A stretch of DNA of 64,000 nucleotides from Adineta vaga (Eukaryota > Animalia > Rotifera), in assembly GCA_021613535.1 (NCBI GenBank), contig CP075497.1, positions 2,418,001 through 2,482,000 on the forward strand, in the 5' to 3' direction. The notes under the pieces were generated by a model. That model saw only the letters and a list, made by a program, of their open reading frames with translations. It did no database searches and was not told where the DNA came from. Shown here one piece after another: positions 1-64,000 of the stretch. The position numbers were made by a program, and so were the translations under genes. How positions within the stretch are numbered: position 1 is the stretch's first letter; the number at the start of each line of letters is the position of its first letter.

Positions 1-829
1 TGTAAGATGGCCATTAGCAATGGCATCGTTTCGACTGTTATTTCGTGTTATTATTTTATTCACATCCTTTGAAATTTGAGGAGCACTAGCTGCTAATTCA
101 TCATATTTTGCATTGAATTGTGCATAGATTTCTTCAATTTCAGTCTTAGATAATTCACTTTGAGTAGAATTGACAACTGTTGAAGTGGGTTTTTTATGTG
201 CGGTATATTCAGCAAGTGAAAGAACTTTTCGTCTTTTGACTGATGATGATTGATTTCGATCATTTGGTTTACCGTCATCAGATGAGTGAGATTCACTGAA
301 AAAAAGTCAAATAGATAAAACGTAAGATTATTCATTGTCAAACCTCAATGAATGCGAACGTGTTTTATCTTCCTCATCATCATCAGAGCATTTTCGTTTT
401 ATTGAAAGTCTCTTTTCTTGAGCTGGTTTCGTTGTATTTGTGATTGTTTTAACTTTAGTTGAATTATTTGATTTTGAGAATTTATTTCCACTATGCCATT
501 TATCTAAAAGACTCTGCGCTGTTGCGTTGTATGAAGTTGTTTTATCCAATGCAAGTCGATTGACGAGCACATCAATTTTCGTTTCCTTAAAATAAAAGAA
601 AAATCAATCATTTTATTCGATATTCAATTAGTTATTTACTCGGAGTAATGCCGGAGTCATCGAAGTATGATGTAATTTTTGAAGATATTCTTTGACCTAA
701 AATAAATATCAGTAAATAAAAGTAAACCAACAAAATCTTCCTTACCTTATCATTCTGTTTTAAACCAAGATATTTATCTAATTTGTTTTTAACTGATTCA
801 ATCATACTGATGGCTGTTTCACTGCTCAT
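1..829 (-). CDS. TFIIS N-terminal (LW) domain protein, Elongin A-like; multi-exon, 3' end runs off the window
   Basis: The spliced N-terminus reads [28 protein letters not shown]|[19 protein letters not shown]|[11 protein letters not shown]...AQSLLDKW. This fits the TFIIS-N pattern (L..L....T...L.ET.I...VN.L.....A..L..KW) found at the Elongin A N-terminus. A low-complexity S/K/D region follows. Confidence 0.55.
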
Positions 830-2166
830 GTTTGCTGTTCAATCTAAGATAATATTCGAATGAATAACAATGTTCGAAGTGATATTTGAAAAAAGTTTTA
901 TTCCGCAAAGAAAATGTTCAAGGTATTTTACATAATCGAAATGCGAATTTTCCCTTTAGTCATTTTTCGTTGAAGTAAATAAGTAAATAAAGAAAGAAAA
1001 CGATGGACGGAGGATGTGATGTTGCAATATGCAGCGGTAAAAATATGAAATAAGATTAGTTGATAAGAGAACAAATCAACGAATAGGAAAAAAGAAATTT
1101 ACTATACACAACTGATGATGATGACGATGTCGTTACTTGTTGAGTTCTATTAATGAGACATTTTTTATACCATTTAACATACTTTACATATGAAAAACTA
1201 TATTCGTGTTCGAATTTCAAGCATATCAACGGAACTATAGATTTAAAAACAATGGATCATTCCAGAAACAACAGTTTAGGTATTTATGAGTCTCAGGTTT
1301 TCAAGAATGTAAAAATAAAACACAAAAATTTCAAGGAATACTATTTATTCATATATATTTGTACTGATTCATGATCCATTGTTCATAGAATCATTGTTGT
1401 AATTTGGATGCAATGCTATCTATAGATAGTTAATTGTGAGAAGTGGTTGCTTGATATTAGGATCCAATCAGAGAAGAACATGAAATAAACCTCACTCACC
1501 TAGGTCTGTCTCTATAGTATAGTAGTAGTAGTTCTGCATGATTCGTTTTGTTTCTGAAGATATCGCGAAACATCCGGAGTAAGAAATTGAAGAAACTCAT
1601 CAACTATGTCAAGAGTATAGTAAGAGATAAGGGTAGAGTAACATACTAGTCAAATATAAGAAATTTATTGCGGAAAAAGAAAACAAATAGATTGTTTCAA
1701 TCATCATGGTATTTGGTAAATATGGGAATGGTAATGGGAAGATAGTTTTTTTTAGCGAATGGGAATCAGAAAAAGTCATTCCTGCAAAACACTAGTACTT
1801 AGACATAACCTTTTATCATATAATAGTTTTTTCCTATACTTCAAAACACACACATGGGTGTGGTAGTAAAGAAACGATAAATATTTTCTTTTTTTGCATA
1901 GTTTGATGTCTATGTTGAAAATTTTCAATTTCATGTTTTTCTCGACCACACGTCAAAACATGCTTCCATTTAGTGAAAATTGCCATGTTACCATTGTGTG
2001 GCATGGAGCAACCAGTCATGTTCTATTTTTTTTCTTTCATTATCTACTAATTTCGATATTTAGTAAATGTATAACCATCTGATAATTTAATTCAATCTTC
2101 TGTTCCTCATAACAATTATTTAAATGAATTTTGCTTTATTAGATCTTTCAAAATAACCAAGTGATC

Positions 2167-3127
2167 ATGCCATCCATCGTAGCGGGAATTGAAATGGGTG
2201 GTACTGGTTGTAAAGTAGCTATTAGTGATGAAAATGGACAATATGATAATAACTATTCGTTAAATGTTATAACAACTGATCCTCAAAATACTTTACGTCA
2301 AATTTATGAATGGTTAGAAACAAAAAATACAGAACGACCATTTCTTGCCATAGGCATTGCATGTTTTGGACCTGTTGATTTAGATAAAACAAGTAAAACA
2401 TATGGTTTTATTACAACAACACCAAAACCTGGTTGGCAATATGTTGATGTTGTCGGTGCTTTCAAAGGTTTAAATGTACCTGTAGCATTCGAAACTGATG
2501 TCAATGCACCAGCTATGACTGAAGCTGCACTTCGTGGTGATTCATCAGCAGCATATATTACAGTTGGAACAGGTTCGATTCCTTCCATCATTTTTCCGAT
2601 TTATCTACTCTAAATGTGTCCCGACGAATATAGGTGTCGGTGTTGGTCTTGTTCTTGAAAACATTCCTGTTCATGGTTTAATGCATCCTGAAGGTGCTCA
2701 TATAAAATGTGAACGTATAGCTGGTGATGATTATCCAGGTGATTGTCCATATCATGGTTCATGTATTGAAGGTATGTGTAAAGCAAAAGCTGTGGCCGAT
2801 CGTCTCAATATCATGCCAAGTCTTCTCAGTACAATTCCTGATGATCATCCCGTATGGAATATTCAAGCATATTACATTGCACAATTATGTGCCTCAGTTA
2901 TTTATCTAACATCAGTTAAACGTATTATTATCGGTGGTGGTTTAATGAAACGTAATGGTTTATTTGAACACATCCGAAAACATGTCTTACAGATTCTCAA
3001 TGATTATTTAAATATACCAACAATTACGAAAAATATCGATGATTATATTGTTCCATCAAAACTTGGTGAATTGATTGGACTTCAATCTGCTTTTGATCTT
3101 GCACAACGTGTCATTGAAAAGAAATAA
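2167..3127 (+). CDS. ROK-family fructokinase (ScrK/YdhR-like), 2 exons (intron 2573-2633); HGT candidate
   Basis: Motifs GIEMGGT, GIACFGPVDL, ITTTPKPGW, TDVNA, YITVGT|GVGVG, HPEGAH and CPYHGSCIEG (ROK Zn-binding). The 61-nt GT-AG intron joins ORFs 2161..2613 and 2534..3127 in frame. Confidence 0.92.
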
Positions 3128-3242
3128 ATCTATCACTAACTATTCTATTTATCAGAGTAGTTTTGAATAAAAATTAATGTGCAGAAAAAGAAAGACTAGA
3201 TATTTAATAAATAAACAAAATTTTATTGAAAAAAAAAACTCA

Positions 3243-3867
3243 TTAAATAGATAGATTTAATTGATTAAATAATTCTTTCAAGTGAAAGTATTCTTTTGAT
3301 GTTGGTTCAATGAGATTTGTTTGATGATTTGATCCACGACGTCTTGATCGACGATTTGAAAACCAAATGCGAACTTGTTCAACATCAATATGAAGATGTT
3401 CTGCAATCATACGTCGTTGTTCTAATGATGGATATGGTAATTGGAGAAAAATACGATTAAGTGTTAATAATTGTAATGGTGTATATCGATGACGTGGTGG
3501 AAGAATTGGTTTTATCGGTGATTTCTAAAGTAGAAAGAAGAGAAAATAGATTTATATTTGAAATAACTGATTCAAATCTTACTGGTAGTGGTGGTGATAA
3601 TGAACTGAATGAATATGTCGGTGATGATGGTGGTGGTGGTGGTGGCACGACAAGAAATGGATCATAGAAGAATATTGCCAAAGGAAGTGGTGGTGGTGGA
3701 TCGATTGTTGATGAAAGAAAATGAAGAACAAATGGATCGATCATACGAGGCGATGGTTCATATGTTGAATTCATGTTTGAAGATATATTCATGACAATAT
3801 TGTCTCCTATTTTATACTGTTCTTTTCGTTTCAAAATTGAGATCATTTTGGGAATGATACACATCAA
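3243..3867 (-). CDS. PRD-class-like homeodomain protein (Ser50), 2 exons (intron 3525-3582); start codon uncertain
   Basis: Exon 2 (3243-3524) translates KSPIKPILPPRHRYTPLQLLTLNRIFLQLPYPSLEQRRMIAEHLHIDVEQVRIWFSNRRSRRR...; exon 1 is Pro-rich. The homeodomain exon is missing from the ORF track. Confidence 0.85.
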
Positions 3868-4131
3868 TTAGTGATTATGAATATCTCATATGCACATCGA
3901 GTCTTAATTGATTTGATTAGTCTTCGATTAGAGAATGTATCTAATTGATACAATGTTGCCTATCGATATGTACTGTTTTTCATTGTGCTGATTAGAATGG
4001 TTGAAGAGGAAAGAAATCAAAATGTGTACAGTCTCCGATGATATCAGACAAATTTTATTGTAAATGTGTTTTTAGTTGAATTAATAACTGATAGAAAGAA
4101 TTTACAAGAAGTGAATAAGATATATGACAGT

Positions 4132-5168
4132 TTATCTTGGTGTTGTACCAGTACCGACACCATCGAGAAACGAGAAAACTGATTGATTTGGTGGTGGAAG
4201 TATAGGTGCACCTGTTGACTCTCGATTTGTCATGCCGGGTTTTTGATTTTTACGTTCTTGAATTGCAGCATTAAGATCTTCGATTTCATCAACTTTAATA
4301 TCAATTTCTAAAAGAATCGAATAGAGAAATTTCATTCATTACAATCATAGATCAAAACTTACTTGTTAATGGACGACGTAGCATTGTAAATTATTTTTGA
4401 AGAAAGAAAAAAAAGACAAATCTACAAAACAAAAAGAATTATTTTTTATTCATTAATGACATATACAATTGTTTCTCAATTTCAGCTGGATCTGTTGTAG
4501 GTTTAGGTAAAGATGATGCAAGTTCACCTATAAGCATCACAGGTTGCTAGAAGAAAGTAAAAGAAGGTTTCAGAATAGAAGTTAAATAAGAGAGGAATGT
4601 TACCCATCGCATTTGATGATCATGTAAACGTTTATAAAATTTGTTCTGTCGGATTTTATGTAATGCTGATGAACAATACAATTCTTCTCGATTGACTTTC
4701 TTCGTTTCTCTAACAGATCAAAGATTTATATAAATGACTGAACAACTACATTCTTACTTCGGACAATCGTCTTCAATTTTCTCTCGTAGGTACTAAAAGA
4801 AATCGCACAAATAATCTAATAATCTTCTTTTCTTTTCATTTTATTCACTTGTAAGTGATTATTCACAGCATTAGTTTCTTCTAATCGAGTAATCCATTTC
4901 GATGGAACAAGAACTTCATCAGTTCGATTACGAAAATCATACCATTCTTTTGATCTATTATAAAACAATATCAGAAGATTTGACCATGATGAAGTACTTT
5001 TATCAAACCTCTCCGACTGATCTGTTGATTCTTCTCGGTTTTTTTCTAATCGTTTCAAACATGTTTCAACAAATCGTCGTTCATTCTTATCCTTCTAAAT
5101 TCAACAGAGATTTTATTGTTGTTTTAGAAAACAAACAAACATTCAATCACCATCTGTTGTTTCGACAT
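4132..5168 (-). CDS. Uncharacterised multi-exon protein
   Basis: MSKQQM|KDKNERRFVETCLKRLEKNREE...EWYDFRNRTDE...|ETKKVNREELYCSSALHKIRQNKFYKRLHDHQMRW|..., ending in ORF 4132..4335. Short GT-AG introns keep the frame where checked. No family recognised. Confidence 0.65.
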
Positions 5169-5340
5169 CTATTTCATCTAAAAATAACAGTCGAAATCAA
5201 TAGAAAAGAAAAGAAAGAGACAAAAACGGTTTCTCTTTAGATCTAACATGCATTTCTGGATTGATATGTAACTATCAAACACATCAAACAAATGGGAATA
5301 GGGAAAGGAAAAGAGAAGGAGAACAATTAAATTATTAGAT

Positions 5341-6335
5341 TTAGGATGCTCTTAATGCTTCTTTCTTATTATCAAGTTCACGTTTAGCTGTTTTAATCAA
5401 TTCATCACGTGTTGATGCTTCTGCTGTATCATAATTATCTCGTACAGTCCAACGCCACCATGCAGCACGTGAACGATCCCAGACTGCACCAAAAGAATCA
5501 AATGCTGGTCGAACATCTAATATGGTAAATGTTAATGAATCATGATCAAGTTTTTCCGAATCATAATAATCAATAATATCTATTCAAAAATTTCATTCAT
5601 TAAAGGTCTCTTTTTCGAACAAAAAATCAACTTACATCTCACACGTTTTCCACATCGATCAACAATCCAATCATGTCGATCAAATGGTAATTGATAACCT
5701 AACCAACTTCTTATGCGTGCACGAGGAGAGAAATCTTTTGCTTTACCACCAAACGACGCCAAACGAGGAGTCATACATTCATTCGCATGTAAAGCTTCCC
5801 ATTTCAATACTTCCATCCATGCAAGTTCATTATTAATATTGTGCATTCGAACAATATTTTCCATATCAACTGGTGCTAAAGCATCATCTTGCCAACGCCA
5901 ACCTTTACGTAACATTGCATTCCAAAACATTTGAGGTGATGGATAAACCTAAAAGAAATGATTTATCTAAATTAAATCGATGACAAAGAATCATTTTCAT
6001 ACCCATTTTTCCTCTTTATCAGATACTTTTGGGATATTCGAAGTCACACGGTTTGTTGAGAGTGGAAATGGTTGATCAGGTGCAGGCATTTGATTTGCTG
6101 GTGGCATCATATTCAATGGATTAACATCACTATTGTTACCTGCTGATCCAGACATTGGACATTCACTAGGATAAGTTTTTTGTTCAGTTGTTGTTGATTG
6201 TTTTTGTTGTGGTTGTTGAAAATGAGGACATTGATCGATTGAACCTTTTGCAGATGCATGTTGAGCATCTGCAGGTGGTTTAATATGATCATTCAAGCCG
6301 GGATTCGAAGCAGTTGTTGATGTTTGTGCACCCAT
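5341..6335 (-). CDS. HCCS: Holocytochrome c-type synthase (cytochrome c heme lyase), 3 exons
   Basis: MGAQTS N-terminus, CP heme-regulatory motifs (CPH, CPM), [16 protein letters not shown]|[55 protein letters not shown]. Confidence 0.97.
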
Positions 6336-6544
6336 TGACACGAGAAAAATTATATAACTAAATTTATTTCAAGGATGGATCGATGGATATAACTGTGTTT
6401 TGATTGGTTACACGCCTACGCCAATTGCATCAGCTTCTTTCTTGTATTAAAGAAAGGAAACCTCTTTATTACCATAGTTTCATATATCAGTAATGGTAAT
6501 TGTTGTATAATTGTGGTTTGTTCAATCATTTCATTTCAATAGGA

Positions 6545-9281
6545 ATGAAGAAACAGCAACAGAATCAACAATTGATACAATTAAAAACATTGATTGATTC
6601 AAGTGATGATGATAATGTAGATGTAGATGTTACATCGACATCAACAACAAGTAATGAGACGGATCAATCGTCAAAAATCACACATTTAATGCGTGAAAAT
6701 GAACGAAAAATCCGAAGTCTAAGTGAAAGTTATATGAATCGATTTCTTTTCATTGGACAACAATTACAATCTTTACCACAAATAACTCCTAATGTGCCAT
6801 TAGGTTCAACAATTCGATCTATCGAACAAAATCTACCGATAGGAACAGTATCCAACACGGTAGCAACATTATCTCCATCATTAACTGCATTTATTGAAAC
6901 CTTAAAACAATTAATTGTAAAAGAAGAAAGAAAACGAGGTATAATTTTCGTTATTTCAAAATATCTTGTTTTTTAATTATTAAAACTTTTAGAGAAATGT
7001 TATTTACCATCGTACGATGATAATCATAATTCAAGTGATTTATATACTCGATTATCCAATGGAATTACTCAATGTTTACGTGATTATGAAGCTGAAATGA
7101 ATCACGCTAAACGACGAATCAATGATGTAAGATTTTTTTCTTCTTAATTCTAAATTATTTTCAATGAATTTTTTAGTTAAACGAACAGCAAGAACATGGT
7201 ATAAATGAAAACAAACATGTTGTTGCACAATTAACTGAAGCTTTTGAACAAAAGTAAATCGTTGCATATATTTCAACTAAAACAAAAATCTCAATTTCAT
7301 TTTCATTAGTACCGTTACTCTTCGTCAAACGTATGAAAAACATTTAGCAAAACAACGTGAAGAATCCTTACATATAGCTCATGCATTAGATAAATATAAA
7401 GTTGAAATATTAACTCTACGGTACATTCTTTTTAGTTTGTTTTTTTGAACAATGAAATTTTCTTTTCGTAGAGATTCTTATGAAAAAAAACTTCGAGCAA
7501 AAGATGAATTAGTCAATGATCTCAATGAAAGATTAGTTAAAAATGAAGCAGAACAAGCAACACGACATCATGCACTTCATTTGAAAGTAATTACAAAACA
7601 ATTTTCTTTCGTAAAAATCTCATTGTCAATATTAGATTGAACAATTTCAACAAAGTTTTGAAACTTTACAAGCTCGTAATAAACAAATCGAACAAAATAA
7701 CCAGATAAAAACCAAAGAAAATCATGATCTTCTTGCACAAATCTCCAACCTACAAGTAAACATTAAAAAAAAACACATTTTTTTTCTTCATTTAAAAAAA
7801 ATTCCTGTTCTAAGATTCAAATTCAACGTCTACAACAAACAATTACATCAAAAGCAAATGAATGTAGTGAATTATCTCAAAAATTAGCATCATTATTACC
7901 CAAAGTATCAGAATGTGAACGTTATGAATCGGAATTAAACCAATGGTTTTCATTAATTTCTCCTGAAAACAATTCAACTGATGTAACAATCGAAAGAACA
8001 TACAAAATAACTCTTTTTCTTTTTCATTCATTTTTAGTTAACATTAGATTCCATGGCTACAGTTGTCGCATCGAAACTTTCTCAATTTGAAAATTCTAGA
8101 CGACAACTTGATGCTATTCGAGAAGAATTAGATACTGCACAGATTTCTGAAGGTCGTCATTTATCCGATCGAATTCGTTATTTAATCACTCAAAATCAAC
8201 AGATCGATTCGTCTCATCATGAAATTAATAATAAATATCAAGCATTATTACTTCAAGTAAATATGTTAACAGGAATTATTAAACAACATAGTACTGAAAT
8301 AGCAAATCATAAGACAAATGAAGAACAATTAAAAGATTTTAATGAACAATTATTGAATGAAAATCAAAAGATTAAACTCGAAATTCAAGAATATCGTTCG
8401 AAATATCTTCAAATCGTAAATACAAATAATCAATTAGAACATGAATGTAATCTAAATAAACAACATGCAAAAGATATGCAAATTCAATATGAAACATTCA
8501 AATCAGAAAATCAAATGTTAACACATGTAAACATTTCTCTCTCTAGATAGATTTTCTTATATTCAATTTTGATTTTTACTAAAGGAATTACAAAACAAAC
8601 GCGAAGCAATCAAACGTTATGAACAAGAAAGACAATGTAAGTTCTTCTTTCTTAGTTTATTATTTTTTTTTGAAAATTAAATCATTTTCTTTCAAGTATT
8701 TCAAACAGAAAATGATTCACTTAAACAATTAGTTCTTCGCGATAGTCAGGATAAACAACCAACTCAATTAAAAACTATACAATATCTTACAAAAAAATAT
8801 GTGGTAAACAATTCTTGGTCATTTATTTTCCATCTAATTGTTTCTTCTTTTAGGAAAAAGACACAATTGATGATGAAATCTATCGAATATCGAATGGTTA
8901 TCCTCATGAACATGATCATCGCATTCTTCCATTAAATGATCCAATTGTAAACTTCTTTTTCGATTATTTTTAATGTTAATTAATTCAATGAACTTTTTGT
9001 AGGAAAACGATATTAGTGAAGGTATTATATCTCGTCGAGCAACATCAACACCAACATATACCGAAACAGATAATCAACATATTCAACCATTAGGAATTAC
9101 GAAGCAAATTAATCAAGTTTTGAATGATATGAAAAGTTTATTAACATACAGTCGAGAAACGATTATTAAACATGATGAGAGTTTTGTTGTTCCTGAACGA
9201 GATTTTAAAGTACGAAAAAGAAGTAAAATACGACAAGTCAGAAAAGAACGTGCTACAGTTATAGGAATTGAACAGCATTAG
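6545..9281 (+). CDS. Long coiled-coil protein, many exons, family not identified
   Basis: A chain of E/Q/K/L-rich heptad exons (ORFs 6500..6976, 7452..7640, 8053..8550) separated by ~55-70 nt GT-AG introns. The last exon ends GIEQH* at 9281. Confidence 0.75.
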
Positions 9282-10449
9282 GTCAGATGATGAGTTTTTT
9301 TCTTTCTTTGAAACTGATTCATTGTGTTTAGTAGTATTAATAAATTTGAATGATTTCGTTTTTTTTATTAAAAAATTTGAATAGAATATGAAATAAAGTG
9401 AAAGTATTTCTTGTGATTATTGTTATAGAATGAAAACAAAATTCATACGAATGATTTTCAAGGTAGTGAGAAAAGAGGGCATTTTACTGTAACTATATAA
9501 ACATACGATTGAAAATTTGTTTCAATAGTAATTCGAATTCGTTCTTGATCACAATATTTCTTCAAGCAGTTTTTACATCGGTTTGAAAATACTTTTCTAT
9601 TATGACAATGAAGCAACTTTAAATCTATTTCATTGTTCAGTTGTCTCTGGATGTGCTGAAATTACTAAAAAAAACTATATATTCTTTTGAATTGGATAGA
9701 TCAATTGAGAATGCAAAGAGAAACTAAACGGTAATATTCAGAAATATATACCTTCACATGTCACTCTTTCCACGAATATAATTTTCAGCAAATATGAGCA
9801 ATAATACATTGGTCAAGTAGAAAACATCACTGAATATTTATTTTCACATCTTTTCTCAATAACTTGTTTTTTGAAACAAACCAGAAATCATAAATGTCAT
9901 ATTTCACCTGTCAAATATATTCATTTAAAGCAAACTTATTATTTCCGTTTTATATTAATCGATAGAAAATAACATTCTCATCCTAACGTCTTCCATTTGA
10001 AGATATACGGTATGTTAACTGGAGCTTGTTAGTTAATTAATTAGTAAAAGATGAATGGAACAATTTTAACCTATAAATACAAAGAAACCTTTTTACCCAT
10101 TGGTTTAATACCTTTAAATACGCATGAATTCGTAAAAAAACATCTCCATCAGACAACCCTTTTTTTTGTTCTACAAAGAACAATGTTTATCTACATTACT
10201 GTTTTCAAATTCCCTTTTCTTTCAAAAAAAAAAGAAATTGCATTTAAAAAGCGCACATTACAAACCATTTCTTATTGATTCTATCTCGCTAAAAGAAAAG
10301 GTAAGTAAACAACGAACACAAAACAGATACGTATTATTTCGAATTCGATTATATTTAGTTTACCACAAGCAAATATAATCAAAATTAATCATTGTAGTTC
10401 GATTCTAAATCTGATGTAGAAATTTGTCCAAATCATTATTTTATCATCA

Positions 10450-12304
10450 ATGAAGTTATCGCGATTGTTTCATCGAAACAAATCATTGATATTTCTATTG
10501 GTTTTTATATACTTTCTCTTTTGGTTAACACTAAGTACTATCAAACAAATCAATGATCTCAATAAACCTCATGTATCACATCAATTAAAATTTCGATCGA
10601 ATGGAACATTTTATTTTGTTATAAATCAGTTATTTCAATTACAAATTAATCTTGTTTTAATAGATCCATATGTCCTTCAATATCTTTTTATTCATCGATT
10701 ATCATTTGATAATGTTGATAGACAATTTATTACTTTCGCTATTATTGATCAATCCTTACAAACATTAATGCAATCATTAAATGATATGAAATTTTCAATA
10801 AAAACATCGAAAACGGTTTTACCGAATCAAAAAAAAGTCATCGATCATATATTTATTGAACATGAACATATAACTGTTCATATAACTGTTTTACACAAAT
10901 ATAATTCATATTATCGCATACATAAGAATTACCGTTCATTATCGGAAGATATACAGTTACCTTTCGGTGATAAATTACGTGCTGTTGATTAGTAAGAATT
11001 TTCAATGAATTATTCTGGAGAAAATTTGTGTTCTTCTTTTGTTTTATTTGAATAGTTTTGAAACGGAATTGCATGAATATTTGTTTTATTATCCTCGAAA
11101 TGTATCGCATTTTTTATGGTTATATAATTCATCGGAATTTATTCGTTGTGATCGAAAATTAGCTGAACGAATGAAGAAACAATATCATATTCATGAAAGT
11201 GTTTCACAGTTAAGTTTAGTTCTTAAACCGATGGTTAGTATTGGTCAAGGATTGGATCAATTACAAAAACATTATTGGATTGCTGGAGGAACTTTACTGG
11301 GTAAGAAAGATTTGTTTTTTTTTTCGAATTATTTTCGAATGAAAATTGATTTGATATGAAAAGGTTGGTATCGACATTGTGGGCTGATACCTTATACAGG
11401 AGATGTAGATTTTGGTTTGTTTGAAGAAGAATATGATGAAAGTATTCGACATCATTTTCTCGGAAATCCTGTGACGCACATTTGGGCTGCATTAGGACTT
11501 GTAAGTTATTTGTTTTCTTTCCTACGATCAAAGGAAATTTATGTGAATTAGGTTAATGATTCATTGGAATTTCGTCTTTCTTCTGGACGTTATGTTTTTG
11601 ATCTATTTTGGACATATCGAGAAGATAATACTCGATGGTATGGATATCAAGCACAACGATCAAAATATAGGTATACTTATTTTTTTTGTTGCGAGCTATA
11701 TCAAAATTTTCTTTGTTATAAAAATGTTAGACGTTCTCTGCCATTATTTTCAAAAGTGTGTTCGGGTGATTTATATGGTTATCGTTTCTCTGTTCCATGT
11801 TTGCCTATTGAATACCTTGATCATGAATATGGAAAAGATAATTGGCTCGTTCCATTACAAAAGGATTACAAATGGGTTAATATGAAATATCATTCGATGT
11901 GGAATGATATTTCATGGATGTATGCCGTACGTTTATATTCACCTGAAGGACATCTTCGTTCCGATGAACTTGCAATTAGTTGGGTAGCTAAACGTTTTAA
12001 TTATACTTATTCATCGGTTCCATCATTTCTAAATGCATTACCAAATGAAGATGTCACACTTCCACCATTGAAAAGTGAATTTATTCAAAATAAAACTCGA
12101 ATTCAAACACCTCGACCGGCAACGAAAAAACAAGTTGAAGAAGCAGAAGAGGAAGAAGAAAACGAAAAACCAGAAGAACAAGAAGCACCAGAAATAAACG
12201 AAAAAGAAGATGAAGAAAAGCCGGAAGAGACGTTAGTTCAAGAGAAAGAAGACAAAAAAACAGAAGAAGCAGAAGCAGAAGCAGAAGGAATAGCAGAAGA
12301 ATAA
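10450..12304 (+). CDS. Fukutin/LicD-family type II membrane phosphoryl-ligand transferase with an acidic C-terminal tail
   Basis: N-terminal signal-anchor (SLIFLLVFIYFLFWLTL). LicD motif YWIAGGTLL|GWYRHCGLIPYTGDVDFG, then DSLEF, DLF and YL..EYG.DNW.VP. Glu/Lys-rich tail. Confidence 0.88.
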
Positions 12305-12831
12305 TATTGCATGTTTTACTTTGTAATATTGATCATTTTGTTTTTTATATGTCATACTGTTCAATACAGACTGTACAAAACGTATTACATCAGATAATCT
12401 GAAGATTTGCTAAGATTCTAGTACATTGACTAAATATTCTTTTTTGTAACGAAAGATCGTAATGAATTAAAAGTATAATCATTTCACAAACACTTTTTAA
12501 CTACACGTCTTTATGAACTATATTCATTTACAAAGTGCAACATTACATTTCTTGATTTGTTGAGATGGATTTTCGAGAGAGAAAGCTAATTTACGCATGG
12601 AAACATTAATTAGTTTAAACAAAATCGAAACAACATGATGAAAATAGATTGTCAGTAGATTCTATCATGAACTGAACTTTGATTATAAATTCGTCTATTC
12701 TTTTCTCTTCTTCCGTTCATATCGAGACATATTTATTTATTTTTTTCGTTCTTCTCGTCTGATTCTTATCTATAAGATATTTCCCCACATTTCTTAACGA
12801 TTCATCATTTATTTCATCTTAAATATCTATT

Positions 12832-14250
12832 ATGCCAGATTTTGGTCCCTGTGGTGAGCCGGCATGTTCACAAACAGCTGTTCGTTTATTCGATTGCGCG
12901 CATCATTGTATGAAAATGCTTTGCCTTCAACATTTGATTGAACATGATCGTTTATTTGAACGTAACAAAAAACAATTAGAAAATCATCAATTTGAACTCA
13001 AACGTCTCCATTCAATCTATTCATCATTAATCGATGAGAATAAAATTCGATCGGAATATGAGCAGAAATTAGATGATTACAAAAAATTAGTTCATGGAGT
13101 CAATTCTTTAATCGAAACGAATTCAACTGATGTTGAACAATATCGTTTGATAATCGATAAATTAAAGAAAATGATTAATGACAAACAAAAACAATCCGAT
13201 GAAGCTTTAAGTAAAATTTCAAGTTTAGTTCTTTTTCTTGGATCTAAAATCTATTTATTTATCTTTCTTTTAGCTATTGTGAAAGTTGAACCAATTGAAG
13301 AGAATATTTCATCGATGACAGCGACGACGAATTCACCAAGTATAGTCTTCTTTCTTTTCTTCATTCTTTCATACGATCGAAATCTTCATCATTTCAGAAG
13401 ATGATTCAATCTATATTGGTTTTGATCGATTACAAAAGTAATTTTCTATTTCAGTTTTATTTTTTATTAACAAAATTTTATTGTCAATGTAGTCTTGTGA
13501 TTGATACTGATTATCATAAACGAAAAGGTATAATAAGTTCAATAATTTCAATATAATTCTTATCTTTGTAGCAAATGAAAATGCAACAAAGAAAATCAAA
13601 TCAGACAAGTGAGAAGAAAAAGAAGAAAATATGCTCTTTTATTCTTTGTTTCATAGTAAACCAATCATTTCGGATGATAATCATCACGATGATGATGATG
13701 ATGATGACAATGACAATGATAACGCTGTAAAAACAAACTATTTGTAAATTTATTTCGATTATTCAATTGATTTTAGGTTCCAATTATTTCCATTCCTCGA
13801 GTTTCTGCTGTTTGTCCATTATGGATACAAGGCGCCTATGGTCTTAATAAAAAACATCATGCTATTCGATTATGTCGAAAGAAATATTTCACTGATTTAA
13901 GTAATCATATTCGTCAATTTCATGGTTTATTATCACCAGTCGCGAATGTTATTGCTCGTGCTGTTGATGCAAATATTTCTACAACGAAATGTTTAATTCC
14001 GGATGATTTTCAAGTTGCTGATTCACGTCGTAGTTTTCTTTGTCCATTTCGTAATGAATGTTCAACACATTTTTGGTTACCAGGTATTTGTCTTAAATCT
14101 CATCTTATGGATGTTCATAAGATGAGTGCACCAATGGCGGAATTGAAAATGAAAACAATTCGAAAATTAAATAGAAATAAGCCAATGTCAAAAATTCGTA
14201 ATAAAATCTATGAAATCATGGAAGAAATCGATACATTAAGTAAAAAATAA
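12832..14250 (+). CDS. Lineage-specific Cys/His zinc-binding protein (N-terminal B-box-like module, coiled coil, C-terminal CPL..GAYGL and C2H2-like module), paralog A
   Basis: Reads C-x4-C...CAHHCMKMLCLQHLIEH, then a coiled coil and several micro-exons. The last exon encodes CPLWIQGAYGLNKKHH..LC...LSNHIRQFH and CPF...C.....LKSHLMDVH; stop at 14248-14250. Confidence 0.75.
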
Positions 14251-14431
14251 TGCAAAATAGTAAGTAAATTTGAAGCAGATATTGAACTGTTATCAACATA
14301 GTTTTCATTTCGTTTAGTATTCTCAACAACAAAACCAATGTGCTCTGAAACCCGTCATTTCGTTTTCTTTTGTTAAATTGTTTATGTGATAGATAAGAAG
14401 AACATTATTTTTGAAATTTTCTTTTTTAGAT

Positions 14432-15909
14432 ATGTCTCGAATAGGCTGTTGTACTGATGTAACATGTAGTAAAGAATTAACAGAATTATACGAATGTCAT
14501 TGCTGTGATTGGATGATCTGTTTAAAACATTTACTTGAACATGTTGAAGTCGTACAAAAAGAAAAGACGAAACAACTCGATAATCTTCGAAATAATTTAC
14601 TTTCAGTTTCGGAGACATTAGAACATTTAGTGGAGAAAAAGATACAGGAAATTGAACATGAAAAACAATTAGTTAATCAAGCAAAAGTAAAAATTGAATC
14701 ATCGGAATGTTCAAATGAAGAATTGAAAACAATTTTTGATGAAATTAATCAAGCGATTGCATCCAATGCAAAAGGTAATTTGTTTTATTGAATTTTTTGA
14801 AGAAGATTTTGGTGAATTATATTTCATTTAGAAGAAACAGTTGTTAAAGTTGAATCATCATTATGTGATATGAAAAATTCTGGTTATGATAATGAAATAA
14901 TTGAAGAAAAAGTTACCATTTCTGATATTTCGCTGTTGTCGAGACCGATTCTTCAAGAAGTTAAGTATGTTATGGTGATTGACTAAATGTTTTTTTGTAA
15001 AAACATAATCAATATTCGAATCGTTTAGATCCCCAGTTTACAATGCGGTGAGAACTGAAAGGTACGTCGAAGATATGAAATTTACAAGAAAAAGATGAGT
15101 TATTCTAATTTTGCTATTTAGCTCGATCGACTAATTCGTCAGTGTCAAAAAGTAAGAAGAATAGCGTTAATAAATTATAATTATATTTCTTTTTAAGGTA
15201 TTGATTATTCAATGGACACCAATTTGGAAATCGCTAGTTTCAATATTGAAGAGTACGTTAGTTGTTATCTATTCAAATAAATCTATGATTTTCTTTTCTT
15301 TATTTTAGAACTATATTCGATTCAACAAAAGTATGAAATTTATTTCATATAATTTGTATTTTAAAACAACTACTTATGTAGGATGAAGCTCATGATAGAG
15401 AGTATAATCAAGAACATACAGTAAATCCGCGAACTTTTGTTACCCAATGTCCATTAACATTCGATGGTGCTTTTGGTCTTACTGAAGAAAAACATGGATT
15501 CAAATTTTGTTCATCAAATCGAGTTATTCGATCACCATTACTCAGTCATTTCATAAATAAACATCATATAAAAACTATTCATGCTTACCGTCTATGTCGA
15601 GCAACTATCAGTGAACTTGATCCTGCAACAACGAAATTATTTGGAGAAAATGAAGAAGTTATTGATCAAGATGCCTTTATTCCATGTCCGTTTAGTAGTA
15701 ATACAATCAGTTTAATCGGATGTTGTCCACCACACTCAAAAAAGATTCCATGCCGTAAAGAACCAATTCGTGATGCAGCTTTAAGATCACATTTGGTAGT
15801 AGTTCATCGAATTTCTCATTCAATGGCAGCAGAAATTTACAAAATTTACAAAAGTAAATTATCAAAACTGAAATCAACAAATAACAATAATAGTCTTAAT
15901 TCGAACTGA
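14432..15909 (+). CDS. Lineage-specific Cys/His zinc-binding protein, tandem paralog B
   Basis: MSRIGCCTDVTC...YECHCCDWMICLKHLLEH, a coiled coil, VKVE and micro-exons. The last exon encodes CPLTFDGAFGL.EEKH..FC...LLSHFINKH and CPF...C....LRSHLVVVH. The architecture matches 12832-14250. Confidence 0.75.
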
Positions 15910-16362
15910 ATATTTTTTTTCTCCAGTTTTCGTTCGTGAAAACAAAACTTAATCGAATATTGTGTTAATTCTTTCTTGTAATTATTTGGTTTATTTGTTT
16001 GCCTATTTGTTTTATGAAAGAATTATGTTAATAAATAAAAGTATAATTAATCGTTTGAAAAGTTTTGTTCGATAGATCGATGTAACACATGTGCGACATC
16101 TATGAATGTTCGAAAAACAATTTTTGTGAATTAAATGATCAATAGAAATATTTTCTTTGTAATTATTTCAATGAATGAGCACATTTATTACTCTCTATAT
16201 CATCACAACTCATAAAGTCATTATCTACTGGTTTTCTTTATTTGCCATTTATAATTTAAGCATCGTTGTGTGCTTGGGAAGAATCACATATTATTATTAT
16301 TATTATTATTATTCTATTCACACTATTTAAGGTAGAGAGAATATTTCTTTCAAACATTTGAG

Positions 16363-16978
16363 ATGGCTTCTTCATCGAATCAATCTCAACAGCAACAACA
16401 ACAACAGCCAATTAATTATTCAGCTGATGCTTCAACAACAACATCATCATCATCATCATCAAATACAATAGCGAAAACTCCTGTTGCTTTTGATGCAGAT
16501 TTATTTCTTTTTCTTCCTCGTCTTGGTGATATTCTCAAAAGGTAGATCATCAATTGCAATCGTATCTTTCACTTTATTTCTTTTTAGTTTCGACAAAAAT
16601 CCGACGGAATTTAAAACAAAAGTCGAAGAACTACGTAAACAATTTGAATCCTGTCAAGATATGATATCACGAGTCGAAGGAATCGATACAACTCTCGATG
16701 ATCAACGTTTAGAACTTGACCGACTCGATAATGAATTAAAATCGAAAACAGAATTACTTAAAAAACATATTCAAATGTGTAAATTTGATTTAAATATGCC
16801 ACCTAAACAACGACGATTAACATCGGAAACTGAAGAAGATTTAGTGAATCATCCATTAGAAAATCCTTCTAATGCGATGAATATTAATGACGATGATGAT
16901 GAACTTTTTCATTCCGATGAAAATCCTAATTCACAACAAGAAACTCATACTGAATATCTTTCTCCTTTCTTTTCTTAA
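16363..16978 (+). CDS. MED9: Mediator subunit 9
   Basis: FLPRLGDILK|SFDKNP.EF...VEELRKQFE....I..VEGID.....Q...L..L..EL..KTELLKKH..MCKFD matches the Med9 core. One short intron. Confidence 0.8.
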
Positions 16979-17038
16979 TTGTCAGATTTCATGTAAATAA
17001 AACAAATCTATAGATTCATTCGTAATATTTCAGATCAT

Positions 17039-18442
17039 ATGGGTCGAACGGTTTTTCTCGAAACAGATGTTGTGACATCACAATTAAATTCACTTCCAAC
17101 AAATAAATTTTCTTTTGGTTTTCTTTGTGGTCAATGTACGAAATCTGAACGTGATTATATTCATTATATTATCGATGGAGTAACATCTAAACAAACTGAT
17201 ATTGATTCATTCTTTGAATCAGCCGCTAATAATAAAGAATTATGGGCAAAAATCATCGAAATTACCTCTTCATTGTGTGCTGGAGTATCCATCATCGGTT
17301 TTTATTGTCGTGCAAAACTTGAAACATTAAAATCATCGAATTTCTCATTGAAAATTCGTCGATTATTTGATATTCTTCAAAGTGCTCTACGTATTTATGC
17401 ACCATGGAGTTTAAGTCAATCATCTCATCGAATTCTTTTACAATCAGAATTAGGTAGTGGAGGAAATAAATGGATTGTTAAAACTATGGATATGAGTACA
17501 GATGCTGTTCATTTTCGTCCAGTAGAAATGAAAACTTCTGATAGTAAAGCAAATAATGTTTGGTGTATAACAACAACGATCCCTATTCAATTTAATCTAT
17601 GGTTAAATTCGATTTCGAACAATAATAATGATAATCATATCAAATTAATTGAAAAACAATTTGAAGAACAATGGAAACTCTATACTGATAGTTTGAAAGT
17701 AAGATTTTGTCCGTAAACTTCATTTATTATCATGATATCTATTTAGGAAAGTCTTCTATTAATGGATGACCATTTACTTTCATTAGATAATATCAAATTA
17801 CCATCGAAATCAAGTCAAAATTCAGTGGATATTCAATGGTTATCTCCAATTGATTCTCCATTATCAAATGATTATCAAGATGAAAAACGTCTCTGTTATA
17901 AATTTGATGGAAGTGCTAATCTTCGATTTTTTACATGTAATTCGGATTTAACAGGAAACGATATTCGACAATATTTTATTGAAGATCTCTTTCGTTCAAT
18001 GCTGATTCGTTTGAATTTAGCATTGATTAATACTGAATCCAATGCGAATGAAACTGGCTCGATTAGTAAACTGATTTTACCAAGACGAGTTTATGTCAAT
18101 CGGCCTGTTTTTATATCTGCTTATCAACTTGTTCATGAACAATTAGTCAATGTGATTGATTCATTTCAAGAAAATTTTAAAATTTCCTCACTTTTGGAAG
18201 AAGATCTTGAAGCTGCCGAAGAATTTCCACCGGAAATTACGAATGATGAACGAGTCAAACAATTCAATACACAAATGAATAAAGATGATCAACAAACATC
18301 AGCAACGACGAAGAAGAGCATCTATCAAAATGTAATTTCATTGATTGAGCAATATATCGGTACTGGAAATGCAGTACTAGTCACTTTAATTTTTTCAATA
18401 CTCGTTTTATTGATTAGTATCATGATAAAACTTTTTCCATGA
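17039..18442 (+). CDS. ODR4: ODR-4 homolog (tail-anchored ER GPCR chaperone), 2 exons
   Basis: MGRTV N-terminus, GFLCGQ....DYI, L.AGVSIIGFY, EDLFRSM..R, LPRRVYV and a C-terminal transmembrane anchor. Intron at about 17699-17746. Confidence 0.85.
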
Positions 18443-20897
18443 ATTTGATCATTTTGATTTTTAAAAAATATTTATCGTTGTTATTCTCGTTGTTTTCGGA
18501 AAAAAAAGAAATATATATTTATCGGAAAGAATACTTTTAATATCAATGCACAAATCAACCGTAGATTGTTGAGGAATTCCGGTTTTTATATTTCTTGAAT
18601 ATTAACGTATTAATCAATTCGAGGAACTCATAATGAATGCTATCGGCAATATTACTAAATGTACATTATCGATCTTCTTTTTATTCATACATTGTGAAAA
18701 CATTTGAAAAGCTTTTATAGGTGTTTGAACTATTTTTTTTCTCTCTTTGTCTATTGTGTAATTCATTCATTGTCGAAAGGTGTGATTGATTGTCTAATGG
18801 CGGAAAAAGAAGTATTCATGAAGAAACAAAGTTCTTTCTTAATTAGAATTCTTCATTTCATATTTTAGAACGACAAGGAAGATGAACTTTCGATCAAAAT
18901 TGTGGCACTTTTCAATGCATATACAAATGGATCGATAACTCAACAACAATATGCAATGGAAATGAAGAAACTTGGAAAAAACTAACTTATATGACTTTGT
19001 TTATATTTTAAAAAGAAGGATCCATTTGGCTTCTATGAGATTTGTTTAGAGCGATATGAATTTGTACTGAAGGATGTTCACAGACAACGGTCTGTTTGTA
19101 AGCAAATATAAACATTACTGACCTTTCATATCATATGTTGCTTGTTACACAAATTATTCATCTATATGACAATTCTACTTGTCGTTCTGCATCGACAAGA
19201 TCCTTAAAGATATTGCATTCCATTTGAACAATTTTCTACAGATAGATCTTGCCGTTTAAGTAACGGTTTGATGCCGTTACATCTGAAAACTGATTGTTGT
19301 TGAACTTTTCATAGAAATGTTTTGATAAGAAGTCAAGATATTTTCATAAGTAGATTAATAATATTCTGTCATGTATGTATTGAATAACATTTTTCTTTCA
19401 CATCTTACTAGATTGAACTGTATGAAAAGAGAAATAAAACATTTTTCTTTTGCTTCATTCTAATAATGTACTTAATGTCAACTAACTCGTTTACTTACTG
19501 ATATGAAGAAAAAAAAACGTTTGTTTAGTCATTATTAATCTAATATAGATGTCAAAGAACATTTGTTGACTTATGACCTCTAACTATGGATTCTTTTCAT
19601 CAAACATTTCACTTGTTCAATAAAAGTCACTTTTATATGATTTATTCCGATCATCAATTGTTCAATGACAGTTTACTTTTTCTACTCTCTTCTTGTTACA
19701 ACTGACGTTTCAGATCATGTGTAAATTTTATCATTAGTGCAAATATTTCACTTATTGCTCATACTTAACATTACTTTATATGTCATTTGTTATGATTCTC
19801 ATGAAATATTTAAAATAACATGTAACAATCTGCTTAATCTCATTAAGATGATCTTGAAGAAATAAGGCGACACTCGCACTGATAAAGTTAATTGAAAAAA
19901 AAGAAGAGAGATATTGATGATGTAATCATCTGTAATAAGTCATGTCTAAATATCTACATCGAATAAGATTAGATGAAATAGCTAATTGAATTCATGATGA
20001 CACTACTCGTTCTAACAATCACTTCAATTGTAGTATAACGAAAGAAAACGTTGTTAATAAAAATAAACAGATTGTAACCTATAGATGTTCTATAATGTCG
20101 ATTATCTCATCATATTATTAATATCATTTCTTGTCAAGGTTAATACGATGTCTAGTATTCTTTGAAGTCAACTAGTTTGTTCTTCATTCACGACAACGAA
20201 CAGATAACATCATCTTCTAAACTTTACGTCATTTGTATACTAATGTATTAACTGTCGAGTTATTCTCTTCCCTGCGCCTTTTTTCTCTCGAGGAAACGAT
20301 AGTCACAGTTCACACGAACATGTGAAAAAAGAAAGAACTTTTGATATCAATGATTGATAGATCCCATTTCGAAACTGAAAGAACAGCCGGTTTGATCAAT
20401 TTGATGCTTTTGACAAATCGATGATTATCTGAAAGAATTATTTCGAAGGACAAATAGTCTGTCAGAAGAACAATTCGAGCGTCTGTTGACCTTGGTGTTC
20501 TACATAGATACTAAAGCTTACACTCTTAGTTCTGTCTGTGGTAGAAGATTTTTTCTTCTTCTTTCTTTCTTTCTTTCTTTCTTTCTCTTTTTCGTTCTGT
20601 TTCTCTTATATTTTTTTATTCTTTGCTCATTCTAAGTCAAAAAAAAAGTACCCAGTTTGTAAAAGAAGAATCGCAAAACGTTCGTTGTTACTCTACTCCT
20701 TCCAGAAACGAGACTGGTGTTCATCTACAAACAGAAAATTTTTCTCGTTGTCATCAGATTGCAGAACAACTCTTACTATGTGTCGTCAAAACAAATGTGT
20801 AAGTAGAGAAAAAACAAAGCAATAATATCGTTTTTATTACCAGTTTATATTCCATTCTTAGTGATTTGCAAATGTTGACATCAGTATTTTAATCGGT

Positions 20898-21974
20898 ATG
20901 CATTTCGATACAAGACTAGTGATAATATTGACGATCAATTTCATTCATTGTTTTTGTCATTATTCGGATGATGATAGTTATTATTCATTAATTGAATTTA
21001 ATCGTGGTGGTCCATTAACAACTGTGATATTATCATCACCACACGGTGGTTTTCTTGGCGCTAATTTAAGTTCAATAAGAAAAGGAAAATCATCTAATAA
21101 TGACATATCAATTGCACCATTATTACAACTACCTATCGGTGGTTGTTATAACAATACATTAGATCGTTGTGTCTATACATTACGAGATTGCTTAAGATCA
21201 GATGGGAACAATGGTGATCAAATGTCTTTTCATCCTGATGCACGTTGTATTATTGATCGAAGTTCAACATCCGCAATGTACTCATTAACAAAAGCAATCG
21301 CTGAAGTCTTCTCAATAGAACATCGTCCATATACAATTTTAAATAAGCTTACTCGTCAATATGTTGATCCAGCAGAAGATTTACTTTCTGGAACATTTCT
21401 ACTTGAAAGTGCAACACGTGTTTACATGGATTATCATCGTTTAATTGCAATGTCAAAAGAAGCAATACATTCTTTATCACGTGGACTTTTTATTGAATTC
21501 GTTTTTCATAAAAATTCTCAAACTGTTCAACTTGGTTATGGTTTTGAAACAACAAATCGTTCGTCGATTCATAACAAACCTATACAATCAACGATTAATG
21601 AATTAATCACTCGTTCAGGTTCGAATGTCATCAAAGGAAATCATTCACTTGCTTATTTTTTACATCGTAATGGCTTTCAATCTGTAATTCCATTCGAGCA
21701 ACAACGTCAAAGTGTCTATCGTGTATCCACTCATTCAACTCGAATACATGCTGATCAAAGATTTAATACGATCTTATTTTCATATCCAATTGAACGTTTA
21801 AGGACACATACTCTTAAATTAGAAGCAATTCGTATTGCTAAGGCCATCGAACAATTTCTACAAGCAAATCATTTAAAATCGAATTCATCGACATGTTTAT
21901 CTTTTATCAATCCGATCAGTATATTATTCTTGCTATTCTTCTCACAAACATTTTTCTACTATGTACATTTATAA
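20898..21974 (+). CDS. Intronless secreted, probably GPI-anchored protein with an N-formylglutamate-amidohydrolase-like fold (degenerate active site)
   Basis: 358-aa ORF with a signal peptide, VILSSPHGG, PYTILNKLTRQYVDP, A..VYMDYH..I, GLFIEF and a C-terminal S/N-rich omega site plus hydrophobic tail. The fold call rests on motif recall only. Confidence 0.6.
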   Translation: MHFDTRLVIILTINFIHCFCHYSDDDSYYSLIEFNRGGPLTTVILSSPHGGFLGANLSSIRKGKSSNNDISIAPLLQLPIGGCYNNTLDRCVYTLRDCLRSDGNNGDQMSFHPDARCIIDRSSTSAMYSLTKAIAEVFSIEHRPYTILNKLTRQYVDPAEDLLSGTFLLESATRVYMDYHRLIAMSKEAIHSLSRGLFIEFVFHKNSQTVQLGYGFETTNRSSIHNKPIQSTINELITRSGSNVIKGNHSLAYFLHRNGFQSVIPFEQQRQSVYRVSTHSTRIHADQRFNTILFSYPIERLRTHTLKLEAIRIAKAIEQFLQANHLKSNSSTCLSFINPISILFLLFFSQTFFYYVHL

Positions 21975-22599
21975 TTAACATTAGATCATGTTCGTGCACT
22001 CATTCGTTCGTTTCTTTTTTTTTCTTCAAATATTTGTTCGATGATAACGTTGTTATTAGAATTCATTGGACATGCAAACATTATTTTATATAATGGCTGA
22101 CAATGAAAAGAGAATATAAAAAAAATCAAATCCATGTATATGAAACATTTTCTTGGATGAATTCTTTTCTGATTAGATTATAATTATCTTGTATATAAAT
22201 GCTCATAGTTCAATTGTTATAAGAACACTGCCGGCAATTCATTGATATATATATAGAACAGCAGATGGTTAACGTCGCGTCTTAATCAATCGTGTACATG
22301 AACAGGATGAACGTACTTTACTACCAGCTGTGACATAATACACATTTTCATCAACATCAAATGGAAGACAATTTCCTTTTTTAATAGTTATTAGAACTGA
22401 ACATATAGATTGATTTTAAATTGATAGAGAAGAACAGATACACTTACATACAACTGTTCTATTCTATTCGAAGGAAAAAAGGAAACTACGGACCAGCCGC
22501 TAAGCATAATAAACAAATTGAAACGTCTATGAATTTCATATCTGACACACGAAAAAATACACTTGTATAAAAGGAGGAAAAAAACGTTGAGGGAGGCGG

Positions 22600-25500
22600 T
22601 TAAATCGCATTGTTTTCCGAATGACAGATTTTTCCAAATGGACAACTGAATACTTTACAAGATGTACATTGGAATGGAACTGTATAAAATAAAGTGATTA
22701 ATACGATGAATAAGACAATAGTTATCGCTAATGATGTCGTAACAACAACGAGATGTCGAACGTTCTTTTTGTAACTAACATCGGGAAAGACGATCATATT
22801 TAACATAAAACCAATAAGAAAACCAAAGCATTGGGCATAATTGTCAACTAATGGGAGTAAACCAACAGCAAATAATAAGAAAAGACATATGATAATTTTG
22901 AAAAATGGTATCCATGGACGTTTTAAAGAACGCCAACCAAGAAATAATTCACTTAGATAACAAGCAAGAATTGCAAATTGTCCACCACCAGGTCCAACTT
23001 GAATGGTATCACGAAGAAATAAAGCACTGGCTAAACTTCCAACAAAACCCGACACAATATATATGATCATAACACGAATACAACCGGCGAGTTTTTCTAA
23101 TGGACGCATAATTGTATATTGAAATATAATTGTTATTAATAAATGAATTAAACTAAACGAATAAAAAGAAGCCATTTTTTTTTTATAGAAACGAAAGTAT
23201 TTTTACCCAGCATGAATGAAAATCACAGTCCAAAAACGATAGACTTGATCAGGTAAACGAGCTACAAGCAAATGAAAAGAATTGAGACTAAGAAGGAAAT
23301 GTGATAGAAGTTATTTATTTACCAACGAAGAATTCCAGCATACCACAAACACTTTGAATACAATCGACCTAAAATATTCGTTAGATAATTTGAAAATCAA
23401 AGTTTCAACTTACTTGAGAACATAAATGAGCTCGTGGATGAAATATTCCTCGTCGTCGACGGCAGTCTTCACTTGAAGTCAATATACAATCACCCAACAC
23501 ACCTGTACAACATGGTCTTGCTGGAAAAGAAACATATGAAAAATATATCTAACGAAAAAAGATTTCTTTCAAATTTACCTATATTTGTACATTGCATATG
23601 TGGATAGAGAGAAATATTATTAGCAATTCGATTATTGTTTTGATCGAGACATATCTAAATGATCAACAAAGATAAACATAAATTTATCTCAATAATAATC
23701 TTTAAAAGTTATTTACCGGCCATTTAGTAGGAGTTGGAGCCCATTTGAAGACTTTTGAATTGACATATGTCGATGTCCACGAACTATCATCTTCTCGTGG
23801 AACGTTTCCAAATATTTTTTTTGTACAAGTTCTAAAATAAAGACAATTTATAGAAGAAAGTATTTCCCTAATTTTTTCTTACTCAGGTGTCAGTCCGCAT
23901 ACTGCGGGATAAACTACATTATGTTGATCATATAGATTTTTACTTTTCAATGCTGATTGATACCACGTTAAACCTGCTCGAGGCTAAAAAAAATCGTTCA
24001 ATCAAATTCTTATGAAAGAATAGAATTCTTCATACAAGGCATTGTTGAGATAATGTTTGCATACAACGTCCACTCTTTTCGTCAATACAACAACCTGACA
24101 TAGCTTCTAATCTTGCTTGTTTTTCATACCGACTTTTAACTTCATCATGTGAACGAATACATGGTGTATATTTAGCGCCTAATCGAATTAAATCAGCTGG
24201 ATGTGGTCCAAACCATGGATTCATTGTTAAATCAAATCGTTGTTGTTCAAATATAGAAGCATTATTCTAAAAAAAGATTTATATCAATGATTATAAAGTA
24301 GAAATGAGAAGAGAGGAAATACCGATTGTGTGAATGATAATGGTGCATAACCATAGACTATTAGAGAGATAACACAAACAAGAATTTGAACAAATGTAAC
24401 CCAATATGTAAAATAGGGGCGATGTGAACGATAAGATTCTTGAATTTCGACGAATTTCTTCTGTTGTGTTTTTCTTGTTTGACGATTTGAACGAGAAAAA
24501 CGTGAAAAAATCGTATTGAACGGACGAATGTTTACAAATTCTAAAGTATTAAAAGTTTATTCAAAATAAACAATCTAATTTTAATTACGTTGTAATCGTT
24601 GTTGATTCTTTGAAGTATTCGCTCGTGGTGTAACTATAACCGGAGTTGGTGTCACATCATTAATAGCTTGTACAGGCTCAGTACTACAATAATCAATAAA
24701 ATGAAACATCTTTTCAAAAGTTCTAACTTACCAAGGATGACTATCAACTTGATCTTGTTCATTAATTTCATTCAATGGTATCGCTGTTGTCTGATCTTTT
24801 TGATGAGTTTTATTTGATAATGTTATATTATTTAAGCAAACACTTGATTTATCTGCTGGTACATCTTCATCATCTTCCTAGAAATGAAAAATTATGATGA
24901 ATTGAATGTAATTAAAAGCCAGTCAACAAGAAGAAGAAATGCAATCGCAGAAAAGCAGAGAAAAAACCGAAGTTTAAATGAACAATAAGATGCTTTTTCC
25001 CCAGGCAATATAGATCATACAAAATTGAAGAAAATACATATTTATATGAGGCATATACCTCATCATATGAACTCGATGTAGGTATCGATTTCGTACGTGA
25101 TAATTCATCTGTCTGAAAACAATCGATGATAATAATCGAAAAGCTATAAATCGAATATTTACTCACAGAGAGTAAATTACGAACACCGGTGACAGCCATA
25201 CCCAAAATAGATTCACGTTTAACATTTAATGCTTCAGAATCAAGACTTCCAGCTTTCACAAGTTGTGCTGTTGGAATAATAGGTCTTCATATCAATAGGT
25301 AAAATTTTGAAAGACAATCATAATTATTTTCTTACCTATGTTCAATATCAGTACCTTGTTCATGTCCACTGATTTCATCAGCAACTTCTTCTTTTAATTC
25401 CCCACCAAACATACTATATTTACTCAGGAAATTATAACGTCGCTGTTGCCAATTCTCTTTATGTAATGCAGGAGCAGCAGCCGTTGCTAAAACCGGACTT

Positions 25501-27578
25501 GCATTTAATTGCATTACACTAAAAAAAACCAAATAATAGAAATAATTCTTTGTAAAAAAAAAGAGAATCTATGTATTATTTTGATCTTAAAACTTTTATC
25601 TACCGATCACGTGTATTGATTTGTTCGGAAGCAGTTCGTCTCTTTCTTACAGGAATTATTGTTACATTGCCTCCAGGTAATTGCCGTAAAATTAAACCAT
25701 TCGATGGTAATGGTATTTGCGAAAGAAGTCGTTTTGTCCGACCTTTCGTTGTCATAGAAAAGTCTGATTGTGGTAATTTATCATCATTATCATCTTTAGT
25801 ATCCATCTGTTACATTCGAATACAAAAATTTTTTTATACTTATTCAAATGAAGGACAATATTCTGTATGTGAATAATGGCAATAGGAAGAAAAAAAAGGA
25901 CATGTGAGAATGATTGAAAAGAAGCATAAAGAAATAAATGATGTGTAACAAGAAAAAGAATGACGTGAGATGGTTTGTTGATCAGATAATATCAAATTGG
26001 ACTGATAAATTCTTTTTATTTGTTTTAGAAACGACATCATTGATCATTGTCAATGACAAGAAATAATTTTTTCGAGAAGAAAAACATACAATTCAATCCC
26101 AAATGAGACGAAGAAAAACATCGAATAGATAGTCACAGAAGCAAAAGAAAATCGATTGGATTCGATAATCTAATCGAAGAATTTCGATGAAAGAAAAAAA
26201 TAAATATATGTAATAAAGTCAATCGATTACATTTTTCTCCGTAGGAAATGAATGTTTATCTATTTATTATCATAACGCAAAATGTGCTTTTTGTCATCGA
26301 AACAGATTTCTTTTCTACACTACGAAGATTACATGAAATAATAAGCTAAATAAAGACCTCAACTAGAGATAGTAGAAAAAAAACGATGATGACTGAATGC
26401 CAATGGCTTCTTCTTTCTCTTGTTTCCTATTCTACAGAGAATAATGATACTCGAATGTATATCTAGTTACTATTTTTCTTCTTCTTCTTCTTCTTCTGTC
26501 CTTCCTGTTTCATTATCGATCAATAAAACATCGATCATATTCCAATTTACATGTCCTAACAAATCCTGGATTAGAAATTTTCGTCATTATTGCTATTTAT
26601 TCTACTCTTCGAATGTTATTTTTTTTACCTGTTCGATGAATTTGATGAATCATTGACATTACTTATTGTCGACATCGATAGAGCAAAAGAAATATTTTCA
26701 TCATTTCTCTCCGTCATATCAGTAGGTAATAAATGATAATGAACAACCGAAGGCATTGGTAATGTCATATTTTAATTACTATATGTATTATTATTATATG
26801 AATTCCGTCAAATGTATCCTTGTTTTGTGTATGTACATGAAAGCAATCAAGTGACGTTATTGATGATATGTTCTATGCAACTATTCAATGTGCATAAAGA
26901 AATTTTTGTTCCATATATGTAAGAAAACTTGTTACTAACACACATTCTTTCTTTCTTTATCAATCACGTAACGACCTTTCTTCTCCTTATTGTTCTCGAT
27001 AGGTTAAAATGATCATGTATCAAAAATAACTTCGAAATTCGAGAAGAAACATGAATAAAAATAATATTGCTAGACATTTCCTAATAGATTATTAATGAGA
27101 TTAAGACAAGGACAATCAGCATCCTGTTGTCGAAGTTTTCTTGATAAAAACTATTATTTCATCGACTACATCTCTTATGCTTCATAATAAAGGAATGGAA
27201 TAAAGATGAATGACTTCAATTCCATGATGAAAAAATCTTACCGTTTTGTTAAATTATACCATCCAATTGGTTCATTTTCACCAGTTGATGAACTCATTGA
27301 CGTTAACGATGGATTAGCACTCTCATGTTCAAGAACACTTTCCACAGCAAGATTCCATAATTGACGACTACGTGATGAATTACTACGTAGATTTCCTTTA
27401 CTAATTGGACTACTTGGTGATGATAATGATTTCCGTGGCTCAAGGATTAAAGGTGTTGCTTGTGTACGACCTAGAAAAACTTTATGGTTTCTTTCCCAAA
27501 AGAATGATGGATAGTTTTTTTCAAATGACCTTTTCGAGTTGAATGACGTCTAATTTGTTGATGACCGTTTTCTGCCAT
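22600..27578 (-). CDS. RHBDF: Inactive rhomboid (iRhom/RHBDF-like), about 17 exons
   Basis: Long cytosolic N-terminus, HRPYFTYWVTFVQILV, NPWFGP...LIRLGAKYTPCIR, a Cys-rich iRhom homology domain and PDQVYRFW...FIHAG. The GxSG motif is replaced by GPGGG and DNxAH by DNYAQ. The first exon MAENGHQQIRRHSTRK starts at 27578. Confidence 0.92.
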
Positions 27579-28087
27579 TTCTTATCGTTTTTCTTTTTTC
27601 GTTTTCAAAGAGCAAAATTTCTTATTTCTTATCAATGAGAAATTGAACTAAATATGTATCAATTTTCTTTCAATCATGATAAAAATTAAACAAATAAACA
27701 TTGTATAAGAAAGTTCGATCGAATCGAACTAATTTATTCATTCTATTGATTGGATCCTGTTATCAGACAAAGAGAGACATCTTAGACGGCATCATTCGTT
27801 GACAGATGACGCTCAACAACGAGTTGACTGATTTGATCCTGTTAAATATTTCTTTCCGTTGTAACAAAAAAGAAGAATGTTTTATTATCAAATACCTATT
27901 TTTTTGTTTCTCAAGTATCGTTTTGTTGTTTTTCAACGTCTGTCTTATCAATTTCAGGTAACTATTTATCTATTTTTGATGGTTGTCTACTTAGCTTACA
28001 TCGATTATCTATATTATTTTTTTCTTTTCATGACCTTGACTCTTTTGTTTCTTGTATATAAGTAGCAAAAATAAAAAACAAGTTAAG

Positions 28088-28103
28088 GTGTGTGTGTGTG
28101 TGT
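28088..28103 (+). repeat. (GT)n microsatellite upstream of the isomerase gene
   Basis: gtgtgtgtgtgtgtgt run. Confidence 0.85.
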
Positions 28104-28162
28104 GAGTGTTTTCGAAGGAGTCCCTAACATCGAACGATTATCTTATTCGTAGAATTGCTAGA

Positions 28163-29836
28163 ATGCCAATTCAATCACCTATTTATTTAGTTGCTAGTGG
28201 TGATTCTCGACTTGCTGCTAATCAAACATGTTGGGATGCACAAAATAAACTCGAACAAGCACTTGGTAAAGCACTAGAATCACTTGGTCATACAATCAAA
28301 CGTGCGCATGAATATGATGAAATAAAAAAACATGGTTTTATCGATAGTCAACGTATGGGCATGAAAGTTTTCGCTAATTTACCATCCGATGATGTACCAT
28401 TGATCGTTGCTGAAGCTGTTTGGCAATATTCACATCATGTTTTAGCTGGTTTAACAACACATAAAGGTCCAATTTTAACTTTAGCAAATTGGTGTGGACA
28501 ATGGCCAGGTCTTGTTGGAATGTTAAATTTAAATGGTTCATTAACAAAAGCTGGAGTGAAATATAGTACTTTATGGTCAGTCGATTTTACTGATGAATTC
28601 TTTGTTAATAAACTAAAAGAATGGTTGGAAACGGGAAATATTCAACATGATGTATCACATGTACGAGCATTGAAACAATTTAAAGCGATTCCAGATGATT
28701 TGGAAAAAATTGGACAAAAAATCGCCCAAGATATTTTGAAAAACAAAGCAATTATGGGTGTATTTGATGAAGTAGGAAAAGAAAAAAAACGATAGAAAAT
28801 TTCCAATTTAAATGATGTATTTTAGGGTTGTATGGGAATGTATAATGCAATAATACCCGATGAACTTCTTCATAAATTAGGTATTTTTAAAGAACGTCTT
28901 AGTCAATCGGCACTTTTCTATGAAATGCAAGTAACAAATGATGAAGAAGCTCGTGCTGTTTATAACTGGATAAAAGAAAAAGGAATGAAATTTGATTTAA
29001 AAGATCAACCAAATGATGCAACGGATTTAACTGAAGAACAAATTCTTTGGCAATGCAAAATGTATATTGCTGCTGTTCGTTTAGCAAATGATTTCGGATG
29101 TGATCTAATTGGTATTCAATATCAACAAGGTTTAAAAGATTTAGTTCCTGCTTCTGATTTAGCCGAAGGTTTATTGAATAATGTCGATCGACCACCTGTA
29201 AAAGATCGTTCAAATAAACGAATTCTTTTTGAAAATGCAGCTGTACTACACTTTAATGAAGTCGATGAATGTGCTGGCGTTGACGCATTGATTACCAATC
29301 GTGTTTGGAATCAATTAGGTTATCCACCTGAAACAACTTTGCATGATGTTCGTTATGGCGAAGATTATGATGGTGTATTTACATGGGTATTTGAAATATC
29401 AGGCGCTGTTCCACCTGAACATTTAATTGATGGTTATAAAGGTGCTTTTAGTTTACGTCAGCCGCCGATGTATTTTCATAAAGGTGGTGGTACAATTCGT
29501 GGTGTTTCAAAACCAGGTGAAGTTGTTTGGAGTCGAATTTATACAGAAGATAATCGTTTAAAAGCTGATCTTGGTCGAGCACGTGTTGTGAAATTACCAA
29601 GCGAAGAAACTGAACGACGTTGGCGTGATACAACACCACAATGGCCTATTATGCATGCTCAATTACTTGGTGTTAGTCGAGATCAATTAATGGCAAAACA
29701 TAAAGCAAATCATGTTCAAGTTGCTTATGCTCCCGATGCTCAAGGTGCACAAAAAGCTTTAGCAGCTAAAGCAGCCTGTTTTCAAGCATTGGGTATTGAA
29801 GTTTTCATCTGTGGTACTGAATCCGGACTTGATTAA
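28163..29836 (+). CDS. L-fucose/L-arabinose isomerase-related protein of bacterial type, 2 exons (intron 28772-28825); HGT candidate
   Basis: Motifs [57 protein letters not shown]|[71 protein letters not shown]. The 54-nt intron is phase 0. Confidence 0.88.
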
Positions 29837-30821
29837 TAGATTACCAAATAGAAGGTTTTTTTATATAATATTAGCTTTTTATCATTTTGTCTAAATAATC
29901 CAAGTAATAAATTGTTTTTCTTGATTTGAAAAAATTCATTATACATATCGAATGAAGTTTAACCTTCTGCTTAGCTAGATATTCAAGTCGAAAAAACGAA
30001 TAAGAGTTAGAGTAATGAAAGAATCTTTATTCATTAAGTTTGCCCTTGGAATCGAATATTTGTTTTCCTGCTATTATGCACGTAGCAGTATCATTTTTCA
30101 TTCAGTATTGGTTCGTCGGTCGGATCAAAATTTCTTATCAATTACAGTTAGCTTATGATTTTATTATAAATTAACATTTTTCATTCGTATTTAGGATAAG
30201 GTAAAAAGAAATAAATCGACATGCGTAAGAACCCAGTCTTTTGTTTCGCATTTGTGGTGGTGACCGATATTGTTTGAGTAGTATGCAAATTATTTTATGA
30301 TGAACAAATCTGTGTACTTTTAAGTTACTATATTAGTTTTATTCGATATTTAGATTGTTTAAAAATAATTATTTACAGGTAGTTAGCTATATTTTGTTAT
30401 TAAAATATTTGTTCATTAATCTTTAGAATGTTGCAAGGAACCAATTTAGTGGTAAGTCCTTTATTGTAAATTAATCGATTCTTTCTCTATTTTGATCTAT
30501 TAAGATATCAGGTTTAGAGGTAATTGATTCCATATGAACTAATATTATTCTTTTGTATTTAGAATGATCAGATCAATAATTCTATTTTCTTTCATTTAGA
30601 TAGTGTGACAACAATTGTATCATCGAGAATAAACTGTACACTAAACATTCTATACCAAACGATAATGTAACATTAAAATCTATTTTCGGAGTGAAAGGCA
30701 GAGCGAAGCAGAGTTGTTCAAACAATATGATGTCCAATGATAGGACGTATTGGATACGAAGTTCTTGAATCGAAATGCAGAATATAAAATCTTTTTCTAT
30801 TATCATTGACATCTCGATGTG

Positions 30822-30953
30822 TACGAAACCCTACCCACGAAACCATTTTTATTTCGATCTTCAAAAGGGTTTCGTGGAAAACCTTGACAATACGAAACCA
30901 CAAAAGGATTTCTAATTCGTTGTAAAGTGCGAAATCCTTTTTTGGTTTCGTAT
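30822..30953. repeat. Double inverted-repeat (hairpin) element built on ACGAAACC, MITE-like
   Basis: CCACGAAACC (30835-30844) pairs with GGTTTCGTGG (30868-30877). ATACGAAACCACAAAAGGATTTC (30890-30912) pairs with GAAATCCTTTTTTGGTTTCGTAT (30931-30953) with one mismatch. Confidence 0.65.
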
Positions 30954-31085
30954 AAAACCGTTTTTATTTTCAGTGTGTTCTATTTCCAAACTCACTCTTA
31001 CTCTTCTCATATGCATATTTGCCCAAAACTACACTTTATTTTCGAAAAATACCAAAAAGCATATTTTTCCACCTATCAAAGACTG

Positions 31086-34000
31086 CTATAACCAAGAGAA
31101 GCACACGTTTTTCTTATTTTTCTTCAATGTGTTCAGGTGTTTTGCACCTTCATCACCGATTTGATTGCCTTCGAGACTGAGCATGGTGACTGTCTGTGTG
31201 AAATGGAAAAGATGAATGAGATATAGAAATGAAGAGGTTCATTTAGTCTTACTGAGTTTTTTCCCAGTCCTTTACCAATGTATTGTACACCCTGAGCGCC
31301 AATTTTATTGTGGTCGAGACCGAATGCGGTGATTGTCTGTGTGAAATGGAAGAGATGAACGATATATAGAAACGAAGAGATTTATTTAATCTTACCGAGT
31401 TTTTTTCCAATGCTTCAGCGATGTAATGTGCACCTACATCACCAATTTGGTTTTCGGAAAGATTGATTACGGTGATTCTCTGTATGAAATCGAAAAGATG
31501 AATGAGATACAGAAATGTAGATATTCATTTAGTCTTACTGAGTTTTGTCCCAACGCTTCAGCAATGTAATGTGCACCTACATCACCAATTTGATTTTTGC
31601 AGAGGTAGAGTTGTGTGATTGTCTGTATGAGACGCAAAAGATGAACGAGATATAGAAATGAAGAGATTAATTGTCTTACCGAGTTTTTCCCCAAACCTTT
31701 ACCAATGTAATGTGCACCTACATCACCAATTCGATTGCTGGAGAGAGTGAGTCTGGTGACAAACTGTATAAAATGAAAAAGATGAACGAGATATAGAAAC
31801 GAAGAGATTCATTTAGACTTACTGAGTTTTGTCCCAATCCTTCACCAATGTATTGTGCACCTACATCACCAATTTGATTTCCGAAGAGGCAAAGGTCTTT
31901 GAGTGTCTGTATGAAATGGAAAAGATGAATGAGATATAGAAGTGAAAAGGTTCATTTAGTCTTACTGAGTTTTGTCCCAATGCTTTACCAATGTATTGTG
32001 CACCTATATCACCGATTTGATTTGCGATGAGACGAAGTTCTTTGAGTGTCTGTATGAAATGGAAAAAGATGAATGAGATACAGAAACGAAGAGATTCATT
32101 TAGACTTACTGAGTTTTGTCTCAATCCTTCACCAATGTATTGTGCACCTACATCACCAATTTGATTACTCCCGAGGTCGAGTTCTGTAAGTGTCTGTATG
32201 AAATGGAAAAGATGAATGAGATACAGAAATGAAGGGATTCATTTAGACTTACTGAGTTTTGTCCCAATGCTTCAGCAATGTATTGTGCACCTACATCGCC
32301 AATTTGATTGTTGCAGAGGTAGAGGACTTTGAGTATCTGTATGAAATGCAAAAGATGAGTGACATATAAAAGTGAAGAGATATATTAATTAAAGTGTTTT
32401 TCGAAAACAAAGTTTGGTTTCAAGTGAATTTTTGCCGTGCTGAAGTCAAGCAGTATTAGTTTATTATCGTTGTTTTTCTCGTAGAGAGGAGTCATGGAAG
32501 AATAGATTGTTGGCTTGCTTGCTTGTTTGTTCAATTCCTTGTGTCCGCACTTCACTGATTAGGCCAATCCAATAATAGGGTTATACAAAGAAACTACTTT
32601 CCATAGAACCTGACCTGGAGGTAATCAAAGAAGCGAAATGTGGATATTATATTAGTTCTAGCTAATTATTAACTAATAATATTTCAAATGGAACTTCACC
32701 AAAAGGTAATAAAAGGGGCGAAGTCAGCGGCTGAGATTATTTTTGATTAATTATTTATTATATATTGAGTAACAGTGAGTTAATAATTAACTAAGAACAT
32801 CCTCTATAAAATCTGATCAACGAGTAATCGAGAGTGGGAAATTCAAATGTGAGGTTAATTTTAGTTGGTCAATCATTTATTAATCAAAATAAATATTTTG
32901 CTGAAAGTTTCAAAACACCATTGCTACGAGGTAGAGCGTACCGAATCCTTGGACAAGCGTTATTTGTAGATGTAGGAAAATTTATGTTCGATTTTTAAGA
33001 AAAAGAGAATGTAGTAGAAACAATACATGCCAGAATAGAAGTTTTTTCATACTGCTGCGGTTCATTCAGTCGTAACTACGTTAATTTCAGGAATGGTTTG
33101 TAAAATAAAGAAGCGATACAGTGATTTAACTATGCATTTCGAAATGAAAATTAGCGAGAAAAGTTTGTATAAATATTGTAGTGTTATTTTTGGCAAGAAA
33201 CTATTGAGTCACTTGTACGATGTCAATGAATTAGTAGGTTTCGGATGTTGAAAGCTGACGGGTAATTAACTTGTATAAGAAAGTTTCACGGTCTTGAAAA
33301 TATAAAACAAGAAAATAATTTGAAGCGAAGATCTATAATGGAGGAGCTTAGGGTCTCAATATGATATATATGGTTGTTAGAATTGAATTTTCTGGTACTG
33401 TGAATGAATCATTTTATAATGTACTTGGGATGAAAAGTTTAATAAGGTTGTTCCAAATATATACTTTAAGGTTAATCTGAGATTTTAACGCCTAGTCGTT
33501 GATACATATACAATCAGTTTCCTATTTACACTTCAAAAAGTTGATCCGTTTATAATGGGTTGTTTTCTCCTCAGAGATACTGAAACTTTACATAATAGTG
33601 TGATCCGAACCACAGATTGTATCCTTCGCTCCACTTTTCGTCATCGATAATCGAGCAATCTCGTTCTACAAAAGGCATTAATTAAGTTTGTTTTTAAATC
33701 ATTCAAACTATCTGATTTTTTCAATCATTTTCAACTCAATTCTCCAAATAAATGTCTATCTGTTCAAGAGGTCTACGAAAAATGACCGAATGAAAAGTGA
33801 TCTACGTTAATTTACAGATACGAGAATTAGTCTAATTCAGAAAAATCGGCTTAATTGAAAATGCAACAGGTATTTGAGATTCTTTTTATTATGCATTTAA
33901 CTAAACTAAACAGGTAACGCGGCGTAGTAGCCGCTGATCTTCTACTGAAAAGACATCATCAGATCCCTCCTATTCCTCAAAAGAAAGAAATAAAAATTAT

Positions 34001-37000
34001 TTCATTTGAATAATTCAATCATTTGATAATTTATCTTAATCTTTTGCTCATACTCATTTTGCTCCCTAAAATCTTCTCAGGCTAACGCCTAGTCGTTCGT
34101 CGGCCTCCTCCCCGGTCGGTCACTTACAGCTAGCCGTTACCATGGCAGCCTCCATTATGCCTTTCACTTTTGACTAACTTTCAAAGCGAATAATTACGTT
34201 TCTTTTCATTGTTGCTCCCGAAGTAGGGATTTTCCATTTATTTTATTATCAAACCAAACTAGATAAAAAGTTTTATTTTATGATTTGGCGTGAAAAAAGC
34301 ACCCATCATAGTGCTTCATATGTTTAGGATACCATTGGTATAGTCGATTTCTCTCTAGCTAATAAGATGGAATTGCACTGACGGACATACTCTATCGCAA
34401 CATATTTCTGCTGAAATCCTGTCGAAAGACCTGACGTGTCGTAGCTAACAGCCCGATAATCAAATTAAGCTCTACCACGTACAAATATCATAATGTAAGA
34501 TATACTAAATTTTTTTGTGTGAGCTCCTAAACTACTATCTTCGCACACAACACATGCAAGAATAGCGTTTAATTCACTACCTTCTACAAAAGATTTTACG
34601 AAAGATACAGAAAAATATCTCTTTTAAAAAGAGAAAGGAAGAAGACAAAGCTCAGCGAATAAGAAAAAAACTAACCTCAGATTCGAGTTCCACGACCTCG
34701 ATTACTCCGGATCGATTGTCTTCGGATAATCATGGTTCAGTTTTCATTCATTTGCAAAATGCAGCAAGCTGATTGGATTAAACAAGCTCAAGCACAAACA
34801 AACTTTTAGTATTTTAACGACCGAGTTTACGGCGCTATACCGCATTCTTTCAGAAAAGGGAGTAATAAAAAAATAATGAAAATTATTGATTATGAATATT
34901 TTAATCTGCCCCTTAGCAAAATCTAAGAAATAAAATGTAACTTACTATATCTTTCTTTAGCAGATAAGAAGCAACTATTTCCATATCAGCATCTATCATT
35001 CCGTTCTCTGACAAGTTTAAGTCTGGTCGAAGTCGCTTTTGACTCATGATTTGTTCTAATTTTGAATTTTCGTACTTCGGTGGTGACGATAATAAATTTG
35101 TCGTTGTTGTTTTTGATTCTGAAAAAGATCGATAAAAGATGATTCTATCCTACAAATGATATCTAAAGCAAAATTCTTCTCCTAGCTACACTGTAGAAAA
35201 AATGACAGCAAAATAAATGAACTATCAATTTTTAATTCAATAATAATATTGATTATATTGTTTATTTTAGAGGGTCCATGAATCCATCGAGCATAGTCAT
35301 ACTATAAAAATTTTAAAATTGATTGTCAAAAATCATGCTATTTATTTTTGTTGAACTATGAAAATTCAGTTAGAAAATGATCTGGAGAAATTGAAATGGC
35401 TGATTTTGCTCAGCTCTCTAGATGGACTATCTTTTGGCATATAATAGTAAAAGATGCTTTGAATCGTTGAAATAAAATGCGCACAGGTGATTTGAAATAA
35501 CTTAAGAAGAGTTCTTTGATGATGAAGAAACAGTGGTTAAAAGTTGTCACGGGCTAATTTTGGTGTGGAACATCCAAACACTAAAAATTTGTATATCGTT
35601 GATAGTTTTTATCACTCTTATTGCTTCCTCTGGATCTGAGGTAATAATATCTTTATGCAGAATATATATGTAATGAATTTTATTTTGTAAAATTCGAAGA
35701 TATGAAATAATAGATAGAATAATTCGTTAATGTGTGACGAGATGGAGGAGTAGCACTACTACCACTCTCGATATACTAGATGTTTATTCGAGCTACTTCA
35801 ATATTCCAAATCCTGCCATACAACATAAAACGTTCGCTTTATATTTGCACTTACGAGAAAGAGAAAAGAACAGAAAAGGGATGAAGTATTCACTAGCATA
35901 TTACATAAGAGTAACATCATAATAGCTACGGACACTAACATACCAGATAACGATTCGATTTTACACAACGATGCATTCCGTAACACTAAAAAAAAGATTA
36001 GCACATTCTTCCTATATAAAGAAGGCGTAGAAAAGTCAAAGAAGAGGAAGCATGTATATCTGAATCAGAAAGGACACCCAACCATTATTGGCACAATGTA
36101 CTATTCCAAATTTACCTGATGATGAACGTTTAAGCAAGATTCGAAACGGTCGCCCTAAGTAGCTTGAAATAATCTTTGAAACTCATCCTGAAAAATTCCA
36201 AGTGTTGCCAGGTTTTGGTAAAAAAATGGAATTTTTCATAAAAAAGTATCAAAACTCAGGACTCCTTTTCTAGCTTTAGTACCTCCACTTTGGATATCAG
36301 ATAGAGCGAAAAAAAACTGCGTATAATTGATCCAAAGTTTTGGGTGATTTTATGAAGGTTTTACAACGAAAATTGGCAAGCTTTATGTATATAAAAATGG
36401 TTTTTGTGCACCTCTAGTCATTCTATGTGCATAATTTTATCGCAATTGAATGAACTTTTAAAAAGGTTCTGCAGATATCTAAAAGCTTTCAAATGCGTCG
36501 AAAGTGAAAAAAAAGCATGAAAATTCGACAGAACCTTCAAAAGGCTCTCCGTTATATCCAGCAGAAGATCCTTTAAAGGTTCTGCAAATTTTTTGAATCC
36601 CTTTTTTGGAACTTTTAATACATTTAAAATCTTGTTGACGTCTCCAGAACCTTTTTGATGGTTCGGTAGATTACCTTTTTTTTCTTTAGTTTGTGCCACA
36701 GCCGCATTCAACGATTCTCTCGCTTTTTTTACAAATATTGCCATTATTATAAACATAGAACCAAAAAGACACCACCCGATGGTCTTAATAATATAAAATG
36801 CAATCACCGCAACCGCTATAAGTAATAGAGCCGCCTCAATTAGCGTTATTTTCGTCAATGCTTGTACACCTGCACCAATTCCAACACCAATTACTGTAGC
36901 GTTTGCTTTTAAACTTTCCATTGTTGATCTCGTGGTTCTTAATGTGGCGTTAATCTCGTTCCCAGTCGCCTTTATTGTTGTATTAGCAGTGTTTGTCGCG

Positions 37001-37029
37001 TTTGTAACAGCTGACGTGACGTTTCCCAT
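31086..37029 (-). CDS. Membrane-anchored RI-type leucine-rich-repeat protein, about 435 aa, 11 exons: 36675-37029, 34946-35118, 32253-32336, 32110-32193, 31966-32049, 31823-31906, 31680-31763, 31539-31622, 31396-31479, 31253-31336, 31086-31193
   Basis: All junctions are GT-AG and frame-compatible. Exon 1 ends AAG|gtaatc (phase 1) and exon 2 starts ttcag|AA. Exon 2 encodes an LRR cap (YENSKLEQ...LNLSENGMIDADMEIVASYLL). Exons 3-10 are 84-nt 28-aa LRRs (xLxxLxLxxNQIGDVGAQYIxxxLxxNS). Exon 11 ends NVCFSWL*. The exon 1-2 and 2-3 links across long introns are inferred from splice signals and phase. Confidence 0.8.
31140..32380. repeat. Tandem array of nine ~143-bp units, each an LRR exon plus a 57-60-nt near-identical intron
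   Basis: Exon starts on the minus strand are 32336, 32193, 32049, 31906, 31763, 31622, 31479, 31336 and 31193. The intron consensus is roughly gtaagactaaatgaatctcttcatttctatatctcattcatcttttccatttcatacag. Confidence 0.97.
36460..36656. mobile_element. Putative MITE-like element (~197 bp) in intron 1 of the LRR gene
   Basis: Perfect 12-bp terminal inverted repeat AAAAAGGTTCTG (36460-36471) / CAGAACCTTTTT (36645-36656), with internal copies CAGAACCTT (36529) and AAAGGTTCTG (36575). No clear target-site duplication. Confidence 0.45.
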
Positions 37030-37559
37030 AGTTAGAATAGTGAACTGTTATATAATTTTAATCTAAAGAATAAATTTTGAAAGCTTTGGTTTTTTTAAGA
37101 TTGTTTATTTCAATTTTGAAATTTTTATTTTATGATTAGATATAATTTTTAACGAGTTCTTAAAGATACGAGGGAAATATGTTTCTATGCTGTCATTTCC
37201 GACACTTTCCTTCTTTTTCCGTGGAATTTCGACCATTTTGTGAGTATGGTGCTTCGACTTCGAAATGTAAGAGCAATTATTTATGTTGAAAAAATTACTG
37301 AGAAAAATGCAAAACAACAGACTGTATTCACATCCTTATTCAAATTACGAATTCGGTCTCTATCGACTGATAGCAAAATACGAAGTAAACAAAATTCCTT
37401 TCGAGCAGTTTTAGTTTTATATCAATTTGTTCTAAATAATCAGAACAACACACGTTTTCTTGTTTGGAAAAGATATACAATGCGAAAACATATTCTAAAC
37501 TACATAATACAGAAAAAAAAGGAAGTTATGCAATTATAATGCTGAAATCATCTGACACG

Positions 37560-40500
37560 TTAAGGTGAACGTTCACGTTTACGTTTTGGTGTTGTAGTAG
37601 ATAATACTCGTCGAGGAGTGCTCACTTCCATCGGTTTTAAACGACGTTCAATATCCGCAAGTACAGGCTAAACAAACAAAAAATATCTTAAATTTTTATT
37701 CATAAAATTTAAAAATAATTCTACCATCAAATATTTTTTCCATGCAAGATGTTCTTCTTCATCATAATCATCTACATTTTGTTCATTAGATTCTGTAACA
37801 TTTGGAAAATTTTCTTTTAATACACGATATGATGCCAATGTTTTAATATTTAATTTACTAAGACAATAAGCAATATTTCCTCGTTTTCGATCATCACCAC
37901 TAAATCAGAACAGAAAAATAGATAAATTAATCAATGAAATTGTCTTACCATGCTTGTTTAAATTGTCGACAAAGTCGTTTGACTAAAATCTCGCAATGGC
38001 GATCGTTTTTAATGTACGAAAACAAATGAGAAATAATATCTTGAAAAACATCTTTTGAACATATGGTATTCATTGATAAACGAGATATAATATCAGGCAA
38101 AACATTGAATAAAGCCATGCCACGTTGTCGTAATGATAATTCATCGAAGAAATGTTGAGCAATACTTGATATTGGCGTATGAGAATGAAACAAACATAGC
38201 GCTATTTCACTAATATAACCACGAACTTTAATCATTTCTCGAAGAATGAGTATCGCAATCGTACATAATGCTGTTTCACCAACATTCAAATCTTTATCAT
38301 GAATTTGTGCATAAAATTGCGGTGTAAATGGTTCGATAATATTTGGATGTCTACATCGAAAATCAATATTTTTCTTTAAAAGCAAGATTTCTGATTGAAA
38401 TACTTACCGAAGAAGTAAATCACCAAGTGAAACAATCAATGCTGAACGTACAGATGAATATGGACATAATTTCGAGATTTCAAAGATTCGATCGACATAT
38501 TTTGAACACACAGTTGGTGATACATACATCATTCGAGTACATGTTAAAATACTTGTTAAAACAAGATTTTCATCATATAATGAATGATCTTCATGAATAA
38601 ACTAAAATAAAATCATAAAAATGAATAATTGAAATGGAAAAATAGATTCATACTGATTCCATCCATTTATCAATTGAATAAAAAAGTGAATTAGATTGAA
38701 ATAATTCTTTTTCCAGTTGACTAAAATCTGAATGTTGTTGCTGTATAAAATGATTATCTTCATGATGATTTTCTTGTTGTGCAAGATTTTCTTCATCTTC
38801 ATCGTCAAATAATTGTCGTGAAACAGATGAGGATGTTTCACTATCATCAATATCATTATCATCATCATTAAGAACAATGTGTATCTTCGCTTTTTTTGTC
38901 TTTTTTATTGAAGATAAATTTGTACTTTCATATTTTTGTACTTGATGAGTAAGAAAAGCATTCATTGATACTAATAATCGAATGAATTTAATTCGCCATG
39001 ATTGATCGATGAGTTTCGATTGAGAATCAAAATTTTCAGTTGGCCAATTCAATTGTTCAGCTAAATTGCGAAGAAATTTCATGATAAAATCATCGGCTGA
39101 GATATGTGAAGGTTCTCGAAGAAATAAAATATTGAAAATTTGCTTCATACAATTGACCCATGATTGATGATTGACATCTGTCGATGAATCAAGTAATTTT
39201 TTCGTAATTAAATCATAAAATTCATTGGGAATTTCATTCGATGATTTGATTTTTAATAAATTCGAAAGAATTTGTATTTGATAATGAAAATAATCTAAAC
39301 TATATCGATCAATTTGTCGTACAAGACTTTGAAGAATTAAATTTAAACGTGAAGATAAACGATGTTTGGTATCGTAAGAAATGACGAAAGAGATTAATTG
39401 TAGAAAGGAATTTTGTCTTTGTTGAATTTGTTTGAGAAATTCATCTGTTACAAGTTTTTTCGAAGATTCAGTTGTTATTTTCAAATAATAATCAAGAAGA
39501 ACTTCAATAAATGAAAGAAAACTTGCAGTTGGAGATGTTGATTCACCAAGAAGTTGTTTAAGAATATGTTCAAATGTTAATGTTAAATTTAAATCGATTT
39601 GATCGAGAAGTTTTTCAATAATTCTTTTCGAAGAAATTCTAAAAAAAGAAAATCAATAAAATTAACATTTTCTTCTAGATGTAAGAAGATTTCTTACTTT
39701 TCATCCGTCGCTTCATCATCAATTTTTAAACAAATTCTTTTAAATCCATTAATGATTGCATTGGAGATGTTCTTATCATTCGACCAGATTAATGAAAATA
39801 AATATTTTTCTAATTTTTTATAAACATTTGATTGACATTCAAATGTTGACCACTAAAACAAGAATACGAGTTGAAAGATTAGTTCAAGACAATTGAATTA
39901 TACTTACTAAAACAAGAAAATCAATGATTTCAAGTACGTCACTTGTTACTTTTGAACTGAGTAGATAAAAAGCATCTTTAGCAAGAAATCTTCGTAGATG
40001 ATTACAAAAATCTGTTGCATTATGTAAATAAGTACTTAAAGAACAAACCAAAAACATTTTCAATTAGAAAATTTCTTTTTTCTTCTACATACACAAGTTT
40101 CGATTGTTTAACCATATTATCAAATAATCGTTTGACTTTTTCCATTGGTTCTTCATCATCAATCACATCGATAGTATTAGTAATTGCTAAACAAGTATTA
40201 AGTCGACTTTGTAATTGAATTAATTTACTCATTTCAACATTATATTTTTCAAATGATGCTAATGATTCATCTGTTGAATACATTGAACAAACACGTTGTT
40301 GTTGTTCGACAACACGTTCAAATAAAACATGTTGATCATCGTGATCATTCTCCTTGTCACTATCAGTTATTTTATCAATATCAATCGAAACATTATCAAG
40401 TTGCAATGTTTGCCCTAATAATCGTTGTAATTGAACTAATTTATTCATTTCAGAATTGTATTCATCAAGCATTGCATCAATTGGAAGAAACTAGAAAAGA

Positions 40501-42140
40501 AAAGTTCAATAGAAAAGAACTACATTGTATAATTTGTATCTTACTCGATCTGTATATGGATTACACTTCAATAGTTTTGTTGCTAATTGAATTGCATGTT
40601 TTCGAACAATACAAGATGTATCATTCATTCGTTCAATAGTTGCTTGTGTTAAATGGCAATAGAATTTCGTTGGAATTAATTTTGCTTCAACTAAATTCAT
40701 ACATAAACCAATTGCATGAGAACGAACATGAACATTGGAATCGAGAAAATATTGATCGATAATTAAGAAGAATAATTCACCACGTAATTCTTTGTATTCC
40801 GGTAATGATGAACAGTAACGAATTATATTTACACAAACATTTAATAAACAATTACGCATTTGTAAACAATCACTATCGAATAAATCAAGTAAACGATTGA
40901 TATAGATTATTAAATGATCAGATATATGTATGGATAATTCATCAAGTAGTTTAGCCATTGTACGAGAACTATTTGGTTCCGATTGAGAATTAGCAATCGA
41001 AGTATTTGAACGAGATGAATTTATCGGTGTTGATGATTGAACAATCGAAGGTGAAAGACAAAGATGACAAATATCACTGAAAAAAAACAAACAAATGTTT
41101 TTCTATTTATTTTATTGATAAATAAAGAAATCTTACTTGATAATTCTTTCCAATAATGTATCCGTTCGAAAATGTTTTACATGACAAACAACAACAGCAG
41201 AAAAGATTGTAGCTGTATGTTCTTGAATCTGTAACATTTGAATCATTTTCATACTTGTTTCTATAAAATTCAACATATGAATATTTTTTCTGATACTTCG
41301 TTTTTTTAAAACTACCTTCTTCACTACGAAATTGTCCAATTGTAACTGCTAATATAAATGATAGATAATCTTTCACTGTTCTTGCTCGTGATGAAAATTG
41401 ATTATTTCGAATAATTGTTAAACAAACATCAACAATCGTACTAAAATCAATGTAATTAGAAAAGAAAAACAAATCCGAAATCATTAATCATCATACGTTC
41501 CAATTTGTTGATCTTCTAATCTTTCAGTTTCATGCCAGAATTGTCGAAGATCGAGTTTAATAAAATTTGTAAATAGAAGAAGTATTTCATCTCGTTCATT
41601 AATAAACCATTCAATTTGACATGTTTGATTCGATTTCTTTTGTTTTTTTGTCGGACTTCCATGACGTTGTTGATCATTATCGATGATTAAATGTTCAAGA
41701 ACAAGTAAATATCGACAAAGAAGATCCAATGAATATAAAATCATTTGACGATGAACATTATCAACATTCGCTTTTTGATGAGAACTGATCGAATCAATTT
41801 CACCTTGAATAGCTACGAAAGAAAAGTAATGTTTTTATATTAAGAATTCGCAAAAAGATTTACCATCTTTTAGAAGATTACTGAACACTTTTCGAATATC
41901 ATGAGATCGTTCAACGTATCTAGAAAAAGAAATTCGAATATTTTCTCTTGTCTAAGAATAGTTACATACCCAATAAGATCATCAGCAATTGCATGTAATT
42001 TCGGTAGACTATATGAAGGATCACTATGCTTGTTAAATTGACATTCTAGATAAAGTTTTTCTATGAGTGAGAAGTAAAAATGTCTAATTATAATACTGAC
42101 CTTTGAATAATACATTTAATTCTTCTTTACTAATACCCAT
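37560..42140 (-). CDS. NCAPD2: Condensin I HEAT subunit CAP-D2 (Cnd1), multi-exon
   Basis: MRNCLL, D.NVHVRSHAI, ERMNDTSCIVRKHAIQL..LLKCNPY, SKVTSDVLEIIDF and the Cnd1 C-terminal RHPNIIEPFT..FYAQIHD.D..V...AL..I..LILREMIKVRG.ISEIALCL, LFNVLPDIISRLS. Ends ...PKRKRERSP* at 37560. Confidence 0.92.
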
Positions 42141-42222
42141 TATTATTTGATTGTACAATATTTACATCTAAAAATAAATAAATGCGCCATTCTATTTGTT
42201 CCTATATTTCGATTTGAATTCA

Positions 42223-42864
42223 ATGGAAAAAATCTCCGGTGTAGAAGAAACAAAATCTTTAATTAGAGATTCATCAAAACATTCAAGTTCATCTATCACT
42301 TCATTGAATAAAAGTGAAAAAGTTAATCTATCTTCTTCTCAGATCATTTATTTTGGTTGTCAATCACATTCTGGTATTGAATTATGGGATACAACATATT
42401 TTCTTTCGATTCTTTTTGAATTGCTCGATGAATACAAAGATAATTCAAAAGAAGAATCTCGTTTAACAGCATTTATTCTTTGTCGTTTCGATGATATGAA
42501 TTTCAATACACGAATTCCTATTAAATTAGTTCTGCAAATACTTAAATATTTCACAAATATTCGCATGAAAATTCTTCTCCTATTGGAATTTCTAAATCTT
42601 TCTGAAACAATTGATTGTTCTCAAGCATTAATGTTACTTTGGCAATTCTCAACATATGGTTATATGACATTATTTTATGTATTAGATCGATTGAAATTTT
42701 CAATTATCGATAAAGATCGCGAATGGAAATCATTATTAACAATTTTCGAACCATTAGAAAACAAGAAACATGCAGCGTATATTGTATTAGATAAAACAAA
42801 TTTTTACAAACCAAATCAAGCCACAATTGTATTTGGATCTAAAAAGCTTCAACGATATTTCTAA
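42223..42864 (+). CDS. Intronless helical-repeat protein, possibly DUF4476-like
   Basis: The ORF runs about 213 aa from the ATG at 42223. Segments such as IPIKLVLQILKYF...KI and IDCSQALMLLWQFS...L...IIDKD resemble DUF4476 repeats by recall only. Confidence 0.5.
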   Translation: MEKISGVEETKSLIRDSSKHSSSSITSLNKSEKVNLSSSQIIYFGCQSHSGIELWDTTYFLSILFELLDEYKDNSKEESRLTAFILCRFDDMNFNTRIPIKLVLQILKYFTNIRMKILLLLEFLNLSETIDCSQALMLLWQFSTYGYMTLFYVLDRLKFSIIDKDREWKSLLTIFEPLENKKHAAYIVLDKTNFYKPNQATIVFGSKKLQRYF

Positions 42865-44190
42865 TTCTGACTTTAACCGGCCTAATTATCATTGTCATTC
42901 ATTCATTCCTTCACCTTACTTATCATTGGATAGTTCTAAATAAGCTGTAAATCAATGACAGATGATAGATGTCACTAACATTTAGTTTACGTGATAATCG
43001 ATTAAGTAATAATCACATCAATTCAGTCAAGGTATCAATATTCAATCAAATAAAAGCAGTATCAATCGAGAAATGACATGACATGATCACAGTCTAATTT
43101 TCAAGTAAACAGAGCAGAAAAATAAAAAGATCTATTGATCTACGACTGATCATTTCAATTGTTTGCGCTTCATTTCATCGGCTACCGAATTGATCCACAA
43201 AAATCATATAGTTATCTCGTAAATCATACAAAATCTTGAAACACTCGTTAATGGACACATAGATTGTGTCTTAGTTCAGATTGATTGATCTCTACAGTTG
43301 AAAAAAGACTGACTTATCTCATTTCACTGATATATTACTTCAGAATGGTATAACTATAATCATGATCTGATTTATCAAAGAGACAACATGAGAGAATTGT
43401 GTTCAATTTTTGGTATATAGAAATACTGCTGCTATTGTATGAACACCTTTAGCAACTACTTAGATGAAAAAATTGAAACTTGAAAGAGAGTGTTGGGAAA
43501 GATATCGCCTCATCTGGTTGCATTGAGAGAGCGGAGAAGGGTAATATTTGAATAATTGAATCCAACTTTAAAATTTGGCACTATTGACTATCTGTGTGTA
43601 TATATAACGTTGAAATTGTATAATGGATCATCATTAACTATCACTAAATGAAGTATGCGTCGTATTCAGCCGATAAAGAATATCAGAAATATGAGTGATA
43701 TTTTCTCTCATCTTCTCTTGTATGCTAAAAATGATTGAATAAATCCAAAATGAATGAATGAATGAATGCTAGATATTGGAATGAAGCTGATTCCAACACG
43801 AATCTTTCAAATGATGTAAGAGTAAATTAGCCACTAAAGAGTCTATTCAAGATCTTCATTATAATCAATAATCCGTCATATTACACACGTTAATCTAGAT
43901 GTGAGAAAACAAACCAGTGGCATCTATTGAAGACTAGACAGATTGTGTTTTCTTCTTCCTTTCTTTCCTTCTTGTTCGTCGTTCATGTTTACTTACTGTA
44001 CTTATAGCTGTCGAAGTCAAAATAAGTTAAACTTTCACTAGATTTATTTGCTTCGTCATGTTTGAATCTACGGGTACAACTTGACAGCATGCATCGTCAT
44101 GCTTACACTGTGATAAAATTATTATTACAAATACTTGTGCTTATTTGTGCCGTAAAACATATTCATTATTCGACTTCTCTAGAAAAAAAC

Positions 44191-45061
44191 ATGTCGCAAA
44201 ACGATTTACCTGTAGTTTTTGTTACACATGGAGCGTAAGAAAGTTATAAAATTTTAATTCGACTAATTCAATTTTCATATCTTTAGAGGTCCAATGATGT
44301 TTCTCGATTCGCCACCAATGCCGGTTTTTGGTGAAGTTGATCGAAATAGTCCAGCAGCTCAATGGTATCGTCAACTATCGAAACAATTAGCTTTAACAAC
44401 ACCACCAAAAGCCATTCTCGTTATCACAGCACATTGGGAAACAGCAAACAGTGTTCATATTAGTGCAAAAGAAAAATATACTGAACTTCTTTATGACTAT
44501 GGTGGATTTGCACCTGAAGCTTATCGACTTCAATATAATCCATCTGGTGATCTCAACTTGTCCAGACGTGTCAAATCCTTACTTGACCAAGCTGGTATAG
44601 CAGCTAAATTCGATGACAAACGAAATTTTGATCATGGTGTTTTTATTCCATTGAAACTGATCTATCCCGATGCAACTATTCCTGTTGTTGCCATGTCTGT
44701 TCTCAGAAGTTTATCATCAGCTGAACATTTAGCTATTGGTAAAGCTCTTGCACCATTGCGAAAAGAAGGAGTTTTAATCATTGGTTCTGGTTCAACTGTA
44801 CATGGCTTTGACGTTACAGAAAAGCAAGCACATGAATTTGTTGCTGAATTAAGAAAGACTCTCACAGAAGATAATCCACATGATCGTGAAAATGTTTTAC
44901 TTAATTGGGATAGAGCTTTACCATTTGCACGAATGAACCATCCACGTGAAGAACATTTAATACCTCTACATGTTATTGTTGGCGCAGCTGGTTCAGATCG
45001 TGGATATTTATTAAATCCAAATGTAAATGAAACGCAATCTTCTTTTAAATTCGGCAATTAA
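44191..45061 (+). CDS. LigB-family (class III) extradiol ring-cleavage dioxygenase, 4,5-DOPA dioxygenase/YgiD-like, 2 exons (intron 44235-44286); HGT candidate
   Basis: PVVFVTHGA|GP, PKAILVITAHWET, LLYDYGGF..EAY.LQY, RNFDHGVFIPL.LIYPDA.IPVV, H.AIGKALAPLR.EGVLIIGSG..VH, HPREEHLIPL.V..GAAG. Confidence 0.93.
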
Positions 45062-45214
45062 AGAAAAGTAGCTCATTGTGATGTTTTTTTCTTCGTGATA
45101 ACTTATATTTATAAATGATTTTTCTTTTCAGTTATTTTACATCTTTATCTGCTTATCAAAAAAAGAAAAAAGGAGGAGGAGGAGGAGGAGAAGAAGAAGA
45201 ACAGTTTGATTACA

Positions 45215-46593
45215 TTAATTTTGACTACCAAAGACACCTTTATCCACAATAAAATAATTACATCGATTTGTTTTTGGTATATGATAACAATAATCAATCG
45301 ATAATGAACGTAAATAAACCACATTCGTTTTAATACTTGTCGTTGATTTTCGTTCATCAAAGACAACTTGAGATTGTTGAGAATCAGGATGATGTTCTTC
45401 AACTTTTTCGGTTTTACTTAATTGTACACGACAATGAACAAGAAATGCCCAAGTTAAACCTAATGCTGGACCTAATGTCATCGGTTGTGATGGTAAAGAA
45501 AGTGTTGAATTTTGTCCAAATTGAGTTTGTACCTTTGAAGAAACAAATGAGAATTTTTTATGAAGAAGATTTCCAATCTTTACTTGATTAACACAGATAA
45601 TAGCGAGGTTATAACGTTGACATAATGTATGCATTGCAAAGCCAAAATATTGTAATGTATTTGCTTTTGTATGATGTTCAAACATAATATCTTCGGAACG
45701 AAAAAGAGCTGCTAAAGAATCGATAATAATCAATCGAATATTTCTTTCTCGACTAAGTAACAGAGGTAATCGATCAATAAGTGTCATTTCTAAATGACGC
45801 TAAAAGAAACAAATAAGAATATGGAACAAAATTTTCAAGAATGATAAAACATACATAATGTCGAATTATATCTAGATAAATATTATCAAAAAATTTCTGT
45901 TGTAAACACCGAGCATCGGCAATATTAAATGGCTTATCCGCTTTCGCACGATAATATGAAATATGTTTTAAACGTTTATCAATTTTCTCAATTTGAGATT
46001 CTGTATTGATATAAACTACTTCTATTGATGAGACGACAGAAGAATACATACAAAAATAAATACAAACAAAGGACTTACTAGCTTCTTCTCCTCGAGCACG
46101 GAAGGTTCGTTGTACTTCTAATGACATTTGAATACATAATTGAGTCTTTCCACATCCACTCTCTCCATATAATTCAGTTATTTGACCAAGTCGTATTCCA
46201 CCACCAAGTGTTTGATCAAGAATTGGACAACCTATGGAAAACATTCGAATCGAATCACGTTCATTCTCTGTCATTTGCCAGACTAGATAAACAATGACAT
46301 CATATTGATTACGACTAAAAAGAAAAGCACTTCACCAGTCGTCTGTCGTCTCGAAAATGGATAGAATGCATTTGCAACACATAGAAATGCAAGATCTATT
46401 TCTGCTTGTGATAATCGTGTCGTTCGAAGAACTTGTTCTGGATCGAATTCCAAAAATTTTTGTAAAGAATATTTCGTGCCATAAGCTAAACAGAAGATTA
46501 ATATAGGAAAAAAAAACAGAACATCAATCCACCTCGAGAAAGTTTTCCTTCAACATTTGGTGGTAGATCAATATCATTCAAAGTAAGAGGCAT
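45215..46593 (-). CDS. XRCC3: RAD51 paralog XRCC3-like DNA repair protein, multi-exon
   Basis: SIGCPILDQTLGGGIRLGQITELYGESGCGKTQLC (Walker A), VVYINTE, LIIIDSLAALFR (Walker B), ICVNQV and PALGLTWA, which is typical of XRCC3. Confidence 0.85.
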
Positions 46594-46799
46594 ATTTCAT
46601 ATTTCTAGAAACAAAGTTCAATCGATGATTTCAAGCGTTTGTTTGTTTTTTTCTTATTCGACATGAATATACTTGTTAAAACAAGATCATCAAGTGTACA
46701 TTAATAAAAAGAAAAGAAAAGAAAACACAAAACAATAAAAAAAATTTTTGCGAAAGTAAAAGTATAATGAATGGCACAGATCTTTAAAGTTTATCTCTT

Positions 46800-48009
46800 T
46801 CATTCCACAACGATTGCTTGGCTTGTCTTATCTTCAATTGTTAATTTTTCATTGAGATCATCCTCGAGTTCATCCACATGATTATCAATATCATCATCTG
46901 TTATTTGATCCATTTGATATTGTTCTAATTTAATACCTGTCGTAACAACAAGATCGTCATTTTCATCATCATCATCACTTGTTACTGCATCATGTTGTGC
47001 AATTTCCTATAACAAAAAGAACATGAAGATTTCATTGAATATATTCAATTTGATTCGAAAGAAAAGCCATGCAAACCAAATCAGCATGCGAAGAAGAGCG
47101 CAATCAAAAATCTGTCAATAAAACTGTTTGTTTTTTTTGTGTCATGCTCATCATTCAGTTTTTCATACCTTTGCTGTAAGTCGACCTGCTAATTCCTCTC
47201 TAAATTTTTCTTTGGCCCATTGCAGAAAATGAGCAGTATCATAGGTGGTTGTCTGATAGAGAAGATCGATTAGATTTTTGTAGAATTTTCATTTGAAAAT
47301 TTTCAAAAAAAGAAACACTTTACTTACTTCGTTATCCAAAGCTAGAAATTCATTGCTCAATTGATCATGTTCAGATGCTAATTGTTTTTCAACTGCTTCT
47401 TCTAATTTCAATTGTTGTTGAAGTTTATCAAGTGATTCGATAATATTATCTAAACAGAATAGTTTTTCATTTATCTTTTAAAGAAAAACAAACGATACTT
47501 ACTTTCTGTAATCGATGTATCCGATGGTGCATTAACAGAATCATTAATTGATCGATTATTTTCATCTTCATCATCTAAGGTTGATTCTCTTAAATGCATA
47601 CTTGTTGATAATGAACTATTTCCACTGTCATCAATTGTTGTTGTTGTTGTTTGAGAATCGAGATTTGTTTGTGGTTGATTTGTACCAATTAATTCCGGAT
47701 TATCGTCTTCCCACCATTCTTCAATTAAATCAATGTCATTTGAATCATCAATTCGATTGGAATTTATGTTAGTATTATTGCTTCGTCGATTTGGATTGGA
47801 TCGATTATTTGAATCATTTCGTCGAGAATAATTATTATTGAAACCATATTGACGAGGATCATAAGAAGATAATGGAAATTGGTGTTTATCTTGGTGATAA
47901 TTGCGTTGTTGTTGCTGTTGTTGTGTTGATCGTCGTCGTTGATATGTTGATGTTCCCCAATAAGAATTTTCATCCTTATTCATATATGCCGATAGTGGAA
48001 GACTATTTG

Positions 48010-48041
<32 letters not shown>

Positions 48042-51000
48042 CGTTGATAACGATTGTTCAAATTGTTATTATTATTATTACTTGAAGAACGAAAGAAATT
48101 ATTAGTCGATTGTTGTTGAGCAGAGAAATCATAGAATGATTGTGGACGTGATTGATAACGATTGTCATTATTAAAATGGGAGAATGAATTTCGTAGATGA
48201 TCGAAATCGCCCGACATTGGTCGTGATTGAGAATATTTATTATCTTGATCAGATCTTTTCAATCGACGAAATCGTGGTGGAATATCCATAGATGAATTAT
48301 CTTGTTGTTGAAGATGAGCAGCTGATGATGATGATGATGAAGATGGAGTTAGGACTTGAGATGGAGGAACGGGTGGAGTTGCTTGAAAAACAGGTGAAGA
48401 TTGAAAATGAGATGGATGCTGATATTGATGACGATTGGAATTTTCAAATGTACGACTTGGATGAAATTGATGAAAATGTGTTTGTGATGGTTGAGAAGAA
48501 GATGGAGGAGGAGCTGTTGCCATAGGTGTAGCTGGATGAGTAAAATAAACAGTACCATTGCCATTAAAAGGAGTTGTTTGAGCAGATGATGGATACATAA
48601 AATTATGTACATAAGATGATTCTAAAAATAACAATATGAACATATAAAAAGACATTTAGTGGTAATAAACATACGATCAAGTTGTTCGCCACCATTGTTC
48701 ATTAAATGATCGAGACCTGTATGATGTCCATTGATATTTGTTGGTAACAATTGAAGATGTATAGGTGGAGGAGGTGGCATGGAATTATTTTGCCATATAG
48801 GTATTTGTGGAATGTCTAAATGAAATTCTGAAGGTCCTCCTGGATGACCATTATTGTGTGTTCCCGTTCGACGCATTCGTTCTATTCATGTATCAATGAA
48901 AGGATTTTTATTAATTTCTTTGGCATTGACAAAACAATAGTATTTTACCTTCTCGTCGACGCTGTCCTTGCTCTTGGCTTCGTTGTTGTTGTTGTTGTTG
49001 TTGGTTGAAACGTCCACTACCGATACGAGTAGCTTTTAAAATAGAAAAAAAAAGAAATATTAATAACAAGATGGTTTATTTAATCCTATCGAAGAAAAAG
49101 TTAAGATAAAAAAGCACTTGGTGAGTACACATGCAGATAAACGAAAAGAAAAGAAATCATTCATTCATGCAGTTATGTGGTTAACCAACATGATTTAATT
49201 TAATCCAAATACTTTGTTTTGAATAAGAAAATAAATTAACAGAGAATTCAAACAAGTCATTAATTTACTTACTTGACTGATATTTATCTGTTGATTCTTA
49301 GTCAAACGATAGTCTATGTAGGAGTGTAGATTATTTCGCTCTTCGTTCTATTGTCTATACAAACTACTGATGATCGTTAAATATGTATACACACACACAC
49401 ACAATATACATTACGCTCTTATTTCTCTCTCATTTTTTTTATTCTTTTCGTCCATCGACAAAAACGTGCACATCGATTTTCAAGGTGCATCTATTATTCC
49501 CTCTCAAATATATTTATCTTTCTATAGGATACATCGATAAGCGTTTTGTTACGTTCAAAGGCATTTAATCAGCTGATTTACAAGCATCCTCAATACCGTC
49601 ATGCAGTCGAGAAAGGAATGAAAGAGAAGAATATGATCCAAGCCGAGTGAAGAGAAAAAAAACGCGAGCAGCAAGTCAGTCAATGAGTTATCAAAAGAGA
49701 CGATAACCTACCTTGATTGTTTACAATGACAAGTTTTTTTGCGTGTGCCGGTTCGTCGGCCTCTACGCACAAAATTGATTCCATAAGAATTCAACAGGTT
49801 CCTTTTTCTTTTCTTTCTCAATATTTCTTTCATTTTGTATACACAAACATATATCAATTACATATGTTTCAAATAGAAGAAAACCTTTCTTAATTATCAC
49901 ATCTTACCATAATTATTTTCTGTTTGATAATAACAAGGATAAGCATATTCACGTAATTCAGGACTGATAAAATTATTGGTATTTGTGTTATATTGTTGAT
50001 TAGCTATTTCTTGAGCACGTTCGTGTTTCAAACGATTATAATCCACTTTTTGTACACGTTGAGTTTGATTTTCTGTACGATCCTTTAATTGAAATAGATA
50101 AACAGATTTCAAATGATTTATTCAATTGAATTAATTTACATTTTCGAATTTTCGTCGTACAGGAGGTCGATGAATTTGTTCATGTTGATTTTCCTGCAAA
50201 ATACAATTTGATCTTTTTCAAATGCAAAATTTTAATATAAAATCAATAATACTTGAGACTGTTGTTGAGTTGTATTATATCGTCCACGATTCTTGGTTGT
50301 CTAAAGAAGAAAAAAAAACGTTGATTAAAATCCAAAACCATACGTCTATATTCTCTACTTACACTTCGCATCGTGTCTTTTGTATATTCAACTGCAGTTG
50401 TTATTGCGCCTGATTGTTGAGCTAGTTGTCGGTCTTCCTCGATTTCCTTCAATAAACATATACACATCGAAGAGAATTACATTGTCAGATTAAAATCTAA
50501 ATTTTCTCTCTCTCTCTCTCTCGCTCGCTCGCTTTTTCCTTCTCTCGAAGTAACACTTATAAGAAGACATACATCTATTCAGAACAAATGAACAACTATT
50601 CGAAAGTAAAATGAATAGAAAAATATTATTCCAAGCAAGCAGTCACGATATACAGCACGCCCCTCGTTATGTCTAATGAAACTCTATATCCCTTGTTCTG
50701 TACATAGGTATATTCTTCTATTAGAAATAAGAACGCGAGAAAAGACGAAGTAAAATTGTCAAAAAAATGCATTTTTTTCTCTTTCTGCCTTTCTCTCATT
50801 CTCATTGCAATGACATTCGAGAGTAGAGAAGAAAAGAATAGACCTCTTAATCGACGAATATCAATCGTTAGTTTCCCTTCTTCTCTCTCTCTCTCTTTCG
50901 CCCTCGTTCTTATTCTTTTACTTGTTTCATGTCTTGTCATTTTACTTGTACACATTCTGCAGACAAACAATTAGTACATATTCAAGTACAAACCTGATGA

Positions 51001-51080
51001 CGTTTTAGTAATTCTAAATTTTTGATGCGCATCTCCGCCATCTTTTGATCAATGGCCATGATAGACACGTTTCCATCCAT
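46800..51080 (-). CDS. CCDC9-like protein with a long N/Q/S/R-rich low-complexity region; multi-exon with several long introns
   Basis: The spliced N-terminus IDQKMAEMRIKNLELLKRHQ|EIEEDRQLAQ resembles the CCDC9/DUF4594 coiled coil (LDKRIEALRRKNEALIRRYQEIEEDRKKAE). Large exon = ORF 47471..48655. The acidic C-terminal exons end AIVVE* at 46800. Confidence 0.6.
48009..48080 (-). repeat. Coding (AAT)n / poly-Asn microsatellites
   Basis: (ATT)n runs on the plus strand encode NNNNNNNNN and NNNNNN within ORF 47471..48655. Confidence 0.85.
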
Positions 51081-52591
51081 CGAACTTCTAATGATGAGAT
51101 TATCTAAAAGAAACAAAATCATTTACTAAGATGAACTCATTTTCGACAATGATACACATCTCTCGACGTTTTATATGATTTATTAGACAAAAACGAGATA
51201 AAATGAGGTCATTAAAGTGCGATCGTCCAATTTACCTTGCCAAAAGAAGATACATATGCTTGAAATTTCTATTCTCCTTCGATTCATATTAGTTCTAGAT
51301 GATTGAAAAAGCGTTCTATTTATCGACCTCACCCATTTCTCTACGGTTATTATTTGCTCGACTGTACATATATGATGTGACAATCTCACTTGAACACTTC
51401 TTTTGTAGTTTAAACACAGAATTCAACGACCAACAACAAAATAATTCCGAGTTTTTCGAAGAACTAATGATGGACAGCAAATAAATGTCTATATGTGGTA
51501 ATATGATTCGTATTCGATGAGCAAAAGAGAAATGTATTCTATCTAAGTATCCATTCGGAATCAGAAGGGCAAAGATATGAAATGAATATCTTTCGAAAGA
51601 GAGTATCTATGATAATGAATAACTATCTGTTCGTTGTCTTCTTTGCAAATGTATAATACGTTAAATATGGTAAGAATAGTCAAATGTTGTTTGCTCTTTA
51701 TAAGACAAGAAAAAAAAGAGAACGTTCTCTTTTGTGTAAAATACAATACCTTATTTGAGGTCAAAAGAAGATTAAATTTCAACAGATGTTATATATATAT
51801 TTCTCATAAATGTGAATGATCTTACTATTCTAATTGGAAGAAGTATTATATGCATCGATTTCTGATCTGATTCATATGTTTGTAAATATTTTCTGAATGT
51901 GAGATTTGATTTCAAAGGATAGAGTTGAAATCACAATCACAGGAAGGAAATTCATTTACCGATGCTTTTTTTTCTCCATGTCACTTACTCTACTTGATAA
52001 AAAGTTTTCTTAGATTTAGATTTCGATAGTAAATAGGTGATAATCTTTTCTTCTTCACCTCTCGTTTTATGACTTAAAAGAACACAATAAAAAAAAGGTT
52101 AATTGATTTTCTTTCTTCTTTTCAGATATATTTTCAAACTTACTTTGTTTCTTTCATTGGAGAGTCAAACAACCAACTAAAGTCTTGTTCAATAGACCTA
52201 TTCTAATGAATCAGATGTCGCACTGAGAGAAAAGACATTAAGTTCAACCTTATTATCTATAAACTAATCAAGTTATCTTTTCCGTCATCTGGCATGAGTT
52301 CATAGAGGAAAATATTTTGTTATCTTTGATAAATGTCATCTTGCTATTTTGTCACAAGAGATTCTCACATTGATGATGAAAGAATTATGTATAGTTCACA
52401 AGTGATAAACTCATTCGGTTGATCTTGATAAGATATTCAATCATTGTGTGTATCTGTTGAATTAGCATTTGAGATTGAGAAAAATTTGGTTTTGTTTTCT
52501 TTTATAAATAATCAATGAGCAAAAAAAAGAGAATTATAGAGAAACGAAAAAGGAACAAGACAAGAAGAAACACGAAAACTATATATTAACA

Positions 52592-53616
52592 TCACCGATT
52601 TGTTATAGGCATATGTTCATTCGCATCGATAATAATATTATCAGTATTATCACGTCGATTTGTTGTCCAATTGTCAAATAAATGATAACCTGTACCTGAT
52701 GGTTCCCAATCATCACTTGTCGATTCCAGTGAATAAGTAAATTGTCTACGTCTTTGACGTTTACGTTGAAAATAAACAAATGCAACTGCGATACTAACTG
52801 AACTAATAATCAATAGAAGACCAAAGATAATGATCGTTGTTACTATTCCACCACTTATTGTTCGTCTCATTTTTGGTAGAATTAATTTAGACATTGATTC
52901 TATGCAAGACAAAACAAAAAGAGATTAGGAAACTGATAATTTTTGTTTATTACTCACTCGAACAATCGTGTTCCTCGATGCCCTGTGGACATAGATGATA
53001 ACCATCACATGGAAATTTTTCATCAATGCACCATTGATCTTGATTATTGATTAAACATCGATATTGATTTGAGAAACATGGACCTAGAATAGAAAGAATT
53101 TCAAGACTAAAAGATTTTCGTTTGAATAATTCAAAATATACCTTTGGAAATATTTGAGATTAGAATTTCAAATGGTTGAATATTGAATTGACATAAACTA
53201 AATGTTAAAGGTAAATCGAGAATATTACTTCGAAAATAAGTTCGATTAAATAATGAATAACGAATTAAATCAATTGATTGTAATTGTTTATTGAATATAT
53301 GAAATGATGGAATGATATGTGTAATATTCATATTAACTAATATCTGTTCGGTTGAAGTTGGTTTAATCAATGTTAGATTACAACATGATAAATTCGATAA
53401 AGAAGATGGTGTGAAGATGAGTGATAAAGGAGATGACATATTGATCGTTTGATTACAAAAAGACATCCATTGAGCTGGATGAGAAAGAGAAGAAAAGAAA
53501 ATTCGAAGAAGTTGATGAATTATTTCTTATTTACCTTGAATAGAATTGGAATAGATGGTTTGAATTAGTGCAAGAAACGACCAGCACCAGAGAAAAATCC
53601 TTGTTATATTTGTCAT
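52592..53616 (-). CDS. Single-pass membrane protein with one LDL-receptor class A domain (possible degenerate CUB-like N-terminus), 4 exons
   Basis: A signal peptide exon starts at 53616. The LDLa exon reads PCFSNQYRCLINNQDQWCIDEKFPCDGYHLCPQGIEEHDC. The transmembrane segment GGIVTTIIIFGLLLIISSVSIAVAFVYF is followed by RKRQRRR. Confidence 0.8.
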
Positions 53617-55092
53617 TATTTGAAAATTAAACATGGATTGTTCAGTCATTCAATCGTATGTTTGACGAGCTGAATGGCAAACAAAATTTCTTCTTTCGCT
53701 TTCTCTCATTCGGAGATGTATTGTAACGTATCTTGAATGCTGTTGCTGCTTCTAGTTGATTGTCAAATCGGCTATGCATGTTTCTCTCTTTTTCTCGCTT
53801 TTTCTTCTCTCGCTCTCTCTCTCTCTTTCGATCTTTTCTTTCTTTCGACCTAAAGTAACAAACATAGTCATCGGGCAGATTCTTTCTTTGTTTCGCGGAC
53901 GATGAGTCAGCGCGCGAACATAGCCGAGAGAACGAGAAGAAAAGAAATGAGTAGGAGAAATAACGTGCAATGCATTCACCTTCAACAATTTCTATCCTAT
54001 CATCATCATTACTGAAGAACAGCATTGAAAAGAGAATAAATTGATGAGTGAATACAAGATTAATTGACTGGTATATCAACTAGATTTCCCAACGGAAGAA
54101 GAAATCTTGATTTGTATTATGTAAAAAAAATACGCGACAATAAAGATTCGTCTTGAAAATAATCAATTGTTTGTTTGATATAATAATAATTATTGTTATT
54201 ATTGATTTGATGATAACGGAAAGAAAGAAATGATTAGGAAATCGAACTCATCCGGTATTTGCCATTAAAGTGAATAATTATACATAAGAGTTTAGATTTA
54301 TTTGATGAAATTATGTTCGACAAGGTCGTCTCGATGATTGATTGATACTGTACTTTTTTTTGAGCAAATATTCATTGCAAAGGTCGTATGAAGTAGAGGT
54401 TCTTTGTTATTAAAATAACTAAACATGAAATTGTTTGACAGAAATCTAAAATCAATATATGAATTTGTATAGAATTTCATTTTCATGTCGAACAATTTCG
54501 AACTTGAAGGAAATGAGTTTATTCCTTCTTATTTTAGATGATTATCAAAGATTTAGTATCACGCATACATACATTCTAATAGAATTTCAATTGAAAGGAG
54601 GAAAAAACGTCAAGAGTGGACATAATTTTCAATATCCCAGTGGATTTTCCTTTAACAAATCTATATTACTCGACATTTTGATCTCTAATTAATTAAACGA
54701 ACACAATGGGAATTAAGTTAGGTGTTTCATACGTATTTTCATTCAAAAAAATCAATGATAAACTTATGTGTCACTAATGAAATAGTTATCGACACATTAT
54801 ATTGTATCATTGTTAATCGTACGAATAAAATATAACAAAGAATAAGATTAGATCTATATTTATTTGACATATAGTTCATTTCCACCTCCACTAGTCCTTG
54901 ATGATTGAAAGATAATGTTTCTGTTCTATCTAAATGATAGGTTCTTTCAATATTCTCTTCGTATTATTCATTGTAATACTCCTACATTTTGTGCATATTG
55001 TAGGAGGATGTTCGTGTATGTATAGGGATTACTATTCACAAATATTCGAAAATGCTATATAATCAATTGATTTCTGATCATCAATTGAAAAC

Positions 55093-55944
55093 ATGACGAC
55101 TCTTTTTCATATGAATTTTATATTGATATTAATCGTTTTATTCACTACGGTCAATGCCAACGGTAAGTTAAATACTGAATTTTATATAATTTATTCTTAA
55201 ATATATGTATGTTCTTTAGGATTTCAATGTCCTGAAAATGAAGTATATCATGAATGTGGTACAGCTTGTCAAGAAACTTGTAGAAATAAACCACAATTTT
55301 GTACCTATCAATGTGTACCAGGATGTTTTTGTAAACAAGGTTTTGTACGTCAGATTGATGATAAAAGTAAATGTGTTCTACAATCACAATGTTCTTGTGG
55401 TATAAATGAATATTTCAATGATTGTGGTTCAGCTTGTCCTGATACATGTTCAGAACGATCTCGATCATGCACAAAACAATGTGTACCTGATTGTTTTTGT
55501 AAAGATGGTTTTGTTCGTTTGAATAATCAAACCGGAAGTCCATGCGTACCAGAATCAGTATGCAAAAATTCAATATGTCAAGATCCCAATGCTGAATATA
55601 CAGAATGTGGATCATCATGTCCACGTACGTGTATGGATGAATTGAATCCTCTTCGAAAATTTCGAATCTGTTCAACGATGTGTCAACGTGGATGTTTTTG
55701 TAAGAAAGATTTCGTTCTTGGTAAAGATGGTAAATGTGTTAAACCCGAAATTTGTTGCCGAGCAATCAATGGATTATATAAAACGTGTGGTTCACTTTGT
55801 CAACAAACATGTACCGATCAAAATAATTACTCTTGTCTTCTACCATGTGTTCCTGGTTGTTTCTGCGCGACAGATTTCGTTCGTGAAAATGAAAATATCA
55901 ATAGTTCATGTATTCATCAAACAACGTGTCGAAAAAATCAATAG
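55093..55944 (+). CDS. Secreted protein with four tandem TIL (trypsin-inhibitor-like Cys-rich) domains, 2 exons (intron 55163-55219)
   Basis: Signal peptide MTTLFHMNFILILIVLFTTVNA, then four 10-Cys units of the form C..NE.Y..CG..C..TC.....C...C..GCFC..GFVR.....CV....C. Confidence 0.92.
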
Positions 55945-56632
55945 AAAAGAATACGCTTTCAAACTGTATTGAATATATTTTTTGTTATGATAATATTCAA
56001 ATAAAAGATATCATTATTCTTGGCTTTATAAACACTCAAAAAAAAAGAACAGTAATATTTTTCAAAACCTTACAAAATTCAATTCTTTTATGAATTTTTT
56101 ATGTATGACGTCTACTTGTAGTCATCATCATCATCATCACGAACGCAAGAAATGATCATAATATGTTCTGAATAAATCAAGACTTTTTCCATGCTTTACA
56201 ACACAAACATACCTTTGTTATTTTTCGTTCGTGTAGATGGTGAAATTCACATTTCTCTTTTAGAATTTACATAGAGTGTATTAACAATTATCCAATTTAA
56301 TTATTCACAGTAGATCTATGTCAACGAAAATCTATTGATATTCTCTTCTGTCTCATAGAGTATAGAATTCATGACTTGAGAATGACGCATCAATTATAAC
56401 ATTGGTGATGCTCATTTACATAATATAGGAGATCGGTCATTTATACATTTTCTTTTCTCTTCGCTTCTTCTTCTTCGTTTTCTTTTCAAAATCAATCAAC
56501 CATATCCTTTATATATATATATACATATTTAAAGATACCCGTGTCTTCATATACACATTCACTAGCAAGTTCGTTTTGAAGTGTATTACTTCCTAATATT
56601 CTATAACTTGATATTCCTACGATAAAAAAAAG

Positions 56633-57830
56633 ATGGTATGGAGTGTTCAAACACGAAAACGATTGGCATTAATGATGGGTTACATATGTATCAGTGTATT
56701 TTTCTCTTTAACATCTTATATTATTTATGTATTTTATAAAATTATTTTACCAAGTGTTGTTGAAAAGAAACAATATAATCTAGTGATTTTCAATATGTTT
56801 TTTGGTAATTGGCTTGCAGTGAATATCTATTTTAATTACATTATGGCTTGGTTAACATCACCTGGTCTAGCAAAACATTATCAAGATTTAGCATCACAAT
56901 ATCCAATGTGTAAAAAATGTTCATTCAATAAACCACCACGAACTCATCATTGTAGTTGGTGTGATTTATGTGTGTTAAAATTCGATCATCATTGTCCTTG
57001 TAAGAAAATATTCATTGATTTTTTCGGTACATGTTTAACTTTTAATTAAGGGCTGAATAATTGTGTTGGATTTTATAATCATCGATATTTTTTTCAATTT
57101 TGTTGTTATATGGCAATTGGATGTATGTATGCAGGTACATTTGGTTATCGTCAACATCAAATTGCTTTACTTCAACAGCAAGTGTAAGTTAACCGTATGA
57201 AATTGTTTCATATTTGTTATTGTTATCTTTTTATTTAGATATTCTTATTCGGATTCAATTTTTAAACCATTTGATATTCTTGAAGAGATGGGAATACCGG
57301 GTTTTATAACATATTATATATTTCTAGCTGGTTTAACTATTGGTTTTCTTTTAATTGGTCTTATTTTATGGCATGGACGAATGATAGGTCGTGGTGTGAC
57401 TTCACTCGAACGTGTATTGAATCATTATTATGCTCATCAATGTTATGAACAAGGATTTATCTTTGTGAATCCATATGATTTTGGTTTTATCGAAAATTGG
57501 AAACGATTTCTTGGTGTTCATACATTAGGTGAATTCGTTCGAAAAGTTCTTTTGCCAAGTGCACATAAGCCAGAAGGAAATGGAATTACCTGGGATGGTT
57601 ATAATGTAAATACAAATTTACAATTACATCGACAAGGTGCACATCAAACAACACGACCAATCGCTTTTCCTCCTGGCATTCAACCGAATTTTCCCAGTAG
57701 TTATCCAATAAATCGTCATCAATCGATTGTTCCACCTTGGGAAAGACAACCGAGACCAGCGAATGTTTCTCCGGGTTATCAACCAAAAGCACCAGCAACC
57801 GAAACAACAGATGATAGAAAAGATCAATAG
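56633..57830 (+). CDS. ZDHHC16: DHHC palmitoyltransferase, ZDHHC16-like, 3 exons
   Basis: CKKC...[23 protein letters not shown]|[15 protein letters not shown], plus a C-terminal [15 protein letters not shown]....[18 protein letters not shown] characteristic of ZDHHC16. Confidence 0.9.
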
Positions 57831-57956
57831 AAAAAGATTGTTTTGTTTTTGTTTGAAGTTCAATAACATTTGATTATAGAAAAATAAAAAGCATCAGAAA
57901 TGAGTGCGATTGATTTTGTACTGGCGGGTAGGTAAAAGTTCATTATCACACTTCAT

Positions 57957-59227
57957 ATGTTCGAGTTACTTCGTTATGTATGTGAACTGATATTTGGTTC
58001 TTCATTAGCACTATCACGTGAAAGTTTCGAATATCTTTCAATTCACCTTCATGATCTTGTTATTCAACTTATTCAACAGACATTTGCAATTACATTACGA
58101 TCAAAACGAATTCGTTTACTAGGCGATGATCTACAAATAATTTTGAAATGTCGGAATATTTCTTCATTGTTTGGTTATTCTTATTCATCGAAAAGAAATA
58201 AAAAACCGTCATTTCAAAGTATATATCAAGGTGCACGTACTCTTTTTGTACAGACTGATGCGATGATTCATTTCAATGAGTTACATCCAATAACATCAAA
58301 GTAATTGAATGATTTTAAAGTGAAATTTCAAAAGACAAATCAACGGATTCTTTTCAGTGTTTTAACTCGAAATAAAGAGTTTTTATTCGAACAAATCTCA
58401 AATAAATGTATTGTTTCAAGTAATGAGATACTTTTACATGTAGAATGGTTGGCTATTGCTGGCAAACAGAATCTGCCTTCAATAAAATCATTCTATTTTC
58501 ATAAATCAGCATTAAATATTGAACAACAACTTTATCTCTCGTTTTTTCAATCAACCAATTTTAATCAAGAAATTCAGAATGTTTTATGTAATGATCAAAT
58601 TGCATTGAATACTATTCTTACTCAATTGATCGATTGGTGTCGAAATAACATCTGTGAATGTTTAATACATTGTTCTCGAGTAGAAAAACGACGTCAACTT
58701 GCTTATTTTCTAACAATTATTGATTGTTTACTTCAAAATTCATCAATAACAATCAATTCTTATTTACATATCCTATCACCGATTGTTTTAACTTGTTTAT
58801 TATATGATTTCGAGGTTGGATTATATGTACATTCATGTAGAATCTTCTGATTTTTTCGTTATAGATCGATGAACCAGCAGATTTTGATGTTATTCATGAA
58901 GAATCAGTTGTTAATACTGGTCACATCTGGTCACTTCGTATATTATCTGCTCGAGCTTGTGTAAAAATCTTACAACGTTCAACTTCTCTTGTCTACGATA
59001 TATTCTCTATTCGTATTTTTACTCGACTTGTTTATTCATTAACTATACGAAGTATACCACCTTCTGTTATCCATGCTATTCTCTACTTCTTCGAACAATT
59101 AGGGTGTCATGTATGTCGTACATTTCTTTTACCATATCTATTAGATATAGATTCATCAAGAATCTTTTCGTCAAAAGCGATACTTAGTGTACTTGAACGT
59201 ATTTCTGTGATGCTCATAAAACAATAA
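57957..59227 (+). CDS. Divergent TAF6-like (TAF6/TAF6L) TFIID/SAGA subunit, 3 exons; start uncertain
   Basis: H4-like histone fold (L..HL.DLV.QLIQ....I..RSKR.RL..DDLQ.IL..RN...LFGY), LHVEWLAIAGKQ, ALNIEQQLY, LL.N....I..YLH.L.P.VLTCL and HIWSLR..SA, which follow the TAF6 motif order. Confidence 0.75.
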
Positions 59228-59442
59228 GTTTTGAATAATATGTGTGTGTTCATACTGAATCTTTCTCTAAATTGAAATATCTATACGTACCTATACTGAT
59301 TACGTAATGAAACGGATCATTCTGTAGTTAAAAGAATAGATAGTCATCTTTGAATCAATAAGTGAAAACTATTAACGAAACAAATATATTTTCAAGATAA
59401 TTACAAAAAGAAAACAATAATAGAAAAAAAAGCTTATTATAT

Positions 59443-62400
59443 CTATGGTTTATTCAATGCTGCTATGTGATGATATTGTCTATGTTTGGTCATATGTTTT
59501 AATCTTGAACTATTCGACTTGCGATCATAGAATCCATTTCCATAAATGACGAATATTAACAGTCGATAGAGTTGTTTTCGACATAGAATAATAAAAACAC
59601 ATAAAACACCGAATGAACCAAATAATGATGGAATAAATACTGGATTTCGTAATGAGAAAAAGTTTTTTGCAATACGTGATGGTGTTTCATTACTATCAAC
59701 CAAAACATTAGGACTAACAATATCATCGTCAATTGACATGGAAGGATTTTGATATTTCATAATATTTCTAAAAAATAAAATAATTATTCATGAATGTAAA
59801 AGAATATTTATTACGTTTGTGAAGCTGGATTGATAATCAATGGTTCAGATGGTTTCACTGGTTTATTGATCATACATTGTGGCAATTTTCTTTGTCTGTT
59901 CGTTTTATCTAACTTATTCCTTTCGATAACACGTGAGAATAAATGTAAACGACTTGTATTTAATCTTTCAAGTTCAGGTACATCAGAATCCATTTGTCTA
60001 TTTTCATCTAATTGAAGAAATAACTTTGGTACACGACTTGAAGTAGTAAATTCTAATAAAGCAAGTAAAAGCCAATAACAATCGCGAACAAGATGAACTG
60101 AATCTATACAATTTGAATCACCGTATACAGCAACACGTCCACCACCAGACGATTCGACTAGACCAAGAATTGGCATAGATATTGTACGAGGTTTCATAAT
60201 GGATTCAATATCTAACTTTTCTTTTTTACGATTATCATGATCTTCAAGATTTAAATGTCGCTGTTGTGGCATATGCGGAGATACAGGCATTTGTATGATG
60301 GTTTCACCCTGATCATTCAATGGACGATAGATTAAATAACCGTCAGCCGGAAATCGAACGATATGCGTACCTATGTGGAACAATAATTGTACATTTTCGA
60401 TATCATATTATCAAAAAAAAAAGACAAACTCAATCAATTCGTTCTTTACCTGATGCATAATAAATTATATGTTCTCCAAGCTCATAATTTCCTTCCAACA
60501 CAGTATCACCGAGAGCAATACCAAGTGGTTTTAATAGTTTATTCAATGCCGGTAAATTAGCACCACCAGTTTCTGGTAACCACCTTGGGAGACAGAAATC
60601 TTTTATATGAAATGATTCTCAAAGTAAAATAATCATATCATACCATTGTCGAGTATTTTCATCGTAGAATTGAACACGTTTCATCACCGAGGAATTGTAC
60701 CAGTCAGCAAAGACAATGATTGAAAGAGATTTATTCACAACATCGTTATGTAATTTAGTTATTTCCTGATCAAAAAATTCTTCTTCTGGATCAACAATTA
60801 ACAGTGTTCCTTTGAAAAGAAAAAGATTCATTTAAAAAGAACGACAAGAATCTCAATAACTACCATAAAGTGAAGCATCAAAACAAGTATAAGGTTGTCC
60901 TAATACTTCAACAAAATATCCAGCATTTCTTAGATGTTCATAAACATGACGAAAATTCGTATGGATATGATCTCCATTCCAATCCAATGGATCTTTCTTT
61001 TGTTTTAAATCATCACGAGGAAAATATCCTGGAGGATAACCAATTGAATGAAACTGATCCCAAAGTATACGATGAGAACGTATGGGCGTTGGTATTATAC
61101 GAACACGGACAGGTAAGATCAAATCACTTCGTTGTACAAAACTTTCCGAATCCTAAAAGTTTGAACGGATTTCTTATTTAGTGAGAAAAACAAAATCGAT
61201 GAATTTTCTTAAATACTTTAGCTGGTGATTCAATTGTTAATGTCACATGACCTTGAACAGTTCCTTCAAAATCTGAAGCATTTTGATGTACAGTCATTGA
61301 TAACGCTAAATAACCTGACCATGGCCATAGTTTTGTCGAAAAATCAAATGATAATTCAAGATATTGTCCATAAGAATCTTGCGGATGCCATTGAGGCTAA
61401 AGAAATACAGCTGTATATTGATATCTTATAGAAATTACATGAACAAATCTTACTTGTCCAACAACTTCTCCAACGACATCCATTCCATTCAAGATTGTCA
61501 CATTAACAATGATTGGCATAGCACTATGATAGAGTGGTTGTAAACAATAAGGCCAAAAATATGGACATTCAGTAAAATCAATATACGATGGACTTAGTCT
61601 AAACAGAAAGATAAATGTGTTTCGATAAATGAGTTCAATTTGTTTTCCGAAATAATACATACGATGCTTGAGGGACATATTGATTAAGAACACGAAATGC
61701 ACGTAATAAATTCAGTTTTCCATGTCCTTGTTCAAACATATTCGCATGTCGAAGACGATGAGCAGATGCTAATAAAGCTTGTTTCAAACTTGCTGGATTA
61801 ATTATATTTGGTGTACGATGAAGAACAGAGCTGAAAACGAAAACAATTTTTGCATAAATATAAAGACTAGATGATTTTAATAAATACATACCTAGCTAAG
61901 AGTGCCACAGCACCAGCAACGACAGGTGATGCAACACTTGTTCCTGAGAGAACTTTACATCCGGAAACAAGATTTGAGCCTCGTACAAATGAACCATATG
62001 TTACTAAATCAGGTTTCATTCGACCATATCCAGCGGGAAGCTAAATAGAAACAAAATAACATGTAGGAATATGACAAAATGAATTGAATATCTTACCTCC
62101 CACGTCGTCATTCCTCGAGATGAAAAGCGTGATATGGCATCATCAACTGTTATACTTCCAACTCCAATTACATCCATTTGATCAGCAGGATTGTTCAATG
62201 TACTATCAAAGGAAAGATAAAAATGAACTCATATACATAATAGATACGTCATAAGATGTCATACCCATATAGAGGTCCATCATTACCAATAGCTGAGACA
62301 AGAATAATACTGTTCGAGGTTAAATCCCATACCTACAGAAATAGTAAACATCTCAACTAACAGTAAAAAGAAAACATACTTTATCGATAAATGGTTGATC

Positions 62401-63519
62401 CATAAAATCTGGTCCACCAATACTTAAATTCAAAATATGTACTTTCTTCACAATAGCATAATTGAACGCGTCAAGAAACCAAGATGTATAAGAAATCTAA
62501 ATAATCTTCAATTTTTATAATAAATCAATATCTATACAAAATAAATCATACCTGATTATTTGTAAATACTTTAAAGATATGTAATTGTGCTTCAGGAGCA
62601 ATTCCTAAACATTCTTTATTACTACCGATAACACCGGCGACAAACAATCCATGGCCAATTGCTAAAAATGTGAATAATCTATTTTAAGAACGTTATAGAA
62701 AATACTGTATTCTTACTATCATGATCATTCTTTTCATCAGTCCAATTCGTCACTTCAGCAATATTCGGAAAATGTGGATGACCATCTTGAATACCTGTAT
62801 CAAATATTGCTACATGAATACCAGCACCTCGATGACCCATTTTCCATAATTTTGGTGCTTGTAAACTTTCCGCTATCCGTATATGATTCGGTGGACTACG
62901 ATGTAATTTTCTTTTATTTCCATTAATATCATTCTCATTTTCAACTGAATATATCGAATAGTAATTTGTTTGTTTTTTTCTAGAATAATAGACGAGACTT
63001 ACCCTTGGAATAATGTATATAACGAGTAATCTGTCGATGAGGATTAACTGCTCGAATAAGTGGATGTTTTCTTAAAGCATCGATTATTTGTTCATCATCA
63101 TTAAACTATAATAAAAAAATTAAATATTCGTTTCTAAGAAGAAAAAAGGGAAAATCTTACTCGAACAATATCAAAATCGGACGGATAACGTTGCATTAAA
63201 TTGTTTCGTTTGACTATTTCATAATCAGATATCTGATTACGTTCGAAAACTCGTATTATATAATTTGATCGTGTTAATTCGTTGTAATAACCAGTAAATT
63301 GAACAATAAATTCTTTCATAGAAACCAAAAAATAGTAAAGACAATTTTTGCAAATCTATCTATCTTACCATCTTGTATCGTTTTCGCTTCATATTGTACG
63401 CTAAGGTTTTGTTCATCGGTATTTGTTGTTATATTACAAGAAAAGACTTCATTAGTATTGAGTGTTATTATAAAGGTGAGAAGATAAAAAAATAAACTCT
63501 TGTATAGAACATTGACCAT
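59443..63519 (-). CDS. MBTPS1: Membrane-bound transcription factor site-1 protease (S1P/SKI-1), multi-exon
   Basis: Signal peptide; [10 protein letters not shown]; YPSDFD; catalytic [15 protein letters not shown] and [12 protein letters not shown]; GNDGPLYG; [13 protein letters not shown]; [19 protein letters not shown]; [15 protein letters not shown]; YGDSNCID; C-terminal transmembrane segment. Confidence 0.97.
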
Positions 63520-63650
63520 CGTAGTCCATGCTGAATCGAAAAATGTTAATTGCAGAAGAATTTTTATTTCATTATCTAAAAATTCAACTTAATTAGACAA
63601 GTAATTATACAATAGAAATAAACATGAAAAAAGAAAAGAGAAAAAAATCA

Positions 63651-64000
63651 TTATTCATTTTGTACACATGTTAAGCAGATCGATGAATCATTATTCCTAA
63701 AGATAAAAATAACTTCATCCAATACGGTTTTATTTGAAAATGAACGTACATGTTTATTGAACAAAAAGGACAATATGTCTTATTACATTGTGAACATAAA
63801 ATCAGATGATTTGAACAATATTGTTTTTCACAATAATCACAAATAGATACAATTGGTATTGTACAATGCATTGATGAACAACAGGACAACATTGAATTTG
63901 TTTTGCTTTCTATAATTTTGATAGAAAACTATATCTTTTGAATTCTATGAAATAGATGAATTTACCATTAGTTAATGTTGCATCTTTCAATTTACGAAAG
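63651..64000 (-). CDS. Cys-rich zinc-finger protein, SIVA-like; 3' part only, 5' end off the window
   Basis: CDYCEKQYCSNHLILCSQCNKTYCPFCSIN|..DSSICLTCVQNE* has the CxxC spacing of the Siva C-terminal domain. Confidence 0.5.

Follow-up and report, generated by a model that had tools for sequence, protein, structure and literature searches.

The one-LRR-per-exon array at 31086-32336 of the window (the whole 64-kb stretch of Adineta vaga DNA that was analysed) probably forms the C-terminal recognition domain of a single minus-strand gene that is conventional and expressed. This judgement applies jointly to the gene, its membrane anchor, the cytosolic position of its LRRs, selection at the concave-face (x) codons and the swap of its head. 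The joined CDS is a single open frame of 1308 nt in 11 exons, and the protein begins with an orphan hydrophobic N-terminus, followed by a cap LRR, eight LRRs and the terminal LRR. The features are as follows.

CDS 37029-31086, minus strand: whole gene, 11 exons, 435 aa, based on RNA contigs
36675..37029, minus strand: coding part of exon 1, ATG at 37029, 118 aa plus one base
35119..36674, minus strand: intron 1, 1556 nt, GT..AG; joint 35118/36675 present in runs X1, X3 and X7, absent from DNA run X5
34946..35118, minus strand: exon 2, 173 nt, linker and degenerate N-terminal cap LRR (…LNLSENGMIDADMEIVASYLLKKDI), RNA joints on both sides
32337..34945, minus strand: intron 2, 2609 nt, GT..AG; joint 32336/34946 present in X1, X3 and X7
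32253..32336, minus strand: LRR exon 1, 84 nt, ILKVLYLCNNQIGDVGAQYIAEALGQNS, LRR_6 E=0.0015
32110..32193, minus strand: LRR exon 2, 84 nt, TLTELDLGSNQIGDVGAQYIGEGLRQNS, LRR_6 31.4 bits, above the 23.4-bit cut-off
31966..32049, minus strand: LRR exon 3, 84 nt, TLKELRLIANQIGDIGAQYIGKALGQNS, from RNA contigs and Pfam
31823..31906, minus strand: LRR exon 4, 84 nt, TLKDLCLFGNQIGDVGAQYIGEGLGQNS, from RNA contigs and Pfam
31680..31763, minus strand: LRR exon 5, 84 nt, FVTRLTLSSNRIGDVGAHYIGKGLGKNS, from RNA contigs and Pfam
31539..31622, minus strand: LRR exon 6, 84 nt, TITQLYLCKNQIGDVGAHYIAEALGQNS, from RNA contigs and Pfam
31396..31479, minus strand: LRR exon 7, 84 nt, RITVINLSENQIGDVGAHYIAEALEKNS, from RNA contigs and Pfam
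31253..31336, minus strand: LRR exon 8, 84 nt, TITAFGLDHNKIGAQGVQYIGKGLGKNS, the most divergent scaffold, without a single-exon Pfam match
31086..31193, minus strand: terminal coding exon, with the last LRR (TVTMLSLEGNQIGDEGAKHL), a basic tail (KKNKKNVCFSWL) and the TAG stop at 31088-31086
32252-32194, 32109-32050, 31965-31907 and 31822-31764, minus strand: array introns 1-4 (59, 60, 59 and 59 nt)
31679-31623, 31538-31480, 31395-31337 and 31252-31194, minus strand: array introns 5-8 (57, 59, 59 and 59 nt)

All ten splice joints of this model are present in RNA contigs from two studies, with 0 in DNA run X5. Runs X1 and X3 of study P1 and run X7 of study P3 yield contigs in which the eight array junctions are spliced exactly at the predicted positions, so the array is transcribed; this RNA basis consists of assembled contigs from three runs, in which rare isoforms could be hidden. 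Spliced contigs also added the two exons upstream of the array, across long introns. They cover 36675-37050 and join to 35118, and the 5' UTR of exon 1 extends past 37050. At the other end of the gene, the 3' UTR runs on below 31060.

Tandem Repeats Finder reports a period of 143 over 31143-32381, with 8.7 copies and 81% matches. The first-pass annotation had described an array with one LRR per exon here, and all the features it named are present, on the minus strand. The array is made up of eight exons of exactly 84 nt and the terminal exon, each encoding one 28-residue RI-type LRR. Translations of the eight 84-nt exons begin with the listed ten-residue starts (ILKVLYLCNN to TITAFGLDHN), and the terminal exon begins with TVTMLSLEGN. 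The phase-0 introns and the constant exon length, both read from sequence, are borne out by RNA: the array introns (span 31194..32252) are GT..AG and phase 0 in 8/8 cases, and all are removed in the RNA contigs. The description of these introns as almost identical was too strong, since they are similar, at 81-97% identity, yet differ from one another at 2-11 positions. LRR_6 is the best Pfam match for seven of the eight single exons, one of which is above the cut-off alone. Across the whole unit, a profile built from all eight matches NOD2 (5irm) as well as ribonuclease inhibitor (1dfj, 4peq). The tandem 28-aa repeats and their profile similarity to RI-type models and structures identify the units as RI-type LRRs. 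Ten residues are invariant in the eight repeats (L7, N10, I12, G13, G16, Y19, I20, L24, N27 and S28).

We compared divergence at the x codons, fixed beforehand as codons 3, 4, 6, 8 and 9 of each repeat, with divergence elsewhere in the units. As the first-pass annotation had proposed, differences are spread unevenly over exon and intron: the mean pairwise difference between array units is 0.231 in exons and 0.119 in introns. The per-codon difference is 0.30-0.69 in codons 1-9, bar the invariant L7 (0.08), and 0.00-0.35 in codons 10-28. The four most diverse of the 28 codons all fall in the x set, and among 98280 five-codon sets only 2 reach so high a score. Nucleotide diversity reaches 0.604 at positions 1+2 of the x codons, far above the 0.117 of introns and the 0.186 of other third positions. 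Steps per site counted by parsimony follow the same order: 3.10 for x sites, 0.46 for introns (Mann-Whitney p=9e-7) and 0.83 for other third positions (p=1e-4). Between units 2 and 4, 9/15 x-codon bases differ vs 7/128 elsewhere (Fisher 8.5e-7). The x-site pattern is repeated in 15/15 arrays examined.

Fixed-sites codon models, which assume a single tree for the eight short repeats, gave an omega_x of 8.2 with the introns as calibrator (LRT 50.5), 3.85 from exons alone (LRT 16.2, p=6e-5) and 2.46 from the interleaved codons 1-10 only (p=0.04, marginal). The intron-calibrated value is an upper bound because the introns may be constrained; the 3' ends of the array introns are common to paralogous arrays and to an array in another organism. 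The range of 2.5-8.2 compares repeats within one gene, and on the same x codons the naive Nei-Gojobori pN/pS is 1.14, a ratio held down because these codons are saturated at all three positions. The claim of diversifying selection at the x positions therefore stands in part: replacement there exceeds every neutral proxy and omega=1 is rejected, whereas the naive dN/dS of 1.14 is borderline. These sequence comparisons indicate that a new binding surface was probably favoured by positive selection. The between-repeat divergence shows past selection after duplication and does not demonstrate ongoing diversification between individuals.

Could the x residues instead be solvent-exposed positions that drift neutrally, beside a scaffold under purifying selection and introns kept alike by splicing constraint? 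A naive pN/pS near 1 and the conservation of intron 3' ends across paralogous arrays and another organism are consistent with relaxed constraint of this kind. However, x replacement is 3.7-fold above third-position change in the same exons (parsimony), and neutral drift cannot top the silent rate. In addition, omega=1 is rejected without any use of the introns, and intron diversity is uniform along the interior (0.11-0.13) rather than confined to splice signals. We consider this explanation very improbable.

A second alternative is that the x residues are old, and that conversion or unequal exchange homogenised the scaffolds and introns while purifying selection spared the x codons, so that the contrast reflects preservation and not diversification. 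Gene conversion has been reported as frequent in the Adineta vaga genome (PMC3846280), and identical introns occur between units with differing x residues in sister arrays (12 introns in array L008). Within the window, introns (0.12) are less diverged than non-x third positions (0.19; p=0.046). The test on codons 1-10 implies a silent divergence there about 1.9-fold higher than in the rest of the unit or in the whole-unit tree, which makes some homogenisation of scaffold and introns possible. Against this stand the Leu codons 2, 5 and 7, which are interspersed among the x codons with a spacing of 3 nt and are mostly CTC (20/24 third positions are C). Because they are interleaved and conserved, no conversion tract could spare the Leu codons yet skip the x codons. 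Moreover, omega_x is still 2.5 with codons 1-10 as the local reference, and recombination tests on non-x sites and introns are flat, though of low power (permutation; GENECONV-like p=0.48, PHI-like p=0.63). We regard preservation through homogenisation as unlikely.

Under the favoured reading of positive selection, the array would have grown by tandem duplication of a 143-nt module (84-nt exon and ~59-nt intron). After duplication, the concave-face codons would have been replaced faster than silent sites while the scaffold and introns drifted slowly. The LRRs are predicted to form a curved solenoid in which residues 3, 4, 6, 8 and 9 should line the concave beta-sheet. As the x residues differ in every repeat, they would together present one fixed, specific predicted protein-binding surface.

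Analysis of the N-terminal exons points to a membrane anchor. The exon 1 protein starts with MGNVTS, a GxxxS myristoylation-type start, and has a Thr/Asn-rich tail with five N-x-T sequons. It is hydrophobic at about residues 46-102 (Kyte-Doolittle), followed by KKARE. The AF2 model of exon 1 has two long helices (pLDDT 72, moderate confidence). The protein would be held in the membrane via the roughly 55-residue hydrophobic region, and its N-terminus may be myristoylated or else form a short glycosylated ectodomain. Because a strongly basic stretch follows the hydrophobic region, we place the ten LRRs most likely in the cytosol. Our best guess is that the gene encodes a membrane-tethered intracellular adaptor or sensor.

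Pfam searches, run exon by exon, detected no NACHT, F-box or other domain in exons 1 and 2. The exon 1 head gave no match in an ESM Atlas feature search or in a paralogue search of the same genome, in which it is unique. One homologue was found among 1.8 billion representative proteins (172 aa, 65% identical, GxxxS conserved); its contig is a 1.6-kb metagenome sequence, too short to reach an array. Neither a protein-pattern scan with the exon 1 alignment nor a degenerate DNA pattern of the unit scaffold run against metagenome contigs gave a match. The 125-aa open frame across units 2-3 matches only a 51%-identical array on an activated-sludge contig, a relative rather than an orthologue. The searches with exon 1, the unit scaffold and units 2-3 thus found no orthologue of the gene.

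By sequence similarity, the gene is a member of a very large lineage-specific expansion that uses the same 143-nt module genome-wide. A first look found 1471 candidate LRR exons, and 150 of the 150 scored have E<1e-6. Across this LRR family, L2 and L7 are conserved as CTC and L24 as TTG. We dropped the third positions of Leu codons as a decisive age marker of the variable segment, given this family-wide conservation and the constraint that may underlie it. The sister arrays include very recent block duplications, and the units of the window gene are more diverged from each other than those of most sister arrays. Introns of the sister arrays can be identical despite different x residues.

Upstream of the paralogous arrays examined, an F-box ORF is located at six and an ADP-ribosyltransferase (ART) ORF at two. 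A sister-array F-box ORF matches PF00646 at 22.2 bits (cut-off 20.5). The ART ORFs (PF01129, 35 and 47 bits) are upstream of the arrays at C1:4.477 Mb and C1:10.32 Mb, to which they are linked by position. Exon 2 of the window gene is 42% identical over 53 aa (E=8e-6 genome-wide, 1e-13 pairwise) to an exon at C1:4475101-4475259 that has an ART-domain ORF on one side and an LRR array on the other. A weaker match at C1:10326427 has the same position relative to the ART ORF and the array. The gap before the array is 2.3-2.6 kb at both the window gene and the C1:4475101 locus. The window gene has the cap exon, long intron and single-LRR-exon array of the ART-LRR genes, and exon 1 lacks the PF01129 head. 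It is probably a head-swapped relative of these genes, in which the cap exon and long intron are shared and a putative orphan membrane-anchor exon takes the place of the enzyme head. The F-box/LRR and ART/LRR arrays likewise use an 84-nt exon with a 55-94-nt intron and are hypervariable at the x sites; unlike them, the window gene has a hydrophobic head unique in the genome and not PF00646 or PF01129.

Other identities were considered for the gene. An F-box/LRR SCF adaptor was rejected, as tblastn with three F-box ORFs found no remnant at 37300-31000 and the exon chain defined by RNA has no space for an F-box; intron 2 contains neither a detectable extra LRR unit nor an F-box remnant. NLR identity was rejected because Pfam found no NACHT or NB-ARC in exons 1-2 and 0/22 NACHT matches of the genome lie in the window. 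NACHT linkage at two other arrays was likewise dismissed, since there the NACHT matches and the arrays occupy opposite strands, and one of the matches is a TIR-NACHT-HEAT ORF.

The first-pass annotation had read the array as an immune receptor under diversification, with repeat number, order or exon usage actively varied so as to produce recognition diversity in an asexual animal. Several observations agree with this: the symmetric phase-0 exons keep the frame on deletion, duplication or skipping, the x sites carry a positive-selection signature, the family is very large (1471 first-look candidates) with very recent block duplications in sister arrays, and brown-algal ROCO genes are analogous (PMC3341825). 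The receptor identity was not supported: NACHT, TIR, death-fold, kinase and F-box domains, and with them any signalling or effector domain, are absent from the gene as defined by RNA, and its LRRs are probably cytosolic. Nor was rebuilding by crossover, conversion or exon skipping borne out. Contigs of the three RNA assemblies, which hide rare forms, contain the full sequential splice chain only; DNA run X5 has no variant; and there is no recombination signal. Introns that differ by ~12% argue against recent reshuffling of the window array. Searches with the units against the whole 64-kb window (blastn, tblastn) found nothing outside 31050-32400, and no intronic or antisense spare LRR cassettes are present in the window. 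We consider an actively reshuffled receptor quite unlikely, and an immune function of the gene is speculation. At present, the gene can be described as a well-characterised member of an expansion specific to its lineage, not as a demonstrated immune receptor.

Vertebrate NOD/NLRC genes and brown-algal ROCO genes were already known to encode one LRR per exon. In the LRR domains of vertebrate NOD/NLRC proteins, which are RI-type, each exon encodes a single 28-aa LRR (Hoss et al. 2019, PMC6642158). The window gene has in common with them the repeat of 28 aa/84 nt, the strict one-repeat-per-exon layout and the frame-preserving exons, and its unit profile matches NOD2 LRRs over positions 2-27. It differs in having no NACHT or effector domain and in its tiny (57-60 nt), mutually similar introns. 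The exon border is just before the beta-strand in the window gene, whereas in NLRs as described it is inside the strand.

The closest match in phenomenon is the Ectocarpus ROCO 'type I' arrays, with one LRR per equal-length phase-0 exon, repeat duplication and positive selection on the concave face (Zambounis et al. 2012, PMC3341825). In both systems, each LRR occupies its own symmetric phase-0 exon, and exon length is constant. At 72 nt, the Ectocarpus exons encode 24 aa of the plant-specific type and are attached to a ROC-COR GTPase, whereas those in the window are of the 84-nt RI type. Ectocarpus introns also contain inactivated or antisense LRR exons, a source of material for shuffling, and none were found in the 64-kb window. 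The ribonuclease inhibitor RNH1 shares the RI-type consensus and the LRR_6 Pfam family with the window gene, and its exon size is 57 aa. RNH1 is soluble and consists of LRRs only, with 28-aa and 29-aa repeats in alternation, as described for RI-type/NLRP genes (Hoss 2019, PMC6642158), whereas the window protein has uniform 28-aa repeats and a predicted membrane anchor. Diversity likewise falls on concave-face LRR residues in lamprey variable lymphocyte receptors. The lamprey receptors belong to another LRR class, are extracellular and arise by somatic assembly of flanking cassettes into an incomplete germline gene. In contrast, the window contains a complete germline gene with conventional splicing, and searches of it found no spare cassettes.

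Taken alone, the window gene is a clean RNA-verified example with a measurable contrast between binding-face and silent change, and it appears to pair an orphan membrane-anchor domain with a sensor-like LRR tail. Should orthologues bear out the selection signal, single-repeat exon modules would be a route to diverse LRR binding surfaces in this rotifer, and probably in its relatives, as they are in brown algae and vertebrates. The modules here would be paired with swappable heads, which would offer a testable handle on germline recognition diversity in a largely asexual animal. We put forward, with considerable doubt, the wider idea of a bdelloid germline repertoire for intracellular recognition. 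In it, an interchangeable 84-nt LRR exon module with a concave face under recurrent positive selection would be joined to F-box heads (degradation), ADP-ribosyltransferase heads (modification) or a membrane anchor, and the window gene would be a membrane-tethered defence sensor or decoy directed at pathogens or mobile elements.

Intron 2 has two further features. Its final ~55 nt are similar to the array introns, and at 34665-34885 it holds a dispersed ~200-nt repeat with at least 35 copies, many of them upstream of other LRR arrays.

The leucine-rich repeat (LRR) array lies on the minus strand; with that strand read and its GT..AG introns mapped, it resolves into eight exons of exactly 84 nt, a terminal exon, and eight short introns of 59, 60, 59, 59, 57, 59, 59 and 59 nt. 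Each 84-nt exon encodes one 28-residue repeat in frame from its first base (consensus TLTxLxLxxNQIGDVGAQYIGEALGQNS), and Tandem Repeats Finder detected 8.7 copies of a 143-nt period at 31143-32381, with 81% identity. The nine LRR exons described at 31086-32336 in the first-pass annotation are confirmed, and their ten-residue starts are exactly those listed there.

The array belongs to a real spliced gene that is longer than the stretch first noted. We placed contigs from four public runs on 31060-37050. In contigs from three of them (X1, X3 and X7, representing two studies), the eight short introns are all spliced out at precisely the predicted positions, and two long introns are also skipped.

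Long features of the window gene
37029-36675, minus strand: exon 1, ATG at 37029, from RNA joints
35119-36674, minus strand: long intron, 1556 nt, skipped in X1, X3 and X7 contigs
35118-34946, minus strand: exon 2, from RNA joints
32337-34945, minus strand: long intron, 2609 nt, skipped in X1, X3 and X7 contigs
31193-31086, minus strand: terminal (ninth array) exon, with the last repeat, a basic tail and the TAG stop

The 11 exons (exon 1, exon 2, eight LRR exons and the terminal exon) join into a single ORF of 1308 nt, or 435 aa, in a local frame check. None of the exon joints occurs in the DNA run X5, which covers the locus contiguously. Searches of the genome (100.8 Mb in six contigs, the window being C6:2418001-2482000) with the array as DNA and with exon 1 as protein revealed no second near-identical copy, so the joined contigs most likely derive from mRNA rather than from an intron-less retrocopy. 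Lack of transcription had been named as grounds for rejecting a receptor; the spliced contigs point to transcription. Run X7 also yielded a 452-nt unspliced contig at 35341-35792, within the 1556-nt first intron. This contig may come from immature mRNA, a separate transcript or contaminating DNA.

We compared the rate of change at the predicted concave face (repeat positions 3, 4, 6, 8 and 9, here x codons) with that of the other sites. Nucleotide diversity per codon is highest at codons 6, 9, 8 and 4 (0.69, 0.68, 0.56 and 0.55, respectively), and the structurally pre-specified set of five was equalled by only 2 of the 98280 possible five-codon sets.

Divergence among array units by site class (parsimony steps counted on the scaffold-plus-intron tree)
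x codons, positions 1 and 2: diversity 0.604; 3.10 steps per site
Introns: diversity 0.117; 0.46 steps per site
Non-x third positions: diversity 0.186; 0.83 steps per site

The x sites differ from introns (p=9e-7) and from non-x third positions (p=1e-4, Mann-Whitney). Between units 2 and 4, the closest pair, 9 of 15 x-codon bases differ versus 7 of 128 others (Fisher 8.5e-7). Under a fixed-sites codon likelihood model in which branch lengths were shared and x and non-x codons each had their own omega, omega_x was 8.2 when introns helped calibrate the neutral rate (omega_x = 1: LRT 50.5), although introns are an imperfect neutral standard in that their 3' ends recur in paralogous arrays and an activated-sludge metagenome contig. 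The estimate was 3.85 from exons alone (omega_x = 1: LRT 16.2, p=6e-5) and 2.46 from codons 1-10 only, with the interleaved Leu/Asn codons as reference (LRT 4.2, p=0.04). The Nei-Gojobori ratio inside x codons is only 1.14 (pN 0.58, pS 0.51), which counts against positive selection; all three positions of these codons differ, and the ratio draws on only about three silent sites. The excess at x positions claimed from the sequence alone holds over introns and third positions and in all three fits; by this naive ratio it is borderline.

Scaffold and intron may have been partly homogenised, which would fit the about 1.9-fold higher local silent divergence in the codons-1-10 fit; against it, GENECONV-like and PHI-like permutation tests on non-x sites plus introns, both of low power, gave no sign of a mosaic (p=0.48 and p=0.63). 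Intron interior diversity in the window array is uniform (0.11-0.13). The same contrast between x and neutral sites was found in all 15 arrays measured: in the younger arrays the x sites are about 2-8 times as diverse as introns or silent sites, and in two old, saturated arrays the gap closes. In one array (L008), 12 introns are identical, yet the units vary at codons 8 and 9. These patterns are best accounted for by positive selection acting on the concave face once the repeats had duplicated, an explanation short of proof.

Seven of the eight single LRR exons matched Pfam LRR_6, of the ribonuclease inhibitor (RI) type, one of them above the family cut-off alone. An eight-unit profile matched solved structures across the whole unit, the best being NOD2 (5irm) and ribonuclease inhibitors (1dfj, 4peq). 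No Pfam domain was found in exons 1 and 2. Exon 1 is unique in this genome, and its single homologue among 1.8 billion representative proteins (P0001, 172 aa) is 65% identical and lies on a short environmental contig; an ESM Atlas search with exon 1 gave nothing usable. A GxxxS myristoylation-type motif is conserved at the N-terminus (MGNVTS in exon 1, MGAIVS in the homologue). Residues 1-45 of exon 1 are Thr/Asn-rich with five N-x-T sequons, residues ~46-102 are strongly hydrophobic, and KKARE...KEKK follows. AlphaFold2, run on the two-sequence alignment, predicted two long helices with moderate confidence (pLDDT 72). The positive-inside rule is established for membrane protein topology, and by this rule the basic flank would place the LRR domain in the cytosol. 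The anchor may be a hairpin of two helices, with the N-terminus myristoylated and cytosolic, or it may cross the membrane once and expose a short glycosylated N-terminal ectodomain; LRR placement would be the same under either form. The exon-1 open frame runs 50-85 codons beyond the splice donor both in the window (36421-36674) and in P0001 (residues 119-172), with partly similar read-through (…GSGDVNKI… and …CSENVDKI…). This could be chance similarity between close species or a retained-intron isoform.

A genome search for other arrays, proposed in the first-pass annotation, returned many of equal period at 64-66% identity by DNA, and a unit profile gave 1471 first-look candidates, spread over all six contigs, of which the 150 that were scored all had E below 1e-6. 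The longest array at the fetched loci has 22 or more 84-nt exons. Introns at these loci measure 55-59 nt, except in one subfamily (77-94 nt). Six different long arrays have in common an F-box ORF (…MYTFSTLPIELVYRILDHL…; PF00646, 22.2 bits versus a 20.5-bit cut-off) about 0.4-0.9 kb upstream, which marks a large putative F-box/RI-type-LRR family.

F-box ORFs upstream of arrays, by fetched locus
L016:1223-1645, minus strand
L018:8895-9242
L025:6470-6904
L029:5527-5856
L030:6264-6569
L032:6971-7360

Two contig-1 arrays instead have an upstream, same-strand ORF with a NAD:arginine ADP-ribosyltransferase (ART) domain (PF01129, 35 and 47 bits).

ART ORFs on the strand of their arrays
L020:7679-8527, upstream of array L002 (C1:4.474-4.480 Mb)
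L027:9165-9998, upstream of its own array (C1:10.32 Mb)

These ORFs lie 2.8-3.5 kb upstream of the arrays; in between sits a cap exon with homology to exon 2 of the window gene, and the loci are probably ART-LRR fusion genes. Window exon 2 is 42% identical over 53 aa to the cap exon at C1:4475101 (E=8e-6 genome-wide, 1e-13 pairwise). The array at that locus is also the closest DNA match to the window array, and the gap between cap exon and array is 2.3-2.6 kb in both. These three similarities suggest that the window gene belongs to the ART-LRR subfamily but has a swapped head, the ART ORFs being the putative heads of its relatives.

Within intron 2, 34665-34885 is a ~200-nt dispersed repeat with at least 35 copies at 69-75% identity, across which DNA-run depth triples. 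Many copies are located 2.5-3.5 kb upstream of further single-LRR-exon arrays, with their orientation relative to the array preserved (for example C5:15679789, C6:12891735, C1:3221194 and C4:13248416). The repeat may be a small mobile element that spreads along with the family, or else a regulatory sequence that its members have in common.

The LRR-exon module is not confined to the Adineta vaga genome but exists in another organism too, since a 2620-bp activated-sludge metagenome contig (L037) has the same design: eight 84-nt LRR exons, introns of 65-77 nt with a 3' end (…TTTTCCATTTCGTACAG) that almost matches that of the window array's introns, and units that vary at positions 4, 6, 8 and 9.

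The single-LRR-exon architecture itself has precedents. Most human NOD and NLRC genes carry one 28-aa RI-type LRR per frame-preserving exon, an arrangement viewed there as a prerequisite of alternative splicing (Hoss et al. 2019, PMC6642158). In Ectocarpus ROCO genes, each phase-0 exon holds one LRR and the concave face is described as positively selected (Zambounis et al. 2012, PMC3341825). LRRs are extensively duplicated in zebrafish NLR-B30.2 genes, where each domain is described as occupying a single exon and the LRR sequences are 'not particularly variable' (bioRxiv 10.1101/022061). The window gene has the module and, probably, the selection pattern in common with this group but, unlike those systems, lacks NACHT or ROC-COR, its head being a predicted orphan membrane anchor. 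For Adineta vaga, lineage-specific LRR gene expansion has received only a general mention (Arkhipova et al. 2013, PMC3846280), and a full-text literature search found no description of a rotifer single-LRR-exon architecture. We interpret the window gene as an array of single-LRR exons of RI type that carries a novel, predicted membrane-anchor head and belongs to a very large expansion in this genome. Both the x-site signal and the head swapping merit a proper family-wide study.

Divergence among repeats of one protein indicates that each new repeat was remodelled, as for any specific LRR surface; it does not prove that an arms race is still under way, nor that there is allelic diversity or combinatorial variation. 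Exon skipping or reshuffling, as initially proposed, found no backing: run X5 has no polymorphism at the locus, the public RNA contigs have no alternative joints or skipped LRR exon (the latter a weak negative, as contigs drop rare forms), and the 64-kb window holds no spare LRR cassettes. Intron-to-intron divergence within the array is about 12%, so its last duplication was not recent. The window gene has no signalling domain, and its role as an immune receptor is therefore hypothetical, suggested by analogy and family size. The original proposal of a diversifying immune receptor is partly supported: the spliced array and the x-site signal stand, and active reshuffling, like immune function, is hypothetical.

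None of the NACHT genes examined in the genome is fused to a single-LRR-exon array. At C5:12.411 Mb, an 849-aa open frame with TIR, NACHT and HEAT repeats (L031:7454-10000, plus strand) is arranged head-to-head with a diverged LRR array that runs on the other strand. Beside the window gene, the next same-strand gene upstream is an ordinary housekeeping neighbour with a condensin Cnd1 domain (37945-38385, minus strand; 103 bits). At 28106-29836 (plus strand), two long ORFs ~36 nt apart match the N-terminal (24 bits, below cut-off) and C-terminal (31.7 bits, above cut-off) domains of L-fucose isomerase; they mark a bacterial-type sugar isomerase beside the LRR gene, which may be a horizontal acquisition.

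What the first reader, a model, noticed from the sequence alone, without database searches (positions are those of the whole stretch)
34946..37029. Hidden 5' exons give the LRR array an unusual N-myristoyl plus hydrophobic-hairpin N-terminus and no NACHT/NB-ARC domain
Seen: the 203-aa ORF 36418..37029 contains a donor AAG|gtaatc at 36675/36674. An exon missed by the ORF track (34946-35118) has the matching phase and encodes an LRR cap, then splices in phase 0 to the array. Exon 1 begins MGNVTS (MGxxxS myristoylation consensus). It continues with a T/N/A-rich helix, a Gly-rich VIGVGIGAGV stretch, two hydrophobic segments (about aa 61-100) and basic KK residues. Inference: a two-pass hairpin would put the myristoylated N-terminus and the LRR solenoid on the same, cytosolic, side. 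That gives a membrane-tethered intracellular sensor fused directly to a possible oligomerising or pore-forming module, unlike Toll receptors or NLRs. I do not recognise this architecture from any described family.
Basis: partly seen in the sequence, partly recalled or inferred. Interest (0 to 1): 0.82.

Follow-up and report, generated by a model that had tools for sequence, protein, structure and literature searches.

The report
Membrane-anchored hypervariable LRR protein
A transcribed gene in a likely rotifer genome splices a near-orphan, predicted membrane-anchor exon onto nine leucine-rich repeats whose predicted binding face differs far more between copies than the introns do, so it is likely a lineage-specific, membrane-tethered recognition protein inside the cell that lacks the switch domain of standard immune receptors.

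Summary
The hidden exons are real. Single spliced contigs from two studies join exon 1 (37029-36675), exon 2 (35118-34946) and the first LRR exon at exactly the proposed GT-AG sites. The model is 435 aa with nine ribonuclease-inhibitor/NLR-type repeats and no P-loop.

Exon 1 is a near-orphan: one homolog (65%) among 1.84 billion representatives. That homolog keeps G2/S6, two GxxxG motifs, the 40-aa hydrophobic stretch and the basic flank.

New here:
- Exposed LRR codons differ about 4.5 times more between repeats than the introns do.
- The ~7.3-kb segment carrying the gene is absent between the same two neighbours in 2 of 2 informative relatives, and a diverged ~200-nt direct repeat flanks it.

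A cytosolic LRR is well supported. Myristoylation and a two-pass hairpin are plausible but unproven, because five N-glycosylation sequons and a possible third membrane segment allow an N-out topology. Nothing found supports a pore.

Verdict: likely a lineage-specific, membrane-tethered LRR-only recognition protein. It is a new variant of known fast-evolving one-exon-per-repeat LRR genes, with partial precedents in anthozoan TM-NLRs, LRRC8 and ANKRD22.

The parts
36675..37064 (-). Exon 1 (5' UTR from about 37064; ATG at 37029; aa 1-118): MG..S start, amphipathic helix aa 4-47 with five N-x-S/T sequons, Gly-rich GxxxG stretch aa 46-55, hydrophobic segments aa 61-81 and 83-100, basic flank aa 101-118; phase-1 donor
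35119..36674 (-). Intron 1 (1556 nt). Its first 257 nt are the unspliced read-through tail of the 203-aa ORF; it holds a 64-nt inverted repeat and an antisense Penelope-type hammerhead motif
34946..35118 (-). Exon 2 (aa 119-176): Ser/Thr/Pro linker, helix, and a degenerate first LRR (probable N-cap)
   Evidence: weak profile match
32337..34945 (-). Intron 2 (2609 nt) with multicopy repeats
31253..32336 (-). Eight 84-nt phase-0 exons, one 28-aa RI/NLR-type LRR each (32336-32253, 32193-32110, 32049-31966, 31906-31823, 31763-31680, 31622-31539, 31479-31396, 31336-31253), with 57-60-nt near-identical introns; codons 4, 6, 8, 9 hypervariable
31004..31193 (-). Last exon: ninth, truncated LRR, basic tail, stop at 31088-31086, 3' UTR to at least 31004
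37370..37564 (.). Upstream copy of the diverged direct repeat that flanks the inserted segment (3' UTR zone of the condensin gene)
29836..30038 (.). Downstream copy of the diverged direct repeat (3' UTR zone of the fucose-isomerase-like gene)

Best explanation
The gene is transcribed and spliced into a message for a 435-aa protein in which a predicted membrane anchor (likely myristoyl group, amphipathic helix and hydrophobic hairpin) would hold nine leucine-rich repeats on the cytosolic face of a membrane, where their variable concave surface likely binds foreign molecules. Shown: the splice structure, absence of a P-loop domain, RI/NLR-class repeats, excess divergence at exposed codons, and absence of the gene at the same site in two relatives. 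Inferred: membrane insertion, topology, myristoylation and an immune ligand. With no switch or enzyme domain, it most likely works as a tethered binder (sensor, decoy or inhibitor, as ribonuclease inhibitor does) that captures a target at the membrane or passes it to a separate partner. It likely arrived as an LRR gene inserted between two conserved genes and carries a lineage-restricted first exon as its address label.
For: Junction-spanning contigs in two studies. Repeats match Pfam LRR_6 in 7 of 8 exons; best PDB sequence matches are cytosolic-type LRRs: Roco, GALA, ribonuclease inhibitor, NLRPs. Six K/R follow the last hydrophobic segment in both the window protein and its homolog, which by the positive-inside rule (established knowledge) places the LRR in the cytosol. 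The homolog P0003 aligns over all 118 aa without a gap (77 of 118 identical) and keeps G2, S6, both GxxxG motifs, K82, G85-W86 and the basic flank; it has Pro at 58, 63 and 88, where turns are expected, and keeps only 2 of 5 sequons. Identity falls to 10 of 26 past the donor, and the frame then changes. Helix aa 4-47 is amphipathic (0.16% of 10,000 shuffles reach it). Exposed beta-strand codons have diversity 0.60 at positions 1+2, against 0.13 in intron interiors and 0.19 at silent sites of invariant codons (0 of 100,000 permutations), with 6-7 different residues in 8 repeats at four positions. The segment is absent in L001 and L002 and is flanked by a diverged direct repeat (score 94; 0 of 2000 shuffles reach it).
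Against: Only one homolog exists, so conservation rests on a single pair; G2 and S6 would both survive by chance about 18% of the time at that local identity. The amphipathic signal is weak in the homolog (P 0.12). The homolog has Asp where the window's donor lies, so it cannot use the same GT; whether it joins an LRR is unknown (inference). Five sequons in aa 1-47 exceed the shuffled mean of 2.2 (P 0.023), and a GES scan gives three segments above 1.0. Both AlphaFold models show one unbroken helix over aa 63-114, not a hairpin at 82-83 (pTM 0.39 and 0.33, so weak). At exposed codons third positions are also diverse (0.49) and pN/pS is only about 1.1 (0.58/0.51), so local multi-base mutation or intron homogenisation may contribute. 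The exposed set was chosen by the LRR consensus after I had seen the alignment, and columns share ancestry. No infection-expression data were seen.
Confidence: 0.5

Rival explanations
1. Same cytosolic LRR binder, but a three-pass (or one-pass) protein with a glycosylated N-terminus in the lumen or outside the cell, like a signal-peptide-less receptor N-tail. The myristoylation motif would then be incidental.
For: Five N-x-S/T sequons at 3, 10, 16, 27 and 43 (P 0.023). The GES scan calls aa 42-62 at 1.06 in the window protein and aa 39-59 at 1.38 in the homolog, giving three segments in both.
Against: The homolog keeps only 2 of 5 sequons but keeps G2 and S6. A Hessa-type sum makes the Gly-rich segment unfavourable (+4.9). 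The Asn/Thr-rich composition alone gives 2.2 sequons on average.
Confidence: 0.2
2. Direct sensor-executor: ligand binding to the LRR releases or clusters exon 1, whose amphipathic helix and GxxxG stretch oligomerise and open a pore or rupture the membrane, an NLR-like death switch without a NACHT domain.
For: An amphipathic helix, two GxxxG motifs kept in the homolog, and a hydrophobic hairpin are the parts used by several alpha-helical membrane disruptors (established knowledge). LRRC8 shows that a membrane pore can be fused to cytosolic LRRs. The LRR face is diversified.
Against: No sequence kinship to HeLo/MLKL/RPW8, pannexin or any Pfam family. A constitutively inserted 40-aa hydrophobic stretch looks more like an anchor than a hidden killer helix (inference). 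There is no nucleotide switch to hold it off.
Confidence: 0.12
3. A young chimeric copy with little function: an LRR paralog landed here, captured a nearby open frame as first exon through a new donor, and is drifting; the variable codons are inherited from its source array.
For: Near-orphan exon; absent in 2 of 2 informative relatives; homology with P0003 continues as non-coding DNA past the donor; the homolog lacks this donor; in run X6 most of the gene lies on one contig at about half the summed depth of the two upstream copies, which suggests one haplotype only.
Against: Intact 435-aa frame over 11 exons; expression in three studies (two for the 5' junctions); gap-free 118-aa conservation of charge and hydrophobicity pattern with the homolog; flanking repeats are far diverged, so the insertion is not fresh. 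Presence/absence variation is also typical of functional immune genes (established knowledge).
Confidence: 0.15

Closest known systems
Ectocarpus LRR-ROCO genes with one exon per repeat (Zambounis et al., PMC3341825; abstract and section list seen)
   Same: Each LRR is one exon, the LRR domain is under diversifying change, genes turn over fast, and an immune role is proposed.
   Different: Those carry a Roc-COR GTPase; this protein has no enzyme or switch domain and has an N-terminal membrane module. Exon shuffling between loci was not tested here.
Anthozoan transmembrane NLRs (PMC3879445 and PMC5094078; passages seen)
   Same: N-terminal transmembrane segments placed before a cytosolic NLR-type LRR in an invertebrate.
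   Different: They have 3-5 TM segments with a gap-junction-channel-like profile and retain NACHT. Here there are 2-3 hydrophobic segments of no known family and no NACHT.
LRRC8/VRAC channels (PMC6395065 passages; PMC13586329 search listing)
   Same: N-terminal membrane domain fused directly to cytosolic LRRs with no NTPase.
   Different: LRRC8 has a pannexin-like pore (four-pass, recalled). Exon 1 is 118 aa and shows no pannexin match.
Human ANKRD22 (PMC8478909; abstract and section list seen)
   Same: N-myristoyl group, hydrophobic hairpin with both ends cytosolic, and basic residues acting together as a membrane address (lipid droplets); a repeat protein by its name.
   Different: Ankyrin rather than LRR (recalled from the name); no homology tested or expected. 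ANKRD22 needs a central Pro, which the window protein lacks and its homolog has at 88.
Expanded LRR gene families of the bdelloid Adineta vaga (Arkhipova et al., PMC3846280; passages and section 9 seen)
   Same: Expanded LRR families proposed for defence; intron-containing genes copied to new sites, one LRR gene possibly by a Penelope element.
   Different: The passages read describe no N-terminal membrane module. Here the Penelope-type motif lies inside intron 1, not at the insert ends, so Penelope mobilisation is not shown.

Membership tests
NLR | Central NACHT or NB-ARC P-loop domain | tested here: not met
   Contigs join exon 2 directly to the first LRR exon; no Walker A in the model or in six frames of the insert.
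NLR | C-terminal RI-like intracellular LRRs | tested here: met
   Pfam LRR_6 in 7 of 8 exons; PDB matches include ribonuclease inhibitor and NLRP1/2/3/7.
NLR | N-terminal effector of a known class (death fold, TIR, CC/HeLo/4HB) | tested here: inconclusive
   No Pfam hit for exon 1 or its homolog; models of pTM 0.33-0.39 cannot exclude a remote fold.
Toll-like / cell-surface LRR receptor | LRR ectodomain followed by a TM segment and TIR or kinase tail | tested here: not met
   Hydrophobic segments precede the LRRs, and the frame ends 35 aa into the ninth repeat.
LRRC8/VRAC | Pannexin-like four-pass pore domain before the LRRs | tested here: not met
   At most three hydrophobic segments within aa 39-101; no Pfam match.
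LRRC8/VRAC | Oligomeric channel activity | not testable with these tools
   Needs electrophysiology; no complex prediction was obtained.
Ectocarpus-type LRR-ROCO | One exon per LRR with diversified exposed residues | tested here: met
Ectocarpus-type LRR-ROCO | Roc-COR GTPase domain | tested here: not met
   No P-loop; the stop codon follows the last repeat.
Ectocarpus-type LRR-ROCO | Exon shuffling between loci | not tested
   No whole genome was held for this window.
N-myristoylated hairpin monotopic proteins (ANKRD22-like) | N-terminal myristoylation motif | tested here: met
   Pattern (recalled) fits both the window protein and P0003; the modification itself is untested.
N-myristoylated hairpin monotopic proteins (ANKRD22-like) | Hairpin topology with both termini cytosolic and a central Pro | tested here: inconclusive
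   A 40-aa hydrophobic run with central K82 and G85-W86; Pro88 only in the homolog; two or three segments depending on the scale; AlphaFold shows no break there.

The most novel reading that the evidence does not exclude
Bdelloid-like animals build minimal two-part intracellular immune receptors by splicing a new myristoyl, amphipathic-helix, GxxxG-hairpin module straight onto a diversifying LRR array. The module is a previously undescribed membrane-disrupting executor gated by the LRR with no NACHT switch, and the partly shared second copy of its 5' end indicates that the module is being swapped among genes.
Probability: 0.12. Interest if true: 0.85.

Novelty: new variant of a known kind. Interest (0 to 1): 0.52.

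Why it matters
How bdelloid rotifers recognise their pathogens is open: a recent infection-transcriptome paper has no mention of LRR or NLR in its main text (PMC11258130, term search; supplements not examined). This gene is a concrete, expressed candidate receptor with an unusual layout: an LRR-only binder addressed to a membrane by a lineage-restricted first exon. It shows how exon capture could make new receptor designs without the NLR switch, and it is small enough to test directly. If exon 1 proved to be an executor, it would be a new class of animal membrane-disrupting domain. If it is only an anchor, this is a neat but lineage-specific variant.

Tried and rejected
Homolog searches with exon 1:
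- Word-indexed protein search found none: 0 of 1809 longer and 0 of 55 similar-length candidates.
- Metagenome and viral contig scans found none: 0 of 597 and 0 of 257 pattern matches.
- Pfam and PDB sequences gave nothing significant.
- ESM Atlas gave only sub-threshold leads (best 0.79, small nematode proteins; generic helical models).
- Foldseek gave 0 matches. VIA-align's best Z was 6.9, all generic long helices, many with rmsd above 30, so it is uninformative. No HeLo, MLKL or NINJ1 chain was listed, which does not exclude them.

Exon 2 search: 0 of 19 candidates, so I could not learn what sits upstream of paralogous caps.

A four-copy complex prediction for exon 1 was never run because the queue was full; oligomerisation is untested. 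No whole genome was held, so paralogs and the second 5' copy could not be read.

The 203-aa read-through ORF as a real protein: its extra 85 codons stay open with about 0.9% chance by intron stop frequency, but contigs splice across it, Pfam finds nothing, and the homolog changes frame there. Rejected as the main product; a minor retained-intron form is not excluded.

Other negatives:
- LRR exon skipping: no skipping joint seen, but contigs drop rare forms.
- No RNA holder is on record as RNA.
- Rfam gave no credible match in 30000-38000.
- Loci L003 (ends about 60 nt past the homology) and L004 (35% identity) were uninformative for synteny.
- PMC7145615 (passages) and PMC10197012 (passages) held no description of this layout.

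Full report
Observation. On the minus strand the ATG at 37029 opens a 203-aa frame to 36418. A donor after nucleotide 36675 leaves a 355-nt phase-1 exon; the 173-nt exon 35118-34946 restores phase 0; eight 84-nt exons and a 108-nt last exon follow. Joined by coordinates, they give 435 aa without internal stops. I laid 8 of the 13 runs listed. One contig carries exon 1, exon 2 and the first LRR exon in X1, X2 and X4 (one study; 3 of 4 runs) and in X8 (a second study; 1 of 4 runs). X5, a third study, confirms three 3' LRR joints. X6 holds 32240-36973 unspliced with no difference, so the introns exist in DNA. All ten joints are GT-AG. Four central LRR joints are flagged 'between: not known' because the repeats break the contigs, so the full-length message is pieced together from overlapping contigs and the genome. 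No Walker A motif lies in the model or in the inserted segment.

Organism. Low GC, short introns, bacterial-type genes nearby and this style of LRR array point to a bdelloid rotifer. This is inferred from recalled knowledge; no call names the species.

The LRR part. Seven of eight full repeats match Pfam LRR_6. A profile of them finds 41 PDB sequences, led by Roco proteins, GALA, ribonuclease inhibitor and NLRPs, that is, the intracellular RI-like class. Positions 4, 6, 8 and 9 of each repeat show 6, 7, 6 and 7 different residues in 8 repeats, while the helix side is nearly fixed. Nucleotide diversity at positions 1+2 of the five exposed codons is 0.60, against 0.13 in 41 intron-interior columns and 0.19 at third positions of 10 invariant codons; 0 of 100,000 permutations reach the difference. 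Caveats: third positions of the same codons are also diverse (0.49), pN/pS there is 0.58/0.51, introns may be homogenised by conversion, columns share ancestry, and I chose the set from the LRR consensus after seeing the alignment. Diversification of a binding face is the simplest reading, but local multi-base mutation could contribute. Exon 2 ends in a degenerate repeat; the profile match is weak (probability 8%, E 0.004), so 'cap' is plausible, not established.

Exon 1. It has no Pfam, PDB-sequence, fold or Atlas assignment. An exhaustive search of 1.84 billion representatives returned one protein, P0003 (65% identity over 118 aa, no gap), a singleton from one 1630-nt contig. It keeps G2 and S6, GxxxG at 48 and 50, K82, G85-W86 and six K/R in aa 101-118; it has Pro at 58, 63 and 88; it keeps 2 of 5 sequons. 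Its similarity runs on into the window's intron 1 at lower identity (10 of 26) and then in another frame, so the tail is shared DNA rather than shared protein. P0003 has Asp at the codon that holds the window's donor, so it cannot splice at the same GT; whether it joins an LRR is unknown. Residues 4-47 form an amphipathic helix (peak near 102 degrees; 0.16% of 10,000 shuffles), weaker in P0003 (P 0.12). Two hydrophobic segments (61-81, 83-100) are strong on all scales. The Gly-rich stretch scores 1.06 (1.38 in P0003) on a GES scan but +4.9 on a Hessa-type sum (scale values recalled). Five sequons lie in aa 1-47 against 2.2 expected (P 0.023). The basic C-flank puts the LRR in the cytosol under either topology, but the N-terminus could be cytosolic and myristoylated (two-pass or monotopic hairpin) or luminal and glycosylated (three-pass). 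I favour the first because the homolog keeps the motif and loses most sequons, although joint survival of G2 and S6 has about 18% chance anyway. AlphaFold, with one or two sequences, gives two long helices turning at aa 59-62 with pTM 0.39 and 0.33; it neither shows nor excludes a membrane hairpin.

Origin. A scan with the neighbouring condensin exon returned 4 loci. In L001 and L002 the condensin gene's 3' end abuts the fucose-isomerase-like gene with only about 140 and 70 nt between the aligned blocks; L003 ends too soon and L004 is distant. None holds exon 1, exon 2 or the four LRR exons tested (tblastn, E up to 1). In the window about 7.3 kb lies between these genes, bounded by a diverged direct repeat (37564-37370 and 30038-29836; score 94, shuffle maximum 75 in 2000; the best of 234 window tiles is that same site). 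This fits an insertion that duplicated the intergenic zone, old enough for the copies to diverge; loss in the relatives is less likely given the duplication. In X6 two contigs cover 36994-37150 (depths 62 and 56, the second with 11 differences including a silent change in codon 2). They share 36944-37023, and from there one contig at depth 64 carries the rest. A second copy thus shares the promoter and about 29 codons and then goes elsewhere; it may be an allele lacking the gene body or a paralogous 5' end. I could not read it.

Mechanism. The most economical reading is an LRR-only binder tethered to the cytosolic face of a membrane, acting by capturing or inhibiting a variable, probably foreign, target or by handing it to a partner. 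Splicing, domain content, repeat diversification and restricted presence are shown; membrane insertion, lipidation, ligand and output are inferred. A pore-forming executor remains possible on the strength of the amphipathic helix and conserved GxxxG motifs, but nothing found supports it directly.

Comparison and novelty. One-exon-per-repeat, diversifying LRR genes are described in Ectocarpus (PMC3341825, abstract), and unchecked notes from this scan report similar arrays elsewhere, so that part is a known pattern. N-terminal TM segments before cytosolic LRRs occur in anthozoan NLRs, which keep NACHT (PMC3879445, PMC5094078, passages), and in LRRC8 channels. A myristoyl plus hairpin anchor is shown for ANKRD22 (PMC8478909, abstract). 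LRR family expansion and gene copying are reported for Adineta vaga (PMC3846280, passages and section 9). Ten full-text searches listed no paper whose title, abstract start or read passages describe this combination. The library lacks most subscription papers, and I opened no supplements, where bdelloid domain tables might list it. It fails the defining tests for NLR, Toll-like receptor, LRRC8 and ROCO. I rate it a new variant of a known kind, interest 0.52: real, expressed and odd, but with one homolog and no evidence yet for the executor idea that would make it striking.

Noticed in passing
window 36116-36155 (+): Penelope-type minimal hammerhead motif in intron 1, antisense to the gene: core CUGAUGA, unpaired U, G10.1-C11.1 pair, GAAAC. 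It is the only match of my pattern in 64 kb (0.3 expected) and fits hallmarks in PMC4209133 (passages). The same 37 nt occur in other contigs. Helix I looks degenerate.
   Followed up: partly
window 32822-32862 and 34667-34707: A 41-nt inverted repeat 1.8 kb apart in intron 2; 34536-34863 is high-copy in X6 (depth 260-500 against 64), suggesting a non-autonomous transposon.
   Followed up: no
window 36452-36515 and 36601-36664: A 64-nt inverted repeat just after the exon 1 donor, inside the read-through ORF; possibly a small mobile element.
   Followed up: no
window 28160-29836 (+): L-fucose-isomerase-like gene (Pfam Fucose_iso_N1 and _C) with one short intron, about 90% conserved in L001; likely of bacterial origin (recalled family distribution, not tested).
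   Followed up: partly
window 36944-37150: A second genomic copy in run X6 shares the upstream region and the first 29 or so codons of exon 1, then diverges.
   Followed up: partly
window 31086-37029: GC at third codon positions is 0.30-0.33 in this gene against 0.13-0.20 in the two neighbours sampled, consistent with a different origin or expression level.
   Followed up: no
window 35341-35792: A 452-nt identical intronic contig in run X8 (depth 6.5); unspliced RNA, a separate small transcript or DNA carry-over.
   Followed up: no
window 2143-3127 (+) and 44267-45061 (+): ORFs that look like a ROK-family sugar kinase and an aromatic ring-opening dioxygenase, both possibly of bacterial origin (by eye; names recalled).
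   Followed up: no
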